A DNA stretch of 64,000 nt from a virus (Duplodnaviria; Caudoviricetes): the IMG/VR virus record IMGVR_UViG_3300031857_000014; one strand, written 5' to 3'. The position numbers were made by a program, and so were the translations under genes. This document shows, one piece after another, positions 1 to 64,000 of the stretch. The notes under the pieces were generated by a model. That model made no database searches. It saw nothing but the letters and a program-made list of their open reading frames with translations, and had not been told where the DNA came from. Every line of letters starts with the position of its first letter. Positions within the stretch are counted from its first letter, which is position 1.

Positions 1-1400
1 CCACTTATAGTATTTGCACCACCGATTTGAATTCTGGTAAGTGTTTTTGGTAATGAAGAAAGTAAACCTGTTATAGTGTGGCCCGATGTTTCGTAACCTT
101 CTTCATTATCAATTGTAAGTTCCACCAATGGTCTTCCGCTAAGACTACTTGTATTTCCACTAACAATACTTTGTCCATATATATTAAGACTTGTTATTCC
201 TGTCGGTACATTTGCAATATCACCAAACATATATGCAGAACCTTGTATACCAAAATTTGTCATTCCTGTTGGTATGTGGCTCGTAGATCCTGAAATAGTA
301 TTAAAACCATATATTCTACTAATTTGAAGTGATCTTGGGTAATCCGAAATTAGACCCGTTACTGTATTAACACCCCAAATATCAAGTACTGTTACTCCGG
401 TAGGGAATTGATTTGTGTTACCTGTTATATATACTCCGGTATAAAATCTACCATCCGTTAGATTTCTTGGTAAATCAGCGGTGCCACCACTAATATACGC
501 GTTATTAATTGTTAATGTTAATGTGGTTGGGGATAACCTTCCCGGTAATTGAGATACAAGTCCTGTTGTTTTACCATGAGTTCTAGTTATATATAATCTA
601 GCCCTTTCTAATTTTCTCGCTTCGGATGTATCTACCGTGTATGCATTTGTTGTTGGGGTGGCGGCGGATATATCGAATCTTTCTACGTCACTTAAATCAA
701 TAGATTTTAATTTCACTAAACCAGTATATGGACTTGAATACGTGTGAGATACAGTTGTAGAACCGCCAGTTGTGGTATATATATTCTCATCACCATCACC
801 CCAATTTATCGCCAAACGATTCGTATATGACTCTAAATTAATTTGATTAAATGATGTTATCGATGTTGCAGAGAACACCATTGTTTCATAAACTGTTGTT
901 GAACCAGTTACGGTACAACCAGATACTGAAGTATCAGTAACACTAACAGTGTATGTTCCACCAGATAATCCCGTAATAGTCTGACCTGTTTGACCATTAT
1001 TCCACAAGATAGAAACAGGACCATGATTTTTTGTATATGTTACAGTTGCACTTGCGGTTCCACCAGATGTTAAAATTTCTGTTGACGAGACACTAATTTC
1101 TAAATCACAATCATTTATAAGTCCATTATAAACAGTCGTTGCCGAGAATTCACAATATTCACCGCCACAATCAGGTTCATTTACTAAAACTTGATATAAT
1201 TGTTCTTTACATCCTTCATCAGATACAATTCTTAACCAAATAGTATTGTACGATGCTTTATACGTATCATCTACAGTAAATGAACAAGAAGTTGTTTGTG
1301 CGCTACAAATAATTCCACTTGTTGAACCTGATGTACTTCCAGTATACACATTGTGTGGATATATTGTTGGTTGAAACTGTATTGATACTAAATTTGACAT
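1..1400 (-). CDS. Partial adhesin-like virion protein (SprB-like repeat, PKD-like domain, 22-aa LRR-like repeats); runs off the left edge
   Basis: Hand translation from ATG at 1400 (MSNLVSIQFQPTIY...) stays open to position 1 (at least 466 aa). Contains WNNGQTGQTITGLSGGTYTVSVTD, AINWGDG...SHTYSS and repeated LPxxLTxLxIxGxNTISG. Missing from the ORF track because no stop lies in the window. Confidence 0.85.
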   Translation of the reverse strand, partial: MSNLVSIQFQPTIYPHNVYTGSTSGSTSGIICSAQTTSCSFTVDDTYKASYNTIWLRIVSDEGCKEQLYQVLVNEPDCGGEYCEFSATTVYNGLINDCDLEISVSSTEILTSGGTASATVTYTKNHGPVSILWNNGQTGQTITGLSGGTYTVSVTDTSVSGCTVTGSTTVYETMVFSATSITSFNQINLESYTNRLAINWGDGDENIYTTTGGSTTVSHTYSSPYTGLVKLKSIDLSDVERFDISAATPTTNAYTVDTSEARKLERARLYITRTHGKTTGLVSQLPGRLSPTTLTLTINNAYISGGTADLPRNLTDGRFYTGVYITGNTNQFPTGVTVLDIWGVNTVTGLISDYPRSLQISRIYGFNTISGSTSHIPTGMTNFGIQGSAYMFGDIANVPTGITSLNIYGQSIVSGNTSSLSGRPLVELTIDNEEGYETSGHTITGLLSSLPKTLTRIQIGGANTIS

Positions 1401-1419
1401 TTATATTTTATTTTTTTTA

Positions 1420-3732
1420 TTATGTACATCCTGATAACACTGTTGCACCCGAATCTAAATATTCTACTTTTATTGAGTATGTGTCCACAGTTAATCCACT
1501 GAAAATACCACTATAATAATTATTAAACGGTGGACTATACGTATCAAAATCATCAACATTCAATCCAGAATCTAACGCAGATACTTTGATTGTTGCAATA
1601 TTTGGGTTATTTTTTACTGAATCAACTATATTGACTTCATAATTTATTTGCGTTGTGCTTGGCGATGTCTTTGTAATTGTTGGACAAGTTAATGTATATG
1701 TAATTGGACAACCTGACACCCCTTCATATGTACTACCAGTTGCAACAGTATCAGGAAATGGTGCGATATATTGATCAAGATTAGATGTATTATCTATAAT
1801 TGTACCTGTTGGTAAACCTGTGTTTATATTATATAATTGTAGTTCATCTACAACAACATTACCAGTATTACTATTACCAACACTGTTATTATAAAAAACT
1901 ATTTTACCATCTGTATTCCATGAACCACCACCCCAATAAGGATTACCACCATCCGGACCCATTAAACTATTATTACCATATTCATCAGTCACTATATCTA
2001 ATCTCTGTAAGGTATAACCTGTTATCAATCTTTTAATTTCAAAAGTATCTCTATCTACTTCGTATGTTTTTTTAATTGCGGTTACGTCTCCATTTACGTT
2101 ATTTGTAATCGCGACTCCAAAATATAGTTTATCAGAAACAGGGTCAATTGAAAAATATACCACAGGTCTAGAATCTGAATATTTTGATTCCATAACATTT
2201 TTGAAATCAAATATTTTCAATACTGTTGCGGATTCATAGTTTGAACTTGGTTGAAATACCCATGTAAATCCTCCACCGATATCACTAACATATACTTTAT
2301 TTTTAACTTTGTCATAAAATATACTTTGCCAATACCTACCACCCAAACCAGTAGTACCAGTTGTACTTTGACCTGTTAATATAATTGTTGATTGATAATT
2401 AAAATCACTGTCAAATATATAGATATTACCAGTCGAACTTGCACCTGCGGAAGATACAAACCAATATCTCGTTTCACTTAAAGTAGTTCCTGTATTAACT
2501 TCAACACCAACAGGAACAAATCCCGCAAAGAAATGGTCAAACTCAGTTAATCCAGACAAAACAGTTGGTGTTGTTCCACTTGGATTAATTCTATCAACTC
2601 TTATCAAATCAGTATGAGTTGCAGTAACTGCCGATGTTGAACCTACAAAAATGTTACTATATATATAATTGTCAGTATAAAATAATAATCCTCTCTTATA
2701 ATCGGTATTACTACCATATGGAATATGTTGAATAGTGTTTCCCGTAATATCGTAAATAATCATACCATTTACCACTGTTGGTGCCGGACCATCACTTTTA
2801 CCAACAAAATAAATTCTTTTATATATTGTGTCTATAAATGTACTATATAATTTATTTGCTCTAAGATGACTAGTATATCCTGTAGCACCTGTAATATATG
2901 TGACAGCACTTTCACTTGTATTTCCTGTAGATGGGTTAAACCAATAAATGTTACCATCAAGATAATTATCCGCATCGGCAACCCAAACTTTATCTGTATC
3001 ACTATCGTACCATACATTATATGGTGTAGAAATTCCTGTTAATTGATATGTAATTTCAAATTCAGGTTCAACTTCACAGTAATAAGTATACGGTCTCCAT
3101 TCATAACCCGCACCTCCACTACAACATAAACATATTGATTTAACTTCAAATCCACCTTGTCTTTTTGGTTGATTTAAATAACAAGGACAGTTATCTGTTG
3201 TACCAGTTAAAAAACCATCACTATGTACAACAAAGAAGTAAATTAATGTTGGTGTTTCGGTTTCACCAGATGTTTGATAAATTACCTTAGTTGACGGATT
3301 AGTCGTTGCTGTTGTTATAAATGTCGCACCAGTTATATGGTGTGTTGTTCCGGAATATATGTAATATGAATTAGGAATACCGTTTATTACTGATGAATGA
3401 TTACCATTCGGTGATGTTAAATCAATTAATTGGATTTGATAATCACCACAACTACAAGTACTAGCAGAAATAGTAAAATTAATATGGTCATAACAATCAT
3501 AAAATTTACTATCGTGTGTTACTATCTGAGTAATCACATATTGACCCGTAATTAAATCTGTTAATTTAACATAATAAAGAGTATCAAATTCTAAATTACC
3601 TATTGTAACATTATTTGTTCCCGCACTTTGAAAACTATGAAACGTATATGTACCTGCATAGGTATTTGTCCTATACTCTACTTTATAGTTGTGTGTGAAT
3701 GTTACATTATATATTCTTACGTTTAATCCCAT
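1420..3732 (-). CDS. Putative virion fibre/receptor-binding protein with beta-propeller and Ig/FN3-like ends
   Basis: 770 aa, Thr/Gly/Tyr-rich. Propeller-type blades YDSDTDKVWVAD, DTIYKRIYFV, YDKVKNKVYVSD, IDPVSDKLYFG. FN3-like N-terminus (IGNLEFDTLYYVKL) and C-terminus (FSGLTVDTYSIKV). Confidence 0.6.
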   Translation of the reverse strand: MGLNVRIYNVTFTHNYKVEYRTNTYAGTYTFHSFQSAGTNNVTIGNLEFDTLYYVKLTDLITGQYVITQIVTHDSKFYDCYDHINFTISASTCSCGDYQIQLIDLTSPNGNHSSVINGIPNSYYIYSGTTHHITGATFITTATTNPSTKVIYQTSGETETPTLIYFFVVHSDGFLTGTTDNCPCYLNQPKRQGGFEVKSICLCCSGGAGYEWRPYTYYCEVEPEFEITYQLTGISTPYNVWYDSDTDKVWVADADNYLDGNIYWFNPSTGNTSESAVTYITGATGYTSHLRANKLYSTFIDTIYKRIYFVGKSDGPAPTVVNGMIIYDITGNTIQHIPYGSNTDYKRGLLFYTDNYIYSNIFVGSTSAVTATHTDLIRVDRINPSGTTPTVLSGLTEFDHFFAGFVPVGVEVNTGTTLSETRYWFVSSAGASSTGNIYIFDSDFNYQSTIILTGQSTTGTTGLGGRYWQSIFYDKVKNKVYVSDIGGGFTWVFQPSSNYESATVLKIFDFKNVMESKYSDSRPVVYFSIDPVSDKLYFGVAITNNVNGDVTAIKKTYEVDRDTFEIKRLITGYTLQRLDIVTDEYGNNSLMGPDGGNPYWGGGSWNTDGKIVFYNNSVGNSNTGNVVVDELQLYNINTGLPTGTIIDNTSNLDQYIAPFPDTVATGSTYEGVSGCPITYTLTCPTITKTSPSTTQINYEVNIVDSVKNNPNIATIKVSALDSGLNVDDFDTYSPPFNNYYSGIFSGLTVDTYSIKVEYLDSGATVLSGCT

Positions 3733-3751
3733 TATTAGAATTTATATTTTT

Positions 3752-6700
3752 TTAAGTTATTACTTCATAGTTACAAGCAACTGTACAATTATTTGAACCT
3801 GTTGGTACAACAGTTATAGCAGCAAAACCACTACTACCAGCTAAAATTTTATATACTGTGGTTTGTGGTGCGGGACTACCGATTTGAATCGCATAACTGT
3901 TTATTGTTAGTGTTGTATACGAACCAACAACTATTTGACCCACATTACTTCCACAATCATCACAAGACCTCATTTCTGCCAAATAAATATATGTTGGTGA
4001 AATAGAAGTCGCTGTTGGTGTTGGCGTTGGCGTCGCAGTAGGTGTAGGTGTTGGCGTCGGTGTTGTTGTTGCTTTAGGTGGTATTGTTGGTGTTGGTGTT
4101 ATAGTTGGTGTCGGTGTTGGTGTTGGTGTATTTGTTGGTGTTGGTGTAGGTGTACTAGTCGGTGTATTAGTTGGTGTTGGTGTTGCAGTTGGAGTCGGAG
4201 TTGGTGTTGGGGTTGGAGTTGGTGTTGGAACAACACATGTAACAACAGGTGTTCCTGTACAAGTACCGGTATAAATAGGTCTTGCCAACGAACCAACTGC
4301 AGGAACTGTTGAACAATTTTCACTGTCAGTATAGAATTGTTCAGCACTGAATGACAACGATGTGTTATGTAATTGATAATTATGTTGTACAATTGGTTGG
4401 TGGTCATCATTACCATTAAACACAACTAAATCACCGATTGACTGTCCTGTCACATTAAAATTATAATAAAAACTAAAGTCACAATAATTTAAATCAACCG
4501 CAATAACTTCTATTGGGTAACCATTTCTATCAATTAAGAAATCGCCTCTGTAATATTTGTAATAATCCTCAGGATAATCACAACAAGGTTCAATTGGTTC
4601 GTCTTGTCTAACTTGTAAATCTTCAGGAAATCTTTCATCAAAGAAATAGTTTGTATTAATTACACTACCATTGCTAATAATTTTATTTGTATAAACTCTA
4701 AATTTACTAGTTGGTAAAACTTCAAACACTGTATATGTGTTGTTTACAGTTAAACCGGTAATTAATGATTTTTTAATTGAACTTAAACAATCGATGTGAT
4801 TCACATAACCAACTGAATAATCGTAACTAAATGAATATCCACTTTCAGGTGCAACAACAAATGAATGATTAGATAAACTTGTACACGGTTTATATTCCGC
4901 CATTATTAACCAATTAGTAATATTAATATCTTGTACGTTAACAATTTCTAATTCACCAGATATTAAAAAATCTTCTAAAGTTTGATTAGTGAAAGTTCCA
5001 TTAGCAAATTCCAATAAGACATTAGCAATATTACTTTGTTCAATTCTTATTATTTTAGAATCGTTTTTAAGTCCGTAATTGTACGAACTTAATATTTCAG
5101 TATTTGATACTAATGTATATCCAGTATAATCGTCACACCATGTCACGCCAGTCTGTAAATCAATATCATATCCTTCATTGTTATCATAAGAAGAAATATA
5201 AAATTCTTGATAATGGCTTCTAGCCGGAACATATGGGTCGTGTTCCGCCTTTAATTGCCAACCTTTAAAACGAACTCTAGATTCACAATTCGCTCCGTCT
5301 AAAACACTAATGGTAAAATCGTCATTTTCTGTAACGCCTGTTATTTGAAAAGTACATCCACTTATGTATTGTAAACTATATCCCGAAACAAAATTTATGT
5401 TTAAGTTAGTTCCGGTTAAACAATCTGTGTATATATGTACCGGCCAACCATCTTGACTATTTTGTAATCCAACCGCATTTTCTAATTCAATTACTAAATT
5501 ACCGGTTAATAAACAATCTTCAGTGCCTCCTTCATAAACATCACAACCACTTATTAAATTTACGTTTAACCCACAAGTTGATGGTGTAGTCAAATATTCC
5601 GCATTAAACATATAGTCTAAATAATCGTTTACTGAACAATCATTTGTACCATATTTTATAGATGTTATTTCTATTTTATCAATACCGTCTGTATCTACAA
5701 AAATATTATAAGTTAAAAGTGGTTTAGGTACTTGTGGACATGAACTATTTCCCGTTTCTGCGGTATATGGAGCATAACTATCAATACAACCGGGTTCATC
5801 CATAGTTTCTGAAGTATTGATATAATCATCAATTAAATTTGATAATGCGGTTATCCATAATTGTTTGATTTTCGTTACGTCAGGATTAATATATTGTTTG
5901 TAATCACAAATTAACGCCAAATTTACTGGATCATTATTTGTTAAACTGGTACATCCTGTCATAGGGAATGGGTCAAATAATTGAGCACTATTTGTTGTGT
6001 TTGATGTCCCACTTATTATAACAGAATAATTTGTTCCTGAATAAACAACATCATCAATAATGATTACAGGATAATAAGTTACTCCGGTCAACTTAATTAA
6101 ACCTCTAAAATTTTCTTCTGAACCTAATAATGTTTCTAAATCTTCTTCAATCGCTGTTTCAAAATCAGGAAATAATTCTTCAATAAACTTTTTAGGTTGA
6201 CAACCAAATCTATATGGATATTTTGGTCTACCTAATACACCATTATCAATCACATTTCCACCTAACCATTGTGTTGTAGCAGGAATAAACTGGTCAATCA
6301 TTTGTGTCCAGTATGGACTCATTCGATTTATATATTCTTCTACGTCAATAAAATTAAATGGGGTATATGTTGTTCTTGAAAGATAATCTCTAAAGACATC
6401 TTCCAATATTATATAATTCTTTTTATATCTTATTTTATGTGAGTTCTTTATAAGTCTACTTAAAACTTCATTTAGATACTCAGCAAAAGTTACTCCTGTT
6501 TGTGGATATAATGTTGTGGTACCGAATGTTAATTCTAAGTTTCTAGATTTTCTATAGATGTCATAATCAACAGTTCTTGATGCTGAAAGATACAGTTGTA
6601 TGTTTTTTCTATTTAAAACAAAATATGAACTTTCACCAAAAATTTCACTCTTTCTATTATCTATATCCGCTTCTAATTCATAACCAGTATCTAATCCAGG

Positions 6701-8509
6701 TAATGTTCTAAAAACATCAAAGTATTCTTCACCATATGTATATGGTTTCATTTTTGTCTTTAATGTTTTTGTTCTACCAGTTGTAATTGAATTATCAACA
6801 TCAAGTATATCTCTCGATCTATGGTCAATTGTTATATCATACCAACCTGCACCTTTTTCAAAAAAGATGTCGTTTGCTTCACTAAACGCTTTTCTTGGAT
6901 AACCTGTACCTTCTTCAACAGGATACTCATCTCTAGTATATGTTGTTGAAGAAGTAATTACTGTATTAGTATATGTGTACGCACTTGGAATAAATGTTGC
7001 AGTCGTTAAATTTTTGACACCTAATGTTACATCATAAATGTCTTGGTCAATATCAAACGATTTTGGAAATGATGTTACATTATAAACATATTCATCAAAT
7101 TGAATCATTGGTTCAGGTGCACCGATAAATTTTAAGAAAAATTCAATACATGATCTTGTTCCTTTTGATTTATATAAGTAAGCAAGATTAATGAGTATTC
7201 TTCTGTAAAATTCATATTCTGCTTCAATTTGATTATACCCTAAATTAACTCCGGTGTACTGTGAATCAATTCTTGTATATAAAATTTGGTCTAAGCTTTG
7301 TTCATCAAATAATTTAATTGTTGATAGACCTAACGTATTTGCTAAATTTTTTAAAAGTACGTCTGGTAAATTATTAATACCATCATAAGACACATTACGC
7401 ATGTACGCGATATTGTCAATATATTTTTTTACTGTATCAAAACTTTGTCCATACAACTGAAAAACAGATTCCGCCTTCTTTTCTTCTGTATCAAACTCAT
7501 AAAGTTGAGGTGATGACATAAATCTAACAAATAAGTTAGATTTATAATCGTCTATTTGGTCTGCAACATCAATTAAATCTGTGACATATTTTTCATAATT
7601 AACACCAAGTATTTCAATATTCCATCCATCTCTCGATATTGGCCAATTATATTCTACTGTTGCTAAAATGGTTTTTGAATTATCGGAATTGTCTTTAGGT
7701 ATTAAAAACGGAGCGTTATATTTTGGTGTGGTTTCTCTATTTAATAATATTTCTTCTAAATCATCTAAACCATTAAAAAATTCTTCCGTTATTGAATCAG
7801 TTGGTCTAATCAAATAATTTCCCGTATATGCTGTAAGATTAGGGAAAGGTTGACCATTTACCTTGATTTTTATTTTATTTACCGCATTTGGTTCTACGTA
7901 ATTTATAATACCATATGTTACACCATTTATATCAATCACATAATTTTTATATGAAGAATAAAAATTTCTTATTTCATTATCTGAGTCTGGTATAATGTTA
8001 CTTTTTGGTGTAGAAAAAACAACATCAATTGGATTAAAAAACAACGATGTTTGTATAAAGAATTCAGTGGTTTTTAAATTATTGTCATAAACAATATTTT
8101 CCGCACTATAAGGACTCGCACTAGATGGTTTATTTTTATCAACTAAAACCGCTGCCGGATATTTTTTTATTATTCTTGATAATGAAACTAATAATCTTTC
8201 TTTTAAGGAACCAAATAAAGATTTACCCGCATCATTCTTACTACCTTTAAATTTTACTTCTTCTTCTTTTTGTTTTTTAGACTGAGTTGTTACTGATTTG
8301 GTTTCCTCCTTTAAATCATCAAGAGTTAAAAAATCTGAGAATGTACCTGTTCTAAATTTTTTACTGTCTTTTTCAGGGATAACTTTATCTAAAATAAAAT
8401 TAGTATTAGTTAATTGACTAGTACCATCGGTAATTTGATTACCAACTAAACTATCACTGAATGTTTGTGCCCCACTTGCGGCTTTACTTGGTACTATATA
8501 TTTGGCCAT
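3752..8509 (-). CDS. Large baseplate wedge-like structural protein with C-terminal Pro-Thr linker
   Basis: 1585 aa. [10 protein letters not shown]...[27 protein letters not shown] resembles the P2 gpI/T4 gp7-type wedge motif. Lies in the baseplate cluster. Confidence 0.6.
4011..4230 (-). repeat. (Pro-Thr)n coding repeat
   Basis: Degenerate GGTGTT hexamers encoding about 70 aa of PTPTPT. Confidence 0.95.
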
Positions 8510-9429
8510 TATATTGTTGTAATAGTGTCAAAGTTTAGTGTTTCGTCAATATCTGTTCTCTGTTCACGAACTTCGTACAACGTTTCGTTAAATTCATCCT
8601 TAACTTCATATAGGTTGTATTGCTTATAGATATTGTTGTTATTATCATAAATCGTATAAATACCGGAAGATACCGCCTTAGTTTGATTACCATACAACGC
8701 ATTCGCCAATGTAGACGCATCATGTTCAACCATTTCTATCTCAATAGTTGTTGGGTTCACAAAAGTATTTGTAAGTATAATTTTTTGTGATGGTGAACCA
8801 ATAAATGGTACTGTATTAGGTTTATTTGACGGAGCGGATGATGGTGTTACAGTTAAAAACATCAAATTTGTCGCTTGTTCGGTATATTGATACCTTATAG
8901 ATTTTTGTGTCGTACTTGTTAGATTTGATACAATAGGTGTACAATAAAAAGATGATGTAACTATTCTATAAAAGTTAGGTATTTTCTTATTATCTACCGT
9001 GTTTATATATTCAACTCTATATCCAACTAATCCTTGAGGTGTAAATTTATTCCTATCTTCAGATGGTATGTTACTTAAGTCAATAATTAGTCCTCTTACC
9101 GATGGTAATGACGCCAAAATACCGCAATCAGAAATCGTAGTTCTGATTTGTTTTGGTCTAATATGTAGTGTATATATACCTAAATCTGAAAAGTCATCTG
9201 CACTTAATTTTAAATTATATAAACCACCCAAAATTTCAACATTAGGTGCATTTGTGTCATTTGTTGTATTTGCATTATGAAAAACAGGGGTCAATATATC
9301 CTCTGAATTTAATTTTTTCATTGTTACCGGTGAAGTAGATGTCCTTTCAGAAACATAATGAAATATTATTTCAACATCCGCTGGTGAAACATCTGAAGGT
9401 CTTACTATACCATATGATCCTACTGCCAT
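8509..9429 (-). CDS. Hypothetical, probably virion structural protein
   Basis: 306 aa ORF coupled to the downstream gene by a TAATG overlap. Preceded by TATTTAT (9442-9448). Confidence 0.5.
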
Positions 9430-9454
9430 AAACTTTTATTAATAAATATGATTT

Positions 9455-10573
9455 TTATTGTTTTTTTACATTAAAAAATCCATTTCCATACAAGTCAAGT
9501 TCTCCAACATTATCAATTTCACATAATCTTAAATTATTTTCCAAAGGTGATTGTTTACCTCTTTCAATAAAAATGTCAGAATAGACTGTTGGTTCATCTA
9601 TAAAACCAAGGAAATGTTCATTTCTTGTTATCAAATTATTGAATATTTCTTCTTTTGTATACCCTGATGTTGACCCGGTTATCATAGTATACCCATCACT
9701 ATAATCGGTATAATATAAACCATCAATTGTATACGCACTATATCCTATACCATTATTCGTACCTGTTGTTACTCCACTATATGTGTTTGACCCATATAAT
9801 TTCAATTCAGAAATTCTACTTTTACCAATTGCAGCAAACGATATTGTGGTATATCCAGTATATCCTTGAACATAATCATAATCATTTAAATAATCAATTG
9901 TTTGTCCCGTATTAATTGTAAATGGTATGGTAAATCCACTGAAAGTACCTAAAGGATTTGCAACTGAAATATTTTTAGGTATTGTTACTAATTTACTTAA
10001 TTTCTGTTTAGACCAAGGTGAATCTAAAGTTATTGATATAGTATATCCTGACGATGTTGAATATGTATGTGTTAATGATGGTAATGACGCTGATGGTGTT
10101 CCGTCTGTTATTGTAATTCCGGATACACTTCCATCACCCCAATTAATTGTATATGTTTGTTCTTTTAATGTTCTTAAAACTAAAGGGTCTGAGGTATTAT
10201 ATACTTGTATAGTTGAACCTGTTTGAGTGTAAGAAAAATTACATAATTGATTCATTTGAGTAATATTACCATCAAACCCAACCATTACACCCATTTCATC
10301 AACACTACTTTCTAAAAAAATAGGTACATAATAATCATAACCAGTGTTACCAGTATATGTTACCCAAGTAGTTCCATTCCATCTATAATAACCACTAGTG
10401 ACTGTACCTCCACTTACATTAAAATATGTTGTACCGGTTTCAGGTGATAAGTTTGTACCTCCTGACCACGGAAATAAATTACCAAAACTATCAAACCAAT
10501 ATTGTCCTGTTAATGAATGTAGCTTAACTTTTGGTATTTGATTTATTAATATTTTATACGTATTTTTTTCCAT
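9455..10573 (-). CDS. Structural protein with PKD-like domain
   Basis: 372 aa. YTINWGDG...SLTHTYSTSSGYTISIT. Very rich in [S/T]GxT. Confidence 0.55.
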   Translation of the reverse strand: MEKNTYKILINQIPKVKLHSLTGQYWFDSFGNLFPWSGGTNLSPETGTTYFNVSGGTVTSGYYRWNGTTWVTYTGNTGYDYYVPIFLESSVDEMGVMVGFDGNITQMNQLCNFSYTQTGSTIQVYNTSDPLVLRTLKEQTYTINWGDGSVSGITITDGTPSASLPSLTHTYSTSSGYTISITLDSPWSKQKLSKLVTIPKNISVANPLGTFSGFTIPFTINTGQTIDYLNDYDYVQGYTGYTTISFAAIGKSRISELKLYGSNTYSGVTTGTNNGIGYSAYTIDGLYYTDYSDGYTMITGSTSGYTKEEIFNNLITRNEHFLGFIDEPTVYSDIFIERGKQSPLENNLRLCEIDNVGELDLYGNGFFNVKKQ

Positions 10574-10575
10574 TT

Positions 10576-11373
10576 TTACATTTTCTCATAAAATATTATT
10601 GGGTCATGAGCTTCACCAATTCTTGTTCCTGTGGTTCCACTAGTATATCTATACACTTCATAAGAATAATCTGAACGATTTATTTGCATTTTATAATACA
10701 TGTCTCTTGGCTCAATTACTTGTTGATTCATTGTTAATCCCGTTGTGGTAAAATCTAAAATAGTACCGTCTTTAGCATTATAAAATTTAGCGGTCATATA
10801 AAATGTGTTACCAGTTAAATTTGTTTCATTAAATGCTGAATCGTCACTAAACCAAAACAAATACATATTTTCTTTATTTTTATAGTTTGAACCCATAAAA
10901 ACAGGTAAATGAATAAATCCATTCAACGTAGTGTACAAATATTTTTCACCTAATGGTAACGCCAAATTTTTTGCAAAAACTAGTCTTCTATTTGTTCTGT
11001 CGGGTATATCGCCATTTGGTGTTTTATAAAATTCTAATCTAAAAAAACTTTCGGTTGACTGTTTCAACATTAATTCGTTCTCTTTAGCTGTTATTCCAAC
11101 TAGTTCATAATCTAATCCGTTTGTGTATCCTGTTCCTGTTGAATCAATAAAATAAAAATAAAACCATATGTCTGTTTGTGAGACACCGTTTGATGAGGTA
11201 TATGGTTTATGTATATACCGCATAGTTTCATAATTTTCAATCGGATTAATAATACTTAATAAAGTTTCTCTTTCTAATTCTTGAAAATTTTCTTGCCAAC
11301 CTAAATCAGTTTTAAATTGGTTTTCAGTATTCAATAAAATATTTTGGTCTTCCGTTTTTCTAAGAATTTCCAT
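10576..11373 (-). CDS. Hypothetical protein (structural cluster)
   Basis: 265 aa ORF tightly packed in the baseplate operon. Confidence 0.5.
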   Translation of the reverse strand: MEILRKTEDQNILLNTENQFKTDLGWQENFQELERETLLSIINPIENYETMRYIHKPYTSSNGVSQTDIWFYFYFIDSTGTGYTNGLDYELVGITAKENELMLKQSTESFFRLEFYKTPNGDIPDRTNRRLVFAKNLALPLGEKYLYTTLNGFIHLPVFMGSNYKNKENMYLFWFSDDSAFNETNLTGNTFYMTAKFYNAKDGTILDFTTTGLTMNQQVIEPRDMYYKMQINRSDYSYEVYRYTSGTTGTRIGEAHDPIIFYEKM

Positions 11374-13137
11374 TTAACAGTCTATATTTCTATTTTTAAT
11401 TTTTATTATACCGTCCGCCTTATTTCTATATTGTTGTTCGTTTCTTAGGTAAAAATTTATATCATTATGTACATAATGATTATTATTCATGAAAGGAAAA
11501 TCTGTCCCGTATCCATCAGGGTCAACATAACCATGGTCGTATAAGTCTCTCCATTTCCACAATTTTTCATTATTATCATATTTTACATTCTCAGGTAAAT
11601 TAAAAATGTCATTTGTATTATACGATTCAACGTATGGTGATAACTCTCTTAGTTTAACTCTATTATGTGGTTGATAAAAAAGACCGACTAAATTATCTGC
11701 GGACGCTCCAGAGTATGTTGTTGGATCGTCTTGATCATGGTCAAAAATTAAATTAGGTGTAGATAATTTATGAAACGCTTCACTTATTATTCTTTCTTTG
11801 AAATCTCTGTCATTATATTCTACAAACGCACCCGTAAGTGTTGACCCAACTGATAACGAATTACCTGAATTAAATGTAAACGCACTATAAATAGGTGTGT
11901 TAGAACTAAAACTTGTTGATGTTAATGATGTTTCTTCGCTGGTGTTACCACTAAAATGTTGGTCAATCCATGTGTCATGAAAATGAAATTTGTAACCTAC
12001 TTTAGGTGGATAGTTAAAATACCCGTTTCCGTTCTTAAAGATTACTGACACATACACATCAGTTGGTGTGTACCCTAAATTATTTGTTATTCCAGTTAAT
12101 ATAAACGGTTGCTTAAATGAATAATACAACGACTCCATTCTATTTCTAACAACCAAATAATCATTTGTCCCCAAACTATTTTCAAATAATAATTTCTTTT
12201 CTTCTTCCCATATTGATGATTCAAAACCTAACTTGTCTAATAAATAAGAATCATATGTTGTAAGTGTTTTATGTTTGTGTACATAATATTGTGATGTCGT
12301 ACCATTGATGTTATTTTTATCAATACATCTTTTACAAACCATAATGTTACTTAACGTATACCCTGTTTCAATTTGTGTTTGTAAAATATTCAAAACATAT
12401 TTTGACGAATTATATGTTTCATCACCAACACTATCCACATAATATGTTCTTCCACTTAATGGTATTGAGTTATTAAACGAACCTCCTGATAAAATCAGGT
12501 ATTCTCCCGCAGATATTCCGTGTTCAACAGGTGATATAAACTTATAGTATTTACCACTAGTATATACTCTAAAAGGTATTCCATCTCCCGCAGTAAAATC
12601 TGCATATGTGTTACCTGTCAAAGTGTATCTCATGGGGAAAGAAGTGTCACCAGTATACACATAAGATAGATATAAATTCCAATTATGATATGGTGCCATA
12701 ATTGGTGTTACAGTTGTATGTCCAGTATAACCTTCTACTGTTATATTTTGAGAAAATGTACCTAAAGTACTTCCTGAATTTGGTGAGTTTTTTTCTCTAA
12801 CAACATCATTTCTTAAAAACGCAAATTCATTATATGGTAAAAACCCATCATTAGAACCTGTTCCATCGCCAAGTAAATATAAATCTCTAGATAATGGAAC
12901 ATAAGATGTTTGTCCGGAAAATATATTTCTAAAAACCATTCTTATCTTACCATATATCTTATAGTTTTTACTATCATTTCTTTCTGTATTAAATTGTTCT
13001 GCAATATCTAAAATAATATCTTTATCACCTTCTCTTAATAAATTTTCAGATTGAGATAAATTTATTCTTAGACTATTGTCTTGTTCGTTCGCCTTAAAAA
13101 ATTTTTTTGTTGGTAAAACAATTCTTTTCTTTTCCAT
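11374..13137 (-). CDS. Hypothetical protein (structural cluster)
   Basis: 587 aa ORF abutting neighbours (TAATG overlap at 13137). TGxT-rich. Confidence 0.5.
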   Translation of the reverse strand: MEKKRIVLPTKKFFKANEQDNSLRINLSQSENLLREGDKDIILDIAEQFNTERNDSKNYKIYGKIRMVFRNIFSGQTSYVPLSRDLYLLGDGTGSNDGFLPYNEFAFLRNDVVREKNSPNSGSTLGTFSQNITVEGYTGHTTVTPIMAPYHNWNLYLSYVYTGDTSFPMRYTLTGNTYADFTAGDGIPFRVYTSGKYYKFISPVEHGISAGEYLILSGGSFNNSIPLSGRTYYVDSVGDETYNSSKYVLNILQTQIETGYTLSNIMVCKRCIDKNNINGTTSQYYVHKHKTLTTYDSYLLDKLGFESSIWEEEKKLLFENSLGTNDYLVVRNRMESLYYSFKQPFILTGITNNLGYTPTDVYVSVIFKNGNGYFNYPPKVGYKFHFHDTWIDQHFSGNTSEETSLTSTSFSSNTPIYSAFTFNSGNSLSVGSTLTGAFVEYNDRDFKERIISEAFHKLSTPNLIFDHDQDDPTTYSGASADNLVGLFYQPHNRVKLRELSPYVESYNTNDIFNLPENVKYDNNEKLWKWRDLYDHGYVDPDGYGTDFPFMNNNHYVHNDINFYLRNEQQYRNKADGIIKIKNRNIDC

Positions 13138-16100
13138 TATTCTTGTGTAGGGAACACTCCGGTGGGTCCAAACCTTTCAATAAATTTATCCAAGCCAGTA
13201 TTGCCCGGTCTTAAACCAAAATAAAATAAGAATGGGGTTGATAAAATTTGTTTACTACCACTATAATAATTCTCAGTTCTTCTAATTAAGAAATCGTTAG
13301 TATAATCCCACGCAATTGAATGCCATTGTCCTGCAGTACCGTATCTTGTATAAAGTGTACCCAAATATGCAGTTATTTCTGTGCCTGAGGTAGAACCACT
13401 AGTCACATATAAATAAGTGAATCCTGGATATTCACTATCGTATATGGTATGATTATCAGGGTCAGGAGAAACCACCACAACATCATAAGGTAATTCATTT
13501 GTTGCATTACCGGTATTTCCTGTAAATGTTTCACCAGGGAACGTATATGTCATCGGTAATAACAAATATTGGTCTGAAGAATCATTTGGTGAACCTGTTA
13601 AACTGTACGCGTAAGTCATTCCTTGTAAAGGTTGAACTTGAATTTGTGTAAAATCCCAATGTTGATTTAGTGTGTTATCTCCAAATCCACTGGCATTTTT
13701 TTCCCATAAATAAAAAGGAACAGGTTGCGAAGATTCAGTTAATCTACCTTGTACATGATTTCCACTATAGTCAATATGTGTAGGTTCATTCAAACAAGCA
13801 CGTATTCTCTCACCATCTTCAGTAAAATCAAATGTTACTGGTAATGGTCCGTTTGGTTTACCTCCACTCATATATGTTCCGGGTGTACCGTCACCATCCG
13901 TACTAAATACGTCAGGATAAAATTCGGGGTCTAATAATTGATACGAATAACCGAGGTATTTAGGGTTTTGTAAATCAAATTCTTCAATACCTACTTCATT
14001 ATTAATTGATATTAATTGTAAAACATCACCGTTCATTACTCTTCTGTATCCTGAAAATCCGGTATTATCAAAAAAATCATTTATATTATATGACGCATTT
14101 GTGACATCAAGTCTGTAATTTATATTAAGTCCTTGTATTTCACCAAAACTTTTAAACGATGTTGGTCCAATTTGTCTAGACACAGAACAATTAGGGTCTA
14201 CACTTGGGTCAGTACATATTTCTTTAATGAACTCATCTCGAGGACCCAAATCAACAAATGTTGTTGGTCTATTTATTTTTTTCTCTCCTCCATACCAATT
14301 GGAACCCCATGTATTTGTTGCGTCTTCATATCTACATGACCTATAATAAAATCTTGATTGGTCTGTAATCCATTTAACAACATCGGTACAATATTTTGTG
14401 TTATTTCTCCTCTTATTTTTCGCCTTAAATGCAAAGAAATACAAAGAACCAGATAACCAATTATTTATAAAACTATAATTGGCAATACCCCCACAAAATA
14501 ATTTTGCGACTCTTTTTCTTTTTCTAAATTCACTAAGTATATCAATTAATCTCCAAAAAGTTTGTGACCCTGGTACAATATAAAAAACACCGTTACTAAA
14601 TTCAGATACACCTGATTTCGTAATTTTACCTCTAAGGTAGCCATCCCACAATCTTGGAAGAGGTACTAGCATGTCATCAAAATAAACAAAATTAGGACCA
14701 CCTTTTTTTGATGAATAACAAACATTAAGATTATAAATGTCACTAACCACTGTGGCGTATATTTGAGTCCCCGGAGTATAACTACCAGGTAAAACATATG
14801 ACCTACCATCATCATCACTAACTGAAAACCTATCACCAAATCCACCGATATCAGTACTTAAATTACCGGTAGAAGTGATATAATAATTAATCAAATTTTC
14901 ATTGTACGGTGAATCGTACAAATTACAACCAGATTCAATTTCCGCGGTAATCGCTAATGATAGGTCAGTTTCTGTACATCCAGAGTTTGCTAATATAATT
15001 GGAACAGTTCTTCCTGTTGGTACTGCAGGATATGGTGGATTTAAATCTATAAAGGCATTATCTTCATCATAAAATGTAATATTTTCATAATCAATAATAA
15101 TTGAACTAGTTGTTATTGACGGTGACACCGTATTTGGTGAAGTACCTCCGGTATGTACAACAGTAAGATTACCAAAAATTTTTGTACAATTTGGTGCAAT
15201 GGTGAATTGATTGGGATTAGTAATTGTTAATGTTGCACCAGATGGACCAAACGTACCTCCAGATAAACTCTGAAAAAAAGTTGTTGCACTAATTGGAAAA
15301 GGTATATTGTAAGGCACTCCATTATAAACTAAACTTAAATTTGATATTCCACCATACGCACTGAAATTATATGTGTAACTTTTCCAATAAATAGGTGACG
15401 CTTGTACACGATCACTTAAGATATTGAAAAACTTATTTCCACTAAATATACTAGCATTCGAATTATATGTGATTGCAATATAATTATTTATGTTTTGATA
15501 AAAATGTGCCAAAGATGTGTACCCGGAAGTATAGTATTGGTTATTTTGTGATGCTAATACAATATCTAAATTAGGGTCCGAACAATTTACACAATTACCT
15601 TCAGTAGATGCGGAAAAAATAAAATTACTCATAGGTAATGTCCCATTTTGTGTTCTACCTGTATTATTTATTAAAAATGTACCAACGTAACACGGATTTG
15701 CCACTGGTGATCCGGTTAAAATTGGTGGTAAATTATTTGCGTCATTTTCATCAGTACACTCATCACATTCGGGATACGATATTAAATGTAAAGTTTTTTG
15801 TGACCTTTCTTGTATATTTAATCCCCAATTTTTTAATAGAAGTGAAAGTTTTCTTGTTGGTGATTCATCGATAGAACATGCGAGTCCCATTATTGATTTA
15901 ACAGCAGCATTAAAAAAACCTAATTTTACTATATTTAGAAAATATTCAATATATAATAAAATATCAGCAATTAATAAACTAAAAGTGTAATTCTTAACAG
16001 CAAAATTTACAGGAAAAGTATTAACTGAAGAGTCACAATCTTCTTCTTCCGCAGGAACAATTTCTTTAATACCTAAAAATTGTTCTTTTTTAACATTGTA

Positions 16101-17456
16101 GTCAGTTTCATACGAATTTTGAAAAGAAGATACTGTGTAGACTTTATTGTAGGTAAATCTATAAAAATAATCTTGTGGGTACCAAAAACCATCAACATTA
16201 TTTAAAATATCTGACTGACCATAAAAAGGATAATCATCGTAATTTGTAGACCACGCATATGATTTTGTCGATTCGTCAGGATATGTAAAAGTACTAACAT
16301 GTTCTTTAATGTTAGGGACTAAATAACTTCCGGTTGTCCTAACCCTACCTAAACTCTCATTTTTAATTGTAAATCTAAATCTTTGAACAGCCGACGTTGG
16401 TATACCTTTATTTGGGTCGTTGCTATATTCATTTTCACCAAATTCATTTGTTACGAGATAATCCATATTCATATCTACGGACATCATAAATGAACCATTT
16501 TCATCAATATCTTCATCCAACTCCACTTCTTCTAATATTGGCCTACTCTGCGAATCTTTTTTTGATGTAAATCTAATTGTTTCTATTTGACCCTTTTCAG
16601 ATGTCATCATACATTTTCGACCCATTTTCTTTCTGGGTCTGCAATTTTTATTAACTGAATTTTTTCCCGTATCAGAAAATGTCCCTCCAATAAGATATGC
16701 TTTAGGTTGTATTGTAATTCCTTGGTCGGCTAAATCAAAATCTGTTCTTGTTAGACCGATTTCACATAATTCGACGTTACCCCAAAAAGGTACAACTTCT
16801 ATTGTTTGTTCAAATGTTATAATTTGAGGAAGTGACGCAAGGTCTGGTGATGATTTGAATTTATACGTCGTCATAAATTGATCAACGCCCGCACCTTGAG
16901 CAATAAAATCATCAGGCCTTAATGAAAAACAACCAATGTCAGATAAATCAACATCAACGTGTAATGTCTGTTGTCCAACCGGAACACCCCATATCATGAA
17001 ATCTCCGGATTCATTTGTTTTAACTGTGTACTTGTAATATTTTTCGTAAACTTCAAGTACTTCTTCTCTAGTTAAAATATCTAATTGGTCAGGAAAAGTA
17101 CCCGTGGGTTCATGTCCACCATGTTGTCTTCTTGATGGTAATAAATTATACTTATAACCACCATCGTTTGTATCATCAGTTGCAGTATATGGATATAAAG
17201 CAGAAATAACGGGGTCATCGGCATCTTCGTCAGCCAGTGGAATAAAAATAGAAACCCTTGCATTGGGTATTCCAAACCCATTATTTGCGGAAATTCTACC
17301 TACAACGACGCCATAGTCGGAACATAATGACCTATAAACATCAACTTGTGAAAATTTTAAAGATAAAATTTCCAATAAATCGTAATCCTGTTTAAGTTCA
17401 ACTGTTACTTTTTGGTCCTTACCAATATTTGTCGAAATTCTGTGCTTTTGTATCAT
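13137..17456 (-). CDS. Large structural protein with N-terminal carboxypeptidase-regulatory-like (prealbumin-fold) domain
   Basis: 1439 aa. VVVGRISANNGFGIPNARVSIFIP...VKTNESGDFMIWGVPVGQQTLHVD. Directly follows the gp6-like gene. Confidence 0.55.
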   Translation of the reverse strand: MIQKHRISTNIGKDQKVTVELKQDYDLLEILSLKFSQVDVYRSLCSDYGVVVGRISANNGFGIPNARVSIFIPLADEDADDPVISALYPYTATDDTNDGGYKYNLLPSRRQHGGHEPTGTFPDQLDILTREEVLEVYEKYYKYTVKTNESGDFMIWGVPVGQQTLHVDVDLSDIGCFSLRPDDFIAQGAGVDQFMTTYKFKSSPDLASLPQIITFEQTIEVVPFWGNVELCEIGLTRTDFDLADQGITIQPKAYLIGGTFSDTGKNSVNKNCRPRKKMGRKCMMTSEKGQIETIRFTSKKDSQSRPILEEVELDEDIDENGSFMMSVDMNMDYLVTNEFGENEYSNDPNKGIPTSAVQRFRFTIKNESLGRVRTTGSYLVPNIKEHVSTFTYPDESTKSYAWSTNYDDYPFYGQSDILNNVDGFWYPQDYFYRFTYNKVYTVSSFQNSYETDYNVKKEQFLGIKEIVPAEEEDCDSSVNTFPVNFAVKNYTFSLLIADILLYIEYFLNIVKLGFFNAAVKSIMGLACSIDESPTRKLSLLLKNWGLNIQERSQKTLHLISYPECDECTDENDANNLPPILTGSPVANPCYVGTFLINNTGRTQNGTLPMSNFIFSASTEGNCVNCSDPNLDIVLASQNNQYYTSGYTSLAHFYQNINNYIAITYNSNASIFSGNKFFNILSDRVQASPIYWKSYTYNFSAYGGISNLSLVYNGVPYNIPFPISATTFFQSLSGGTFGPSGATLTITNPNQFTIAPNCTKIFGNLTVVHTGGTSPNTVSPSITTSSIIIDYENITFYDEDNAFIDLNPPYPAVPTGRTVPIILANSGCTETDLSLAITAEIESGCNLYDSPYNENLINYYITSTGNLSTDIGGFGDRFSVSDDDGRSYVLPGSYTPGTQIYATVVSDIYNLNVCYSSKKGGPNFVYFDDMLVPLPRLWDGYLRGKITKSGVSEFSNGVFYIVPGSQTFWRLIDILSEFRKRKRVAKLFCGGIANYSFINNWLSGSLYFFAFKAKNKRRNNTKYCTDVVKWITDQSRFYYRSCRYEDATNTWGSNWYGGEKKINRPTTFVDLGPRDEFIKEICTDPSVDPNCSVSRQIGPTSFKSFGEIQGLNINYRLDVTNASYNINDFFDNTGFSGYRRVMNGDVLQLISINNEVGIEEFDLQNPKYLGYSYQLLDPEFYPDVFSTDGDGTPGTYMSGGKPNGPLPVTFDFTEDGERIRACLNEPTHIDYSGNHVQGRLTESSQPVPFYLWEKNASGFGDNTLNQHWDFTQIQVQPLQGMTYAYSLTGSPNDSSDQYLLLPMTYTFPGETFTGNTGNATNELPYDVVVVSPDPDNHTIYDSEYPGFTYLYVTSGSTSGTEITAYLGTLYTRYGTAGQWHSIAWDYTNDFLIRRTENYYSGSKQILSTPFLFYFGLRPGNTGLDKFIERFGPTGVFPTQE

Positions 17457-17510
17457 TCTTATAATAAATAGAAACGATGTTATTTTCTATTAAAATAAAT
17501 AAAAATGATT

Positions 17511-19343
17511 TTAAAATGTAGTCGTAGCTAAAGTTTTAACTCTAATTCTTATATCTTTATTAGGGAATCTAATTTGATAAATTTGATTAGATTTCATAAA
17601 TATAGTTGAATCTGATTGTTGAATTTCTTTAGTAATACTGTCTTTATATGATTGAGACACTTCAGCGGTTGAGTATTCTCCTCCTATATTATTAAAAACC
17701 CTTGTGTCGATGACGTTAGCAACTCCGCCAACATTTCCTATCATTTTATTCAAATCACCAACAAGTAAAGGGTCACCCATTTTTCTTTTATCTATGGAGA
17801 AATATGTAGTAATTTCTTGAATTACAGATTTAAGTATATCCGTTTGACTTTCATTTTTATCTAAAACTAAATCAATTTCTAAAGCTAAATCAATAACCTC
17901 ACCTGTCACGATATCGATATAATCGTTTAACATTCTATACTCTGTTAAGTAATTTGAAATGTTATTTTTAAGTGTATCTGAAACTATATCAGTAAGATTA
18001 CCATCTTGGTCATATGACAATAATTTAATTCTAACTTTATTGTCCTCTTCCATAACATTTACTTTAGCAGGCGCTCCGTAAGTTGATGGCATATTTTCAA
18101 TTAAAGATTTGTAATCATTTAATGTTACCGCTCTGTTCTGAGCAGCAAAATTATATGCAATCATGTTTCTCATTTCTTCAATTGTCGGTTGATCCGCACC
18201 CCCAATTGCTGGTGTTACGTTTGTAACCGTTAAAGATTGAATAACCTGAGTATTTGTGTTTGAATTAGGTCCTTGAACATTAAATTCAACGTTATCTACA
18301 CTAGTTATTACACTAACACCTAAATTACTATCCTTACCACCACCAACTCTATATTTTACGAAAACAGTTGTATTTGCTTTAGGTGTTCTACCCAATGATA
18401 AATTATTGAGATAGGTACCTAAATTAACTTTCATATTACCTTCAATAAAACTATCTAAATTTTCCATAGGGTCAACCGCACCTGAACCAAATGTCAATGA
18501 AAAGTAATTTTCGGGAGTATATTCTGTGATAAACTTATTTTCTACTTTTATGTAATCACCCGCAATAAAATTAGATGTATCTGACGCTTGAGTTGGATTT
18601 GGTACAAAAACTTTATCTTGAACTAAAGATTTAACTTCATACCACCTATTTGTTTGTGAAGTAAATTCGTTTGATGTTGGATTACCCCCGAATGATGTCC
18701 CTTCTTTATGAATAACCGAAGTGACACCTAAAACATTTTGTTCTGGTAAATACAATTTCAAGAAAGGTTTTTGGTCTAATTCTGTAATTACTCTTCTGTA
18801 TATTCTTGATACCCCGTTTACCACAGGTTCTCTTTTTACGATTGTATATGAAATTAATTTATTATTACCATCAAAATTTGGTATTTTTAATCTATTAGGT
18901 TCACCCCTACTATTAAATGGTTTTGAGAAATCAATATCTTCAATTGTTTCAAATATTTGACCTCCTCCTGAAACTTGAGCACCACTTTTTAACACACCAA
19001 GATATCTTTCATCTTCCTTATCTCCTCTAACCGGAACATTTACAGAAAAATCACACAACGCCACTGAAGGTCTGTTACCCGGTAATCTCATTCCATATGT
19101 TTTTGCAATATGAAATAGTGATTGTCTCTGTTGAGCAAAATCCAACATTGTTTCTTGCCAAACTCTGTCTATATGAAAGTGTAAATTATCCGCAACCGCA
19201 GCATTTATATCTAAAAGAACTGAATATATTGATGCGTCATTAGTATTTTTAACTAAGTCAGGATAATATTCTTTCGACATATTAACCAACTCTTGTCTTA
19301 AACCCGCAAAATCTCTAATAGCGTATGATATCTTTTTTGCCAT
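17511..19343 (-). CDS. gp6: Baseplate wedge subunit (T4 gp6 / baseplate J-like)
   Basis: 610 aa. N-terminal DFAGLRQELV...LHFHIDRVWQETMLDFAQQRQS and GGADQPTIEEMR...FAAQNRAVTLNDY motifs. Adjacent to gp25. Confidence 0.9.
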   Translation of the reverse strand: MAKKISYAIRDFAGLRQELVNMSKEYYPDLVKNTNDASIYSVLLDINAAVADNLHFHIDRVWQETMLDFAQQRQSLFHIAKTYGMRLPGNRPSVALCDFSVNVPVRGDKEDERYLGVLKSGAQVSGGGQIFETIEDIDFSKPFNSRGEPNRLKIPNFDGNNKLISYTIVKREPVVNGVSRIYRRVITELDQKPFLKLYLPEQNVLGVTSVIHKEGTSFGGNPTSNEFTSQTNRWYEVKSLVQDKVFVPNPTQASDTSNFIAGDYIKVENKFITEYTPENYFSLTFGSGAVDPMENLDSFIEGNMKVNLGTYLNNLSLGRTPKANTTVFVKYRVGGGKDSNLGVSVITSVDNVEFNVQGPNSNTNTQVIQSLTVTNVTPAIGGADQPTIEEMRNMIAYNFAAQNRAVTLNDYKSLIENMPSTYGAPAKVNVMEEDNKVRIKLLSYDQDGNLTDIVSDTLKNNISNYLTEYRMLNDYIDIVTGEVIDLALEIDLVLDKNESQTDILKSVIQEITTYFSIDKRKMGDPLLVGDLNKMIGNVGGVANVIDTRVFNNIGGEYSTAEVSQSYKDSITKEIQQSDSTIFMKSNQIYQIRFPNKDIRIRVKTLATTTF

Positions 19344-19344
19344 A

Positions 19345-19797
19345 TTATATGTTTATAATTATAAAATCGGATGACGCAAATGCACCGTTATTTACCGTAT
19401 AATCGATTTTAACTCTAGCGGTATACGGTTTAGCAGATGATGACGAGGCTCTAAATAATCTTGTGTCCTCATCTTCCATTGCTCCATAATCTAAATCTTC
19501 ATCATTTTCCGCTGATAATACTTCGATTGAATTAATGTCCAAATTTGGTATATACTTTCTAACCGCTTCTCTTATTTCTTCTTCTATTTGTGCGTGTGAT
19601 ATGAAATCGTTTTGTTCAAAAATATATTCATATATTCTTGTACCAAAATCAGGTAAATAATATCTGGTACCTTTTCTTGTCAGAATAAGATGTAATAAGT
19701 TAGCTCTAACTTCTCTTTCAGGTGATTCAGTTAATTTTAAAAAATCACCTTTTAAACTGTCTCTAAATGGATAATCTATACCGTATGTTACCGCCAT
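19345..19797 (-). CDS. gp25: Baseplate gp25-like (GPW/gp25) protein
   Basis: 150 aa. GIDYPF...EVRANLLHLILTRKGTRYYLPDFGTRIYEYIFE. Confidence 0.9.
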   Translation of the reverse strand: MAVTYGIDYPFRDSLKGDFLKLTESPEREVRANLLHLILTRKGTRYYLPDFGTRIYEYIFEQNDFISHAQIEEEIREAVRKYIPNLDINSIEVLSAENDEDLDYGAMEDEDTRLFRASSSSAKPYTARVKIDYTVNNGAFASSDFIIINI

Positions 19798-19801
19798 ATC
19801 A

Positions 19802-19808
19802 ATAAATA
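19802..19808 (-). promoter_or_regulatory. TATTTAT element (putative phage late promoter), 4 nt before the gp25 ATG
   Basis: Coding-strand TATATTTATTGATATG. The identical 16-mer occurs at 55989-56004. Confidence 0.55.
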
Positions 19809-19827
19809 TAAAGAAGAATAAAATTAA

Positions 19828-20355
19828 TTATAACGAATGAGGTTTATACCCATTAAATTGACAATTCAAATATTCGGTAGAATTATCTTTTATTCCTCTC
19901 AAATATTTAAATTCTTCATTTGACCAAAATACATTTGAATTAGTAACACTTTCAAGACCATGTTCTGTTCTTTTAACTAACAATTTTTTGAAATTTTTTC
20001 TTCTTAAATCTTGAGTTATTGTCATTTTTTCACCAATCCTAATTAAACTCGGGTCAATTTTTTTAATAAAAAATCTTTCGTATTTTAAAAACAATCTAAC
20101 TTTTTTAAAAAATCTAAGTATTGGATTTTTAATTGGTGGTGAAGGTTTAAGTATTTTATGAAACAAAGGTATTAATACGGGTGGTGTTGCGTTTACCATA
20201 TATGAATAATCAATTAAATCTTGTTCTATTTCATATTCTATTGATTCAGGTTCATAATTGTTAATCACATAATTAAAATATATTTGGAATTTTGTGCACA
20301 AAAAAGGATACATTCTATCCGCATTTTTTTTACTTAAAATTTGTACTTTTTTCAT
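19828..20355 (-). CDS. Hypothetical protein
   Basis: 175 aa basic ORF with its own sigma70-like promoter. No recognised motif. Confidence 0.5.
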   Translation of the reverse strand: MKKVQILSKKNADRMYPFLCTKFQIYFNYVINNYEPESIEYEIEQDLIDYSYMVNATPPVLIPLFHKILKPSPPIKNPILRFFKKVRLFLKYERFFIKKIDPSLIRIGEKMTITQDLRRKNFKKLLVKRTEHGLESVTNSNVFWSNEEFKYLRGIKDNSTEYLNCQFNGYKPHSL

Positions 20356-20360
20356 ACTAT

Positions 20361-20389
20361 ATTATATATAAAACTCATTTTATAGTAAA
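20361..20389 (-). promoter_or_regulatory. Sigma70-like promoter TTTACT-N17-TATAAT
   Basis: Minus-strand TTTACT ataaaatgagttttata TATAAT, 5 nt before the ATG at 20355. Confidence 0.5.
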
Positions 20390-20391
20390 TT

Positions 20392-20417
20392 AAAAAACCC
20401 ATAAATTATGGGTTTTT
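20392..20417 (-). terminator. Intrinsic terminator after the nrdJ / Cys-rich gene pair
   Basis: AAAAACCCAT-aaatt-ATGGGTTTTT inverted repeat with a T run on the minus strand. Confidence 0.65.
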
Positions 20418-20633
20418 CTTGTTTTTATTATTTTTTATATATTTTGGTTCAAAAGGGCAATGTTTACAACCATTCCCGCAGCAAAACCCTCTTTTTAAAT
20501 GAAAAAAAGAAGTCAGAACCATAAGTCCTGACTCCTTGTCGATATAGTAATCGATATTTTCTATTAGTTTATTTGATTGGACACGCACCGGTTGCACATT
20601 CTTGTAATTCCATTTCATCCTCTTTAAATTCAA
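20406..20633 (-). CDS. Small Cys-rich metal-binding protein (DUF5522-like); start uncertain
   Basis: DYYIDKESGLMVLTSFFHLKRGFCCGNGCKHCPF. Every plausible start (ATG 20633, GTG 20597 or 20588) overlaps the 3' end of nrdJ. Confidence 0.7.
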   Translation of the reverse strand: MNLKRMKWNYKNVQPVRVQSNKLIENIDYYIDKESGLMVLTSFFHLKRGFCCGNGCKHCPFEPKYIKNNKNKKNP

Positions 20634-22479
20634 CAGAGGTTATTGGTTTGGTTTTACCAACCATATCTTCATACTGTTCTTTAGTAATCGTTTCGTATGG
20701 TGCTTGGTCAAATCCGTGTCCATAGTACAACAAGAAGGATACTGTTTTGATTTCATTTTTAAAATGTTTTCTCAAGTACTCTTTAATGTCTTCCATATCC
20801 TCTTTCTTGTAATATACGGTACAACTTACTGAATTATCAGACCACTCTGATTGCATTCTTCTAACCATGTCCATTTGTGTCTTCCAGTCATAATCAGCGG
20901 CAACTGGTGTTGTTTCAGGTAATTTACATGGGAATGAAATAACCATGGTTGATTTGTCCTCTGAACCATCAAATTTTCTTTGATATTCAATTGGGTAACC
21001 ATGTTTTCTACAAACCTCAACTAATGGTGAATGTGAAGAAATACGAACTCTTCTGATATAGTAAGGACCCGCTGGGTTCGGGTGCACGCCTGGAGTAACA
21101 CCTGCAAGTAGACTCAATGTACCACTTGGTTTAACTGTAGTTAATTTGATACTTTCAGGGAAACCTTTCTCACCTGAATACCATTTATCATACCCTCTTA
21201 ACCAAACATACGCATCTTTTAACCATGATTGTTGTTCTTCAGTTGCTTGTAGGATACCGGTCATACCAATACCCATTCTCATGTTTTTATTAACTACTGT
21301 TTCTGTTTCTTTCAATGAACAATGTAACGCCAAAGAATGTTTATTCATTCTGTATACATATGTCAGAACCTCTTTCAATTCATCATAACTATCGATATTT
21401 GGAAGATAAACTTCACCTAAACAACACGTTTCAAAATTTGCTAAAGATTGTTCTGCACAAGGGTTAAATCCTTCTACGTCAGGGTCAGGATATTGTGTTT
21501 CACCTGTTCTACCAACGCTTCTTGATAATTCCAAGTTAATTAAACCATATGGTTCTCCCTGATTGTATGTCTCCCAAAATTCATTAGGTAGTTCATCAAT
21601 ATCTTCAGGAGCGATAACTGAGTTGTTGCTCATTGCTCTCCAGTTAGGAATGGTACCTAAATCCCATCTTTTTGCTTTCAAAAACTCTAAATCATCAAAA
21701 TCACCTAATGCAATTTGTGCTGACCTTCTAACATTTCCCGCAACAACTACAGAACCAATGATGTTCATAATATCTAAACAATCAATTGGTCTTAGTTTTT
21801 TATTTGACCTACTATTTAAAATTTTATGAATTTCATTAATACCCCAACACAAATCTTCCGGACCTGAAGATGTACCGCCAAATCCTTTAATTGGTGCTCC
21901 TTTTGAACGAATACAAATAGTTGAGTAGGTGAACCCTTCTCCACCATAAAAATGAGCTTTTAATACCTTACCAAGTAATTTTACCCATCCTTCTCTACTG
22001 TCAGGAACGATGTAATCCGCATCTTTTGTGTCCTTTCTTTCAATCTTAATTTTATTTTTAAGTTTAGGTAATTGATACACATTATGTTTTTGAATATTGT
22101 ATCCAACACCGCTACCTAACATCAACATTTCAAACGCCCAAGTAAATGGTCTGATAGGTGAATTCACCACGGTAAAAGCACAATTTTGTAAAGACGGTAA
22201 ACCCAATTTATCTACCGTTTTTGTACCTAACTGCCACATAAATCTTCCTGCAGTTGAGAACTTTAATTTCATTCTTAATTCTGCATATCTTTCTTTTTCT
22301 TCCTCAGTAAAACCAACGTTTAATTGTTTATCTGATGCATCAAGTTCTCTTTGAATTACTTGCCAAAATTCTTCTGTTTTTGAATTAGGGTCATCTTCTT
22401 TTATTCTTCTTGAATAGGTTCGTTTAAATGTAATGTAACCGATTTCTCCCCATGGGACTTCGATATCTTTGAAATTCAT
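20569..22479 (-). CDS. nrdJ: Class II (adenosylcobalamin-dependent) ribonucleotide reductase, RTPR type
   Basis: 636 aa. SLQNCAF, GSGVGY, GNVRRSAQI, GFNPCAEQ, TTVKPSGTLSLLAG, WSDNSVSCT and the C-terminal CATGACP cysteine pair. No nrdB nearby. Confidence 0.93.
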   Translation of the reverse strand: MNFKDIEVPWGEIGYITFKRTYSRRIKEDDPNSKTEEFWQVIQRELDASDKQLNVGFTEEEKERYAELRMKLKFSTAGRFMWQLGTKTVDKLGLPSLQNCAFTVVNSPIRPFTWAFEMLMLGSGVGYNIQKHNVYQLPKLKNKIKIERKDTKDADYIVPDSREGWVKLLGKVLKAHFYGGEGFTYSTICIRSKGAPIKGFGGTSSGPEDLCWGINEIHKILNSRSNKKLRPIDCLDIMNIIGSVVVAGNVRRSAQIALGDFDDLEFLKAKRWDLGTIPNWRAMSNNSVIAPEDIDELPNEFWETYNQGEPYGLINLELSRSVGRTGETQYPDPDVEGFNPCAEQSLANFETCCLGEVYLPNIDSYDELKEVLTYVYRMNKHSLALHCSLKETETVVNKNMRMGIGMTGILQATEEQQSWLKDAYVWLRGYDKWYSGEKGFPESIKLTTVKPSGTLSLLAGVTPGVHPNPAGPYYIRRVRISSHSPLVEVCRKHGYPIEYQRKFDGSEDKSTMVISFPCKLPETTPVAADYDWKTQMDMVRRMQSEWSDNSVSCTVYYKKEDMEDIKEYLRKHFKNEIKTVSFLLYYGHGFDQAPYETITKEQYEDMVGKTKPITSVEFKEDEMELQECATGACPIK

Positions 22480-22599
22480 GTGTAACTTTTTTTAATTTTT
22501 TATGTATTATTTCTCATCATTTTTGGCGCCGATTTTGATTGAGGTAAAGATAAATACCATATATATTTTTCAAAATCCAGGTCTGTGAAAAAAAAATTT

Positions 22600-23976
22600 T
22601 TACCTTCTATTTCCTACCTGTTGTCTTTGTAAAAACGCCTCTCTAGCTCTATTTTGATTGTTCTGTTGTCTCTCTTCTTGATGACCAAGTAAGGTATTTT
22701 GAGTATCGGTGTTAATCACCAAATATTCGTTATCAAACTTACAATTTTGGAAAACAACCCCGTCTTGACCAATCCTTGACTTAAGTAGAGTTAGTGTGGC
22801 CAGTTTGTGTTCTTTTTGTTCTATCGTTTTTGCAATAGATATGATTACGTGTGCAATTTGTGCTTTTTTGATTGACCCACCCATTTGGTCTGAATTTACA
22901 ATTTCTGATGAGATTGAATTTCTGTTACCTTGAGTCGCGGTCCAAATGGCAATATTAAATTCACTAGTCATTGCTTCTAAACTTCTCATAATTGATCCTT
23001 CTCCTTTCCATTCTTCACCATCTGCCGACCTTTCAGGTGAAATACAATCAACATAATCTAAAACTAATAAATCAATTTTAAAACCATCAGAAATCATTTT
23101 TCTGATTTTAGATTTAATATCACTAACACTTATACTATCACTTGGAAATTTCAACAATCTGATATTTCCTGTTGACCTCTCTTCAGCTTCTTTTACTTTT
23201 TCTTTAACTGCATCAACATTTAATAATTGTTCATCAGGTGAAATACCTGTCCATATTGTAAAATGTTTTTGTCTAATTTGTGCGTGATTATCTTCAAAAA
23301 ATATTTGAAGAACATTGAAGTTATAATTGTAAGCGGTATTGGCAATTTTAGTAAGTAATGTTGTTTTACCTGTTCCGGTTGGTGCCAAAACAACTCCAAG
23401 TTCACCTCTACCTAAACCACCCTTCAATAAATTATCCATACCTACAATACCTGTTGGTATTGCTTCTCTTGCATTTTTTTCTAACGCTGCATCAATGTCG
23501 TGAAAAATATCAGTTGCATCATCTGAATGAATTCCGACTTGTAATGCCATTTGAATTATCTTTTCAATTTTAGAATAAGATTCAAATTCACCACTTTCAA
23601 TAATATTTGAAACTATCTTTAATTCTCTTTTTAAATTTTGTTGTTTACAGAAATTTAATGCAGTGTCTTTTACATAAGATGTTTCTAAATTTGCGTCTTT
23701 TATTATTTGAAGAGTATCTAAATGTATTTGAGAAGACTCGATATTTCCTGTCTCTGCTGTGATTTTTTGTGCAACAGTTTGATAATCAGGTATTTTATTA
23801 TATTTTGTATAATACTCTTTCAGGTTCTCCATTATGTACCTGAAAGATTGATTTTCAAAATATTTACTCTCTAGTACATCAATTATAGTTTCTCCATACT
23901 TTTTATCTTCTATTATTGCCTTAATCAAAGATTGTTGAAATGAAAAACCTAAGTACCCAAAATTTTTTTCTTGCAT
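22600..23976 (-). CDS. gp41: Replicative DNA helicase (DnaB / T4 gp41 family)
   Basis: Walker A GELGVVLAPTGTGKT, LLVLDYVD, IWTATQGNR, LLKSRIG. Confidence 0.93.
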   Translation of the reverse strand: MQEKNFGYLGFSFQQSLIKAIIEDKKYGETIIDVLESKYFENQSFRYIMENLKEYYTKYNKIPDYQTVAQKITAETGNIESSQIHLDTLQIIKDANLETSYVKDTALNFCKQQNLKRELKIVSNIIESGEFESYSKIEKIIQMALQVGIHSDDATDIFHDIDAALEKNAREAIPTGIVGMDNLLKGGLGRGELGVVLAPTGTGKTTLLTKIANTAYNYNFNVLQIFFEDNHAQIRQKHFTIWTGISPDEQLLNVDAVKEKVKEAEERSTGNIRLLKFPSDSISVSDIKSKIRKMISDGFKIDLLVLDYVDCISPERSADGEEWKGEGSIMRSLEAMTSEFNIAIWTATQGNRNSISSEIVNSDQMGGSIKKAQIAHVIISIAKTIEQKEHKLATLTLLKSRIGQDGVVFQNCKFDNEYLVINTDTQNTLLGHQEERQQNNQNRAREAFLQRQQVGNRR

Positions 23977-23988
23977 ATAATAGTTTAA

Positions 23989-24420
23989 TTAAAGTTCGTA
24001 TTGTAGATATGTTGTTTCTAATTCTCTTGAAGATAAAATATCAGTTAAGTCTGAAAGAATTCTCTTCAATTTTGGTCTAATATCAACCGTATATCTTGCC
24101 TTTGGATGATACAAATAAGCCGGAAATATTCTCTGAACAAAAACTTCATCGACAATTTTAATTTCCAAAAGAAAATGGTCCACATTTTCGTCTGTGCTTT
24201 CAATAGAATGATATGAGTTTTGATTCTCACACAAATAATTTGAGCTTTTAATTTTTAAATCGTGTTCTATTTGTTCACAAACATCTTTTACATAATAATG
24301 TATATCCATTGACCTTCTGGATTTTGGGTTGTGGTCTTTTACGTTAAAATAACGTTGACAAACAATGTTTCCTCCTAATGTTAAAAGGAATTCGAATTTC
24401 GTTACTTCTTGATTACTCAT
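23989..24420 (-). CDS. Hypothetical protein in replication operon
   Basis: 143 aa ORF between the exonuclease and helicase genes. Confidence 0.6.
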   Translation of the reverse strand: MSNQEVTKFEFLLTLGGNIVCQRYFNVKDHNPKSRRSMDIHYYVKDVCEQIEHDLKIKSSNYLCENQNSYHSIESTDENVDHFLLEIKIVDEVFVQRIFPAYLYHPKARYTVDIRPKLKRILSDLTDILSSRELETTYLQYEL

Positions 24421-25432
24421 GATTTTTGATTTTTATTATTCTTTTATTTTTTTCTTTTCTAGTTAATCTCAGAAAAGGATTTAGAAAGTTTATCCAAGCG
24501 TCATCTGATTTTGGAAGAAGATTAAAAATTCCATCTTCCATCATCATTTTCATTGTATTTTTATATGATCTACCTTCCGGGTCAAGATTTTCACTGATTA
24601 ATAAATCAATATTTTCTTTTGCGTCTTCTGTCAATATAGGTTCATCTAAACTGACAATTTTTTTATTTAACTCAAAAAATTCCTCACCTAAAACACCATA
24701 CTTTGTAACACCTGTTATAAAATTTTTTATCAAATAATTGTTCTTATCTTGTTCAAACAATTCATTTGCTCTGTTTTTTATTTCTTCTAATGTTACTTTC
24801 TTATCTTTTATTTCAGGAAATAAAATGAACAGTTTTTTAATACCAAAATTTTTAATACCGGCAATGTTATCTGATGAATCACCACACAACATTTTTATGT
24901 GTTTTACATTTTCAATTATGACTTCTTGTTTGTCATAAATGTATACATCACCAGGTTTATATAATTTTTGATGTGAAGGATTATAAATACTTGTGGTCTC
25001 AGAGATAAGTTGAGTCAAGTCCCCATCAGAAGAATAAACAATTTTTTTCTCATTTGGTGAATTGTGTGTATAATATGCGATACAATCATCTGTCTCACAG
25101 AACTCATATTCACCTTGACGAACATAAACTTCCTCAAGATATTTTTTAATTCTATTTCTTTGATATAAATAGGAACTTAACTCTTCCTCACTTTTAATTC
25201 TTTTCCTTCTGTTCTCTTTATAAGGAGAATAGATAATTTTTCTTGTTCTGTATGATTCTTCACCGTCCCAAAAGACAACAATTTTATCTAAATGGTATGC
25301 TTCAAAACTTCTTCTAAGAGTATTAAGGAAATGATAGATTCCTCCAATGTGTTGCCCCTTATAGAAGTAATTCTTGAGACCAAAAAAACCGATTGTAAGT
25401 AAATTGTCACCATCAACAAGTAAAACCGACAT
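24413..25432 (-). CDS. 5'-3' exonuclease / flap endonuclease (PolA N-terminal, T4 RNase H-like)
   Basis: LLVDGDNLL, VFWDG, ETDDCIAY, SSDGDLTQL and the helix-hairpin LCGDSSDNIAGIKNFGIK. Confidence 0.92.
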   Translation of the reverse strand: MSVLLVDGDNLLTIGFFGLKNYFYKGQHIGGIYHFLNTLRRSFEAYHLDKIVVFWDGEESYRTRKIIYSPYKENRRKRIKSEEELSSYLYQRNRIKKYLEEVYVRQGEYEFCETDDCIAYYTHNSPNEKKIVYSSDGDLTQLISETTSIYNPSHQKLYKPGDVYIYDKQEVIIENVKHIKMLCGDSSDNIAGIKNFGIKKLFILFPEIKDKKVTLEEIKNRANELFEQDKNNYLIKNFITGVTKYGVLGEEFFELNKKIVSLDEPILTEDAKENIDLLISENLDPEGRSYKNTMKMMMEDGIFNLLPKSDDAWINFLNPFLRLTRKEKNKRIIKIKNHE

Positions 25433-25459
25433 TAACCATTTTATTAAAGTTAAAAAATA

Positions 25460-26476
25460 CTATTCGTCTATTTCAGGTTCAGTTGATTCACTAAGTTGAA
25501 TTTCACCTGTACCTTGTAAAATACCATTCCAATAATCAGAATATTTTTTCTTGTATTCTTCAAGTGCTTCCTTAGTATCGGAAATGTAACCTTGAGGTAC
25601 CGCAATTATCTTACCATCTTTATACTGTAAACCATTAACATGGTTTTTCAGTATTGAAATCTTTGTTCTAATTGCGTAAGAAATATCTCTACCGCCTTTG
25701 GTTGCCTTGATATGACTAATACCTGATTTTCTTTGATTACCAAACAAGAAAACAATAGATGATGCCAACCACAATGCTTCTCCACCTTTTGCTTTAATTT
25801 CAGGTTGTCCAAATGGATTATCAGGTAAATCAACCCAGGGTTGGTTAACAACAACTAATGTATTAATTAGTGGATATTCCGGACTTGGATAATCTTCTTT
25901 TTTTGATTTAGAAATTCTTGAATGAATTCCCATACCAATTTTATCAGATAGTGCAGATGCGTTATGCATTTTACCACCCTTACCTTCAAATGTCATTTTA
26001 CAAGGAATTGAACCAACAGAATCCCACAAGAACAACAAAGATTTTTTAATCTTACCTTTTTCTTGACCATCTAAAATGTTATTAATAAAATCAGTTGCTT
26101 GTTCAATATATTCAAATGTATCATTGAAGATAAAATTACCATGCCACTCACCATCTTCATCTTGTTCTGCTTGTAATCCAAGTTCAACCGCGTGTTCCCA
26201 ACTCCATTTTTTTTCTGTAATAATAAACACAGGTAGATGTCCTCTCTTTTGTGCATCTGCAGCAGCTAAAATTAAAGCTGTTGTTTTAGAAGAGTTACTA
26301 TGACCCAAGAACATATTAATCCCACCCATTACAGGTCCCGGTAACCCACACGCTTCTAAAAACGCATCACCACAGAAATAAAAACCGGTTTCTTTATATT
26401 TTGTCTTTGATGAAAACTGCTTGATAAAATCATCGTCCCCACCTCCGAAGTCTTTTTTCTTAATTGATTTTGCCAT
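25460..26476 (-). CDS. uvsX: RecA/UvsX-family recombinase
   Basis: GGINMFLGHSNSSKTT P-loop, VFIITEKK, LFLWDSVGS, VVVNQPW, KGGEAL, KISILKNH. Confidence 0.88.
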   Translation of the reverse strand: MAKSIKKKDFGGGDDDFIKQFSSKTKYKETGFYFCGDAFLEACGLPGPVMGGINMFLGHSNSSKTTALILAAADAQKRGHLPVFIITEKKWSWEHAVELGLQAEQDEDGEWHGNFIFNDTFEYIEQATDFINNILDGQEKGKIKKSLLFLWDSVGSIPCKMTFEGKGGKMHNASALSDKIGMGIHSRISKSKKEDYPSPEYPLINTLVVVNQPWVDLPDNPFGQPEIKAKGGEALWLASSIVFLFGNQRKSGISHIKATKGGRDISYAIRTKISILKNHVNGLQYKDGKIIAVPQGYISDTKEALEEYKKKYSDYWNGILQGTGEIQLSESTEPEIDE

Positions 26477-26498
26477 AAAAAAATTTAGTTTTAAAAAA

Positions 26499-26536
26499 TA
26501 AAAAAAGATTGGGTATATATTTCAACACCCAATCTT
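26499..26536 (-). terminator. Intrinsic terminator after the SSB gene
   Basis: AAGATTGGGT-N12-ACCCAATCTT with a T run on the minus strand. Confidence 0.6.
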
Positions 26537-26548
26537 ATAAGTGTTTCC

Positions 26549-27391
26549 TTAGAAAGGAAGTTCACCATCCACTTCATCATCTACCTGTGGATCTACTACT
26601 GCTGTTTTTGTTTGACCACCTAATGTTTCTTCTGATGTTGCGTTTGAAACATATTTTTTAGTTTCAGAATCCCATCTTGGATTTTCACCTTTCGCAATCA
26701 TTTCAAGATACTCTTCAGGTTTCTTAGAATAAACGTCATTCCATGTCAATTCATCCTCAATCCACTTTTTTGAAACTTCTGTATCTGTGTGAAGAGGTCC
26801 CGCATCTTCAGGGATAATAGAGTTAATTGTTGTATACTCTTTACCTGTACCTGCTTTAGTTAAAGACAAAGACAAAATCAAATCACGACCTTTCTCAACG
26901 TCTGTAACATTTCCTTTATTTCTCCAAATAGGTGCAATTTTATCAAATACACCATCACCTTTAGCGTTGTGTTTAAATCTCCAAAATTTTGGACCATCTT
27001 GTTCGTTCTCTCTATCAATAACTTTAACGATATAATATTTACGTGAACGATAATTTCTGGCCAATTCTTTATCTGATTCTACTCCGGTCATCATAAGACC
27101 TTCATAAACCTCATTTAAAGGAGAACGCTTACCTTCTTGTGCTGGGTCATATAATTTTACCCATTTACCATCAACCTGAACTTCGTGAAACTTAACTTCT
27201 ACGAAAGGGGATGAACCATCTTTAGTGGGAAGAATACGAATTCTTCTTTCTCCACTTCCTGAACCTTTAGGAAGTAATGTTGTGAAATACTTCTTCATTC
27301 TCTCTTCTTGAGAGACTTTACTACCGTTGCCGCTTGCGGCTTGTTTGTTTTTCTCGTATTGTGCTAATACGGGATCATTAATTTCTGCCAT
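26549..27391 (-). CDS. gp32: Single-stranded DNA-binding protein (T4 gp32-like)
   Basis: IRILP...PFVEVKFH, YYIVKVIDR, GRDLIL and acidic tail DDEVDGELPF. Sits beside recA. Confidence 0.85.
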   Translation of the reverse strand: MAEINDPVLAQYEKNKQAASGNGSKVSQEERMKKYFTTLLPKGSGSGERRIRILPTKDGSSPFVEVKFHEVQVDGKWVKLYDPAQEGKRSPLNEVYEGLMMTGVESDKELARNYRSRKYYIVKVIDRENEQDGPKFWRFKHNAKGDGVFDKIAPIWRNKGNVTDVEKGRDLILSLSLTKAGTGKEYTTINSIIPEDAGPLHTDTEVSKKWIEDELTWNDVYSKKPEEYLEMIAKGENPRWDSETKKYVSNATSEETLGGQTKTAVVDPQVDDEVDGELPF

Positions 27392-27435
27392 GTTAAAAAA
27401 TTTAAGTTAAAAAATGTTATGTATAAATTATAAAC

Positions 27436-27464
27436 AAAAAAAGTCAGATTATGAAATCTGACTT
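27436..27464 (-). terminator. Intrinsic terminator after the ferritin-like gene
   Basis: AAGTCAGATT-atga-AATCTGACTT perfect 10-bp stem with a T run on the minus strand. Confidence 0.7.
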
Positions 27465-27489
27465 GAAGTTTTTTAAAAAAATATTTTTG

Positions 27490-27861
27490 TTACTCGAGTG
27501 TTAATAAATAAGCGAACTTATTTAGTTCTCCTAACATTTCATCACGAATATTAAGTAAATCTGTATCTGAAGGGTCTAAAGACTCACTCATATCTCCCAA
27601 AATTTCTCTAATTTTTGATATCATTGATTTGATGTCAATTTCAGATAAATTATTTAATTCGATGTTTTTTGTTTCTTCATCTAAAACAAATCTTCCATAT
27701 TTACCCATAGCAGATTCAACAAATGTATCAATGAGTGGGTCTAAAGCTTCATATAAACCACCAAAAGCTTGGTGTCTACCTAAACCTTTTGTTTGCCAGT
27801 GACATATTCTCAATTGTGCTTGTAATCCTAAAAATAAATTAACATTAGTATCTAATTTCAT
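27490..27861 (-). CDS. Ferritin/Dps-like four-helix protein (DUF5856-like)
   Basis: LQAQLRICHWQTKG...RHQAFGGLYEALDPLIDTFVE...LLNIRDEMLGELNKFAYLL. Confidence 0.75.
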   Translation of the reverse strand: MKLDTNVNLFLGLQAQLRICHWQTKGLGRHQAFGGLYEALDPLIDTFVESAMGKYGRFVLDEETKNIELNNLSEIDIKSMISKIREILGDMSESLDPSDTDLLNIRDEMLGELNKFAYLLTLE

Positions 27862-28474
27862 CTTCTTGTGCGTTTGGGTTAAAAGTATTTCTTATTGTTT
27901 CTTTAGTAAAGTCATCAATATCATTTTTAGTTAATACGTATTCATTTTTACCACTTAATTTCATTTCCTCCTGTTTTTTTGAAAAAAACTCATTTGGTTT
28001 TTGATTGAATGGGTATGAATCCAAAGAACGCATTTCTAATTTCTCTTGAGGTGTTTCTGGTTTCATGTTTTTAACTTCAGAACTCAATGAATCAATTCTA
28101 TCGATAATAGAATCCATATTCTGTAGTTTTGTTTCTAAATCAGATAACTTAGTAAAAACATCTTCCATTTTATTTAAAACTGAAGTATGGTCTTGTTTGT
28201 TATCATCAATTTCTTTTTTGATGTTTTTTGTCATGTTAACCAAATCAGTGATATCTATCTCTTCTGTTTCATCAGCTGATGGTGGTGCTTCTCCTGTTGG
28301 AGGTGGTGGTACGTCACCTGCTGGTGGAGGTGGCACATCTCCTGCTGGTGGTAATTCTCCTGCCGGTGGAGGAGGAGGTGGTGGTGGAACATCTTGTTCC
28401 ATAATCATTTTTTTTGCGTATTTATTAATCGCATTAAAACGATTTAATTCTTCTTGTAATTTTTGTTCTAACAT
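27845..28474 (-). CDS. Hypothetical protein with polyproline linker and coiled coil
   Basis: 209 aa. PPPPPPPPAGELPPAGDVPPPP followed by a heptad-rich segment. Confidence 0.6.
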   Translation of the reverse strand: MLEQKLQEELNRFNAINKYAKKMIMEQDVPPPPPPPPAGELPPAGDVPPPPAGDVPPPPTGEAPPSADETEEIDITDLVNMTKNIKKEIDDNKQDHTSVLNKMEDVFTKLSDLETKLQNMDSIIDRIDSLSSEVKNMKPETPQEKLEMRSLDSYPFNQKPNEFFSKKQEEMKLSGKNEYVLTKNDIDDFTKETIRNTFNPNAQEDEIRY

Positions 28475-28478
28475 AGTA

Positions 28479-28682
28479 TTAATCTTGTAATAGTTGTCTT
28501 CCGTCTTCAGTGACGTATTTTTTATTTATTCTTTCAACGATACCGTCTTTTGACCTGATAACATAACATTCTCCGGTCTGTAAATCACATTCCTCTCTCT
28601 CCATACCATCTTGAGAGACATTTTTAACCACTTTTTGATTTAAAAATGAATCTAAACTGTTGTTTAATTTATTATTATCCAT
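28479..28682 (-). CDS. Small hypothetical protein
   Basis: 67 aa (ECDLQTGECY). TATTTAT at 28694-28700 upstream. Confidence 0.6.
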   Translation of the reverse strand: MDNNKLNNSLDSFLNQKVVKNVSQDGMEREECDLQTGECYVIRSKDGIVERINKKYVTEDGRQLLQD

Positions 28683-28721
28683 ACTTTTTTTATATAAATA
28701 TCTTGATTATAGGTAATAATT

Positions 28722-31700
28722 CTATTCCATACTGAAATAAACTACATCTCCTTCAACTAAATTTAATCTATCCATCAGTTCTTGTGACATTCCTATACCA
28801 TATCCCGGAATATTCGGTCCAACATTTATTTGACCCGTTACTGTTCTTGAACCAACAGCTCCTGATACATTAAATGATATATTACTAAGTGTTGCATTTT
28901 TCTTAGGATTATAAAAAGTTGTTTTTCCAGAAATTATTTTTGACGTTGGTACATTCTTTTTACTAAATTTACATGAATAAAAAATTAAGTCCTTAGATTT
29001 ATCTTTTATTTCACTCCATGGTAATGGTGCACTTTCAACTAATGACATGTTAGTTGTATCACTAATTTGATAAATAGAACTACCCATTCTAGCAACCCTT
29101 GCTCTTAACCAATCTTTATTACTATACTTAACTTTTTGTATGTATAATTCATCATTAAAACCATTAAATGGTACACCAAATTCAGTAATTGCTGCGTCTT
29201 TTATCAATTCTTCTCCAGGTAATAAACCACCTGGATCAGTTGTATAGTTACCTTTTGATGTCGACACGTTTTCGGTTGTTGATGTTTTTTTATCCGCTTC
29301 TTTTATTAACGCAATCGCTTTAGCACTAATCTTATCAAATAAAGGTTTATAACTTGACATAAAGGAGTCTTTAGGGTCAGGAAGAGATGCTACAGGTATT
29401 CTTGTTCCTTTAAATGACGTTGTTATATTATTATTTCTTATATTATGAGTAACTTCTGTAATCCAATATGACCCTTTAAACATTGGGATGTTTTTAAGAT
29501 AAAAAAACATTGTGGGTTGTATCATCACATCACCCATACAAGTTACTTCACAAGAATAAGACGCTTGTCTATATATTTCAAATAAACCTATATCAACATT
29601 ATATGTACCGGAACCTGATTCAGACCTTGCTAAGTTTTCCATTACAACAAATGATTCTGTTGTATTTTTAATAGTGGATTGGTCTAAAGATACTCCTTTA
29701 AATATTCCTTGATTTTGGTCACCAAAACTAACTTCAAAAGCAACGACCTTATTTGATTTCGCGAAATCGTCTTTGGTAAAAACGTCTGGTGCGGTTATTA
29801 TCAATGGGTTATTGTTTACATTGGATATGTCAAAAGTATCATCATTAAACCCATATTTTTTACTTTCGGACATATCCGGGTGTTTTGATGTGGGACCAAC
29901 ATATTGAACAACCACCTTAGGTGATGACTCTTGATAATCAACCTCCAAAAATGTTCCAAATAAATTGGAAGCTAAGTTTTTAGATGGTGTGATTTTATTG
30001 TTATTTGGTGAAGGTGAACTACCATAAAAATTAACATAAGATGGTAATACTCTCATGTCAAATCCTGTACCTTGTATCAATACTGATAATGCGGTGTATA
30101 AATTAATTTTGTCATTTTTAGGGTCTAATAGAGAAATAAACCTATCCAAATTCAAATATGCCACATCACCAATATCTTTATTAGCTTTATCTAAAAACAT
30201 AAATTCTTCCATCAATAATCTTTGACCTAAAGAATTTCCTGCAACCCATTTATCATTGAATGATTTAAAGAAATTATACATTTCAATCTTTAAATCTCTA
30301 TTGTTGTATCCTTTTACAATATTTCGACCTGTGTCGGGGTTTGCTTGTAATTTAGCAAAATTACTTATCAACAATTGTAAGAATAATCCTTGTCTAATAA
30401 AATGAGGATTTGACCCACCTATGAACACACTTTGTTTTATATAATCTTGAAATGCCGTTTTAGTATTTGTCCCTCCATTTTTTATATACCCCGCATAAAT
30501 TAATATTAATGGTCTGAATTGTTTTATATTATCCTCATTTAATTTAACGTCATTTATGATAAAGAAGTTTTGATAATATGAATCAATGTCTTCACCTATA
30601 TATAATTTAATTAAATTTTGATTTGCTACTGTTAATTGTGAACTATCATAAGAATCGTATGAAAATGTATTTACATTATCTACTTTAGAAAAACCATGAA
30701 AAAGATGACTATCAATTTCTTTCGGATTTGCGAGTGTTATTTTTAGTACATTGTTGTTTGCCAACATATCTCTAGTTAAATCTAAAAGTTTTGTTTTTTG
30801 TTTTGTTTTAATCTGTAATATCAACGTATCTACATCAGTACTATCAGATGTTTCCTTTTTTACAGTTACAATTTCTTTTAATAGTTGTTGAAAATTGTCA
30901 TGTTTTACATTACTAAACCTTTTAAGTGGTATTTCTTGTTTTAAATTCTCACTAGCAAATTCCAAAAATAATTGTTCGAAAGAATCTAAAATACTTGGAC
31001 TAAACGTACCAATTAAATCAATCACTTTCCTATAATTTGTTCCTAAAGAATATTGATTATCGTCTGTTGACCCACTCACATATGTTCTTGGATATTCAGA
31101 AAATGAATTAAATGTTTTACCGGTAAATGAATTATTAATATAATCATCATCCCAAATAATTCTAAAATAAGATTCGAACTCTGTTAGGAATGAATTATCT
31201 GTTGTACCGATAATTGTCGGTAATGTAGACAATATAGGTGTGTTCTGTTTTTTATTTATATATTGATTGTCTCCATCTGATGGTAATAATGTATATCTTA
31301 AATCGTTATTATCGAACCTTGAATTATTTACGAATCCAGTCCAATATCTTGAATTATTTGATTGTTCTCTAACCCTTTCTACAAACGCACCTGCGGTATT
31401 ATTTAATGAATATGATGTGTTACCAGATTCAATAACATAAAAATTGTAATCATTTACGATTTGATGAAATATCGCATCATAGTATGGATGTATACCAATA
31501 TCAAATGTTGAACCTGAATATGTCACATTAAATGAAGATATCCCGGAATTAGTATTTGCTGTTACTGTAAAATTAGTGAATGTTCCTCCCGTTTGTTGAT
31601 CATTAAAAAATTCACCCCCATTTAAATTTAATGTAGTTGTTCCTGTTAGACACCCACTTAATATATCTGTACCATTTTGAATGTAATTTTTATATCTATG

Positions 31701-34451
31701 ATATATTGATCCCCATTTTAATATTAAATGATATGGTACATAATGAGTCGAACCCACTTCTCTGAATAAAGAAGAAATGGGAAACGGGGAGAAACCAAAT
31801 CTATTTATGTCTTCTAAATCTAAAAATGGTAAAGAATTTAATAAAAGATATGCCGATCCAGCATATTTTCCATACGGTGCACTTTTAAAAAATTCGGAAT
31901 ATAACTGATTGTGAAAATACGGTGTATTAAGTATGTGTGTTGATGTTTGATTAACTTTTAATTTATTTAAAAATAAATTTGTTTCAAATCCACTTTTAAC
32001 CCATTTAGATGTATCTAACGGAGAAGAAATAAACGATTCTCTCGTATTTAGTTTTAATGTGCCATTAAATTTAAAATTATCGTCAGTAAAAGATGATTCA
32101 TTTAAATAAGATAAATATAAATTTGAATTAAATGGGTATATACTTTTCCTATATGATTCAGGAGTATAGTTTAAAAGATAGTTATTTAACTTTGGAAAAG
32201 ATGAGTCATCATCAATTCGATTATTGTTTGTGCTAAGTTGTTCGATTGTATATGAAGTTTCGATTGAACTCTTAATATAATCTACTGTTGATAATTGATC
32301 TTGATAATATGGGTATCTTTCAAATTGAGAGGTCGCTCTTAAAAAAGTTTTTAAATCATCAGTTGTTTTTATTGAATTTTTTAATATTCCAACAATATCT
32401 AAATCATCTAATGTACTTTGTTTTATGTTTTCAAATTCTAAATCAGATAATTCTTTAATTGTTTCTTTATCAAAAGAATCAAACAATGTAAAATAATAAG
32501 ACCTTTCCCATATTTCATATAAAAAAGAACTCATTGTTTTATTAATATATGAGTTAGTTGCAGCAACATAACCTAAACTACTTATGTTTTTATTTCTATT
32601 TTCTTGTGAGTTAGATTCAAAAACATAATTAACATTATTAACACCACCTTCGTTATCCGCTAAAGGGTCATATAAGTTTGTAGACACACCAATAAATTCT
32701 TCAACAAAACCTACTTCAGGCCATAATCTTTTATCATATGATTTTAATGTTTTTTGTAAATCTTCTTCACCCGGATATGCTATTATTTTTTGTTTGTTAC
32801 CTGCGGAATTTTTTTTGATTTCTGGCCAAGGGTATATTGAAGAACCTTTTGATTCATTACTTAAATTACCAACATACTTTTTTCTTTCCTCACCTACATT
32901 AAATGAATTGAAATGAACTTCCCTCATTAATCTTACATAGACTTCGGCGTTCGCTAAAATTATACCAAAAAGATTACGAACAGTTGGTGAAAACCCTAAA
33001 CCTCCAGCGTCTTTATTTTTTATCACCTCATTCATTTTCTTTTCCACATCTTCTTCTAACTTTTTCTTTTGCTCATTAAATTGTTTTCTTATTTCAAATA
33101 TATCTTCAAACAATTTATTTTTCGCAACAAGATATTGGTTGTCTTTTACGTCATAATATTCTTTAATACCTTTTATATTTTTTATATCAATCGCACTTAC
33201 AAATTTACCGTTAGTTTTATTCTTAAGTTGTTTGTTAAAAATATTACACTCAGTAATTTTTTTTCTATATGTTTCGATTATTTGTTCTAATGTACCTTGA
33301 TTACTTGCACCAATAATTTTATCTGATTTTGTTTTGTTTGTTTTATCAGATTGATAAAAATAATCAACATCACCTATTGATAAAAATTCAAGACTTAAAT
33401 TTCTTTTACTCCAATCATTAACTGAGGTTTCAAAATTATTTATAATTTCAGAAAATTCTTTTATTCCCGCAAATACTTTTGGTTCAACAACTTGGTCAAA
33501 AATTTCTTTTTCTAATAATTTATCAAGTGACTTTGCAATAACACTAATTTCTCTCAATGTCTTTACTGGTACATCTTGACTAATAAGTTTTTTTTGTTTT
33601 AATTCGTTGAAGACAGATGTTAATATCTTATATCCTCTTGATGATTTAGATACTTTCTTTTCATAAACACCTAATTTAGTATTAAATGTTCCTTCTTTTT
33701 GTACTTCTGTCAAATACATGTAAGGACAATTCATTACCGCCTTTAACGGAATATCACTTAAAAAAGCATATGTTGAACCAACAAAACTAGTACTTATTTC
33801 AAAGTTACCTGTGGTATCATTAAATTTAGAATTGAATTTAACTAAATGTAGTCTATATCTAATTGCTTTACCATAAAATCCTTTTACTGTTAAATAAAAT
33901 ATTGGCCAAGGTATATGGAAAAACGCGTTATATGGTGAATTTTCCGGAGATTCAAATAATGTTTTACCTCTAACATCAATAAAATTTATATTGACTTGTG
34001 GTATAAAATTTGCACCTTTTATTAAAATACTAACACTATCAATACCAAAAGTTTGAGCACTTTTATCATTTTGATAAGGATCTCCTACAGGTACTTTTAT
34101 ATTTTGAAAATTACTAAATTTACCTAAATTTATGTTTATGTCTTTTTGTGTTACTTCACTAAACGCATCGGTCCAAGAAGTATCGTAATCTCTACCATCC
34201 GCATTTTTAAGAAAATTTAATGTCCCTTTTGCAATAGATGTTAATGTATTTTTATTATCGGACGCAATTAAAGTTGTTCTTGGAATTAAATCCGCTTCCA
34301 AGTTTACATACATAACTAAATTCTCTTGTTTAATTCCTCTTGGTTGAACTTCTCCATCAACAAGTACACTGTTAGGGTCCACATAAATTAAATTATTGTG
34401 GTCTACTTTTACTAATATATTTTCACTATTTGTTAAATCATTGTTTGCCAT
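28722..34451 (-). CDS. Very large baseplate hub-like protein (gp27/VgrG-type hub with large insertion)
   Basis: 1909 aa. The C-terminal hub signature SYSCEVTCMGDVMIQPTMFFYL...KGSYWITEVTHNI...TSFKGTR is present. Follows the LysM/gp53-like gene. Confidence 0.65.
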   Translation of the reverse strand: MANNDLTNSENILVKVDHNNLIYVDPNSVLVDGEVQPRGIKQENLVMYVNLEADLIPRTTLIASDNKNTLTSIAKGTLNFLKNADGRDYDTSWTDAFSEVTQKDININLGKFSNFQNIKVPVGDPYQNDKSAQTFGIDSVSILIKGANFIPQVNINFIDVRGKTLFESPENSPYNAFFHIPWPIFYLTVKGFYGKAIRYRLHLVKFNSKFNDTTGNFEISTSFVGSTYAFLSDIPLKAVMNCPYMYLTEVQKEGTFNTKLGVYEKKVSKSSRGYKILTSVFNELKQKKLISQDVPVKTLREISVIAKSLDKLLEKEIFDQVVEPKVFAGIKEFSEIINNFETSVNDWSKRNLSLEFLSIGDVDYFYQSDKTNKTKSDKIIGASNQGTLEQIIETYRKKITECNIFNKQLKNKTNGKFVSAIDIKNIKGIKEYYDVKDNQYLVAKNKLFEDIFEIRKQFNEQKKKLEEDVEKKMNEVIKNKDAGGLGFSPTVRNLFGIILANAEVYVRLMREVHFNSFNVGEERKKYVGNLSNESKGSSIYPWPEIKKNSAGNKQKIIAYPGEEDLQKTLKSYDKRLWPEVGFVEEFIGVSTNLYDPLADNEGGVNNVNYVFESNSQENRNKNISSLGYVAATNSYINKTMSSFLYEIWERSYYFTLFDSFDKETIKELSDLEFENIKQSTLDDLDIVGILKNSIKTTDDLKTFLRATSQFERYPYYQDQLSTVDYIKSSIETSYTIEQLSTNNNRIDDDSSFPKLNNYLLNYTPESYRKSIYPFNSNLYLSYLNESSFTDDNFKFNGTLKLNTRESFISSPLDTSKWVKSGFETNLFLNKLKVNQTSTHILNTPYFHNQLYSEFFKSAPYGKYAGSAYLLLNSLPFLDLEDINRFGFSPFPISSLFREVGSTHYVPYHLILKWGSIYHRYKNYIQNGTDILSGCLTGTTTLNLNGGEFFNDQQTGGTFTNFTVTANTNSGISSFNVTYSGSTFDIGIHPYYDAIFHQIVNDYNFYVIESGNTSYSLNNTAGAFVERVREQSNNSRYWTGFVNNSRFDNNDLRYTLLPSDGDNQYINKKQNTPILSTLPTIIGTTDNSFLTEFESYFRIIWDDDYINNSFTGKTFNSFSEYPRTYVSGSTDDNQYSLGTNYRKVIDLIGTFSPSILDSFEQLFLEFASENLKQEIPLKRFSNVKHDNFQQLLKEIVTVKKETSDSTDVDTLILQIKTKQKTKLLDLTRDMLANNNVLKITLANPKEIDSHLFHGFSKVDNVNTFSYDSYDSSQLTVANQNLIKLYIGEDIDSYYQNFFIINDVKLNEDNIKQFRPLILIYAGYIKNGGTNTKTAFQDYIKQSVFIGGSNPHFIRQGLFLQLLISNFAKLQANPDTGRNIVKGYNNRDLKIEMYNFFKSFNDKWVAGNSLGQRLLMEEFMFLDKANKDIGDVAYLNLDRFISLLDPKNDKINLYTALSVLIQGTGFDMRVLPSYVNFYGSSPSPNNNKITPSKNLASNLFGTFLEVDYQESSPKVVVQYVGPTSKHPDMSESKKYGFNDDTFDISNVNNNPLIITAPDVFTKDDFAKSNKVVAFEVSFGDQNQGIFKGVSLDQSTIKNTTESFVVMENLARSESGSGTYNVDIGLFEIYRQASYSCEVTCMGDVMIQPTMFFYLKNIPMFKGSYWITEVTHNIRNNNITTSFKGTRIPVASLPDPKDSFMSSYKPLFDKISAKAIALIKEADKKTSTTENVSTSKGNYTTDPGGLLPGEELIKDAAITEFGVPFNGFNDELYIQKVKYSNKDWLRARVARMGSSIYQISDTTNMSLVESAPLPWSEIKDKSKDLIFYSCKFSKKNVPTSKIISGKTTFYNPKKNATLSNISFNVSGAVGSRTVTGQINVGPNIPGYGIGMSQELMDRLNLVEGDVVYFSME

Positions 34452-34764
34452 AGTATAATGTATACAAATCCACGTTCTTTTTGTAGTCTTGTAGAGTAAC
34501 GACTAAAGGAAAAGGTATTCTAACGAAAGAATTATCAGGTATTTCAAATTCAACACTACCAAGTAAAGGATTCGCTTGTAAAATTAACCAACCAAATACC
34601 GGTGTACCATAATATTCTTGAGACAATTTATCAAGTCTATCTTTACCTTTTTTATATTGATAGTACCTATCTGTTCCTTTTATAGGTATTTCTATCCCCG
34701 GAACAATTCTAAATGTACCATCTTCTTCAAAATACTGATATCTATCAAAATAATTTCTACTCAT
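34438..34764 (-). CDS. LysM / gp53 / tail-X-like baseplate protein
   Basis: 108 aa. KDRLDKLSQEYYGTPVFGWLILQANP...IPDNSFVRIP. Confidence 0.8.
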   Translation of the reverse strand: MSRNYFDRYQYFEEDGTFRIVPGIEIPIKGTDRYYQYKKGKDRLDKLSQEYYGTPVFGWLILQANPLLGSVEFEIPDNSFVRIPFPLVVTLQDYKKNVDLYTLYYGKQ

Positions 34765-37700
34765 TAATTACCCTTTTTATAAAAATTAAGTTTATTGGTA
34801 ACACTAACTTTAGTTGATTTAAGATTTTTCACGTCTTGAACTTTTCCTGCATCTGTTATTTCTGTAGTACTTTGAACATTGAATTTTATTGTTTTACTAT
34901 TACCTCTCTTTTTGAATTTACTAAATTTAAAATTGTGGTCATTTGTTTTAGTATAAAAATCGTCCAATCTTTTTCTTAATTTTTTTCTCAAATTTTCAGT
35001 GAAAATTGTTGTGTCAGTTTCAAAAGTGTTTTTCATTAAATTGTCTCTATCTTTAATATCATTAAATAAAACTGACAGTACCGTTGTAAATTGTTGTGTT
35101 GTATAATTGGACGAATTATAATTTATTGACGTATCTAAATCAGTATATAATTTAGGTGTATTGTTAGTTATATATTCGACATTATTTTTATATTCATTAT
35201 ACAATTTATCATATGTAAAACCAGATAATGTTGCTTCAGTTACTTTATTTTTGTCTATTTTATAATCGTAAAAACCATATTTAACAATTACGTTAACTTT
35301 ATCAAACGCACTTATTAATTCGTCTCTTTTTGTTTCAAAATCTTCTAACACATTCTGTTCAACCATTTCATCAAATTTTGTTTGAAGAAACGATTCAATG
35401 TATGGTTGTAACAATTCATTCGCCTTGTCTTTCTTAGGACCTGTTAGTTCTTTGTCAAAACCAAATATTTGACATAAATCAGATGTTTTTGATATTGAAA
35501 TCATACCCGCTTTAATACCTCTAACAATTATTGATATATCACTTGTTTTAGGATATAAACCAAATAATTCAATTGTTTGTGGTGTATTTATGGTAGTATA
35601 AACATCGTAATCTTTTATTGTTCTATAATTATTTGAAAAGAAAACACTTCCTAAATTGTTACCATACTTTAATACAATTGTATTATACATACTTTCGTAT
35701 CCATTAAAATATGATTCTGTTTTTTCAAATACATTATCTATTAATTTGGTGAAATCTATTGTTCCTCCAGTAGTGTTAACTGTTTGAAATTCACCAATAT
35801 ATTCTCCTTCTTTAATTTCATTCTTACTATCTTCAGGTTGTGTATCAACTAACTTTTGTTGGTCTTTAAGTAATTCTTCTAAGAATTCTTTTGTAAATGT
35901 TTCTGCGTCTTGTCCCGCAATTTTACTATTTGTTGATATTGACCTTTCATCATAAATTTCGGTATTTGCGTAGAAATTAGACGATAACGCATTCTGTAAT
36001 CTTTCTACAGGTCTTTCTAAACCTTGACCACCAATAAAAGTTATTGAACAAGTAACGTTAGCAATCATAGGTTGTACACCAATACCTTCAGGATTTAAAT
36101 CCCAAACATTATCATCAAAAGTTATATTAACATCTTTAATTATTATTTTTGAATGATAAAAATCACCTATTCTTAAAACACAAAAAGGTGGTGGTCCAAA
36201 TGATGTATTTCTTGCATTAATATCATTTTTATCTGCAACTCCTTTAATTGGTATTGTATCACCAGGTCTAATACACTGATGTAAAAATGTTAATCTTGAA
36301 TTTAATCCTTCTGGTGTTGTTGAGTGAAAACCGGGATGAAAATATTTTAATTTTTCTCTTAACGACTTAAATGCCAATGGAGAATCTTCTTCCAATTTTT
36401 TAAAATAGTAACATTCAGAAAGAGTTTTCATAATGATTCTCTTCATTACATCAATTGGTGGTTTCTTTTTTGTTCCCGGAATAATACTAGTTTCAGTTTC
36501 AATTCTTGTTCTTGGTAATTCTGCCGGTGGGGGCGGAGGAGGTGGAGGTGCTGGAGTTGTTTTTGTATATTTAAATCCAACAATACTATGTCTACAATAA
36601 AATGCTGTCGGTGAAACTACTTTTAAACCTCCATTTGGACTTGTTATGTATTTGAAATCTTTATTTATACAATCACTACTTCTTGTTCCCCCATTATATA
36701 ATTCACCGTAACTTACTGTTTTTATTGTTACTTTACCTTTATTACCAACATAACCAAATTGTTCTAATGTATATTCTTTATCAATACTATTTATTACATT
36801 ATTTAATTTATCCTCGTTTATCCATTGTATATCAGGTACTGTACTTCCTGTTTTAATTCTATCAAAAAAATCTCTAATAACACTATGTGTTCTTCTAAGT
36901 GATAATTTATTATTATATGATTGTGTAGCAACAGATGATGTTGCCGATTCAATAAATAATTGAATATCTTTTACCGTATTATTAGCAATATCTTGTTTTA
37001 ATGTTTCTGTTTTAGCTGTGTATGAACTAAAGTTATTTGTAAACTCATCAAAATATTTTGTTAAAACATTTATTGTTTCTCCTGTTGCAGTTTCAATATT
37101 TGATACTGTCTCTGAACCAAAAAGTAATTTTTTATCGTTTTTTGCATTACTACTAGTTGCTGGAACTAATGAAACTATTGCATTTTGTAATCTAGTTAAA
37201 TAATCATTCTTTTTAGGTGCTAATTCATTGTATTCTTCTCCGTATGGTCTTCCTGCTGTTAAGCTAGTTCCTTTAGGAAAATCATTTTCATAATATAATG
37301 GTGTTGGTGATAATGTTACTGTTTCGTTACTACTGTTTTGTGTTGGTGTGTCACTAGGATTTTGAGTTGTAACAGGGTCCGTTACCGTTTTATATTTAAT
37401 TATTGTTTGAGGGTCAGTACCTTTATTTAAATATTGTTTTATTAATTCAATATCGTTACCATCTAATGTTGAAAATCTTCTAATTAAACCATAAAAATCA
37501 ACCTCTTCACATCCAGCAAAAAACGCATTTATATAATTGTCGGCTTCCTCATCTGACATATTTTTAAAATAATCTCTAACTAATAAATTTAAAATACTTG
37601 GGTGGTCAACAACAATTTTAAAACCTAATTGTCCTGTTCTTTCTGTATTTTGGTATGTATATATTGATTCAGGTCTACCCAAGAAAGTATTTGATTCCCA

Positions 37701-39524
37701 TCTTGCACTATTGTTTTCACTAACTTTTAAATCATATGGTGGAAACCACATTACCCTACCACCATTTGGTCCTCTTTCACAATATGGTAAATCTTGAACC
37801 ATAAATCCAGGTAATGTAGATGACTTCCACGCCAAGTTCTCTATTGAGAACATATATTTTTTAGCGTAAAAATCTTTACCATTAGCGTCTTTTACACCTC
37901 CCGCAACAATATTTGTAGATGATTTAAAATCATCATCTCTTAAACCATTTGACATCGGTGCAATATTTAAGTTCCATGGTTTACTTCCACCACCCATAAC
38001 ACTTGCATCGAATTTTCTGATAATCTCTGTTCTTTTCATTGTATCAGAATAATTCATATATGACCTGTCTTTGGTCCAAACTCTACAATATTCAACACCC
38101 GTTTCTTCTCCACTAAATTTATCAACGTACTTAATCGCAGAACCTCTTGACATCATCATATCACCTTCTCTAAACACCCTACTAGTTTGATCAATGACAT
38201 TCGCAACGTGAGAACGTGCTGCACCGCCATCTTTTGGCATTGTCTCAAGTAAATCTTGTGTTGTGCCTAATATTGAATCTCCTCTAAAACCAAATCTGGT
38301 TGATAAAGACTCTTCCAACTTTGAAGATTCGTCTGCATATTCTTTATTGTTTTCCCCTAATTTATTTTTTGATTTAGAACTAATCCATGTTAATTTACCT
38401 CCTATCGCACCACCTTCAGTTATATTTCTTTTTCCTTGAAAAAGTTTTGCTTGAACTTCGTCAAACATTAATGATAAAAAATAATTACTTCTTACTGGTC
38501 TATCATTAAAATCACCCATAGCAAATTTCACATCATCACTTCTATCATCACCAATATATGCTTCTCTTGAAGGTGCTTCTAAACCTAAAATAGATTTTAC
38601 TCCTTCGGCGACGTTATTAACAAAATTAAAAACCTTAGAAGATTGTTGTGATCTCGCTGTTGTTGTATAATCGGGTCCATATTTAGAAAAACCTAAATTA
38701 TTGAACAAATATTGTTTTTGTCCTTCACCCATATACTCAATGAATATATCAGATGGTTTTCTTGATAATTTTGGTCTTCTTTGTATACCTACGAGAGAAC
38801 CTAAAGCACCTGTAACGTCTTGTATTATTGCACCGAATTCTGTCCTTGCTTGTGGTCTATATTCAACAGGATTTGCAGGATTAGTTAAATAATCACCCGG
38901 GATTTCCGCAAAAGGAAATTCTACCCCCGCAACTGTTTGAAGAAAATCAATCGCTTTACCCGGTGCAGTGTTTGCAACAGTTATTTTATTGTTATATTCA
39001 ATTAAAGGTTCTCGACCAGTTACAATGTTTAACGCAGTTGCGGTGTTACCATTTAACGCATCTAATATTCTTGCTCTACCTATAGTCGCAGCTTCTAAGT
39101 TTTGTTGAACCCTTGCAAATACTGGTCCCTGTCTATTTTCTTTAATGTACTTTGCTGCGAATTTAAATAATTCACTTTCTGTGTCATAATTACCATTATT
39201 AGACATAATACCAATCAAATTATGGTCAGTAGGAAATTGAAAATAGGGGTATAATTGTAAATTCGCTCTTCTTGGTATAGTATCAATACTTTCTTTTATA
39301 AAATATTGATTTGGTTTAAAAATATTTTGAGTTTGGATAAAAGTTAAATCATTAACTCTATTTGTATCTACCGCACCAGGATCCACATTAGCGAAGTCAG
39401 ATAAATTCTGAACAATATAATTTTGGTCAGTAAAAGTCTGAGGTCCGTTGGGTTGTTGAAGTGTTCTACCTATCAAAAAATCCCTAAATCCCCTTGTTGT
39501 ATTAAAATCTAAATACGTTGGCAT
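34764..39524 (-). CDS. Large baseplate / tail-tube initiator protein with inserted OmpA-like domain
   Basis: 1586 aa. Two tube-initiator-like segments (FPPYDLKVSENNSARWESNTFLGRPESIYTYQNTER; PPFCVLRIGDFYHSKIIIKDVNITFD) flank SATSSVATQSYNNKLSLRRTHSV...VSYGE. Confidence 0.6.
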   Translation of the reverse strand: MPTYLDFNTTRGFRDFLIGRTLQQPNGPQTFTDQNYIVQNLSDFANVDPGAVDTNRVNDLTFIQTQNIFKPNQYFIKESIDTIPRRANLQLYPYFQFPTDHNLIGIMSNNGNYDTESELFKFAAKYIKENRQGPVFARVQQNLEAATIGRARILDALNGNTATALNIVTGREPLIEYNNKITVANTAPGKAIDFLQTVAGVEFPFAEIPGDYLTNPANPVEYRPQARTEFGAIIQDVTGALGSLVGIQRRPKLSRKPSDIFIEYMGEGQKQYLFNNLGFSKYGPDYTTTARSQQSSKVFNFVNNVAEGVKSILGLEAPSREAYIGDDRSDDVKFAMGDFNDRPVRSNYFLSLMFDEVQAKLFQGKRNITEGGAIGGKLTWISSKSKNKLGENNKEYADESSKLEESLSTRFGFRGDSILGTTQDLLETMPKDGGAARSHVANVIDQTSRVFREGDMMMSRGSAIKYVDKFSGEETGVEYCRVWTKDRSYMNYSDTMKRTEIIRKFDASVMGGGSKPWNLNIAPMSNGLRDDDFKSSTNIVAGGVKDANGKDFYAKKYMFSIENLAWKSSTLPGFMVQDLPYCERGPNGGRVMWFPPYDLKVSENNSARWESNTFLGRPESIYTYQNTERTGQLGFKIVVDHPSILNLLVRDYFKNMSDEEADNYINAFFAGCEEVDFYGLIRRFSTLDGNDIELIKQYLNKGTDPQTIIKYKTVTDPVTTQNPSDTPTQNSSNETVTLSPTPLYYENDFPKGTSLTAGRPYGEEYNELAPKKNDYLTRLQNAIVSLVPATSSNAKNDKKLLFGSETVSNIETATGETINVLTKYFDEFTNNFSSYTAKTETLKQDIANNTVKDIQLFIESATSSVATQSYNNKLSLRRTHSVIRDFFDRIKTGSTVPDIQWINEDKLNNVINSIDKEYTLEQFGYVGNKGKVTIKTVSYGELYNGGTRSSDCINKDFKYITSPNGGLKVVSPTAFYCRHSIVGFKYTKTTPAPPPPPPPPAELPRTRIETETSIIPGTKKKPPIDVMKRIIMKTLSECYYFKKLEEDSPLAFKSLREKLKYFHPGFHSTTPEGLNSRLTFLHQCIRPGDTIPIKGVADKNDINARNTSFGPPPFCVLRIGDFYHSKIIIKDVNITFDDNVWDLNPEGIGVQPMIANVTCSITFIGGQGLERPVERLQNALSSNFYANTEIYDERSISTNSKIAGQDAETFTKEFLEELLKDQQKLVDTQPEDSKNEIKEGEYIGEFQTVNTTGGTIDFTKLIDNVFEKTESYFNGYESMYNTIVLKYGNNLGSVFFSNNYRTIKDYDVYTTINTPQTIELFGLYPKTSDISIIVRGIKAGMISISKTSDLCQIFGFDKELTGPKKDKANELLQPYIESFLQTKFDEMVEQNVLEDFETKRDELISAFDKVNVIVKYGFYDYKIDKNKVTEATLSGFTYDKLYNEYKNNVEYITNNTPKLYTDLDTSINYNSSNYTTQQFTTVLSVLFNDIKDRDNLMKNTFETDTTIFTENLRKKLRKRLDDFYTKTNDHNFKFSKFKKRGNSKTIKFNVQSTTEITDAGKVQDVKNLKSTKVSVTNKLNFYKKGN

Positions 39525-39565
39525 TATATTGTTTTAATAATAAATAGATATAATTAAAAAATTTA

Positions 39566-41518
39566 TTACAAGTACAAGTAAGAACCAGGATTACCTACTT
39601 GTATTCTTTCATCACCCACTCTTACATCTATTTTAAAAAGATGTGGTTGTGCGTTATTTACCGGTGCTGTATTTGTATTTGTTGTTGTAGTGGTATTTGC
39701 TGCGGTAGTGGTATTCGTTGTTATTGGTGCTGCTGTTGTTGTTGGTTGAGCGACAGTACCTTGTTGTGTATTTGTATTTGTTGTTGGTGATTTTGTTGCA
39801 GCGCTACCTTTTGGTGTTTTACTTTTAATATATTTATTATTTGCATCAACAATTGCATCCGCAATCCCGGTCATCATATTTTTTACTTCCGGTGCTTCTT
39901 TAGTTGCGAATTTACTAAAATTATCTGCAGCCTTTTTAGGGTCTAACGGACCTCCCTTAACAAGTTCTTCATATAATTTATCCGCAGCTTTACCACCAGA
40001 CCTTCTTGCTAATGCAGCAAGGAAGTTTAAATCTCTTTCAATATTTGTAACAGAGTTTGCTTGGTCTCTAACTATTTGTTCAGGTGTTCTATCTTGTAAT
40101 TCTTTTTGATAAAATAATAATGTTTCTGCTTGTTTTTGCGATAAATTTTCTAACGCAATCTCTTTTGTGTCCTTATCTACACCTAACGCTTCTCTTATTC
40201 TATCACTATTTAATTCTATCATCATTTTACCACCCTTCATCTGAGAAATATTAGTTAGGAATTCTTTCTGTTCGTCTTTTAAATCTAAACCACTAGCCAT
40301 CATAGCAGCAGCTGCTGAAGTTCTTTCTGCGGAAGCAATTGCACCTTTTGCTAGTTCATCATAACTAACCCCTAATGCTTTAGCCATTTCTCTTGCTCTT
40401 CGTAAATTGACACCGGTAATTTCAAATCTACCTTGTTCTGCATTATATGTCGCTAAACTACTGGCGGCACCAATCAATGAATCTTGTAACCCTTCCACAT
40501 TATTTGTCGCCATGTACATTAATTTTAATGGGTCGTTAAAATCACCTATAGCACCACCTAATACTTGTAAGTTCGCGGCTAAATCAATTGCTCCTTCAGG
40601 ATTCATAACGCTTTCTGCAATCTTAAAAACTTCACTCATACTCATTCTGAATTCGGTTGCTTTTCTAATCATATTACCTAATCCTTCAATACCATTTTTA
40701 AAACCAAATTCATTTAATTTACCTATATTCTGTGATAATTCTTTCGTGGTGTTTTTTGATGAAAGACCTAATTGAAGTGATTTCATACCAACCTTTTCAA
40801 TCATTTCGACAGACTCTCTAGCTCCCATTCCAATATTCTCAAATCCAGGTAACATTCTAACTAATTCTTCTAAAGTACCTACGAACGCCTTTGCTGCAGT
40901 ACCTGCTTGTTTCCATGTTTCCGAATTTATAAATGCGAATTTACCCGAATCCCTCACCAAAACCTGAGATGACCTAACCAATTCATCAAACCCAATACCC
41001 ATTCTTAGTAACTCAGGATTTGCATCTGATAGTTCATTTCTTAAATCTTCCGCTAATTGACCGGTAACACCAATTTCTTCATTTACCTGAGTTCTTAATG
41101 CAGATTGTTGTTTCATGTATAGCTCCATGCTACTACCAAGTCCATCAATAATATTTTTACCAATTTGTTGTAAACTATTAACACCACCTTGTTTATCTAT
41201 TACCACATCAAGAAGATCAGTTATTTTAGTATATTCCTCAGTAATATTTGGTAATTGAGTACTACTTTGAGTTGCAATTCCTCCTCTAAATAATTTTGTT
41301 ACACCTTCAAAAACATTAGATGATTTAGTTGAAGTGGAGGTGGTTGATGTTGTTGTATTAAAACGACTAGTAATTTTCGCTTGTTCATCGGGTCTCATTC
41401 TTTCACCACTATTCCATTGATCTAATGCTCTTAGAAACGTGTTTGTTACTGAAGTTTCATCATTGTGTAAATAAAGATAATCATCTATTCTTGGTCTTGG
41501 TCCTTGTCCGTTTGCCAT
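39566..41518 (-). CDS. Tape measure-like protein
   Basis: 650 aa, predicted helical and Ala/Leu/Gly-rich (LAANLQVLGG). Canonical position after tube and chaperone genes. Confidence 0.7.
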   Translation of the reverse strand: MANGQGPRPRIDDYLYLHNDETSVTNTFLRALDQWNSGERMRPDEQAKITSRFNTTTSTTSTSTKSSNVFEGVTKLFRGGIATQSSTQLPNITEEYTKITDLLDVVIDKQGGVNSLQQIGKNIIDGLGSSMELYMKQQSALRTQVNEEIGVTGQLAEDLRNELSDANPELLRMGIGFDELVRSSQVLVRDSGKFAFINSETWKQAGTAAKAFVGTLEELVRMLPGFENIGMGARESVEMIEKVGMKSLQLGLSSKNTTKELSQNIGKLNEFGFKNGIEGLGNMIRKATEFRMSMSEVFKIAESVMNPEGAIDLAANLQVLGGAIGDFNDPLKLMYMATNNVEGLQDSLIGAASSLATYNAEQGRFEITGVNLRRAREMAKALGVSYDELAKGAIASAERTSAAAAMMASGLDLKDEQKEFLTNISQMKGGKMMIELNSDRIREALGVDKDTKEIALENLSQKQAETLLFYQKELQDRTPEQIVRDQANSVTNIERDLNFLAALARRSGGKAADKLYEELVKGGPLDPKKAADNFSKFATKEAPEVKNMMTGIADAIVDANNKYIKSKTPKGSAATKSPTTNTNTQQGTVAQPTTTAAPITTNTTTAANTTTTTNTNTAPVNNAQPHLFKIDVRVGDERIQVGNPGSYLYL

Positions 41519-41522
41519 AATA

Positions 41523-41672
41523 TTAACTATTTTCTAATTCTATCATATAATTTATATAATATCTTCTTATATAAATAGGCATAGAGAGAATATCTCCATA
41601 GGAGAATCCTCTTTTAATTAGAAATAAAATTTCGGTTAACTGGTTCTTTTTATATTCCGTAGAAAGGGCGAA
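41523..41672 (-). CDS. Predicted +1 frameshift extension of the tail assembly chaperone (G/GT-like)
   Basis: Reading frame FALSTEYKKNQLTEILFLIKRGFSYGDILSMPIYIRRYYINYMIELENS* opens just after an in-frame TAG and has no upstream start codon. It overlaps TTC_TTT_CGC of the chaperone and ends 4 nt before the tape measure ATG. Confidence 0.7.
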   Translation of the reverse strand, partial: FALSTEYKKNQLTEILFLIKRGFSYGDILSMPIYIRRYYINYMIELENS

Positions 41673-42399
41673 AGAATTCTACCCCAAATCCGATTACAAA
41701 TTGGATTTCTTCTCCTGATGGGGTTGTTGCTTTTTGGGTTAAATCTAACCCCGGTTTATTATCTGCAATAAATTTTCTAAAGTCCTGTGCATCTTTAATT
41801 GGTAGATTTTCAATTAAATTTCTGATATTCATTAAATCCTTATTTCCTGCAACCGATTTAATCATGAATTCAAGTTGTTTGGTCATAATCGGAGCATATC
41901 CATTACCATTCCAACTCTTTTGAATTTCTCTTATTTCCGCTTCTTGTTTTTGAGTCAAGAATTTGAAAGTAATATCTACTTTAGATTTTTCCATAAAATA
42001 TGAATATTCCCCATTTGCATCAGGTGTTAAATTGAAATCTTTAACTTTTAAAGTACTTAAATCTACTTTGGTTTCAAACTCTTTGTCTGTTTTCGGGTCA
42101 GTTAGTGTTACTGTATATTCTGAACCAAATGCGGTGTTTCTTAAAAAGATTAAAATCGCTTGTCTATCCTCTTCCGCCAATTCCTCAATTGAAATATCTT
42201 TATCCAAAATCTTTCTTTTCAAAAGTTCGGAGACTATCGCATTTGTTTGAATTAGGTTTGGTGCCGCTAAAATATTTTCGTCCGCTGCTGTTAGATATGC
42301 AACTCTAACTGATTTTTTTCCATTTGGATAATGAATACCTTTTGTTGGTAATTCTACCACATCATAAGAAATTGTTGGGTCTACTCTAAATTGTTCCAT
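41650..42399 (-). CDS. Tail assembly chaperone / baseplate hub assembly protein (T4 gp26-like)
   Basis: 249 aa. VELPTKGIHYP...VAYLTAADENIL, DRQAILIFLRNTAFGSEY, FGVEFFRP. Lies between tube and tape measure. Confidence 0.8.
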   Translation of the reverse strand: MEQFRVDPTISYDVVELPTKGIHYPNGKKSVRVAYLTAADENILAAPNLIQTNAIVSELLKRKILDKDISIEELAEEDRQAILIFLRNTAFGSEYTVTLTDPKTDKEFETKVDLSTLKVKDFNLTPDANGEYSYFMEKSKVDITFKFLTQKQEAEIREIQKSWNGNGYAPIMTKQLEFMIKSVAGNKDLMNIRNLIENLPIKDAQDFRKFIADNKPGLDLTQKATTPSGEEIQFVIGFGVEFFRPFYGI

Positions 42400-42405
42400 A
42401 GTATT

Positions 42406-42434
42406 AATTTAATCAATAACTATTGGAAAGTCAA
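42406..42434 (-). promoter_or_regulatory. Sigma70-like promoter TTGACT-N17-TAAATT
   Basis: Minus strand, just after the tube terminator. The -10 box is 6 nt before the chaperone ATG. Confidence 0.45.
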
Positions 42435-42448
42435 GTTTTTGATAAAAT

Positions 42449-42478
42449 AAAAAACCCCATGTGTTGAACATAGGGTTT
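42449..42478 (-). terminator. Intrinsic terminator after the tail tube gene
   Basis: Minus-strand AAACCCTATGT-tcaac-ACATGGGGTTT-TTT, with one U-G wobble valid only on this strand. Confidence 0.7.
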
Positions 42479-42498
42479 GTAAAATATTTGTTTTTGTA

Positions 42499-42987
42499 TT
42501 AGTAAACTAAGATACATCTATCTGGTCTCATTGAACAAGTGATAGTTGCCACATCATCTCTTGAATAATCAAGATCATTAAAGTTTAAGTCAGTAATGAA
42601 TGTACCTTGAAGTATCCATTTCTCAACCACAACACCAGTTGGGTCAAGCATTTCCAATTCAATGTCTTTTTTATAACCAGCAGCATAACCCATACGACCT
42701 GTAACAGATTCAGCGTGTAAACGGAACCATTCCATTAACGCCTGTGCCGCTGAAGGACCAATTGGGTCTTTGAAAGTTACTCTCATTTCATTCCATTCAA
42801 ATCTACCAGCAACATAAGTTGATGTATTGATAAATGGAATTGCAACAGAATTGATTTTTGCACTAGGTCTAGCCGTTGATGTCACATACCACTCGTTAAT
42901 ACCCAAAGATGATGGAAATCTAAGGATGAATCGGTTTACTCTTTTCGGTTCATATGGAACCGGCATTTTCATTAATAAATCTGCCAT
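42499..42987 (-). CDS. gp19: Tail tube protein (T4 gp19-like)
   Basis: NRFILRF...RPSAKINSVAIPFINTSTYVAGRFEWNEMRVTFKDPI...YKKDIELEMLDPTG. Confidence 0.92.
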   Translation of the reverse strand: MADLLMKMPVPYEPKRVNRFILRFPSSLGINEWYVTSTARPSAKINSVAIPFINTSTYVAGRFEWNEMRVTFKDPIGPSAAQALMEWFRLHAESVTGRMGYAAGYKKDIELEMLDPTGVVVEKWILQGTFITDLNFNDLDYSRDDVATITCSMRPDRCILVY

Positions 42988-43100
42988 TTTTTAAATAATT
43001 AAGTTTTTTTGTTATCTTCCTATAAATACTACGTATTTGAGAATATTTTATTTTTTTTGAAAAATCTTGACTTTGTCATTTTTTTTCGTTAGTTTTTTAC

Positions 43101-43256
43101 TACCCAGTATCTAGGTTCCAGTATTCAGTATTAATATAACCAATTCCAGCATCTAGAATATTATATAAATACTAGAATATCTAGTTCTAGTATCTAGAAT
43201 AATAAATATAATATTATAAAACTAGTACTAGCATACTAGTTCCAGTATACTGGGTA
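43101..43256. repeat. CTAG / CCAGTAT iterated non-coding region, putative replication origin
   Basis: Nine CTAG between 43111 and 43239, several (TT)CCAGTAT-like units, flanking inverted repeats TACCCAGTAT (43101-43110) and ATACTGGGTA (43247-43256), and AT-rich spacers. Confidence 0.5.
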
Positions 43257-43261
43257 AATAG

Positions 43262-43277
43262 TGTTCCACGTGGAACT
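43262..43277. promoter_or_regulatory. parS-like palindrome TGTTCCACGTGGAACT
   Basis: Perfect 14-bp palindrome GTTCCACGTGGAAC fitting the parS family consensus tGTTnCACGTGnAACa (15 of 16). Confidence 0.65.
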
Positions 43278-43313
43278 ACCATATTCCCCCTTTATGTTAC
43301 CGAGTTTTTATAC

Positions 43314-43343
43314 AAAAAAAATCCTCTAGTTTTCTAGAGGATT
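43314..43343 (-). terminator. Intrinsic terminator after the sheath gene
   Basis: AATCCTCTAG-tttt-CTAGAGGATT stem with a T7 run on the minus strand. Confidence 0.75.
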
Positions 43344-43364
43344 TATATTTTATTTTAATGTTGA

Positions 43365-46271
43365 TTATATATTCTCAAATGAAGCACCAGTCGGAGTTAT
43401 ATTGAATTCAATCTCAATAAATTCAAGAGACCTAGTTGGTTTTAAGTAAATCTTTCCTCTCAATGTGTTTGCATCTAAATCCTCTGGATCACTAGACACT
43501 CTTACACGGAAATCGTAAAGACCTCTTTCTTTCTTTATAGACTCAAGAATAGGATTTACTAATCTCAAGAACTCTTGTCTTACTTGTTCGTCATTTTGTT
43601 CAAATAACAACCTTACAGATACCGCAGAAATCAATTTTCTTGCTCTCAACAATAATCTTCTAACATTAATTCTATCTAATGCAGATTCTCTTAATTGAAG
43701 AGTTTTATTACCCCAAATAATTGTACCTGTATCTGAGAATGTTGCGATAGGGTTAATTCTGTTTGAATATAAGGTGTCTCTTTCATCTAATGTAAGTTTC
43801 TTATTCGCTTTAATTGATTTAACAAGACCTCTTGAATAACCTGCAACTGCGAACCAAGGATACGATACATTATCGGTTAACGCAATATTTCTAACAACTT
43901 CACCTGTAGGCGGGATGTATAATTGTGTTGCGTTGTCTGTATCTCTAACCTGTATCCACGGCCAGTATGTCGCTGAATAGTTACTATCAATTGCGGAATC
44001 GTCAATCGCAGCAACTACTTCTTCAACACCTTCAGCACCAGTGAAATTAGGAGAGTTCATAATATATAATGAATCCGCTCTATCTTCTTCAATCATTTCT
44101 ATCGCTTGGTTAACCAATGAACTATGATCGTAGAAATTAATACCTGGTGTAGCGAATACATTTATATCAACCGCTTCAGGATTTTCAAATGTTTGAATAC
44201 CTTGAAGATACGCATAATAGTCAGAATTACCATTATTAACATCAAATACACCGCCATTATTTTGATTATTTGCGTTATATGTTGGTTTACCATAAATGTA
44301 ACCATCACCATAAGTTCTAACATTTCTATAGATATCCCAACCATCAAAACCACCACCAGCAGCAAATGTAAATTTACGATATCTGATGTCAGTTAATTTA
44401 TCTCCTACTGGTTGACCCTCCAAATCGTATGGAGTTGTAATATATGTGGTACCTGAAATTGTTGATGCGTTTACAGATAAGTGGAAACCAGATGTGGATG
44501 AAGTACCTTCAGCACCTTTATATTTAAATAAATCATTATCATATCTTGAACCTGTCTGATTTGATAAACCTAAAGATACTTTTCTTACTTTATCTCCATT
44601 TGATAATACCGCGGTACCATCAGCGTCATAATACATTGTATCGCCAGCATCAAAGTATTCTGTTTTATACAAAACATTACCTAAAGTACCACCACCAAAT
44701 GTTTGATTATTTACGAATCCTTTAAAACCAGCAGGGAATGCATCAACAGGTGCGTTATCTGCTATAGATAACATAATTAACTTAGAACGTAATTCATAGT
44801 CACCATTTGATGTACCTATTTTTTTAGCGACATAACCTGGTAAATCAGGATTCATACTACATCTTGAATATTTTTCTAAAACAACAGGATTATCATCAGT
44901 ATCATAGTAATCACGAACCAATAAATCAAAATCACCATTATCCAAATTAATATTAGCTATTTGAATTTTAACTGTGTAGTTTGCACTTTCACCATCAGGT
45001 ATTGTTATAATTTCAAACAAATCTGCAACTTTACCACCTCTAACCTCTGAAACAACCATTGGTGTTATCGGAGATAACCATTGACTCATAAAGTTTTCTG
45101 ATTCTGAATTTACAACTTTTGTTAAACTTAAACCTCTAACATATCCTTTTTGAAATGCAGATTGTAAGAATTTAGGGTATGCCTCATGAACGTATATTGG
45201 ATAGTCTGTTCTTGGTTTATCAAACACATCACTTCCCAAAACTTTAGTTATGTATTTTGAAGATGTTTGATCCATGGAACAAGTGAATTGTTTTGCACCA
45301 CCTGTTGTACCCGTTACGTTAATTATAAATTCTGCTAATGGATTTGTAGTAACACCACTTAAATCATCAATATCGAAACGAGATGAAAGAAATGTTTCAA
45401 GACTTAATGTGTTTTGTTGATAGAGACCTCTACTTCTAAGTGCAGCAACTATTAAATCTTTATACTGTGTTAACTCACCTGCATCGTATTTGAATCTAGC
45501 CACATCAAAATATCCATTTTGTGCGTCATATGCAAAAAGATAAGAATAAACACCATCAACATTTCCACTACCATCAAAAGATAAAAGTTTGTTTATCCAT
45601 TCTTTACCGTTAGGACTATCATCAGTATAAAACCCATTAAGTGGGGAAACTTGTTCAATTCCAAATAAAGATGATAATTCGGTAATCGCATTACCATCCA
45701 AATCGGTAACAATATATGCACCTAAATCAGGTACTAATCCCATAGTAAACCAGTTACCATCTTCAGAAGCACCATATCCACCAAAATTTGTTTCAATGTA
45801 ATCTGTTATTGTTGTTCCTTCAAATGAGAATATATTTGAAAGTTCATTATAAAAAATACTTGATGATGGGTTAGATGGGTCCATAGAGTCCACTACTAAA
45901 CTAGTATGTGCACTTGTATCTGCGGTAACACCAGCTAATGTTTGTATACCAAATGTTGTTGTTGGTTTATATCCAGTTAAACCAAGAATTCTTGTTACGA
46001 ATAGTTGGTTTGATTCTTCTAGATACGATTTAGCAACATACGGTAATTCATATTTTGGATTATCTGCACCGTCTTTTACAGGTGTAGTACTTCCAAAGTA
46101 TACTTTGAATTCATCAAAATTGGTAATTAATATTGGTTCAAATGCGGGACCCTTCAATGTCTCACCAACCAATCCGAGTGTTGTAACACCAACACTTTGT
46201 GCTACGAATGTTAAATCTTTCTCTGAGGTATATACACCGGGAGAAACGAATACTTTGTTTGAATTTGCCAT
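43365..46271 (-). CDS. gp18: Contractile tail sheath protein (T4 gp18-like)
   Basis: 968 aa. FVSPGVYTSEKDLT, GETLKGPAFEPI, INVFATPG, SNYSATYWPWI, PWFAVAGYSRG, LDRINVRRLL, PTRSLEFIEIEF. Confidence 0.97.
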   Translation of the reverse strand: MANSNKVFVSPGVYTSEKDLTFVAQSVGVTTLGLVGETLKGPAFEPILITNFDEFKVYFGSTTPVKDGADNPKYELPYVAKSYLEESNQLFVTRILGLTGYKPTTTFGIQTLAGVTADTSAHTSLVVDSMDPSNPSSSIFYNELSNIFSFEGTTITDYIETNFGGYGASEDGNWFTMGLVPDLGAYIVTDLDGNAITELSSLFGIEQVSPLNGFYTDDSPNGKEWINKLLSFDGSGNVDGVYSYLFAYDAQNGYFDVARFKYDAGELTQYKDLIVAALRSRGLYQQNTLSLETFLSSRFDIDDLSGVTTNPLAEFIINVTGTTGGAKQFTCSMDQTSSKYITKVLGSDVFDKPRTDYPIYVHEAYPKFLQSAFQKGYVRGLSLTKVVNSESENFMSQWLSPITPMVVSEVRGGKVADLFEIITIPDGESANYTVKIQIANINLDNGDFDLLVRDYYDTDDNPVVLEKYSRCSMNPDLPGYVAKKIGTSNGDYELRSKLIMLSIADNAPVDAFPAGFKGFVNNQTFGGGTLGNVLYKTEYFDAGDTMYYDADGTAVLSNGDKVRKVSLGLSNQTGSRYDNDLFKYKGAEGTSSTSGFHLSVNASTISGTTYITTPYDLEGQPVGDKLTDIRYRKFTFAAGGGFDGWDIYRNVRTYGDGYIYGKPTYNANNQNNGGVFDVNNGNSDYYAYLQGIQTFENPEAVDINVFATPGINFYDHSSLVNQAIEMIEEDRADSLYIMNSPNFTGAEGVEEVVAAIDDSAIDSNYSATYWPWIQVRDTDNATQLYIPPTGEVVRNIALTDNVSYPWFAVAGYSRGLVKSIKANKKLTLDERDTLYSNRINPIATFSDTGTIIWGNKTLQLRESALDRINVRRLLLRARKLISAVSVRLLFEQNDEQVRQEFLRLVNPILESIKKERGLYDFRVRVSSDPEDLDANTLRGKIYLKPTRSLEFIEIEFNITPTGASFENI

Positions 46272-46399
46272 CGATTGTTATTTGCTTAAATATATTTTTA
46301 TTGATTACTTATAAATATCTTTATTTTATTGAAAGATTTATGTATTTTTAACGGTAAGTATCCTTTTATATACTTAATTATCTTTTTTTATCTTTTTAC

Positions 46400-46555
46400 A
46401 TGAAGAATAAGACCAAAAACGTAAAAATTAGTGATAAACACCATCAGATGTTAAAAAATCACTGTGAAAAAAACGGGCTTAAAATCTATAAGGTTATAGA
46501 AAAGTGGATTGAAAATCTATCAAAGAACGATAAGAAAGACATTTATGGTGAATAA
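46400..46555 (+). CDS. Small ribbon-helix-helix (Arc/CopG/MetJ-like) DNA-binding protein
   Basis: Hand translation MKNKTKNVKISDKHHQMLKNHCEKNGLKIYKVIEKWIENLSKNDKKDIYGE* (51 aa). Below the ORF-track size cutoff. Confidence 0.7.
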   Translation: MKNKTKNVKISDKHHQMLKNHCEKNGLKIYKVIEKWIENLSKNDKKDIYGE

Positions 46556-46558
46556 CGA

Positions 46559-47794
46559 TTAGTAAAAATATGTAACAGTTATCTTAGAATTTACTATAGG
46601 ATTTATTAGTAGAGTTATTTCATTTTTATTTGTTACATCATATCCTACAGAATTTTCTTCTATAAGACCATTTATATCCAACATAATCAAAGCGGCAATA
46701 GTGTTACTTGTGGTGAATACATTTGTTGTACCATCATAAATAAATGTTTCTTTAGCCAAGAATATTTTATTTCCCCATAAATCAGTTGGTGTTGGGTTTT
46801 TTCCTTTGTAATAAATTATAGTTATTTTACTACCAACAAGAGGAGGAGAAACAAATGTTATTTTTGATGTTTTTGCAATATGGTAATAATCAACATCTTT
46901 AATTTGTACAACACCATTTATTGATACACTTACTAAAATTGCTATAGTTTCACCCACACTAAATGATGTTTGTATTCCATCTGCAACTATTGATGTGACA
47001 AATATTTCATCAATATTCTGTACGCTGGTTTTTACTATTTTAGGTAATTCTTCAAACTCTTGCATTATAAACATTCTACTGATAGCCGGTTTAACTTCAA
47101 ATTCTTCACTGTCAATAAGAAAACCTAACATTGTAAATTTGTAATTCTGTAAATAAAACCTACGACCATCTAATGTATCCATAGGTGTATTATCATCAAT
47201 AGAGTCTAAAACTATAGGAATATAATGTCCTTTAACTGACGTATACGCTTGTCTTGATGAAAAGTTTTGCATTACAAGTTTATTCAACTTATTTAAGTCT
47301 CTAAATTTGTTACAAACTATTGTCACTTCATATGATATATCTACAGCAATTGGTTGCGGTATTTTGTATATGTCTGCACCAAATTGATTACCATCCCAAG
47401 TAGGTACCGTAGCGTAGTGGAATTGTTTTCTAACCGGTATTGTTCTTTGTACTGAAGGATTTGTACCTAATTGAACTTCAGGTTTTCTTATCACCGCCAT
47501 AAAAGGAACCTGAACATTACCATCTTTATCTGAAAATTCCCAATTATTAGTGTACTCCGCCCATCTTTGAATGGTCATTATTTTATCAATAATAGGTACT
47601 TTTTTACCATCAGAAACTATCTGTAAATTATTTTTTACAAATTCCAACATACCCAAATCTAAGTCATCATGTAAAACAGAATCAGGAAGGTAAGTATCGG
47701 ATTTAGTTATCCTATCCAATAATTCTTGTCTTCTTTCAAGTAACTCTTTTTGAGTATAAACACTAAAATTTGTTTTTCTTTTAGGTAATGGCAT
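46559..47794 (-). CDS. Tail terminator/completion protein (gp15-like) with two C-terminal beta-sandwich repeats
   Basis: Likely start MPLPKRK at 47794 (411 aa; the ORF-track start overlaps the neighbour). IMTIQRWAEY...PFMAVIRKP...PQPIAVDISYEVTI. Confidence 0.65.
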   Translation of the reverse strand: MPLPKRKTNFSVYTQKELLERRQELLDRITKSDTYLPDSVLHDDLDLGMLEFVKNNLQIVSDGKKVPIIDKIMTIQRWAEYTNNWEFSDKDGNVQVPFMAVIRKPEVQLGTNPSVQRTIPVRKQFHYATVPTWDGNQFGADIYKIPQPIAVDISYEVTIVCNKFRDLNKLNKLVMQNFSSRQAYTSVKGHYIPIVLDSIDDNTPMDTLDGRRFYLQNYKFTMLGFLIDSEEFEVKPAISRMFIMQEFEELPKIVKTSVQNIDEIFVTSIVADGIQTSFSVGETIAILVSVSINGVVQIKDVDYYHIAKTSKITFVSPPLVGSKITIIYYKGKNPTPTDLWGNKIFLAKETFIYDGTTNVFTTSNTIAALIMLDINGLIEENSVGYDVTNKNEITLLINPIVNSKITVTYFY

Positions 47795-47795
47795 A

Positions 47796-48308
47796 TTATA
47801 TTCCTCTAAATTCAGATTCCTGTACCGGAGCACAAGTTATTGTTCTATAATGCGGTTTGTAACCAAACATATTATGTTTATTATCAGATACAACCGTACC
47901 GTCATTTGTAACCGTATAATATCTAATTCTGTCTTCTGTTTCCTGATAACCTACATAATCACCATATCTTATATTAATCTTTAATTCTTCTAAATGTTTT
48001 ATGTACACAGACACAATTAAATTTCCGGGTTCTTGATAACGAACTAAACCAGCTTTATATGAAGCATTCTTAGGTTCTTCAATCTTAACCAGAGCATTAA
48101 ATTCTATAGGAGGGAAAAACTTTATTTGGTCTTTCCCGACTTCACCGTATACATCATCGGTGTCTGTTTTTTGTCTATCAACTCTAAATAGAATTAATTT
48201 CATATTTAAGTCACCATGAAGATATTCTTGACCCATTTGAATATTAAGATCAATATCATCAACAGATACGAACTTAGATAATCTAGTTATTGGTAAACGG
48301 TTTGTCAT
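47796..48308 (-). CDS. Neck / head-closure protein (gp14-like)
   Basis: 170 aa. ILFRVDRQKTDTDDVYGEV...FFPPIEFNALV...YGDYVGY. Adjacent to the terminator gene. Confidence 0.7.
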   Translation of the reverse strand: MTNRLPITRLSKFVSVDDIDLNIQMGQEYLHGDLNMKLILFRVDRQKTDTDDVYGEVGKDQIKFFPPIEFNALVKIEEPKNASYKAGLVRYQEPGNLIVSVYIKHLEELKINIRYGDYVGYQETEDRIRYYTVTNDGTVVSDNKHNMFGYKPHYRTITCAPVQESEFRGI

Positions 48309-48366
48309 AATATAATAAATAGTACAAACTTTTATTCTATTTAACTATATTTTAAGTATTTAGATT

Positions 48367-50109
48367 ATGATTATAGAAATTGAAGCAAGAGAAATACTCT
48401 TAAATTATGAAGGTTCTAATAACCAATTATTAGAATGGAAAAAAAGATTTTCCGAACAGAAGAGTTTTAAACTAACCAGACCACAGTCTGAGTATGTTTT
48501 AAAATATCATGACATTAAACCAAAAGTTGCAAGGAAATATATTAAAATAGCGAAAACATTCGGACAAAAAATTATGGACGAAAGATTACTTCCTGAGGTA
48601 CCTGAAAAATTTTGGTGTGAAAAATTGTTATGTGAATCAGATAAAGCGTTTCATATATGGGGTAAAATTATTGAAACTGACCCATTAAATTCTTTTTGGA
48701 TACCAAAAGCAGCAGTTTTACAAGAAGAAAAAAAATTAGATAGAGAAATTGATTACAGTAAATATAGTAATAGACCTCCACTTGAACATCAAAAAGAAGC
48801 GATAGAAAAATTGTTAGCCAACAATAAGTTTATCTTGGCTGATGACATGGGTTTAGGTAAAACAACATCTGCGGTTATTGCGTCTTTAGAAAGTGGTGCA
48901 AAAAAAATATTAATTGTTTGTCCCGCGTCACTTAAAATAAATTGGGAAAGAGAAATCAAAAATTATTCCGATAAAAAAATATTAATCGTTGAAGGTAGAA
49001 AGTGGGGTTCAACATTTGATTATTATATCATAAACTATGATATCATTAAAAACTTTCACACAACTGATAAATCAGAAGACAGTGAGGATTATAAACTTTT
49101 AGTCAATATGAATTTTGATTTAGCAATAGTTGATGAAGCACATTATGTATCAAATACAACAGCAAATAGAACAAGACTATTAAATGATGTCTTAAGTAAA
49201 ATTCCCAAGGTTTGGTTATTAACTGGTACTCCTATGACATCAAGACCAATTAACTATTTTAATTTATTAAAAATTGTTGACTCACCATTAACACTTAATT
49301 GGCAAACATATGTAAGAAGATATTGTAAAGGTTATCAATTTACTGTTGGTAATAGAAAAGTGTGGAATACAAGTGGTGCAAGTAATTTAGATGAATTAAG
49401 AGATTTAACTAAATCTTATGTTTTAAGAAGAATGAAAACTGACATTTTAGATTTACCGGAAAAAACAATTACTCCTGTATTTTTAGAATTGACAAATAAA
49501 ATGTACGATGAGGAATTAGAAGAGTTTACAAAAATAACAAGTGAAAATAAAAATAATGAAACGATAAGTGTTACACTTAATCGTCTTATGAAAATAAGAC
49601 AACTAATTTCTTACGAAAAAATTCCATATACTTGTGAATTAATTGACAAGTGTTTAGAAATGGGTAAAAAAGTTATAGTCTTTACTAACTTCACAGCAAC
49701 ATTGGACACTCTTCATCAAAAATATAAAAAAAATTCTGTTGTTTTAGATGGAAGAATGTCAAAAGATAAAAGACAAGAAAGTGTTGACAGATTTCAAAAT
49801 GACGATAAAGTAAAAGTATTCATTTCGAATATCATTGCTGGAGGTGTAGGTATCACATTAACCGCTGCGGACACAGTAATTATGAATGACTTATCTTTTG
49901 TTCCTGCTCACCATAGTCAAGCAGAAGATAGATCGTACAGATACGGGCAAAAAAATAGTGTTCTCGTTTATTATCCAATTTTTGAAAACACTATTGAAAA
50001 GATTGTTTATAATATTTTACAGAAAAAGAAAAATATTATTGACCAAGTAATGGGTGATGGGGAATATTCTGAATCTTTCAGTAAAGACTTAATTAAAGAG
50101 CTTATTTAA
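48367..50109 (+). CDS. SNF2-family (SMARCAL1/HARP-like) helicase
   Basis: LADDMGLGKT, IVCPASLKINW, IVDEAH, LTGTP, GGVGITLT, QAEDRSYRYGQ. Confidence 0.92.
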   Translation: MIIEIEAREILLNYEGSNNQLLEWKKRFSEQKSFKLTRPQSEYVLKYHDIKPKVARKYIKIAKTFGQKIMDERLLPEVPEKFWCEKLLCESDKAFHIWGKIIETDPLNSFWIPKAAVLQEEKKLDREIDYSKYSNRPPLEHQKEAIEKLLANNKFILADDMGLGKTTSAVIASLESGAKKILIVCPASLKINWEREIKNYSDKKILIVEGRKWGSTFDYYIINYDIIKNFHTTDKSEDSEDYKLLVNMNFDLAIVDEAHYVSNTTANRTRLLNDVLSKIPKVWLLTGTPMTSRPINYFNLLKIVDSPLTLNWQTYVRRYCKGYQFTVGNRKVWNTSGASNLDELRDLTKSYVLRRMKTDILDLPEKTITPVFLELTNKMYDEELEEFTKITSENKNNETISVTLNRLMKIRQLISYEKIPYTCELIDKCLEMGKKVIVFTNFTATLDTLHQKYKKNSVVLDGRMSKDKRQESVDRFQNDDKVKVFISNIIAGGVGITLTAADTVIMNDLSFVPAHHSQAEDRSYRYGQKNSVLVYYPIFENTIEKIVYNILQKKKNIIDQVMGDGEYSESFSKDLIKELI

Positions 50110-51204
50110 TCTTTCTGTTTCATCAATAACCATTTTCTTAATTCCTTTGTCTTCAGCATCAGGGAATTGAATTGTAACTGTTTTGGTTTCTTCATCATAA
50201 ATTATTTTATTAATATCACCATCCTTAGTCATTACAACATTTATGTTGTTTTTACTCGCTATTTTCATTAAATTTTTAAGTTCTTCAAACATATCGATTA
50301 TTTTTATTTTTTTTACTACAACTTCTTCAGGAAAAACCCATGTCGTATCTTGTAGTTGTTTATTTTTATTTAAATCATTTTTTAACATTATTATACTATC
50401 CTTATAAACCATTACCCAATAATGACAATTAGAACGAGTACTAAATTTAGATTTAGTTAGAATTTGATTTTCATTGTTGATGTAATAATTTGCATATTTC
50501 ACTTGAATTTTTTCTTCAAAATTATTTGAGTTAACTACCCAAAAATCAACACCAGTTTCTCTATCTAGTGGATCACCTAATCCACTTGAACATTTCATTC
50601 TTAAATAATTTGGGAAAAATTCGTTAATAAATCTTTTGAATAACATTTCACCAATGTCACCTATCATCATTACGTTTGCACATATTGACATCATTTCTTT
50701 ACACTGAGGTGAATTATAATCCAATAATAAATTACTGTATTTTCTAACAATTAATAAAAGACTATGAATTTTTTCATATGTCGATTCAATATCTTCTCTC
50801 CAATTCTCACCTATTCTTATTTTTTCAGTGTATATTATTTTACCATCAATTTCAATATAATCTTTTCCGGATTTTTTTAATGATTCCAAAATAACATTAC
50901 ATTGTGAAAAAAGATATAACTGTCCACTTAAATTAGTATTAAGTGTATTTAATCTGTGCCACCTATTCAATAACACAACACCAAAATCAGTTAATTTAGA
51001 TTGAGGGTGAGGATTTCTTAACCATAAACCTAATGGTTCATAATATTCTTTTAATATAAAATTAATTGAGTCAGATATCCGGTATTTTATACATTTATCT
51101 TTGTACTTATATTCCCCGATTTCACTTAATACTTGAAAAAAAGTTACCTCATATCCTACCTTTTTATCCGTCATTAATCTATTGTATATTTCAGGTGTCA
51201 TCAT
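50089..51204 (-). CDS. Putative PD-(D/E)XK endonuclease
   Basis: 371 aa. GDIGEMLF...DRETGVDFWVV...KIQVKY fits the E...D...QxK active-site pattern. Confidence 0.55.
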   Translation of the reverse strand: MMTPEIYNRLMTDKKVGYEVTFFQVLSEIGEYKYKDKCIKYRISDSINFILKEYYEPLGLWLRNPHPQSKLTDFGVVLLNRWHRLNTLNTNLSGQLYLFSQCNVILESLKKSGKDYIEIDGKIIYTEKIRIGENWREDIESTYEKIHSLLLIVRKYSNLLLDYNSPQCKEMMSICANVMMIGDIGEMLFKRFINEFFPNYLRMKCSSGLGDPLDRETGVDFWVVNSNNFEEKIQVKYANYYINNENQILTKSKFSTRSNCHYWVMVYKDSIIMLKNDLNKNKQLQDTTWVFPEEVVVKKIKIIDMFEELKNLMKIASKNNINVVMTKDGDINKIIYDEETKTVTIQFPDAEDKGIKKMVIDETERLNKLFN

Positions 51205-51279
51205 TATTAGTTAAAAATACTAAAAATATTTGGTATTTAGTAATAACTTTTAAGATATTTATTGTAATAACACAAAGAT

Positions 51280-52404
51280 ATGTCAGCAACAATAATAACT
51301 CTACCTGAAAAGGAAAAATTATATACACAGGTTTTTCACCTATTAGGTATGCCTGTTAGGGGAATTGAATTAACAGAAGAACAAATGGATACGTTTTTAG
51401 AATTGGCGGTATCTGAGTATGAACAATACGTTAATGATTGGTTAATTGAATCACAGTGGTCTGCTTTAGCCGGATTGGATGTTGACACACAATCCTTAAC
51501 AAGAGCTCTGACCACAAGAGCAATGGACTATGAAACACAATATACATATTCATATTCAAAAATCGTTGGATTACAAACAGGTGGTCCATGGGAGTTGAAA
51601 AAAGATTATTTCACATTAACAGGAGGAACTCAGACATATGTAATCCCCGCAGGACGTGAAATAAACGAGTTATTATGGTTCACAAGAGCAACTCTTACCG
51701 ATTCAATTGTTGATCCGTTTTTGGGTGGATTTGGTGGTCTTGGTGGTGTTGGTTTTGGTGGTGTTGGTGGATTCGCTCAAGTTGGTGCGTCAGGGTCCTA
51801 TTTTATGTTACCAGCGTTTGATTTGTTATTAAGAATGCAAGATAGAAATATTAAAAATAGATTAATTGGTGGTGAATTAACTTATAGAATTACTGCGGGA
51901 CCAAATGGGACTAAAATAGTACATTTATATAATGTACCCGGTGGTAAATTTGACTTCGGGTCTGTACAACAAAATAACTACCAAGTGTGGTATTGGTATT
52001 ATGATACAACTACAACATCAAGAGATGAATGTTTAGAAAAAAATAAAGACATAGTAAAACTTCCGTCTGATGTTATGGTTGAAGCGTTAACTTGGGATAA
52101 AATGAATAAACCTTCACAAAATTGGGTAAGAAAATATTTGACAGCATATGCTAAGGAAGGTCTTGCAAGAATATGGGGAAAATACTCCGGTGACTTAAAA
52201 GTACCTGACCAAGATATTAAACTTGACTATACTTCTTTATTAACCGAAGCAAAAGATGAAAAACTTAAATTAGTTGAAGAATTACAACAAAGACTAGAAA
52301 GACTCCGCCCCGAAAAACTTTTAGAAAGAAAAGGAAACGAAGCGGAGAATCTTAACAAATCTCTGAAGTATAGACCAATGGTGTCACCATTTAATGTTAT
52401 TTAA
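51280..52404 (+). CDS. gp13: Neck / head-tail adaptor protein (T4 gp13-like)
   Basis: IELTEEQMDTFLELAVSEY at the N-terminus. WVRKYLTAYAKEGLARIWGKYSG...DYTSLLTEAKDEKLKLVEEL at the C-terminus. Confidence 0.8.
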   Translation: MSATIITLPEKEKLYTQVFHLLGMPVRGIELTEEQMDTFLELAVSEYEQYVNDWLIESQWSALAGLDVDTQSLTRALTTRAMDYETQYTYSYSKIVGLQTGGPWELKKDYFTLTGGTQTYVIPAGREINELLWFTRATLTDSIVDPFLGGFGGLGGVGFGGVGGFAQVGASGSYFMLPAFDLLLRMQDRNIKNRLIGGELTYRITAGPNGTKIVHLYNVPGGKFDFGSVQQNNYQVWYWYYDTTTTSRDECLEKNKDIVKLPSDVMVEALTWDKMNKPSQNWVRKYLTAYAKEGLARIWGKYSGDLKVPDQDIKLDYTSLLTEAKDEKLKLVEELQQRLERLRPEKLLERKGNEAENLNKSLKYRPMVSPFNVI

Positions 52405-55298
52405 AGGTGATTCGCGTGATACGCAAAATCATTGCCATTTGTTTCAATAATTTCATCTTCATTACTCACAGTACTTGACTCAATCATAGAAACGACTTTT
52501 CTATTGTGTTCCACCCAATAACTGTCTACGTTACTTAAACTCTCCTCAACATACATAAAGAACGGGTCTCTATTTACTCTATTCCAAAACATTACTTCAC
52601 TATCTGATAATGTCATTACTTCATTAAAATTATCTTGACCAGATTCTTTTAGAGGAAACCCACTTACAAGTTCACATTGAAGTTTCGTAAAGTATTGTCT
52701 GTTAGCCGGATCCTCAATTAAAATATCGTCCCTGATTTCAGGTTTAAAAACAACCAATAGTGGTTCAATTCTTTTATTGAAATTATTTAAATAACGAGCA
52801 ACATTGTAATCACCTGTTAGTTCAGGATTATTTTGAATATCTCTTTCAGGAATCATGTAACAGTTAATTTCCAAATAATCACTCGGCATCGGTTCACCAT
52901 GTTTTAACTCATACTCTTCTTTTTGTTTCTTAGTTGGTTTAGTTATTTTTTGAACGTCACCAGAAGTTTTCTTTGTACCGTTATTTACATAATAAATTGT
53001 TTCACCTAATGTTGCAGGATAGTCATTAAGTAAAACTAATTCCATGTGAGCTTGTCTTGACATTAAGATACCGGCTTTAGTTGTTTTCTTGATGTATTTT
53101 CTATATTCTTCTACAGATTGTTTTACTCTTGATTTGTTGGCGATTTTAGATAAAGGAATTTGTTTATTGTATATCTTATCAACATAAGAATAATATAACT
53201 CAATAAAAGAAACCCCGTCACCATTTAACAGATGTTTTAATCCTTCATCTAAAAACTCGACAACATACTGTTGTAATTTCTTGGATTTGATTGTGTTACC
53301 AGTAAGTTTTATTTTTTCTTTTCCTTTCTTTAATAGTTTAATGATATAATTTTTTCTTGAGACATTAATACAAACGGGAGCAATATAATCAATATCCAAA
53401 CCCATTTCGTTCCTCATAAAAACATCATTAAACTCTGCAGTGTCTGCTTCAATACCTTTATATTCTTTACCTTCTTCAACTAATTCGTTTAATCCCTTAC
53501 CAATATAAATGTGCGATTCAACATCAATGGGTGTTTCAAAGTTGACACCATCAGTATCCATTACAAGTGGTTTATAACCTTTCTTCATAAAGAACATAAT
53601 CATCATACGAAGACATTGTCTACCCACACATGTAATTGTTTCACCCATATTCATATCACCCCATGGAAATACTTGAGGTGCAGATAATGAACCGAAATAA
53701 GCGTTGATGAATATTTTAATTGGTAACTGTTTTCTATCGTACATTTCCGCCAATACAGGGTCTTTGTCTTTTAATTCACCTGCCAATCTTTTATATTGAA
53801 TACGAATGTTTCTGAAATATTTTAACATTGATTTTTGTACACCCATAACATCACAATCAGGGAATACATCGTACACCAATTGAATTGATGGGTATAGTGA
53901 AGCGTAGTCAAATTTAACGATGTTTTTAGAATACCCTACACTCAGTAATCTTGATAACCCTCCAGTGATTGCTCGTCTTTCATCTTTAGCGGGAATTGCC
54001 AAATTATTTTCGTAAGACCATGCTAACATTATTATCTTCCATAAGGTCGCAGTACCCATAGTAGATATTCTTTCATATGTTGTTGGTACTAATTTTGACA
54101 ATAGAAAAGTAGATTGACTAAAAGAATCATCAACAACTAATGTCTCATACAAATCATCATCGAGATATTGTTCAACAATTTTAGAACCAACCCATATCTC
54201 AAATTTACCCGGATATTTTTCTAATAAGTTTTCTGTACCCGGTTCACCAATTTTCTTATAATTACCTGTCTTAGGATTGACATAGTAACTTTCATTCTCT
54301 AAATAAATTTTAGAAATTTTATTACCCTCAACATACACACGATTTGGTTTTTCTTTTTCCAAATACTTTGTTATGTATTTAAGACTCCATGATTTAATTT
54401 CTGAATTAATTGCCTGTGCTCTACGAACAGAGTGAGCAATGTCCACAATATTGAAACCCCATATAACATGTTGAGTATACGGTTCAATTTCATTTGCCAA
54501 CTTTAAAAGACCTTCTTTTTGTTTTATACCTTCTAAAGTAAAAATTTGAGTCAACCCTTTAATATCAACACCTAAAATTTCACCTCTTTTAAGTATAAAT
54601 GGAAAGTCAAATGACGCTGAATTATATCCTGCAATAATTGTTGGTTTTAATTCTCTTATTGTATTAAAGAATTCCTCAATACATTTTTTCTCACCATCAT
54701 CACCAAACGCACTTAATGTCCTTTGAAATCCCCTATTATCTTTCATCCCAATTAGTATGATTTTATCTGTTTCAGGATTTAAACCGGTGGTCTCAATGTC
54801 AAACACAAATCTGTGAACACCAGAATAATCATCAATACCTTTGAACAGTCTTTTTTTCTTTTGAATAAGATATTGTTCTACCGGAGATAATGTTATAAAA
54901 TATGGTTTATATTTTTCATCCCAAGGATTTATACCACCTTGTCTGAAAAAACTAATTAGTTCAGTATATCCTTTTATACTTTTTACTAAAAAGTTTAAAC
55001 CATTTGATAATCTTTCATTACCATGGGTCTCTAATTTTTCAATTAGAATACCATATTCAACCATTTTTTGTTTTTGAAGTGTCTTACTATTATTGTAAAA
55101 ATTAAGACCAGTTAAGTCCCCAACCCAAAGAAACGGAATGAAACTATCTTCTTTGATTATCTTACCCTGTTCAGGGTCCTGTATGATTTTGTAAATTTTA
55201 TTTTGTTGGTAATCGTATTCAACGCCAACAATGAATTCTTCGGAATCTGCGCCGTTCAAGAAGCTCTCAATGACTTCCTGAGAAATAATTTCTTTCAT
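52401..55298 (-). CDS. gp43: Family B DNA polymerase with 3'-5' exonuclease
   Basis: ExoI FDIETTG, ExoII GYNSASFDFPFI, ExoIII YLDDDL, motif A DYASLYPS, motif B KIFINAYFG, motif C MDTDG. Confidence 0.96.
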   Translation of the reverse strand: MKEIISQEVIESFLNGADSEEFIVGVEYDYQQNKIYKIIQDPEQGKIIKEDSFIPFLWVGDLTGLNFYNNSKTLQKQKMVEYGILIEKLETHGNERLSNGLNFLVKSIKGYTELISFFRQGGINPWDEKYKPYFITLSPVEQYLIQKKKRLFKGIDDYSGVHRFVFDIETTGLNPETDKIILIGMKDNRGFQRTLSAFGDDGEKKCIEEFFNTIRELKPTIIAGYNSASFDFPFILKRGEILGVDIKGLTQIFTLEGIKQKEGLLKLANEIEPYTQHVIWGFNIVDIAHSVRRAQAINSEIKSWSLKYITKYLEKEKPNRVYVEGNKISKIYLENESYYVNPKTGNYKKIGEPGTENLLEKYPGKFEIWVGSKIVEQYLDDDLYETLVVDDSFSQSTFLLSKLVPTTYERISTMGTATLWKIIMLAWSYENNLAIPAKDERRAITGGLSRLLSVGYSKNIVKFDYASLYPSIQLVYDVFPDCDVMGVQKSMLKYFRNIRIQYKRLAGELKDKDPVLAEMYDRKQLPIKIFINAYFGSLSAPQVFPWGDMNMGETITCVGRQCLRMMIMFFMKKGYKPLVMDTDGVNFETPIDVESHIYIGKGLNELVEEGKEYKGIEADTAEFNDVFMRNEMGLDIDYIAPVCINVSRKNYIIKLLKKGKEKIKLTGNTIKSKKLQQYVVEFLDEGLKHLLNGDGVSFIELYYSYVDKIYNKQIPLSKIANKSRVKQSVEEYRKYIKKTTKAGILMSRQAHMELVLLNDYPATLGETIYYVNNGTKKTSGDVQKITKPTKKQKEEYELKHGEPMPSDYLEINCYMIPERDIQNNPELTGDYNVARYLNNFNKRIEPLLVVFKPEIRDDILIEDPANRQYFTKLQCELVSGFPLKESGQDNFNEVMTLSDSEVMFWNRVNRDPFFMYVEESLSNVDSYWVEHNRKVVSMIESSTVSNEDEIIETNGNDFAYHANHL

Positions 55299-55384
55299 GT
55301 GTTATAAATTTGGTTGACCTATTAGCTTACTGTAAATCAGTAGTTTGTCTTGTATTCCAATAATTATAACAAAAAAGTTCGAGA

Positions 55385-55753
55385 TTAAAAAATATTGATG
55401 TAAAGTTTTTCTCTGATTGGAACTATTAATTTGTTTGTGGGATTCAAATCGGTATCTAAAAATTGTATGGTAACCGTACCCTCAAACCTACCTACTTGAG
55501 AAGTTTGTTCTTCGGTGAATCTATATGTAATATAATATTCATCTGTTGTTTGATTGTATTTTTTTGTTCTTAATACCAAATTACATTGACCATCAAATAT
55601 AATAGGGTCACCAGTTGAAACTTCTGACATTTCAAACGTTATTTCAGAATTTTCCAATAAATCATTAAAAGATGATTTATCGTTTTTACCATCGTCAATT
55701 AATCTTAATTTTAATATCGGGTCTGTTGCGCCTTTTCTTATAAAAAATTCCAT
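55385..55753 (-). CDS. BppU-N-like small structural domain protein
   Basis: 122 aa. FFIRKGATDPILKLRL...ITYRFTEEQTSQVGRFEGTVTIQF. Confidence 0.55.
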   Translation of the reverse strand: MEFFIRKGATDPILKLRLIDDGKNDKSSFNDLLENSEITFEMSEVSTGDPIIFDGQCNLVLRTKKYNQTTDEYYITYRFTEEQTSQVGRFEGTVTIQFLDTDLNPTNKLIVPIREKLYINIF

Positions 55754-55754
55754 A

Positions 55755-55991
55755 TTATAAAAAATGATTTAAAAAGACAATATTTCCCCCCATGAGAGTC
55801 CATAATGCATCTTTATAATCCGGAGTACCGGTGTCGGACAAATAATCATACACTTCTTTTCCTATTGAAATAACCATTAAAAAAATTAATGAAATCAATG
55901 GATGAAATACTAAGTTAAATAATGTGTAAATAATTACACCGTAAACAAAGTGATTTGCTTTATCTATTGGTATTAAAGGTAACTTATTCAT
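55755..55991 (-). CDS. Small membrane protein (VanZ/YfiM-like)
   Basis: 78 aa. DKANHFVYG + hydrophobic helix + GKEVYD...DYKDALWTLMGG. Confidence 0.6.
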   Translation of the reverse strand: MNKLPLIPIDKANHFVYGVIIYTLFNLVFHPLISLIFLMVISIGKEVYDYLSDTGTPDYKDALWTLMGGNIVFLNHFL

Positions 55992-56007
55992 ATCAATAAA
56001 TATATCG

Positions 56008-56038
56008 AAAAAAAAATCCCTTCGTTTAGAAGGGATTT
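56008..56038 (-). terminator. Intrinsic terminator
   Basis: AAATCCCTTC-gttta-GAAGGGATTT with a long T run on the minus strand. Confidence 0.75.
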
Positions 56039-56056
56039 ATTATTAAAATTTAAAAA

Positions 56057-56773
56057 TTATAGTGAAACTGTATGGTACGAAAGGTATACTTGCATTGATA
56101 ATGTACCACCTGAAGCATTACTTGCTGCTGTTATTGCTATATTTTCGTTAGTTAATCCTGTAAGTGATGTAGGATAATATACGAGTGTTTTTGACGCTAA
56201 ACCTAAAGGTCCATTAGTTGAAGTAACAATGTTTTGACTACCACCACTATAACCAATCGTAACTTGAGTACCACCTGTATACGCAGTACCAGAAGAAGTT
56301 TTCAGAATTACTGAATCAACCACAACTAATTTATTAGCACCAGGTGCCGCCAAAATTGTTTGAGGTGTTGTTGCCAATAGTGCTGTTTGTCCACTAGTAA
56401 TTGTTATTCCAGTCGTTGTAAATAATGTTGCACCGGGTACATCTGTAATATTACTACCGTCACCAGAAAAATCGGTTGCGGTAACTGTTCCTGTAACGTT
56501 TAAATCACCGGTAACATCCATCACACTGTCTACAGTAAAAGTAGTTGCAGTTGTACCATTAAAAGTTAAATCATATCCTGCGAAATTTACCGTTCTATTA
56601 CCGGTCAAACTATCGTCACTACTATATAGTGTACTAGAACCACTAAACTGTATTGTATCTGCAATAGTTTGTATTGAGCATTGATAAATTGTATCATTAT
56701 CAACTACAACTGTTGTTGTGGATAATGAGGGGTTAGCTAAATTGTCTAAATCTGTGATTTTAATACTATTCAT
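56057..56773 (-). CDS. Tail-fibre-like structural protein
   Basis: 238 aa. N-terminal IKITDL anchor-type motif, VTGDLNVTGTVTATDFSGDGSNIT fibre segment, Thr/Gly-rich. Confidence 0.55.
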   Translation of the reverse strand: MNSIKITDLDNLANPSLSTTTVVVDNDTIYQCSIQTIADTIQFSGSSTLYSSDDSLTGNRTVNFAGYDLTFNGTTATTFTVDSVMDVTGDLNVTGTVTATDFSGDGSNITDVPGATLFTTTGITITSGQTALLATTPQTILAAPGANKLVVVDSVILKTSSGTAYTGGTQVTIGYSGGSQNIVTSTNGPLGLASKTLVYYPTSLTGLTNENIAITAASNASGGTLSMQVYLSYHTVSL

Positions 56774-56835
56774 TGTAAATTATTTTATTATAAATATTTG
56801 GTTATTTCAAATTATTCTTTTTATTTTAAAAAATT

Positions 56836-58299
56836 TTAATTAGTGATACCCGTTATTATTAAGGTGTTACCAGAAATGAAAAATAATTTATTATTTCCAT
56901 CGGTATCTTGTAAAATATTTTTATTAAAACTACCTGACACGCTAATCGAACCTGTAAAAGTAGTATTATTTAACTGACATAAAACATTGTTTAATTGAAA
57001 ATCAGTACGAATTATATTATTTTGAAAACTATTTGCAACAATATTATTATCATAAAAATCGGATATGATGGTATTATCGGTAAATGAATTTTTTACGATA
57101 CTATCATTAAAATTATTAGATAAAATTGTGTTACGAGCAAATTCATAACCTATTTGATTTTTTCTAAAATTTGATGTAATGTAATTATCTTCAAATAAGT
57201 TACCTATAAAATTGTCTTCAAAATTATCGTTTGTTATATTATTTCTAAAATAATCACCTACACTGTTGCTATAAGAATGATTATCAAAAGTGTTGTTGTA
57301 GCAAACGTTACCAAAAGTATTTTGATAGTAATCAAAATTACCTTTAAAAACATTATTAGGTAATATGAAATTTCCTACACTATCATATAAATGATATATA
57401 CTATAGTCTCCAATGTAATTATTAAAAATTGTTAATCCTGTTGGTGAAACCCCGGTCAGATTAAAAGTTGTGTATTCTTCACTTGTTAGTGATATGTTGT
57501 TTCTTTTATGACTAACAAACCCATCATTAATAGTTGAGTAATAAGTTGTACCTGAACCTATGGTCGTAATACTTAATCCGGTAATAGTCATACCTGAAGA
57601 ACCGGAAATAGTCAATACTTCAAAATACTTGTTACCCATACTTGGTATTGCAATTACGTCTCCAACAGTTAATGATGAAGAAAAAGTTGTACCGGTATTA
57701 CCAACAACCACACCATTTGATTGTACTTGTATTGTACCAGGTAATATATCACTTAATTTATATGAATAAGATTCATATCTTTTAAAGTATATGTTTCTAT
57801 GGTCATAATCTGTTCTGTTGTTATATTCATCAATTCTTTCTATAATTCTTCCAAACGCCTGACCACCCGTTTTTTCAGTAGTACTGAAAGTATAGTCATA
57901 TTTGATTTTGTCTTTAGGGTATTTAGGTTGATATCCGTCTGAACTAATTGTATTTGCACTTAAAGCAAAAACAATAATTGGTTCAATAGGTCCTTGTTTA
58001 TAAGTTGTATTACCAGTAACAGGTTGACCATTAATTAAAAAATCTGGTTGATCGTAACACGTTTTATAGTTGGTTATTAAATATGATTTACCAGCGGTAA
58101 GCGTTTTACCTGTTATTTTACTGACTAATTCAGAATAAGTAACACTTTCATAGTCGTTTGAAAGATTAAATGTATTACCTGAATCATTTTTAAATTTAAA
58201 AAACCCGTCACTTGAATCTACGAATAGGTTATACGTATTACCACTTGATGTCGGAATATTGTTTTTATTTTGTTTTTGTAATTGTATGTAACTTGGCAT
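56836..58299 (-). CDS. Fibre/spike-like protein with Asn-rich beta-solenoid
   Basis: 487 aa. About 13 roughly 9-aa repeats of type NxIGxxFxx (NNTFGNVCY, DNFIGNLFE, KNQIGYEFA). Confidence 0.6.
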   Translation of the reverse strand: MPSYIQLQKQNKNNIPTSSGNTYNLFVDSSDGFFKFKNDSGNTFNLSNDYESVTYSELVSKITGKTLTAGKSYLITNYKTCYDQPDFLINGQPVTGNTTYKQGPIEPIIVFALSANTISSDGYQPKYPKDKIKYDYTFSTTEKTGGQAFGRIIERIDEYNNRTDYDHRNIYFKRYESYSYKLSDILPGTIQVQSNGVVVGNTGTTFSSSLTVGDVIAIPSMGNKYFEVLTISGSSGMTITGLSITTIGSGTTYYSTINDGFVSHKRNNISLTSEEYTTFNLTGVSPTGLTIFNNYIGDYSIYHLYDSVGNFILPNNVFKGNFDYYQNTFGNVCYNNTFDNHSYSNSVGDYFRNNITNDNFEDNFIGNLFEDNYITSNFRKNQIGYEFARNTILSNNFNDSIVKNSFTDNTIISDFYDNNIVANSFQNNIIRTDFQLNNVLCQLNNTTFTGSISVSGSFNKNILQDTDGNNKLFFISGNTLIITGITN

Positions 58300-58311
58300 T
58301 TTATTTATTTT

Positions 58312-58680
58312 TTAAATTATTATTCCTGAACCTGTTATAGACCCATTATTTATTAGTGCTCCACCAATTTTAAGTGTACCATCAACAATAATCGAATCAT
58401 TATTAGTTAAATTACCTTGCACAAAATATTCAGCATTTTGTTCTATAATAAATACAGTATTTTGGTTTACAGTTAAATTAGAATGATTATATATTACTTG
58501 ATATTCTTCAATTGTACTTGTATAACCTGTTCTTGTTTGATTATATATAAATGGGGTCAACAAATTACGTAAATAATCAAATGTTACTTTATATGTAACA
58601 CCATTTTGAACAATAGCGGTTACGCCGGTTAAACTTGGAGTCGTTAAATTTGGAAGTAGTGATATTTTTATACCTGACAT
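58312..58680 (-). CDS. Small fibre-like structural protein
   Basis: 122 aa. MSGIKISLLPNL resembles the N-terminus of 56057-56773 (MNSIKITDLDNL). Confidence 0.5.
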   Translation of the reverse strand: MSGIKISLLPNLTTPSLTGVTAIVQNGVTYKVTFDYLRNLLTPFIYNQTRTGYTSTIEEYQVIYNHSNLTVNQNTVFIIEQNAEYFVQGNLTNNDSIIVDGTLKIGGALINNGSITGSGIII

Positions 58681-58693
58681 TTACATAAATATT

Positions 58694-59737
58694 TTAAATA
58701 ATCAATAGATTATCATTTTCTGTTAATAAATTTTTTCCATCCTCGGCCAATAATCCATTATTTATCAAACTTATTATATTATTAACCCCATTCGCGTCAA
58801 TATAGTCACATTCATTAGTGTTATAAACACATAAATCATATGTCTCAGTAAGAATTAAAAAATTATATTTTACATACACAAAACTTAGAGGTTCTGTATA
58901 ATATCTTATTTTTTTAATATCAAAACAACAAACACCATCGTGTACGTTGTTCATTAATCCTGTTCCACCACCCCAAGATTGTATAAATGGTTGAACACTA
59001 TCACCATCCCTTGGTATAATTTCTTCCCAATTAATTATTTTATATATTGGTCTACCATTTAGATATATTTTTAGAACACCTAATCTTCTATCTCTTTCTT
59101 CATCCCATCTTGGGTTTAGTATTTGAGTTTCTTCATAAATTGGTGTAGCTCCGGTTAAGACATCATATGGGTTTAATACTGTTGACCCGGTAATTAAATC
59201 ATTGACACCACCTTCATTTAATAAATCACAATCAGTATAATATTTGTACCTATCAAAAACTATTGCAACGTGAAAATCTTTAGTTTCTTCACAAATGTGG
59301 AGTGTAGGTGTCTGACCACTTGAAACATAATAATTTCTAGTGTAACCCGAATCACAATTTGTTGTATCACCTGAATATCTTATTGTAACCCATCTGATTC
59401 TACCATCTGAAGTAAATTGAAAAGATAAATTATTATCGGCGTATTTTTGTGGATCATCTTCACCTCTTGTACCTATATAATAAAATACACTACCATCGGA
59501 CCAATCCAACCCATTTTTATTAAAAACAAATTCCAAACTCCAACCTTTTTCATGTCTACTTGAAAATATTGGTGAACAATTATCGATACCACTTCCTGTG
59601 TCAAATTTATATGCCCAAGGTTTATTTTGTAAACTTGGTGCTTGGTCACAACAATTATCTGAACTTTCTAATTTTCCGACACAATTAATAATTTCGGAGG
59701 ATAAATCAGATACAGGAATTTGTAAATCAATTGACAT
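58694..59737 (-). CDS. Structural protein, LamG/concanavalin-like fold suspected
   Basis: 347 aa. GWSLEFVF...FYYIGT...DFHVAIVF...LKIYLNGRP pattern. Cys-rich. Confidence 0.5.
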   Translation of the reverse strand: MSIDLQIPVSDLSSEIINCVGKLESSDNCCDQAPSLQNKPWAYKFDTGSGIDNCSPIFSSRHEKGWSLEFVFNKNGLDWSDGSVFYYIGTRGEDDPQKYADNNLSFQFTSDGRIRWVTIRYSGDTTNCDSGYTRNYYVSSGQTPTLHICEETKDFHVAIVFDRYKYYTDCDLLNEGGVNDLITGSTVLNPYDVLTGATPIYEETQILNPRWDEERDRRLGVLKIYLNGRPIYKIINWEEIIPRDGDSVQPFIQSWGGGTGLMNNVHDGVCCFDIKKIRYYTEPLSFVYVKYNFLILTETYDLCVYNTNECDYIDANGVNNIISLINNGLLAEDGKNLLTENDNLLII

Positions 59738-59772
59738 TTATCTTTTCTATATAAATAGTATTTTAATTAGAT

Positions 59773-62289
59773 TTACACATTAGGTACAACAACTATTTCT
59801 ATAGTGTCTTCCACCACAAATGAATCATGAGTAAAATAGTACGTATTCGTACTATCTCCTTGAACAAGAAGTGAATCTTGTAAAACACTATTTATATATA
59901 ATTTAACTGTGTGATCCTGTTTTATACCATTAGTTATTTCAACAAGAATAGTACTCGAACTATTATTTGTATGTGTCGCCACAAGACAATCTCTAGCACT
60001 TAACGGTATAGTATTTGAACCATCAATAACACTATAACCCGGACCGTCAAGACCAGACAGCAACTCAACGTTGTTTATTACCAAACCTGGACTCGCCTCT
60101 CTATCTGTATTATTAGAAACTATTAATCTACCTGTATCTCGAATTAAACGGAAACCATTTACAACCGTTATAACTAAATAATCTGAGGATGGTATTGGTG
60201 TTCTATCAAGTATAAAAGAACCCGTTAAACTACCAGCATATATGTGGAATTCCGCAGTTCTACCACAATTTGTGTCGATATTAACTGATTTATCAAGAGT
60301 ACTATCTCCCACATAACTAATAATCAAATTCTCATCACCTTCTTCATTATTACGAGTTGCTTCAATTAATGTTGTTGTACTATCAAGAGGGAAAGAACCA
60401 GTTATAAATGAGTTAATAAAAGAATTTGGACCTAAAAGACCAGTAATTGATGCGTCACCCGTTGCGTCATAATTAAATCTAATCAAATCTGTTGGACATC
60501 CTGGTGTTGGTGTTGGTGTATTTGTTGGAACTGGTGTTGGTGTCGCAGTTGCAGGGATAGGTGTTGGTGTATTTGTTGAAACCGGTGTTGATGTTGGTGT
60601 TGGTGTTGGTGGAATAGGTGTATTAGTCGGTGTTGGGGTATTAGTTGGCGTCGGTGTTGGTGTTGGTGTGTTAGTTGATGTTGGTGTCGGGGTTGGTGTA
60701 TTAGTTGGTGTTGGTGTATTAGTTGACGTTGGTGTCGGCGTTGGTGTTGGTGTATTTGTTGGTGTCGGTGTAGGACAAACGTATGTCGATAGATATGTAT
60801 TATAATTACCGGTTATCAATCCAGAAGATATGTTTTGATTCCAAATTTCTATAGTACCTATTCTAAAATTACCCGGACCACCATTACCCATATTGACTAT
60901 GTCAAGTAATCCTATACCTAATTGATAATTTGGAGGAGCAATTCTATTAACAAATGTTCTATTAACTTCAATTGCATCGACATATGCAACTATTTCCGTT
61001 CCGTCATATGTAAAACCAACATAGTACCATCTATTAAATTGAACAGGTTTAGGATTTGCAACAAAATCTATACTTGAACCATTCCACAGACCAAAGTGGA
61101 AATAACCACTAACTAATTCTATTATTGATAAATGCCAATCACCTGAAAGTCCACCAGACATCTCATTAAGGACTATTCCATTTGATATCGGATAAACCCA
61201 TGTAAATACAGATAATTTATTACTTACAAATGATTGTGAAATATTATTAACAAAACCGTAATTAGAAGTACCATTAAATTCCAAATAATCGACACAATAA
61301 TCACTTGAATAAGTTGGATTATTATAAATTGTGGTTGTTGCTGAAAACGCCAAATCAGTAATTGTGTTACCTGTACCTGAATATGATGATGAGTTATTTA
61401 CATCAATTCTATATAGTACTTGAGGAGCAACTGGTTCAGGTGTTGGTTCTGGTGGTTCAGGGGTGTTAGTTGGTGTCGGTGTTGGTGTAATAGTTGGTGT
61501 TGGGCTTGATGTAGGTGTCGGAGTAATGGTCGGTGTTGGTGTAGGTGTTGGTGTAGGTGTTGGTGTAGGTGTCGGTGTTGGTTCAATAAATACCACATCA
61601 GGTTCTATTTTAAATCCTGTGTATGGGATATTTGATGGTAAAACGATATCCTCAAATACATTTTCTTGAGTAAGGATATCAAAAGACTCATCTAAAGTGA
61701 TTGTTAAATTAGAACTACTTTCACCAGCGTTTATTGTTATTCCTGTAATAATTTCTATTGTATCACCTGTTGTGTTTAGTTTGTGTGTAAAATTGACTGT
61801 AATGTTGTCTTGTACCGGTTGATTACTATTCAAATAATAATTTAAAACTATTGAACCGGGGGTAATTTGAGCATTTAAATTCAATTGTATACTTTCAGTA
61901 AATGCAGAAATAATAAAATAATGAGTTTCTCCGTCTGGATTTGTATAAGTGTAAACATGGTTATTCAATATTGTATTTGAATATGTGTTACCAAAATGAT
62001 TAACAAAATCATTGTAATTTAAAAAAATACTATATCCCGAATATGGGTAAGACAAATCATTGATTCTGTTATCATATTCAATTAGAATTACATTATCTCT
62101 AACGCAACCAAATTGATTCATAGAAGTATCTATTGTTAATCCGGTATATGTAATTAAATTATCTAAATCTAATACATCCGAATAATAATCATCGTCAACT
62201 TTTGATAGTTCGTAATCATATAATTCTGAGGTATCTAATTTAACGTCTAATTTAGACCCGTAATATTTTAAAATATTCTGACTATTCAT
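59773..62289 (-). CDS. LamG (concanavalin A-like) domain protein with two Pro-Thr linkers
   Basis: 838 aa. [11 protein letters not shown]...LSVFTWVYP...[21 protein letters not shown] lies between PT tracts. Confidence 0.75.
60503..60774 (-). repeat. (Pro-Thr)n coding repeat
   Basis: About 90 aa of PTPTPTNT-type repeats. Confidence 0.95.
61436..61582 (-). repeat. (Pro-Thr)/(Pro-Glu) coding repeat
   Basis: PTPTPTPT...[10 protein letters not shown]. Confidence 0.95.
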
Positions 62290-62295
62290 TAATTT

Positions 62296-62326
62296 ATAAA
62301 TATCTTTCCTTTCGTTTGATATTTAT
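62296..62326. promoter_or_regulatory. Back-to-back TATTTAT elements in a divergent intergenic gap
   Basis: ATAAATA at 62296-62302 serves the minus gene starting 62289. TATTTAT at 62320-62326 serves the plus gene starting 62345. Confidence 0.55.
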
Positions 62327-62344
62327 ATAAAAACCTAAGTTATC

Positions 62345-63091
62345 ATGAATAATTTCATAAAACAGGTAATTGAAGAAAAATTTGCGTCAAAAAAACAACA
62401 AAGATTGTTTTATGCTAAATCTTCTGATAAATCCATTTCACCTAAAGAAAGAAAAAAATGGAAGAAATGGGCTCAAGAATTTTCAGCAGATACGGATTTT
62501 GAAAAATTACCAGAAAAGAAAAAAGAAGAAGTAGACGAAATAGTTGACGATTTCGGTAACATAAGTAGAAATAAAAAACCTAAAAACTTTAACACAAAAG
62601 GAATTACATCAAATTCTATGAGTGATGAAGTTGTAAAAAGTGGGTCGGGATCTATGGGTACTCATGGCGTACATGGTACACATACTTCTTTAAGATATTG
62701 GGCGGAAGCGGACATGAGTAAAACTTTAGGTTACAAAGAAACCTTGGGAAAAGATAAAGATTACGAAGATGCTGAAGAACATTTTGAAGATGAATTAAAT
62801 TTAGATGAGCCAGAAGCTGAAGAAAGATTAAGTAAAATGGGTTATGATAAAAATTTACCAAAAGATAAAGTAAGATTGATAGAAAACCCAAAAAAATTCA
62901 TGTCAGATTATATTGAAAGTATAATTTATAAAAAAACTTTGGAAAATGACTTAGTTCAAAAAGAAACAGATGAAACAGAAGAAACTAAAGAAATCCCAAG
63001 TATTGTACAAAAACAATTAAAATCATTAAAAAATACAATGAATACATATAATTTGACTATTAATGATGTTACCAAAGAATTAAAAAAATAA
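62345..63091 (+). CDS. Hypothetical charged protein
   Basis: 248 aa, Lys/Glu-rich. FASKKQQRLFYAK...WKKWAQEFS. Confidence 0.6.
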   Translation: MNNFIKQVIEEKFASKKQQRLFYAKSSDKSISPKERKKWKKWAQEFSADTDFEKLPEKKKEEVDEIVDDFGNISRNKKPKNFNTKGITSNSMSDEVVKSGSGSMGTHGVHGTHTSLRYWAEADMSKTLGYKETLGKDKDYEDAEEHFEDELNLDEPEAEERLSKMGYDKNLPKDKVRLIENPKKFMSDYIESIIYKKTLENDLVQKETDETEETKEIPSIVQKQLKSLKNTMNTYNLTINDVTKELKK

Positions 63092-63588
63092 TGAATAGTG
63101 AATTAAAAAGTAGATATTTTGATATACCACAAAATATCTTAGATAAAATTAATCATACAGTAACTTGTTTACAAGGTGAAAATGTTCGTGGGATTCAACG
63201 AGCAAAAAAACTATTGAACGACAAAAAAGTAAAATATGGTCAATTAAAAAGAATTATTCATGACATACAAAATATTGATAAAATAAAAGACAGAACCAAA
63301 TACGATTTATGTGGTGGTGATTTAATGGAAAAATGGGCTAAACAATTTTTAGATAATGAAAGACAGTTGATAATTAACAGAAAAGATTCTAAAAAAAATG
63401 CGGATAGTATGGGAGGAATCACAGGAGAAAGAAAAAATAGTCATTTAAAAAAACACAAGAAAAGATTTAGTTTCAAAATCCCTGTTAATTTAATTAAAAG
63501 TAATTCACATAAATCATCAATTACACCAATAACATCATTAGGATTATTTGAAGAAGTTGAAAAAATAAAAAAATTAATTGACTACTAA
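63091..63588 (+). CDS. Hypothetical basic protein
   Basis: 165 aa. TAATG-coupled to the upstream gene. Confidence 0.6.
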   Translation: MNSELKSRYFDIPQNILDKINHTVTCLQGENVRGIQRAKKLLNDKKVKYGQLKRIIHDIQNIDKIKDRTKYDLCGGDLMEKWAKQFLDNERQLIINRKDSKKNADSMGGITGERKNSHLKKHKKRFSFKIPVNLIKSNSHKSSITPITSLGLFEEVEKIKKLIDY

Positions 63589-63589
63589 T

Positions 63590-64000
63590 ATGGCAACACA
63601 GTTAGAACAAATTGCAGAAAAATTAAGAATAGAACATATAGCCAGAAACAAATACGAGTCAGAAAAAAAATATTCTTCTGAAAATTCTAACGCATTATCC
63701 GATGGTGATGAATTTGGTAAAGGAGAAAATAATGGAAGTATTGGTTCAAAAACGGATATTTTAACAAGAATCGATAATACTGGAAGAAATACATATTCTT
63801 CAAATAACGGATATTCATCAGTAAATACTCGAGCATTGTCTGACGGAGATGAACCAGGTAAGGGGGAAAACAATGGTAATATCGGAGGAAGAACAGATAT
63901 ATTGACTAGAATTGACAATACTGGTAGAAATATTTACAATCCTAATAATCAGTATTCTTCCATCAATACTCGAGCGTTATCTGATGGTGATGAACCAGGT
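63590..64000 (+). CDS. Partial protein built of 47-aa tandem repeats; runs off the right edge
   Basis: Hand translation MATQLEQIAEKLRIEHIARN... is open to the window end (137 codons). Confidence 0.85.
   Translation, partial: MATQLEQIAEKLRIEHIARNKYESEKKYSSENSNALSDGDEFGKGENNGSIGSKTDILTRIDNTGRNTYSSNNGYSSVNTRALSDGDEPGKGENNGNIGGRTDILTRIDNTGRNIYNPNNQYSSINTRALSDGDEPG
63692..64000 (+). repeat. 141-bp in-frame tandem repeat
   Basis: ALSDGDE units start at 63692, 63833 and 63974, exactly 141 nt apart. Confidence 0.95.

Follow-up and report, generated by a model that had tools for sequence, protein, structure and literature searches.

Probable programmed +1 frameshifting in a gp26/gp51-like tail chaperone gene of a freshwater giant phage

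The DNA analysed here (the window) is a stretch of 64,000 nucleotides from the 141.9-kb record of a freshwater giant phage. On its minus strand, two overlapping open reading frames (ORFs), a tail chaperone gene and an ORF in its +1 frame, are found between the gene of the tail tube protein and that of a tape-measure-like protein. The features of the locus are as follows:

42499..42987, minus strand: gene of the tail tube protein, next upstream (match to phrog_4542 tail tube at E 1.4e-25)
41650..42399, minus strand: short-form frame-0 ORF of 249 aa, a gp26-like hub/tail assembly protein
41679..41681, minus strand: TAG that bounds the +1 frame on the upstream side of the shift site
41678..41523, minus strand: whole +1 ORF, open for 51 codons from TAG to TAA
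41668..41676, minus strand: proposed +1 shift site UUC_UUU_CGC
41526..41669, minus strand: C-terminal extension, 48 codons in the +1 frame (ALSTEYKK...IELENS), part of the predicted 291-aa long form
41523..41525, minus strand: TAA ending the +1 extension, with 4 nt between it and the downstream ATG (41518)
39566..41518, minus strand: gene of the 650-aa tape-measure-like protein, directly downstream, assigned by position

The 3' end of the 249-aa ORF reads GAA TTC TTT CGC CCT TTC TAC GGA ATA TAA. On re-reading of the sequence, both this end and the site UUC_UUU_CGC within it proved to be as claimed in an earlier note on this DNA, and the same is true of the opening of the +1 frame right after the TAG (41681-41679) and of the 48-codon extension that stops 4 nt before the next ATG. 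The first start codon of the +1 ORF, which that note had placed at codon 31, needs correction: the first ATG, GTG or TTG is codon 33, the M of SMPIY. Given the position of the TAG, a shift into the extension would have to take place within just 10 codons. The predicted products measure 249 aa (frame 0) and 291 aa (+1 fusion), where 249 and about 291 aa had been expected. At 30.8% GC, a frame open for 51 codons has a chance of roughly 0.02 by a rough estimate, and the arrangement, which is seen in 236 of 236 related loci, exceeds chance. A search for a promoter or terminator separating the two ORFs found none beyond chance.

The gene order sheath-tube-chaperone-extension-TMP is common to annotated relatives, for example phages immuto and SP-15. 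The 650-aa protein is weakly similar to the tape measure protein of immuto (E 0.004) and has no match in a Pfam scan; an NCBIfam scan of the fusion, the tape-measure-like protein and a 1586-aa protein returned no match either.

On sequence comparison, the tail chaperone gene is assigned to the T4 gp26/gp51 family (PF12322). The 249-aa protein matches the Pfam profile PF12322 (T4_baseplate) with 47.3 bits (cutoff 24.5), residues 24-243 aligning to profile positions 9-218 of 219, and matches phrog_150 (“baseplate hub”) with an E of 1.2e-14. In the AF2 model the pLDDT is >90 over residues 10-239, and the fold matches in BFVD are gp26/gp51-like baseplate hub assembly proteins. One BFVD match, A0A8S5RZL9 (430 aa), spans the model from end to end in the alignment and may be a further natural fusion. 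Foldseek of the model against the PDB gave no match at E <= 0.001. The extension is predicted by AF2 to be helical (pLDDT 64-76); its profile found no match in the PDB, and the extension alone, taken from six phages, hit no family in Pfam and PHROG scans. With the fused form, the phrog_150 match grows from profile position 233 to 264 and gains 4 bits. When the extension and the tube protein were modelled as a complex, the score was 0.00, which is evidence neither for nor against binding. A word-indexed search returned 2,891 homologues of the 249-aa protein, and 1,700 representative clusters were obtained for the fused product.

A frameshift in the tail assembly chaperone genes is conserved in long-tailed phages, according to the account of Xu, Hendrix and Duda (2004) given in a later review (PMC5009743). 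As in lambda gpG/gpGT, the two overlapping ORFs of the window are placed between the tube (major tail) and tape measure genes, the second ORF lacks a start codon, and two products are predicted, an abundant short one and one lengthened at its C terminus; the arrangement also persists where sequence similarity is low. Unlike in lambda, the shift would be +1 and not -1, with no in-register X_XXY_YYZ heptamer leading into the extension, and the window protein is not homologous to gpG/gpT, matching just PF12322 and no solved fold. The G/GT-like chaperone pair that had been suggested for this locus is supported comparatively as a pair of short and long forms, but not as a homologue of lambda G/T, its assignment being to the gp26/gp51 family.

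The stretch of PF12322 and phrog_150 that the short form matches is the one covered by T4 gp26 (208 aa), and the fused form reaches the part of phrog_150 that is covered by T4 gp51 (249 aa) alone. In T4, unlike in the window, gp26 and gp51 are encoded by two genes, which lie away from the tape measure gene 29. In profile-profile comparison with 36 gp51 homologues, the N-terminal domain reached an E of 0.0072, and the gp51 tail was collinear with the extension at an E of 0.053, which is not significant. The family HMM and hhalign gave no significant result against the single T4 gp26, gp51 and gp28 sequences. The gp51 homologues carry invariant zinc-ribbon cysteines (C85, C88, C185 and C186) that are absent from the window, and the window's clade has lost them.

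A natural counterpart of the predicted fusion is encoded as a single ORF in a groundwater phage (locus L254). The 304-aa protein (P0287) aligns with the 291-aa fusion in one HSP that runs through the junction (E 3e-51), and the profile of the extension matches its C-terminal tail with an hhalign probability of 97.3% (E 2.4e-11). Its gene directly follows that of a short paralogue ending in ...LFWPNSDID, and this tandem of short and long paralogues equals the two-gene arrangement of T4. P0287 carries the motifs CPKC and CEFC, to which the window aligns DPKT and a Cys-free stretch.

Each of 236 related viral contigs has a homologous extension, and its frame is always +1, never 0 or -1. The same frame is seen in nine distant isolate or huge-phage records (Microcystis phage Mel-JY01, Flavobacterium phage immuto, which grows on strain LMO8, Bacillus phage SP-15, LIS04, phiXF1, HSE3, GXN1, RM378 and LR756508). 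Scans of viral contigs that used the SP-15 and phiXF1 proteins as seeds revealed no further loci. As read from the aligned sequences, purifying selection passes from frame 0 to frame +1 exactly at the Phe-Phe junction: before codon 242 the fast-evolving position is the third of frame 0, and after codon 249 it is the first of frame 0, corresponding to the third of the +1 frame. Within the extension, pairwise differences at +1 codon positions 1/2/3 amount to 11.3/7.9/20.1, a pattern of purifying selection in the +1 frame. Hardly any synonymous variation is seen in codons 242-248. The junction also marks a border in searches with the protein: among the best 150 matches in 1.84 billion representative proteins, 148 have an alignment that ends at residue 243 +/-2, which is the Phe-Phe junction. 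Conserved protein sequence of the extension starts already within the ORF overlap (L2 and Y6 of alignment A1). Upstream of the site, the +1 ORF has no ATG, GTG or TTG in 79 of the 236 loci and an ATG in just 66. The +1 ORF is conserved as protein and lacks a conserved start codon, so that neither of the two findings in relatives that the earlier note had named as refuting, a +1 ORF without conservation or one with its own start, is borne out.

An in-frame TTT followed by T or C occurs at one of two aligned Phe/Leu codons in all 236 loci and in the nine distant records. Site variants include TTC TTT CGC (window), TTT CTT TGG and TTT CTA TGG, and because of these variant codons the only slip possible across all of them is that of tRNA-Phe from UUU to UUY. 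Every locus of the window's own clade retains TTT_CGN (77 loci as listed, 78 in the site census), which is also found in two distant Firmicute phages, HSE3 and GXN1, so that the PA-X-type UUU_CGN site proposed earlier stands for these, but not for most relatives, in which the codon after the slippery TTT is TGG, CTT, CTA, CAC or AGT. The rare-CGN feature would accordingly be limited to the window's clade; CGT is not expected to be rare in Bacillus and Streptococcus, the hosts of HSE3 and GXN1.

In the window, CGC is the rarest sense codon (2 of 19,237 codons), and it is the rarest of the 141.9-kb record as well (4 of 43,058), as had been suspected; these counts describe the phage's own codon usage. 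The record has one in-frame TTT_CGC, which is at the shift site. Within the clade the codon varies between CGC, CGT and CGA, keeping the frame-0 Arg and CGN while the +1 residue is A, V or D. GCC, the codon at which +1 decoding would resume, is likewise uncommon (30 of 19,237 codons in the window). No tRNA genes were found in the 141.9-kb record, no stimulator common to the whole family, no significant RNA structure around or downstream of the site (z -0.6) and no match in an Rfam scan of it. The overlapping -1 heptamer C_CCT_TTC would lead to a stop after 8 further codons, in agreement with the short tail that had been attributed to it.

We propose, at a probability of about 80%, that a programmed +1 slip of tRNA-Phe from UUU to UUC produces the short and the long chaperone from one message, a reading based on the comparison of sequences. 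Most ribosomes would translate frame 0 up to the TAA and make the 249-aa gp26-like short form (...GVEFFRPFYGI). An inferred fraction would pause with peptidyl-tRNA-Phe on UUU (41673-41671) and the very rare CGC (41670-41668) as the vacant frame-0 codon in the A site. The tRNA-Phe would then re-pair one base forward on UUC (41672-41670), the C at 41670 would be skipped as the first base of a codon, and decoding would resume at GCC in the +1 frame. The resulting long form of 291 aa (...GVEFF-ALSTEYKK...ELENS) would carry 48 added residues as a short helical tail on a flexible linker. Such a short/long pair would match the paralogues that some relatives encode as two genes (T4 26/51 and the tandem pair at L254), and from its position it may serve as a chaperone pair for the assembly of hub and tape measure, analogous to lambda G/GT. 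A +1 slip at UUU_C predicts the junction peptide ...VEFFALSTEYK, the tryptic peptide ending in ...GVEFFALSTEYK. A search for RNA sequencing runs that contain the phage found none.

Bacteria and their viruses rarely use programmed +1 frameshifts, and the textbook case, prfB, depends on a stop codon. The proposed site differs from prfB (CUU_UGA, with the stop in the A site and a Shine-Dalgarno sequence 3 nt upstream) in having the sense codon CGC in the A site, and the closest run of G, an invariant GGGG (41685-41682), is separated from the TTT codon downstream of it by 8 nt. It shares with the +1 sites of influenza A PA-X (UCC_UUU_CGU) and of amalgaviruses (UUU_CGN), as they are cited in the review PMC5009743, the proposed move of a P-site tRNA-Phe from UUU to UUC while a CGN Arg codon waits in the A site, rarely used in the window's case by the codon counts of the phage itself; nor is there an evident RNA structure that would stimulate the shift. 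Unlike these 80S systems of eukaryotic viruses, it would act on a bacterial ribosome and the message of a dsDNA phage, and in most relatives of the window the codon after TTT is not CGN. Shifts of +1 are also described for the structural genes of Listeria phage PSA and the tail chaperone of the haloarchaeal myovirus HSTV-2 (named in PMC5009743 and in the reference list of PMC9024508). These likewise concern structural or tail-assembly genes of tailed viruses, but the protein families are different. A reporter system for +1 frameshifting exists for Flavobacterium johnsoniae (PMC10798248).

The fusion might also be made by another slip, either -2 on a U-rich run or +1 of tRNA-Pro at CCU_U two codons later, which we regard as unlikely. 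Most relatives have a six- or seven-T run (TTT TTT T/C) on which -2 re-pairing of tRNA-Phe would be perfect as well, and -2 shifts that present as +1 at GUU_UUU are reported in the PRFect paper (PMC10274946). In the window (TTC TTT CGC), however, a -2 slip would leave tRNA-Phe mispaired at the middle base of UCU, and the same problem arises at the immuto-type sites TTT CTT and TTT CTA. A slip of tRNA-Pro has in its favour that CCC_A, CCC_C or CCC_TAA, which are classical tRNA-Pro +1 sites, follow the Phe codons in HSE3, GXN1 and phiXF1; the CCC_TAA of phiXF1, a Pro codon before a stop, presumably resembles the PSA-type site. Yet SP-15, LIS04 and RM378 have no CCY_N site, whereas TTT followed by T or C is universal. 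Moreover, the third base of CCT is invariant in the 236 loci, which fits translation of the +1 Leu codon CTN and therefore places the shift upstream of CCT. The predicted junction peptides are distinct, ...VEFFFALSTEYK for the -2 slip and ...VEFFRPSTEYK for +1 at CCU_U.

A second alternative dispenses with frameshifting: the +1 ORF would be translated alone, as a protein of 19-48 aa, from a non-canonical start or by reinitiation after the chaperone stop. Annotators have called parts of the extension as small separate genes in Mel-JY01, immuto, SP-15, HSE3 and RM378. In about a quarter of the extension variants listed for the clade, a change of TAC to TAT creates a +1-frame ATG (TCT ATG GAA) three codons past the site, and start sites are hard to exclude in hosts that do not use Shine-Dalgarno sequences. 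Against such a small protein speak the position of the first possible start in the window at codon 33 and the lack of any upstream of the site in the 79 loci counted above, as well as the conserved protein sequence that already begins inside the overlap. Furthermore, a free-standing gene does not need a constant +1 frame relation to the chaperone, and the natural homologue P0287 has the tail fused to the domain. We consider independent translation quite improbable.

Slippage of RNA polymerase on a T run could drop one U, and such transcripts would encode the fusion in frame. Runs of six or seven T can support transcriptional slippage, as is reviewed in the literature (PMC5009743), and a seven-T run is present in 114 of the 236 relatives and six T followed by C in 75. 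In the window (TTCTTTC) the longest T run is three, however, and 39 immuto-type loci have TTTCTT or TTTCTA. Homopolymer-dependent slippage cannot work at these loci, and yet the arrangement is kept there, making this a very improbable explanation.

A faulty assembly or sequencing read behind the frame break, or a gene in decay, deserves next to no weight. Two database proteins (P0128 and P0225) do have the fusion in frame, but both are from poor contigs: in L252 a second indel splits the same gene, and L257, a scaffold of 963 bp, contains Ns and has an indel 9 codons upstream of a site that is intact. Independent contigs from two other studies reproduce the window sequence without indels, so that the single-base assembly error named in the earlier note is not borne out, and purifying selection maintains the arrangement in 236 loci. 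Error and decay are refuted as far as sequence data allow. Raw reads of run X22 were also inspected, and none mapped.

Beyond the +1 slip of tRNA-Phe in the window, we lean, with appreciably less confidence, towards a wider reading. A bare UUU_Y +1 shift, with no stop codon, Shine-Dalgarno sequence or RNA structure, would be an ancient and obligatory feature of gp26/gp51-type chaperone genes, kept in myoviruses of Bacteroidota, Cyanobacteria, Firmicutes, Xanthomonas and Rhodothermus and interchangeable with the T4-like two-gene solution. If so, no other programmed +1 frameshift known from bacterial viruses would be as widespread; this one would serve a group of contractile-tailed phages that is large, diverse and abundant in the environment, and it would explain the seeming exception of T4 to the frameshift rule of tail chaperones: gp26/gp51 would join the general rule of a short and a frameshift-extended long form. 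The sites would also be natural material on how a bare UUU_Y can move bacterial ribosomes forward, including those of hosts that ignore Shine-Dalgarno sequences. In the open-access literature searched, no frameshift in gp26/gp51-like genes is described, which does not prove that it is undescribed. If the shift is real, the annotation of every record compared would need correcting, as in none of the annotated records are the two ORFs joined, the extension being either missed or called as a tiny hypothetical gene.

The locus lies entirely on one strand, and its genes are as follows.

46271..43365, minus strand, sheath gene
42987..42499, minus strand, tube gene
42399..41650, minus strand, 249-aa ORF (short form)
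41518..39566, minus strand, 650-aa ORF
39524..34764, minus strand, 1586-aa ORF

The 249-aa ORF ends GAA TTC TTT CGC CCT TTC TAC GGA ATA TAA and is overlapped by a +1 frame that follows a TAG stop (41681-41679), runs open for 51 codons and closes with a TAA (41525-41523) 4 nt upstream of the ATG of the 650-aa ORF. An earlier note had proposed here a programmed +1 ribosomal frameshift at UUC_UUU_CGC (41676-41668, minus strand), giving a G/GT-like chaperone pair of 249 and about 291 aa. The 3′ end, the TAG-bounded ORF and the 4-nt gap are as it described, and a +1 shift at TTT_C computes to a product of 291 aa; the sequence checks agree and its descriptive statements therefore hold, except that the first ATG, GTG or TTG of the +1 ORF, late as claimed, is codon 33 and not 31. 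A −1 shift via C_CCT_TTC would reach a stop 8 codons further on. Judging from the sequence and its relatives, we put at roughly 80% the probability that both forms arise by a programmed +1 shift.

The identity of the protein differs from that proposed. Instead of a lambda-type (G/GT) chaperone, the 249-aa protein scores 47.3 bits with Pfam PF12322 (T4_baseplate; the T4 gp26 and gp51 family; cutoff 24.5) and also matches phrog_150 “baseplate hub”. The family match runs as far as the second Phe (residue 243) of an EFF motif. In an AlphaFold2 model of the 291-aa fusion, residues 10–239 form a confident domain (pLDDT above 90), the junction is a disordered linker (residues 240–254) and the extension, the 48 +1-frame codons beyond the site, folds into three helices (pLDDT 64–76). 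The viral proteins that resemble the model in structure are of the gp26/gp51-like “baseplate hub assembly” type; no solved structure compared with it matched. The family search with the 650-aa protein gave no match, but the protein is weakly similar to the tape measure protein of Flavobacterium phage immuto (E 0.004), and its ORF occupies the position of the tape measure gene in relatives. The window's clade has lost zinc-ribbon cysteines (protein residues about 100–106 and 223–231) that are kept in T4 gp26/gp51, Bacillus phage SP-15 and the database protein P0287; the CPKC and CEFC of P0287 correspond to DPKT and a Cys-free stretch in the window protein.

The +1 ORF is conserved in relatives. 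In 240 viral contigs of three sub-families, the 3′ end is complete at 236 loci, and all 236 carry a homologue of the extension in the +1 frame (none in frame 0, none in −1). As the note anticipated, a conserved start of its own is lacking: upstream of the site an ATG is present in the +1 ORF in only 66 of the 236 loci, and 79 have no ATG, GTG or TTG there. Microcystis phage Mel-JY01 and immuto, whose proteins share about 30% identity with that of the window, show the same arrangement and an overlapping +1-frame ORF recognisably homologous to the extension, including its (M/F)PI..R+Y motif. In seven more distant records, a +1 ORF runs from the EFF motif to shortly before the next gene: Bacillus phages SP-15 and HSE3, LIS04 (deposited as a Listeria phage, classified in the SP-15 species), Streptococcus phage GXN1, Xanthomonas phage phiXF1, Rhodothermus phage RM378 and the 484-kb uncultured phage LR756508. 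None of the phage records examined annotates a joined CDS; where annotated, the extension is a small hypothetical protein. At the nucleotide level, the 49 nt around the site (41647-41695) are a conservation island, the only stretch in which lake and river metagenome contigs from other related phages reach a match of at least 90% with the window; in run X4 the summed contig depth there was about 10–13 times that of the flanks.

Aligned 12-mers at the shift site (236 loci)
TTT TTT TGG CCT, 114 loci
TTT TTT CGC CCT, 47 loci
TTT CTT TGG CCT, 34 loci
TTT TTT CGT CCT, 27 loci
TTT CTA TGG CCT, 4 loci
CTT TTT TGG CCT, 3 loci
TTC TTT CGC CCT, 2 loci (the window and locus L077)
TTT TTT TAC CCT, 2 loci
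TTT TTT CGA CCT, 1 locus
TTT TTT TTC CCT, 1 locus
TTT CTT TAC CCT, 1 locus

All 236 loci and all nine distant records have a TTT in frame with T or C as the next base, which is the sole feature that would permit one common event at every locus, the re-pairing of peptidyl-tRNA-Phe from UUU to UUY. For the window, given a programmed +1 shift, it is likely that tRNA-Phe on UUU would re-pair one base forward on UUC while CGC stands as a hungry codon in the A-site. CGC is rare as claimed, being the rarest sense codon in the phage's own usage (4 of 43,058 codons against 1,080 AGA in the whole 141,857-bp record; 2 of 19,237 in the window), and in-frame TTT_CGC is unique to the site in that record. 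This rarity carries less weight than it seems to, because it refers to the phage's own codons and not to those of a host, and because TGG, CTT or others stand there in most relatives. Within the clade the codon is CGC, CGT or CGA, so that frame-0 Arg and CGN are kept while the first +1 residue is Ala, Val or Asp, a pattern compatible with the frame-0 codon itself being selected. The site showed no stimulatory RNA structure (z −0.6) and no Rfam match; such structures are usually absent from +1 sites of this kind. The UUU_CGN core is also that of the +1 sites of influenza PA-X and amalgaviruses listed in the review PMC5009743, in line with the original proposal, and TTC TTT CGT occurs at the site in HSE3 and GXN1.

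Other routes into the same frame fare less well. A −2 slip of tRNA-Phe would work on the T6 and T7 versions of the site and is possible there, but in the window the tRNA would land on UCU. A slip of tRNA-Pro at CCY_N is possible in some lineages, but SP-15, LIS04 and RM378 have no CCY_N codon. Transcriptional slippage on the T run requires a homopolymer, which the window (TTCTTTC) and the immuto type do not have. An assembly error at the site is excluded: a contig from an independent study is identical to the window over 41300-41927, and a second (depth 16) spans 41300-42457 with four substitutions and no indel. Two in-frame fusions in the databases come from poor contigs. In P0128, encoded on a Logan contig from a close relative, the one base missing is the C of CGC (TTT TTT GCC CTT, L252:1390-1400), which a +1 slip would skip; error is likely because a second indel splits the same gene on this contig, though the missing C may be a natural always-fused variant. 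P0225 lies on a 963-bp scaffold that contains Ns and an indel; the indel sits nine codons before the site, which is intact.

Selection across the junction is consistent with a programmed +1 shift. In 52 distinct sequences of the window's clade, variation falls mostly at frame-0 third positions before codon 242 and mostly at frame-0 first positions, which are +1-frame third positions, after codon 249; codons 242–248 are nearly invariant. Pairwise differences in the extension come to 11.3 at first, 7.9 at second and 20.1 at third codon positions of the +1 frame. The final T of CCT (Pro) is invariant in all 236 loci, and all four nucleotides occur directly 3′ of it, where a change leaves Leu (CTN) unaltered in the +1 frame and replaces the amino acid in frame 0; selection therefore switches from frame 0 to +1 within these few codons. 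Taken on sequence grounds, the site appears to be a real, strongly conserved recoding signal. A GGGG (41682-41685, minus strand), formed by the Gly239 codon GGG and the G of the codon after it, precedes the slippery TTT by 8 nt. GGG is uncommon among Gly codons here, and the synonymous third base of Gly239 is invariant in the 52 sequences, with nearby Gly237 freely variable. GGGG could pair with CCCU just 3′ of the site into a small hairpin or, alternatively, could be an internal Shine-Dalgarno-like element.

The fusion was searched against 1.84 billion representative proteins. It had 1,700 matches; among the best 150, 148 alignments break off at query residue 243 ± 2, the junction. One of the two exceptions, P0287 (304 aa, six groundwater contigs), gives one continuous HSP with residues 10–287 of the fusion, across the junction (E 3e-51), and its C-terminal tail is matched by a profile built from 59 extensions (probability 97.3%, E 2.4e-11). 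Upstream on its contigs lies a 273-aa PF12322 paralogue ending ...AKLFWPNSDID, a Phe-Trp-Pro ending common to frame-0 products of the frameshift family; this lineage therefore has short and long forms as two genes, the arrangement of T4 genes 26 and 51. On the phrog_150 profile, T4 gp26 spans positions 14–235 and gp51 13–280, against 11–233 for the window's short form and 11–264 for the fusion (a gain of 4 bits), and against T4 gp51 homologues the extension falls on the gp51 tail without significance (E 0.053). A correspondence of the two forms to T4 26/51 thus has support by way of P0287, with a marginal result in direct comparison with T4. From position and the T4 and lambda analogies, we infer that the short form would serve as bulk chaperone and that the long form would add a helical tail recruiting a partner. 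A newer Pfam family, PF28602.1, which may model the gp51 tail, is listed beside PF12322 in precomputed annotation of the gp51 homologues P0129-P0220. T4 gene 28 (L243:8349-8882) lies directly upstream of tape measure gene 29; T4 gp26 weakly matches the gp28 family phrog_1140 (E 0.00094), and this group of chaperones may include gp28 as its third member.

G-T frameshifting is described as conserved in long-tailed phages “except T4” (PMC5009743), and our searches of open-access literature turned up no account of frameshifting in the gp26/gp51 family. The tail-chaperone frameshift is the known part; the putative +1 direction, in this family, appears to be new.

The 141,857-bp record, estimated by CheckV at 43% completeness and therefore probably from a phage of about 300 kb, encodes outside the window a homologue of ribosomal protein bS21 (PF01165, 34.2 bits; G000:C1:27299-27445, locus L253). 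Altered bS21 in Flavobacterium johnsoniae increases +1 frameshifting at prfB (PMC10798248), so the phage bS21 could, speculatively, affect the site. Between the tube and chaperone genes, a terminator-like hairpin (42452-42478, minus strand; 11 pairs, then a T run) may keep the chaperone and tape measure genes less expressed than the tube gene; a rho-independent terminator is annotated at the equivalent position in the SP-15 record.

Follow-up and report, generated by a model that had tools for sequence, protein, structure and literature searches.

The genes for the tail tube and the tail sheath of this phage (IMG/VR record IMGVR_UViG_3300031857_000014), both read from the minus strand, are separated by 377 bp (42988–43364). 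As the first-pass annotation had pointed out, this is by crude gene calls the longest non-coding gap in the window, by which we mean the whole stretch of 64,000 nucleotides that was analysed. The gap holds a conserved cassette that is non-coding, occurs once per genome and lies on the strand opposite to that of the tail genes. Its parts are a promoter, an array of short boxes that begins at the transcription start of that promoter, a parS of host type and the sheath-gene terminator. The features to which the text refers are:

42499–42987, minus strand: tail tube gene (162 aa, T4 gp19 type; phrog_4542, E 1e-25; PF06841 on relatives)
43021–43028, minus strand: late promoter of the tube gene, TATTTATA, 41 nt before the ATG and downstream of the array
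43066–43100, plus strand: predicted host-type Bacteroidota promoter, a conserved 35-bp box (-33 TTG at 43067–43069, 20-nt spacer, -7 TAGTTTTT at 43090–43097)
43101–43256, no strand: box array with 14 CYAG/CTRG cores (9 CTAG, 4 CCAG, 1 CTGG)
43242–43253: palindrome CCAGTATACTGG
43262–43277, no strand: parS-like palindrome of host type, TGTTCCACGTGGAACT, 5 bp from the array
43311–43344, minus strand: intrinsic terminator of the sheath gene, an 11-bp stem followed by a T run
43365–46271, minus strand: tail sheath gene (968 aa; phrog_23, E 1e-61)
46400–46555, plus strand: ribbon-helix-helix (RHH; ParG/CopG-like) gene, candidate array binder (51 aa), divergent from the sheath gene and 3.1 kb from the array

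The 14 cores, counting CCAG and CTGG together with CTAG, fall within the 156 bp of the array, all of them inside 43104–43253. Nine CTAG (starting at 43111, 43153, 43172, 43181, 43187, 43194, 43222, 43228 and 43236) span 129 bp, in agreement with the nine in about 130 bp that had been described. With 118 CTAG over the 141,857 bp of the contig, 0.11 would be expected at the array (Poisson P(≥9) ∼ 5e-15), and the second-densest 150-bp window of the contig has 3. At either end of the array stands one arm of a perfect 10-bp inverted repeat, TACCCAGTAT (43101–43110) and ATACTGGGTA (43247–43256); this pair and the palindrome at 43242–43253 are both present as first annotated. The repeat unit is not CTAG but the heptamer YYAGTAT/ATACTRR, the core being followed by T (129/151), A (133/151) and T (118/151). 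Boxes recur at a period of 6–8 bp within clusters, in both orientations, with AT-rich spacers and a longer AT-rich centre. Compared with the pattern of RHH-bound arrays, namely at least four degenerate boxes of 4–7 bp, spaced at 7–8 bp by AT-rich DNA and placed in both orientations, the array conforms.

A plus-strand TTGACT-N17-TAGTTT had been reported to point into the array, and it is found at 43067–43095 with no ORF following. Its location stands, and the Bacteroidota pattern TTG-N20-TAnnTTTT (-33/-7) fits it better than a sigma-70 -35/-10 pair. We read 43066–43100 as a promoter that points into the array, with a predicted start at ∼ 43100–43104, and it may be active early. The combined pattern TTG-N19-21-TAnnTTT[TG]-N3-9-CYAGTA occurs in 55 of 86 unique relatives, the array starting 3–9 nt past the -7 box, and the L003/L018/L029 clade keeps an array promoter of different sequence. 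The distance from this promoter to the array is constant and that to the tube promoter variable. In a complete relative, the Bacteroidota-type motif is enriched upstream of genes (27 sense versus 8 antisense). The late promoter TATTTATA stands in gene orientation upstream of 18 genes, those for sheath and tube included (reverse orientation, 5). It precedes the tube gene in 85 of the 86 relatives and is also found in array-less sister clades. From its place downstream of the array it follows that the late tube mRNA does not include the array.

On the sheath side the terminator hairpin is kept among relatives with a stem of varying sequence, and it scores as a terminator on the plus strand too. 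We discarded bidirectional termination as an argument for an antisense RNA: an A-tract precedes hairpins genome-wide (44%) as often as it does the sheath terminator (52%). The palindrome at 43262–43277 was called host-type by comparison with TGTTNCACGTGAAACA, which we take to be the parS consensus. A regular expression recovers parS in 34 of the 86 unique relatives; the array is present in nearly all of them. Where genes have been inserted nearby, parS, array and promoter remain joined. A host-type parS is here fused to a second, phage-specific repeat module.

At least 150 relatives from IMG/VR have the cassette at the same position (the 86 unique ones served for pattern counts), and inspection of the locus in relatives, a check put forward with the first-pass annotation, bears out its conservation in place. 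Pairwise identity is 0.78–0.84 in boxes, promoter box and parS (0.78–0.82 in the box clusters) and 0.54–0.64 in the spacers; boxes and promoter are under purifying selection. No other such cluster exists in the 142-kb contig or in a complete 310-kb relative. Across relatives the number of cores ranges from 0 to 22, with tandem duplications of 14–31 bp (L059, L152, L157) and a decayed array in L134, L139 and L140. A TTAG sub-clade has 7–16 copies at a strict 8-bp period, and the orientation of the boxes relative to the promoter is opposite in different clades. The sheath–tube gap is also a hot spot for insertion of homing-endonuclease genes. Complete sister genomes have the array nowhere and carry parS elsewhere (five copies in G007, one in G006); parS and array are therefore separable. 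An 18-nt block of the cassette, CCAGTATACTGGAACTAG, was matched by none of 185,579 bacterial species genomes, and the viral contigs that contain it have it at the sheath–tube position only. Searches for DNA similarity to phage and plasmid records returned nothing besides the sheath gene. Flavobacterium phage immuto and Microcystis phage Mel-JY01 have no array (gaps of 45 bp and 94 bp, respectively), and the layout of LR756508 differs.

The candidate binder came from a blind screen for ORFs that are common to array-bearing genomes and missing from array-less sisters. The 51-aa gene is present in G001–G003, which bear the array, and absent from G006 and G007, which do not. The same phyletic pattern is shared by 46 ORFs, of which by chance about one would lie less than 4 kb from the array, and the co-occurrence of array and gene represents a single gain. 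Two Pfam families cover the whole RHH domain just below their cut-offs, RepB-RCR_reg (E 4.7e-4, 20.5 bits, cut-off 21) and ParG (E 1e-3, 19.6 bits, cut-off 21.4); RHH_1 (PF01402) gave no matches or weak, sub-threshold ones in five genomes. A profile of 18 orthologues matched ParG (1p94) best in the PDB (E 0.013), followed more weakly by omega (2bnw, 1irq) and SvtR, and the ten best named ESM-atlas clusters are all RHH families. The AF2 monomer is one long helix (pTM 0.37) and gave no usable fold. In the β-strand K-N-V-K-I-S, residues K6, N7 and K9 are invariant and V8, I10 and S11 are conserved to at least 90%, the TTAG clade included; this near-invariance is paralleled in the boxes, whose AGTA part does not vary. 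The region upstream of the gene has other conserved inverted repeats instead of clear YYAGTAT boxes, and autoregulation through the boxes was therefore rejected. The gene is intact in L061 and L069, where the boxes are almost purged.

On balance we favour a model in which the 51-aa RHH protein coats the box array and the host-type promoter fires into it. The data establish how the cassette is built, that it is single-copy, that boxes and promoter are under purifying selection, that the site is symmetrical as double-stranded DNA and that array and RHH gene occur in the same clade; binding of the boxes by this protein is what we infer. A protein-binding array, one of the readings in the first-pass annotation, is well supported by the conservation of the boxes, their single-copy status, the RHH-array architecture and the nearby clade-specific ParG-like gene. 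RHH dimers would coat the array cooperatively, one per box, as ParG does on parH/OF and omega on its heptads. The resulting nucleoprotein complex would occupy the transcription start, so that the promoter would be switched off once the RHH protein accumulates, and it would mark one fixed point beside the host-type parS on the ∼ 300-kb genome.

Could the array instead be repeat DNA of no function, either a satellite prone to slippage or what is left of a small mobile element that had terminal inverted repeats? The fast change in copy number, the tandem duplications, the decay in three relatives and the attraction of homing-endonuclease genes would suit such DNA. This is nevertheless barely credible to us, because the array keeps the same position in all relatives, its box clusters are conserved like parS and promoter and above the spacers, the promoter spacing is fixed, and a second copy is found neither in any genome searched nor in the bacterial species genomes. 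Only a little more weight goes to the proposal that the functional product is a plus-strand non-coding RNA of ∼ 160–250 nt, which would be either a structured molecule closed by the inverted repeat or a repeat RNA titrating an RNA-binding protein. The conserved promoter starts at the first inverted-repeat arm, a plus-strand hairpin terminator follows beyond, and the window copy folds far better than shuffled sequence (z -5.0 on the plus, -6.3 on the minus strand). However, there is no strand asymmetry over 48 relatives (z -3.3 versus -3.4), and box orientation with respect to the promoter flips by clade. In most members of the TTAG clade the promoter strand has next to no fold (MFE between -1.5 and -16.5 kcal/mol; six of nine with z 0 to +1.4, the lowest z being -2.3 in L141), and the L003/L018/L029 clade has no terminator between array and sheath gene. 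A structured RNA is rejected on the strength of the equal folding of both strands, the orientation flips and the lack of a conserved promoter-strand fold in the TTAG clade. Rfam 15 yielded no family in 42000–44500 (best match 24 bits versus a gathering score of 55), and a tRNA/tmRNA scan found none. Of the small-RNA alternative that had been offered for the locus, the conserved fold is thus refuted and an unstructured transcript is left. Genes avoid the box words in a strand-symmetric manner, which argues for selection on DNA and not on RNA. The same avoidance underlies a further alternative, in which the boxes are sites of a second, host or phage, double-stranded-DNA reader of CYAG that is avoided elsewhere in the genome, and the array is its sponge, decoy or programmed processing site. 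CTAG (odds 0.37–0.60) and CCAG/CTGG (0.49–0.70) are among the most depleted tetramers of array-bearing genomes, and the TTAG-array genome G003 is not depleted (1.07 and 1.10). Flanking coding DNA gives the same contrast (CTAG 0.74 versus 2.20 per kb, CCAG+CTGG 2.47 versus 5.80 per kb), the depletion is strand-symmetric, and in the L058/L061 lineage, whose flanks are nearly free of CYAG, the array is purged too. We still regard this alternative as unlikely: the link amounts to about two evolutionary events, the depletion extends to array-less sister phages, and a candidate factor did not emerge. CTAG is often depleted in bacteria and phages through unrelated causes. Yet avoidance of the box tetramers even in sisters that have neither array nor RHH gene hints at a further CYAG reader, possibly the true binder. 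Genes lost in the non-avoiding G003 were tried as candidates for the factor, and all seven lie in regions absent from its 75%-complete contig. We found no earlier description of boxes built from words that the rest of the genome shuns.

The two remaining alternatives concern what the site does. An early origin of the T4 oriE/oriF kind, where a transcript made by host RNA polymerase opens or primes the AT-rich boxes and the bound protein is the initiator or the off-switch, overlaps with the favoured model and differs from it in the claimed role only; we hold it to be possible, though not probable. The site is single-copy, its promoter is always aimed into the array at a fixed distance with no ORF behind it, and the centre (∼ 43130–43230) ranks in stability with the lowest 0.08% of the contig's 100-bp windows. 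This promoter-into-AT-rich layout is like that of T4 oriE and oriF, and T4 relatives do not conserve their origins, which makes a clade-specific origin plausible. Against it, GC and AT skew, a check that the first-pass annotation had suggested, showed no inflection in the contig, in a complete relative or locally (5-kb, 2-kb and 600-bp scales). Skew tracks the coding strand and its minimum is 15–20 kb off; T4 oriA and oriC are likewise without an inflection in strand composition (PMC3016281). No DnaA box with at most one mismatch is present in 42988–43364, nor are such boxes enriched in the window. An initiator gene was not found and none adjoins the array, complete sister genomes do without the array, and an unwinding element needs no specific boxes, yet the boxes are the conserved part. 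An origin of DnaA or iteron type does not agree with units of 7–8 bp (iterons have 17–22 bp), with no adjacent Rep or initiator gene and no DnaA box. The origin proposed by the first-pass annotation gains from the layout and the low stability and loses from skew, DnaA boxes and the sisters. Somewhat more doubtful is a centromere-like or genome-organising site, where the RHH-bound array and a host-ParB-bound parS would position, compact or partition the chromosome of the phage, for instance during a carrier state. In architecture the array comes nearest to parH and omega parS, which are RHH centromeres, and among proteins of known structure the candidate binder is most like ParG, a partition protein. 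parS lies 5 bp from the array in a unit that survives nearby insertions, and there is one site per genome. The reservations are that no ParA-type ATPase (PF13614) and no convincing ParB turned up in five genomes, that the long N-terminal tail by which ParG acts on ParF has no counterpart in the RHH protein, that parS is retained by just 34 of 86 relatives and is separable from the array, and that the promoter is left without a role. The ATPase search covered PF13614; it gave no match in the five genomes, one of them 100% complete, and was positive in control genomes. ParB_N (PF02195) gave no matches or weak, sub-threshold ones in the same number of genomes.

Returning to the array coated by RHH protein, its role may be that of an early replication start, opened or primed by the transcript and then shut; we would as readily accept a promoter switch at most, or an unknown role, and slightly less readily a genome-organising or centromere-like site acting with parS. 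More speculatively, the ParG-like protein, the boxes, the host-type promoter and the host parS could, in the absence of ParA, form a plasmid-style DNA-handling module amid tail genes. Such a module would bring host ParB/SMC, and perhaps ParA, to a single defined site on the 300-kb chromosome for replication start, organisation or partition. This ‘centromere-origin’ hybrid, which we consider doubtful, has no described counterpart.

More than 4,000 relatives of the tube protein are found in public metagenomes; phages of this group are very common lake viruses, and none of them has been cultured. The cassette offers a short, defined cis site and a named candidate partner, 51 residues and ∼ 160 bp of DNA. 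If the pair binds, it would give a first way into the genome organisation of Bacteroidota jumbo phages, add a new class of specificity to RHH-array recognition and possibly link the phage to the ParB/parS system of its host.

Vaiskunaite and colleagues are said to have placed T4 oriE, in 1999, amid oppositely transcribed late virion genes. T4 oriF and oriG consist of a promoter and a downstream AT-rich unwinding element (PMC3016281), and the cassette agrees with this order (promoter, then ∼ 50–100 bp of AT-rich unwinding element), its promoter being inferred from a motif. Like T4 oriE, oriF and oriG, it has a promoter followed by an easily opened AT-rich stretch and is lineage-specific. In T4 oriE an early-mode promoter is combined with direct repeats of 12 nt at even spacing, whose role is unknown (PMC3016281), whereas the repeats of the cassette are 7–8 bp long and run in both orientations. 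The early oriE transcript encodes RepEA and RepEB, and the predicted transcript of the cassette encodes nothing. The likeness to T4 origins is read from sequence, and the cassette has no skew signal.

Closer parallels exist among the RHH-bound arrays of plasmids. The parS of pSM19035 is made of contiguous 7-bp heptads in mixed orientation that are bound by the RHH protein omega, one dimer per unit (PMC9499535); units of 7 bp, contiguous runs and mixed orientation are shared with the phage array. The pSM19035 arrays serve as both operator and centromere. A delta-type ATPase was not found in the phage with PF13614. The omega heptads are strictly contiguous and located upstream of promoters, whereas the phage array is downstream of the start and has a spacer-rich centre. 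In TP228, parH and OF have 12 and 8 degenerate tetramer boxes, direct and inverted, with 4-bp AT-rich spacers, and each box takes one ParG dimer (PMC3130281). The phage system differs in its box (YYAG(TAT) versus ACTC), in its spacing of 6–8 bp with a longer AT-rich centre, and in its setting, between the tail genes of a ∼ 300-kb lytic-type phage. Its RHH gene is 3.1 kb off and not downstream of the array, the encoded protein is without a long N-terminal tail, and no ParF/ParA was found with PF13614. What parH/OF and the phage array have in common is a length of ∼ 100–150 bp, 8–20 degenerate tetramer boxes in both orientations at an 8-bp period with AT-rich spacers, a layout that tolerates rearrangement, and the overlap of part of each with a promoter.

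The sheath-tube gap lies among genes that are all on the minus strand, within a source contig of 141,857 bp (30.8% G+C; a 43%-complete virus record). At 377 bp it is the longest non-coding stretch of the window by crude gene calls. What the first-pass annotation had described in it was recovered in full: nine clustered CTAG (43111-43239), a perfect 10-bp inverted repeat pair (TACCCAGTAT at 43101-43110, ATACTGGGTA at 43247-43256), the palindrome CCAGTATACTGG (43242-43253) and, on the plus strand, the promoter-like TTGACT-N17-TAGTTT (43067-43095), which has no downstream ORF in the window. As the whole contig holds just 118 CTAG, nine in 129 bp, against 0.11 expected, are far beyond chance (Poisson P ∼ 5e-15); its second-densest 150-bp window has three. 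The array occurs once in the contig and once in a complete 310-kb relative, and its centre is within the least stable 0.08% of 100-bp windows.

Features of the region, in gene direction from the RHH gene to the tube gene (window coordinates).
46400-46555, plus strand: predicted ribbon-helix-helix (RHH) gene, 51 residues, 3.1 kb from the array
43365-46271, minus strand: tail sheath gene
First element of the gap: intrinsic terminator of the sheath gene
43262-43277, second: 16-bp palindrome matching the bacterial parS consensus (parS-like site)
43256 down to 43101, third: box array
43100-43066, fourth: conserved 35-bp box
43028-43021, last: octamer TATTTATA, 41 nt before the tube start
42499-42987, minus strand: tail tube gene, next after the sheath gene

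CTAG was rejected as the repeat unit, since counts of flanking bases point to a heptamer. In 151 cases, the three positions that follow CCAG (or precede CTGG) hold T 129 times, A 133 times and T 118 times, which gives YYAGTAT. Boxes are spaced by 6-8 bp inside clusters; most relatives, like the window, have a left and a right cluster of opposed orientation around an AT-rich centre. A clade of 13 sequences carries TTAG units instead, most members being without any CTAG; ten have 7-16 direct TTAGTA units with a strict 8-bp period and gaps that are multiples of 8, and the other three (L134, L139 and L140) have decayed arrays. Further variants are the CCGGTA units of the L058/L061 pair and amplified modules of 14 bp or 30 bp in some relatives, with up to 22 cores.

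On the plus strand the 35-bp box reads TTG, 20 nt, TAGTTTTT, which we take to be the -33/-7 layout of Bacteroidota promoters. The divergent L003/L018/L029 clade keeps this layout with a different sequence (TATATTTT). The promoter keeps a fixed distance to the first box, whereas its separation from the tube late promoter differs by tens of bases. Upstream of genes in the complete relative, a stricter form, TTG-N18-21-TAnnTTTG, is found 27 times in sense versus 8 times in antisense orientation, which indicates that these phages use host-type promoters. The boxes begin at the start site of a conserved predicted host-type promoter, and the host was provisionally assigned to Bacteroidota from promoter type and parS. 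In gene orientation TATTTATA precedes 18 genes of the contig, sheath and tube among them, versus five in the opposite orientation, and we read it as the late promoter of the phage group. Because the array is upstream of this promoter, the tube late mRNA does not include it. The octamer (e.g. 43021-43028 and 46310-46317) equals T4's TATAAATA in reverse complement, and sister clades at 40-60% tube identity retain it.

Relatives of the tube protein number thousands in metagenomes (at least 593 in IMG/VR). We drew 86 different sheath-tube gaps from ∼ 150 loci, and the cassette (promoter box, box array and parS-like site) occupies the same place in nearly all of them. The late promoter is present in 85 gaps, the parS-like site in 34, and a strict plus-strand pattern of promoter and first box (TTG, 19-21 nt, TAnnTTT[TG], 3-9 nt, CYAGTA) in 55. 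Column-wise pairwise identity in a sub-clade of 26 different sequences is 0.94 for the late promoter, 0.84 for the promoter box, 0.82 for parS and 0.82 and 0.78 for the two box clusters, but just 0.54-0.64 for the spacers; the boxes are thus under selection and not drifting repeat DNA. Insertions fall either between terminator and parS or between promoter box and late promoter, so that parS, array and promoter move as a single block. Distant cultured relatives and sister clades (tube identity 40-76%) have gaps of 36-150 bp with the late promoter only, and the array is missing from the whole of two complete sister genomes (351 and 373 kb). The cassette was acquired by a single clade; it is single-copy, clade-specific and selected at the level of double-stranded DNA.

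The gap is a hot spot of gene insertion in relatives. Inserts include HNH/homing endonucleases (phrog_3339, phrog_559, phrog_2340; L008:1247-2770, L029:508-2169, L054:2416-2772) and L,D-transpeptidase (YkuD) genes (L050:1040-1738, L051:2337-3712), the latter with a late-type promoter of their own just a few bases ahead of the ATG. The array-less sister G007 (372,793 bp) has five perfect TGTTTCACGTGAAACA within 30 kb (283,737, 294,719, 297,567, 302,882 and 312,962) and the array-less G006 one parS-like site (328,861); parS is therefore widespread in the wider phage group, independent of the array. The complete 310-kb relative (G002, IMGVR_UViG_3300017917_001524) carries a CRISPR-like mini-array (231,096-231,525, L173:11096-11525), located where the coding strand switches, in a non-coding gap of 889 bp; the window's contig lacks it. 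Its 36-nt repeat GTTGTTACTTATATTAATTCGCAAGGAAATCACAAC is present in five exact copies and two with three mismatches each, separated by unique spacers of ∼ 30 nt; the repeat ends resemble those of Cas13b-type repeats of Bacteroidota.

The box tetramers are words that the genome avoids. In three genomes whose arrays have CTAG/CCAG cores (CYAG arrays), Markov odds are 0.58, 0.37 and 0.60 for CTAG and 0.65, 0.49 and 0.70 for CCAG/CTGG, the latter among the eight most depleted of 136 words; a TTAG-array genome is depleted of neither (1.07 and 1.10). Flanking coding DNA has 0.74 CTAG per kb at 60 CYAG-array loci versus 2.20 at 10 TTAG-array loci, and 2.47 versus 5.80 CCAG+CTGG per kb. One lineage with virtually zero CYAG in its flanks has purged the array too. 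The depletion extends beyond CCWGG, and since CCAG and CTGG are equally depleted on the gene sense strand, avoidance acts on double-stranded DNA. It is found in the array-less sister phages as well and is thus older than the cassette. Because these contrasts amount to about two events on the tree, we regard the link between array and avoidance as a lead, not a result. The extremely avoided palindromes differ by genome (whole genomes G000, G001 and G006): the array-bearing G001 has 0 copies of GATC in 288 kb and the window's contig GATC odds of 0.21, G006 has 0 copies of CCGG and CGCG odds of 0.07, and GCGC odds are 0.3-0.4 in G000-G002. The pattern resembles that of phages with unmodified DNA evading restriction.

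A candidate binder of the boxes emerged when the complete relative's 452 ORFs were screened for ones common to two other array-bearing genomes and absent from both array-less sisters. Among the 46 that passed is an ORF of 52 residues that adjoins the sheath gene upstream, on the opposite strand, and whose window orthologue is the RHH gene. It was found in three of three array-bearing genomes searched (E ∼ 1e-17); the search gave none in G006 and just a broken match in G007 (E 0.03). IMG/VR holds at least 279 relatives. The two best Pfam matches are RHH families just under threshold: RepB-RCR_reg (E 4.7e-4, 20.5 bits, cut-off 21) and ParG (E 1e-3, 19.6 bits, cut-off 21.4), with the whole RHH domain covered in the latter. 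An 18-orthologue profile retrieved ParG (1p94, E 0.013), omega and the viral RHH protein SvtR from the PDB, the best ten named ESM atlas clusters are all RHH families, and the sequence has a strand-helix-Gly-helix pattern. The AF2 monomer model, a single helix, was uninformative. In the presumed DNA-reading strand, K-N-V-K-I-S, K6, N7 and K9 are invariant and V8, I10 and S11 occur in at least 90% of sequences. This near-invariance extends to the TTAG clade and fits the invariant AGTA of the box.

The cassette was gained together with this small predicted RHH gene next door, a co-occurrence that represents one gain; about one of the 46 clade-specific ORFs would lie this near by chance. The gene is intact in lineages whose boxes are nearly gone, and its upstream region has other conserved inverted repeats, not clear boxes. 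One of these, near-invariant, lies between the sheath late promoter and the RHH gene (46317-46337; ATCTTTG-N7-CAAAGAT in relatives, ATCTTT...AAAGAT in the window), and a second at 46355-46376 (TAAGTAT-N8-ATACTTA in the window, AGATAGTTATTTATCT in relatives); they may be operators of divergent promoters. Residues 42-51 of the protein (P0271) form a conserved basic-then-acidic tail, KPKKKD(I/L)YG(E/D), with K45, D47 and Y49 invariant, which might serve to dock a partner protein. A gene for another DNA-binding protein, the 60-aa histone H1-like Hc1 (PF07432, E 2e-16; G002 119,747-119,929, L167:19747-19929), is shared by the array-bearing genomes but occurs in neither of the two sisters.

We lean towards a model in which the candidate RHH protein would coat the boxes and thereby switch the promoter. 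A small RNA had been proposed as one alternative, and the window copy does fold much better than shuffled sequence on both strands (z -5.0 and -6.3), a consequence of its inverted units. However, folding is equal on the two strands in 48 relatives (mean z -3.3 and -3.4), the clades differ in how the boxes are oriented relative to the promoter, for most TTAG-clade members the promoter-strand RNA is almost structureless (MFE from -1.5 to -16.5 kcal/mol; six of nine have z 0 to +1.4 and the lowest is -2.3, in L141), and Rfam and ARAGORN scans returned nothing. A conserved fold is therefore rejected, and an unstructured transcript is possible.

A transcript-primed early replication origin would suit a single-copy array with an easily melted centre and a promoter always directed into it, and T4 offers a documented model: oriF and oriG combine a promoter with an AT-rich unwinding element downstream, and oriE an early-mode promoter with evenly spaced 12-nt repeats (PMC3016281). 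A skew inflection at the site was, however, absent from cumulative GC/AT plots at 5-kb, 2-kb and 600-bp resolution; both skews track the coding strand, with the minimum 15-20 kb off. DnaA boxes and a nearby initiator gene are lacking, and the sister phages do without the cassette. As T4 origins are neither all at skew switches nor conserved, this evidence is not decisive, and we consider an origin unlikely. An organising site linked to parS appears slightly less probable again, and the remaining probability is shared by a plain promoter switch, a second CYAG-reading factor, an RNA product or junk.

Coating of such boxes by an RHH protein has precedents in plasmids. ParG recognizes TP228 parH and the OF operator with one dimer per box, the boxes being degenerate tetramers, both direct and inverted, separated by 4 bp of AT-rich sequence (PMC3130281), and omega of pSM19035 does likewise on 7-bp heptads (PMC9499535).

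What the first reader, a model, noticed from the sequence alone, without database searches (positions are those of the whole stretch)
43262..43277. Chromosome-type parS site in a phage genome next to the putative origin
Seen: TGTTCCACGTGGAACT, a GC-rich perfect 14-bp palindrome in very AT-rich non-coding DNA, directly beside the iterated region. Knowledge: bacterial parS consensus is tGTTnCACGTGnAACa. Such sites are origin-proximal, bind ParB-CTP and load SMC. No parA or parB gene lies in this window. Inference: the phage may recruit host ParB/SMC to position, compact or segregate its DNA (pseudolysogeny or carrier state), or may titrate host ParB. An origin plus parS arrangement mimicking the host chromosome would be a notable system.
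Basis: partly seen in the sequence, partly recalled or inferred. Interest (0 to 1): 0.75.

Follow-up and report, generated by a model that had tools for sequence, protein, structure and literature searches.

The report
Host-type parS site on giant phage
A giant freshwater phage that probably infects Flavobacteria carries, between its tail-sheath and tail-tube genes, one copy of the DNA "centromere" (parS) its likely hosts use on their own chromosome, so it most likely borrows the host's ParB protein, a trick already shown for Bacillus phage phi29.

Summary
TGTTCCACGTGGAACT (43262-43277) contains the perfect palindrome GTTCCACGTGGAAC. It is the only copy in the 142-kb contig and lies in the largest, AT-rich intergenic gap.

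It sits about 40 nt past the tail-sheath terminator and 6 nt from a unique CTAG-rich repeat array, upstream of the tail-tube gene.

The element is kept at this position in 53 of 82 informative related loci, while its flanks cannot be aligned. The canonical 16-mer appears in at least 8 separate lineages. Other lineages carry 1-3 changes, mostly at positions 9, 10 and 16, and some clades have lost it.

The phage encodes ribosomal protein bS21 and shows no Shine-Dalgarno sequence before the tube gene, which fits a published Bacteroidetes-infecting group. In 59 of 61 Flavobacteriaceae genomes the same 14-mer is the chromosomal parS.

Complete relatives have no ParA and no canonical ParB. They have only a ParB/Srx-domain protein whose second domain matches no known fold.

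Host ParB is therefore the most likely binder (about 0.6), but binding was not tested. The "origin" reading is unsupported.

Phi29 already provides a precedent, and this scan has noted similar orphan parS sites on other phage DNA. This is a new variant of a known kind.

The parts
43262..43277 (.). Host-type parS 16-mer TGTTCCACGTGGAACT; the inner 14-bp perfect palindrome is 43263-43276
   Evidence: Unique in the contig. The same place is conserved in relatives. It is identical to the Flavobacteriaceae chromosomal parS.
43319..43344 (-). Intrinsic terminator hairpin (11-bp stem, runs of A and T on both sides) ending the tail-sheath transcript. In most relatives the parS element starts 0-3 nt after the T run; here it starts about 40 nt after.
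43365..46271 (-). Tail sheath gene (968 aa), upstream neighbour in the direction of transcription
   Evidence: phrog_23 E 1e-61; Pfam Phage_sheath_1C above its cut-off (29.3 bits against 26.9) and Phage_sheath_1 just below its cut-off (29.6 bits against 31.4).
43101..43256 (.). CTAG/CCAGTAT/GGAAC repeat array bounded by inverted repeats (TACCCAGTAT ... ATACTGGGTA). It is the 'iterated region' of the finding. It is unique in the genome and is kept in all family members, including those without parS.
   Evidence: The 275-nt stretch 43090-43364, which spans the array, the parS element and the terminator, folds far better than shuffles (z -7.2).
43066..43079 (.). Second conserved dyad, TTGAC-N3-GTCAA type (here cttgactttgtcat), preceded on the tube strand by the conserved ACGAAAAA block
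   Evidence: conserved in nearly all relatives.
43020..43028 (-). TATTTATAG box (family consensus ATATTTATAAG) about 32 nt before the tube ATG; a candidate late promoter. The leader after it is A-rich with no Shine-Dalgarno sequence.
42499..42987 (-). Tail tube gene (162 aa), downstream neighbour
   Evidence: phrog_4542 E 1e-25; Pfam Phage_T4_gp19 24 bits, below its 28.2-bit cut-off.

Best explanation
The 16-mer is a genuine chromosome-type parS. It is a DNA site, not an RNA element, and it is read by a ParB-type protein. The most likely reader is the ParB of the Bacteroidota (probably Flavobacteriia) host. The phage family has no ParA and no canonical ParB, while the site is letter for letter the host family's own centromere sequence.

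Inferred mechanism: once phage DNA is in the cell, host ParB dimers nucleate on the site, close as CTP clamps and spread over the flanking few kb. This marks the phage genome as 'chromosome-like' for host ParA and/or SMC. The most likely payoff is positioning and inheritance of a non-integrating 300-kb genome in slowly growing or non-permissive cells (carrier state). Local insulation or silencing of the tube promoter region by ParB, and SMC-driven compaction, are alternatives.

Placement just after a strong terminator would shield the complex from RNA polymerase.

The element looks ancestral in the family and dispensable. Several lineages keep only one intact half-site plus a weakened second arm, and some have lost it.

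Shown: the sequence, its conservation, its identity with host parS, and the absence of phage ParA and canonical ParB. Inferred: binding, spreading and the payoff.
For: (1) Exact parS: chance expectation 0.05 per window even with 1 mismatch allowed.
(2) Syntenic conservation: 53 of the 82 loci with enough upstream DNA have an element within 3 mismatches, right after the sheath terminator, while the flanks are unalignable. The information profile is a sharp block at positions 0-15.
(3) The canonical CACGTG core occurs in at least 8 separated lineages of the tube-gene tree, and in two more distant relatives found independently (L202, L266).
(4) Positions 5 and 12 vary freely (C/T and G/A, all four combinations). 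These are the N positions of the bacterial consensus.
(5) 20 of 21 variants keep an intact GTTCCAC or GTTTCAC half-site. Extra half-sites flank the main site in several relatives. P. aeruginosa ParB binds these heptamers, and also parS-like sites with two substitutions (PMC10419367).
(6) Host link: the phage encodes bS21, shows no Shine-Dalgarno sequence before the tube ATG and resembles the freshwater bS21 phages predicted to infect Flavobacteriia (PMC9723584).
(7) 59 of 61 Flavobacteriaceae genomes carry GTTNCACGTGNAAC, usually two copies. In the one Flavobacterium genome inspected these flank mnmG. The dominant form is GTTCCACGTGGAAC. That genome has canonical ParA and ParB.
(8) No ParA (PF13614, PF01656) and no ParB_N above cut-off in the contig or in four relatives that are 92-100% complete.
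(9) Precedent: phi29 carries five host parS sites used through Spo0J (PMC2731898).
Against: No binding data exist. The centre of the site drifts. Position 10 is T in only 65% and position 9 is G in 82% of 34 distinct contexts. Variants such as TGTTTCACGAGAAACA are themselves conserved in three lineages with different flanks. Host sites matching the consensus were found in 59 of 61 genomes, so a broken core is not the usual host form. The left half is better conserved than the right, which is unexpected for a symmetric dimer site. About 29 of 82 loci lack the element, so it is dispensable. There is a single site per genome, against five in phi29. Relatives encode a ParB/Srx-domain protein that could be the true partner. 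The host assignment is indirect. The contig is only 43% complete.
Confidence: 0.6

Rival explanations
1. The element is the operator or loading site of a phage-encoded DNA-binding protein. One candidate is the family's 251-aa ParB/Srx-domain protein. It would act in regulating the tube gene or in handling the adjacent CTAG array, and its likeness to host parS would come from descent from, or convergence on, a ParB-type site.
For: Close and distant relatives encode a conserved ParB-like protein (phrog_12305, E 6e-22). It carries a GxxRxxA-type motif (GQHRLTA). Its N domain superposes on ParB (Z about 10, rmsd 2.0-2.1 over 87-90 residues). The left half of the site is better kept than the right, and broken-core variants are conserved. 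This fits a reader other than a strict host ParB. The region holds other conserved dyads.
Against: The phage protein shows no HTH_ParB by Pfam. hhalign against host ParB aligns only 49 N-domain columns. Its C-terminal domain modelled alone matches nothing in the PDB (Foldseek best E 2.6; VIA best Z 4.9). The gene is present whether the site is perfect, altered or reduced to half, so there is no co-variation. A 16-of-16 match to the host centromere is hard to explain without host ParB. The same 16-mer abuts terminators in unrelated phages that would not share a phage regulator.
Confidence: 0.2
2. The palindrome acts as a nucleic-acid hairpin. It could be a second stem after the sheath terminator, an RNA processing or stability element, or a cruciform, with no role for ParB.
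For: It directly follows the terminator T run in most relatives, and in several unrelated phage contigs (8 of 80 against 1.8% at random positions). It is predicted to pair in the RNA fold of the region.
Against: There is no consistent compensation. Pair 5-12 shows C-G, T-A, T-G and C-A. Pairs 7-10 and 8-9 are broken in a third of variants. The 5-bp stem is intact in only 13 of 21 variants (sense) or 15 of 21 (antisense). Isolated half-sites occur beside it. Any G+C-rich stem would serve as a hairpin, yet the sequence is exactly parS. It lies downstream of a terminator, so little RNA should cover it.
Confidence: 0.08
3. The element is a chance match or a neutral relic. It could be a fragment once acquired from a host, or a palindrome that drifted into the parS sequence, with no present function.
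For: It has been lost or degraded in many lineages. There is a single copy. In a second phage family a parS after the major-head terminator is only sporadic (about 6 of 80). Most exact 16-mers in IMG/VR lie inside open frames (56 of 80), so some matches are coding coincidences.
Against: A sharp 16-nt island of conservation sits in otherwise unalignable DNA across lineages that differ by up to 17% in tube protein. The chance of a match within 3 mismatches in 600 nt is about 0.02 per locus (my own estimate), against 53 of 82 observed. The canonical form recurs across the tree.
Confidence: 0.07

Closest known systems
Host-type parS sites of virulent Bacillus phages phi29 and Nf (bound by host Spo0J; Meijer et al. 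2005, as summarised in PMC2731898)
   Same: A non-integrating phage with no partition proteins of its own carries the host chromosome's parS sequence and so can be handled by the host ParB.
   Different: Phi29 has five sites, and their shown use is segregation of the phage genome into the prespore. Here there is one site on a roughly 300-kb myovirus whose predicted hosts (Flavobacteriia) are not known to form spores, so the payoff must differ. Binding is shown for phi29 and not here.
Chromosomal ParABS/parS of bacteria (B. subtilis Spo0J, Caulobacter ParB, P. aeruginosa ParB; review PMC7022226)
   Same: The same 16-bp consensus. The variable positions 5 and 12 are the N positions of that consensus. 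Half-site heptamers GTTCCAC and GTTTCAC are kept. A single parS can nucleate ParB and, in several species, load SMC.
   Different: The site is on a virus, is not clustered, is not next to parAB or a shown origin, and its core is often altered in relatives.
Self-encoded partition cassettes of plasmid prophages (P1 parABS, N15 sopABC)
   Same: A centromere-like site on phage DNA that serves inheritance of an episome.
   Different: Those phages encode their own ParA and ParB with private, non-chromosomal sites next to the genes. Here no ParA and no canonical ParB were found, and the site is the host's.
KorB/ParB-family CTP clamps acting as long-range transcriptional repressors (RK2 KorB structures 8qa8/8qa9 were among the fold hits)
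   Same: A ParB-type site placed beside promoters could silence or insulate neighbouring genes. The phage ParB/Srx protein aligns to KorB over 168 residues (rmsd 3.9).
   Different: No KorA or KorB homologue and no operator consensus were found. This is a functional analogy only.

Membership tests
Chromosome-type parS (ParB-binding centromere site) | 16-bp inverted repeat matching tGTTNCACGTGNAACa | tested here: met
   15 of 16 positions in the window, with all 14 inner positions matching; 16 of 16 in 14 related loci.
Chromosome-type parS (ParB-binding centromere site) | Same sequence as the parS used by the (candidate) host | tested here: met
   GTTCCACGTGGAAC is the dominant form in 59 of 61 Flavobacteriaceae genomes. 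In the Flavobacterium genome inspected the copies flank mnmG. The host assignment itself is indirect.
Chromosome-type parS (ParB-binding centromere site) | CACGTG core kept under selection among relatives | tested here: inconclusive
   The core is intact in at least 8 lineages, but positions 9 and 10 are altered in many others and the element is lost in about 29 of 82 loci. 20 of 21 variants keep one intact half-site.
Chromosome-type parS (ParB-binding centromere site) | Specific binding by ParB, with CTP-dependent clamp loading | not testable with these tools
   Needs EMSA, BLI or ChIP with a Flavobacterium ParB.
Chromosome-type parS (ParB-binding centromere site) | Origin-proximal position | tested here: inconclusive
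   No GC-skew turn at the site in the complete relative G002. Local minima lie at 40 and 53 kb, the site at 59.2 kb, and the skew follows gene orientation. No replication genes are adjacent.
phi29-type piracy of host parS by a phage | Host-type site(s) on a phage that lacks its own ParA and canonical ParB | tested here: met
   PF02195 is not above its cut-off, and PF13614 and PF01656 are absent, in the contig and in relatives that are 92-100% complete. Caveat: a ParB/Srx-domain protein is present.
phi29-type piracy of host parS by a phage | Several sites spread over the genome (five in phi29) | tested here: not met
   One exact site per genome in G000, G001, G002 and G003. Other hits carry a core mismatch and are not conserved.
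phi29-type piracy of host parS by a phage | Used for entrapment in the host's spore | not testable with these tools
   The predicted hosts are Flavobacteriia, which are not known to sporulate (own knowledge). A different payoff is required.
Self-encoded ParABS cassette (P1/N15 type) | parA and parB genes next to the site | tested here: not met
   The neighbours are the tail sheath and tail tube genes. No ParA occurs anywhere in complete relatives.
Structured RNA hairpin / terminator stem | Base pairs maintained by compensatory changes | tested here: not met
   Mismatches occur at pairs 5-12, 7-10, 8-9 and 3-14. The stem is intact in only 13-15 of 21 variants on either strand.
ParB family (for the relatives' 251-aa protein P0001) | ParB/Srx N-terminal domain with a GxxRxxA motif | tested here: met
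   GQHRLTA motif. Z about 10, rmsd 2.0-2.1 over 87-90 residues against Myxococcus ParB. Pfam ParB_N scores only 13-15 bits, below its cut-off.
ParB family (for the relatives' 251-aa protein P0001) | HTH_ParB DNA-binding domain and ParB_C dimerisation domain | tested here: inconclusive
   No Pfam hit. hhalign against host ParB covers the N domain only. The whole-model alignments to KorB and Noc span both domains, but the C domain alone finds nothing.

The most novel reading that the evidence does not exclude
Mimicry of the host centromere is a recurrent phage strategy well beyond phi29. Orphan, exact host parS sites would sit in transcription-shielded spots, directly after the terminators of major structural genes, in unrelated phage families. 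They would let non-integrating phages, including 300-kb giants of non-sporulating Bacteroidota, be positioned, compacted or inherited by host ParABS/SMC during a carrier state. The frequent decay of the core would record shifting benefit between hosts.
Probability: 0.3. Interest if true: 0.8.

Novelty: new variant of a known kind. Interest (0 to 1): 0.5.

Why it matters
If host ParB really loads on this site, a widespread group of freshwater giant phages that look strictly lytic would have a built-in way to be treated as a mini-chromosome by Flavobacteria. That bears on how such phages persist between blooms (carrier state or pseudolysogeny). It bears on host prediction, because the site matches the host's parS. 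It also bears on how far the phi29 trick extends beyond spore-formers. It gives a simple bench test: Flavobacterium ParB against a natural series of 21 site variants.

Tried and rejected
- **General phage motif.** The excess of GTGGAAC in the contig is coding (Gly-Gly-Thr repeats in fibre-like proteins). No other intergenic copy exists.
- **Restriction escape as the cause of core drift.** CACGTG is not avoided (observed/expected 0.75-0.99). G009, which has a broken core at the site, still has 12 CACGTG elsewhere.
- **Origin of replication.** No GC-skew turn at the site.
- **Co-variation of the site with the phage ParB-like gene.** The gene is present with perfect, altered and half sites. Too few large contigs were available for a real test.
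- **C-terminal domain of the ParB-like protein.** No PDB match by Foldseek (best E 2.6) or VIA wide (best Z 4.9), so no family could be assigned.
- **Phage record search.** blastn of the locus against 50,697 phage records gave no match.
- **Literature.** Searches with parS/ParB/phage terms found mostly uses of ParB-parS as a labelling tool. Livny et al. 2007 is not held.
- **IMG/VR count.** The exact 16-mer occurs in at least 120 stretches, against 3 for a reversed control palindrome. I do not use this as proof of function, because 56 of the 80 listed lie in long open frames.

Full report
**1. Observation**

One search shows tgttccacgtggaact at 43262-43277. The inner 14 bases, GTTCCACGTGGAAC, are a perfect palindrome with 57% G+C. 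This is the most G+C-rich of the 11 perfect 14-bp palindromes in the window.

The site lies in the largest intergenic gap of the window (42988-43364, 377 bp, 24.9% G+C). Allowing one mismatch, GTTNCACGTGNAAC is expected 0.05 times per shuffled window, and one exact copy is present.

The window is part of a 141,857-bp IMG/VR virus record judged 43% complete. That record holds this one copy only and no ParB_N match.

**2. Anatomy of the locus**

All flanking genes are on the minus strand:
- Upstream in the direction of transcription is the tail sheath gene (43365-46271; phrog_23, E 1e-61).
- Downstream is the tail tube gene (42499-42987; phrog_4542, E 1e-25).
- A baseplate hub gene follows.

Read on the tube strand, the gap holds, in order:
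- A strong bidirectional terminator (43344-43319).
- The parS element, about 40 nt later.
- Six nt on, a 155-nt array of CTAG/CCAGTAT/GGAAC units closed by inverted repeats (43256-43101).
- A conserved ACGAAAAA block.
- A TTGAC-N3-GTCAA dyad (43079-43066).
- A TATTTATAG box (43028-43020).
- An A-rich leader without a Shine-Dalgarno sequence before the ATG.

The 200-bp bin with the array holds 10 CTAG against a genome mean of 0.17.

**3. Relatives**

The tube protein has more than 590 relatives in IMG/VR, and the best 80 were fetched. The same gap architecture recurs throughout them.

In 53 of the 82 loci with enough upstream DNA, an element within 3 mismatches of TGTTNCACGTGNAACA sits 240-340 nt before the tube ATG. 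In most it starts 0-3 nt after the terminator's T run, and its flanks cannot be aligned.

Fourteen loci are fully consensus. Thirteen carry TGTTCCACGTGGAACA and one carries TGTTTCACGTGGAACA.

Over 34 distinct contexts the information profile is a sharp block from position 0 to 15. The weakest positions are:
- Position 10: T in 65%.
- Position 16: A in 50%.
- Positions 5 and 12: C/T and G/A.
- Position 9: G in 82%.

On a tree of the tube gene, the intact CACGTG core occurs in at least 8 separated lineages. Two further, more distant relatives with the perfect 16-mer (L202, L266) turned up in an independent pattern scan. Broken-core variants (ACGA, ACGC, ACAT, ACAA, ACGG centres) and complete losses are interspersed.

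The simplest history is an ancestral canonical site that has repeatedly been weakened or lost. The CTAG array, the dyad and the TATTTATA box are kept even where the 16-mer is gone. The parS element is therefore an accessory of this region, not its core.

**4. DNA site or hairpin?**

The partners of the putative stem do not co-vary:
- Pair 5-12 shows C-G, T-A, T-G and C-A.
- Pairs 7-10 and 8-9 are broken in about a third of the 21 distinct variants.
- The 5-bp stem is intact in only 13 (sense) or 15 (antisense) of the 21 variants.

By contrast, 20 of 21 variants keep at least one intact heptamer GTTCCAC or GTTTCAC. Extra isolated half-sites (TGTTCCAC, GTGGAACA, GTGAAACA) lie beside the main site in several relatives. 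That is the behaviour of a protein-binding site with turnover.

In P. aeruginosa these two heptamers are the half-parS motifs bound by chromosomal ParB. That ParB also binds parS-like sites with two substitutions (PMC10419367). Positions 5 and 12, free here, are the N positions of the bacterial consensus (PMC7022226).

**5. Who could bind it?**

*Host.* The contig encodes ribosomal protein bS21 (34 bits, above the cut-off). With the missing Shine-Dalgarno sequence, the roughly 300-kb relatives and the lake origin, this fits the freshwater bS21 phages predicted to infect Bacteroidetes, mainly Flavobacteriia (PMC9723584).

In a sample of 61 Flavobacteriaceae genomes, 59 carry GTTNCACGTGNAAC, usually two copies about 1.9 kb apart. 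The dominant form is GTTCCACGTGGAAC, the phage's own sequence.

In one Flavobacterium genome the sites flank mnmG/gidA. That genome has a canonical ParA (255 aa) and ParB (299 aa, with ParB_N, HTH_ParB and ParB_C domains). A Saprospirales genome also has canonical sites.

*Phage.* No ParA (PF13614, PF01656) was found in the contig or in four relatives that are 92-100% complete. No ParB_N above cut-off was found either.

Relatives do encode a conserved 251-aa protein about 150 kb away (phrog_12305, 'ParB-like partition protein', E 6e-22). It lies outside this incomplete contig.
- Its model (pLDDT 91.7) has an N domain that superposes on ParB (Z about 10, rmsd 2.0-2.1 over 87-90 residues). It carries a GxxRxxA-type motif, GQHRLTA.
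- It has no HTH_ParB by Pfam.
- It aligns to the host ParB only over 49 N-domain columns.
- Its C-terminal domain, modelled alone (pLDDT 91.3), matches nothing in the PDB.
- The gene is present in genomes whose site is perfect, altered or reduced to a half-site.

It remains a possible partner but a weak one.

**6. The 'origin' claim**

In the complete relative G002 (310,542 bp), the site is at 59.2 kb. The cumulative GC skew has local minima at 4, 40 and 53 kb and rises steadily through the site, following the long block of co-oriented genes. In the window the skew is monotonic across the locus.

Nothing marks the array as an origin. What the array is remains open. The 275-nt stretch 43090-43364, which spans the array, the parS element and the terminator, folds far better than shuffles (z -7.2). 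The array is unique in both genomes examined.

**7. Wider context**

Of 80 listed loci:
- Two belong to this family.
- One has a ParB-like gene nearby and none has ParA.
- 56 lie inside open frames of at least 100 aa, so many may be coding coincidences.
- Eight abut a terminator-like hairpin, against 1.8% of random positions. These include loci after a major head protein gene.

In that second family the site is only sporadic, about 6 of 80 relatives.

**8. What is known**

Earlier notes of this scan pointed to phi29. I checked the cited paper. The phi29 genome contains five parS sites for host Spo0J, and the phage exploits the host segregation machinery to get its genome into the prespore (PMC2731898).

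The principle, a virulent phage carrying orphan host parS, is therefore established. The scan has noted similar sites on many other phage genomes (88 notes hold all the search words; the eight shown describe host-type parS sites on phages).

What is different here:
- The host clade is not known to form spores.
- The phage is a roughly 300-kb myovirus.
- There is a single site at a fixed place in the tail module beside a unique repeat array.
- There is a natural series of weakened variants.

**9. Verdict**

My estimates are:

| Reading | Probability |
|---|---|
| Site bound by ParB of the host | about 0.6 |
| Site of a phage protein | 0.2 |
| Hairpin | 0.08 |
| Relic or chance | 0.07 |

This is a new variant of a known kind, of moderate interest.

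Noticed in passing
window 43101-43256: CTAG/CCAGTAT/GGAAC repeat array closed by 10-nt inverted repeats. It is unique in the 142-kb contig and in a complete 310-kb relative. It is present in every family member, including those without parS, and its inner repeats expand and contract between relatives. The 275-nt stretch 43090-43364, which spans the array, the parS element and the terminator, folds far better than shuffles (z -7.2). Its function is unknown (binding array, structured RNA or cruciform).
   Followed up: partly
window 43020-43079: Two further conserved non-coding elements lie before the tube gene. One is a TTGAC-N3-GTCAA dyad preceded by ACGAAAAA. The other is an ATATTTATAAG-type box about 32 nt before the ATG, followed by an A-rich leader with no Shine-Dalgarno sequence.
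   Followed up: partly
L087:958-1713 (-), in relative G001; homologues L088 and P0002-P0121: A conserved 251-aa ParB/Srx-domain protein with a GQHRLTA motif. Its well-modelled C-terminal helical domain (pLDDT 91) has no match in the PDB. At least 190 clusters of homologues occur in metagenomes.
   Followed up: partly
L189-L268 (IMG/VR loci with the exact 16-mer): The perfect parS 16-mer occurs in at least 120 viral stretches, against 3 for a reversed control palindrome. Eight of the 80 listed abut a terminator-like hairpin (for example L190, L192, L228, L240). One of 80 has a ParB-like gene nearby. 56 of 80 lie inside long open frames.
   Followed up: partly
L240:8770-8785 and relatives L333-L412: In an unrelated phage family the perfect parS follows the terminator of the major head protein gene. 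Only about 6 of 80 relatives have a parS-like element there, in three different local arrangements.
   Followed up: partly
whole records G000, G002, G009: Strong avoidance of some palindromic hexamers. GACGTC occurs 0 times against 4.5-10.8 expected in all three records. TTGCAA occurs 0 times against 58.7 expected in G009. CTTAAG occurs 2-3 times against 27-44 expected in G002 and G009. This is a likely restriction-avoidance signature.
   Followed up: no
L030, L051, L052, L055, L056 (upstream of the tube gene): In several relatives an extra open reading frame on the opposite strand sits just upstream of the tube regulatory region, where other relatives have the end of the sheath gene. In L030 it largely displaces the repeat array. 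It has not been annotated.
   Followed up: no
L312:2347-4360 (Flavobacterium sp. genome G014); spacing seen across G016-G075: In G014 the chromosomal parS copies flank mnmG/gidA, not parAB. In the Flavobacteriaceae sample the copies mostly come as a pair about 1.9 kb apart.
   Followed up: partly
G002:C1:240341-240354: A one-mismatch parS-like sequence (TTTCCACGTGCAAC) lies inside the ParB-like gene of the complete relative G002. No such sequence was listed in the ParB-like gene of G001.
   Followed up: no
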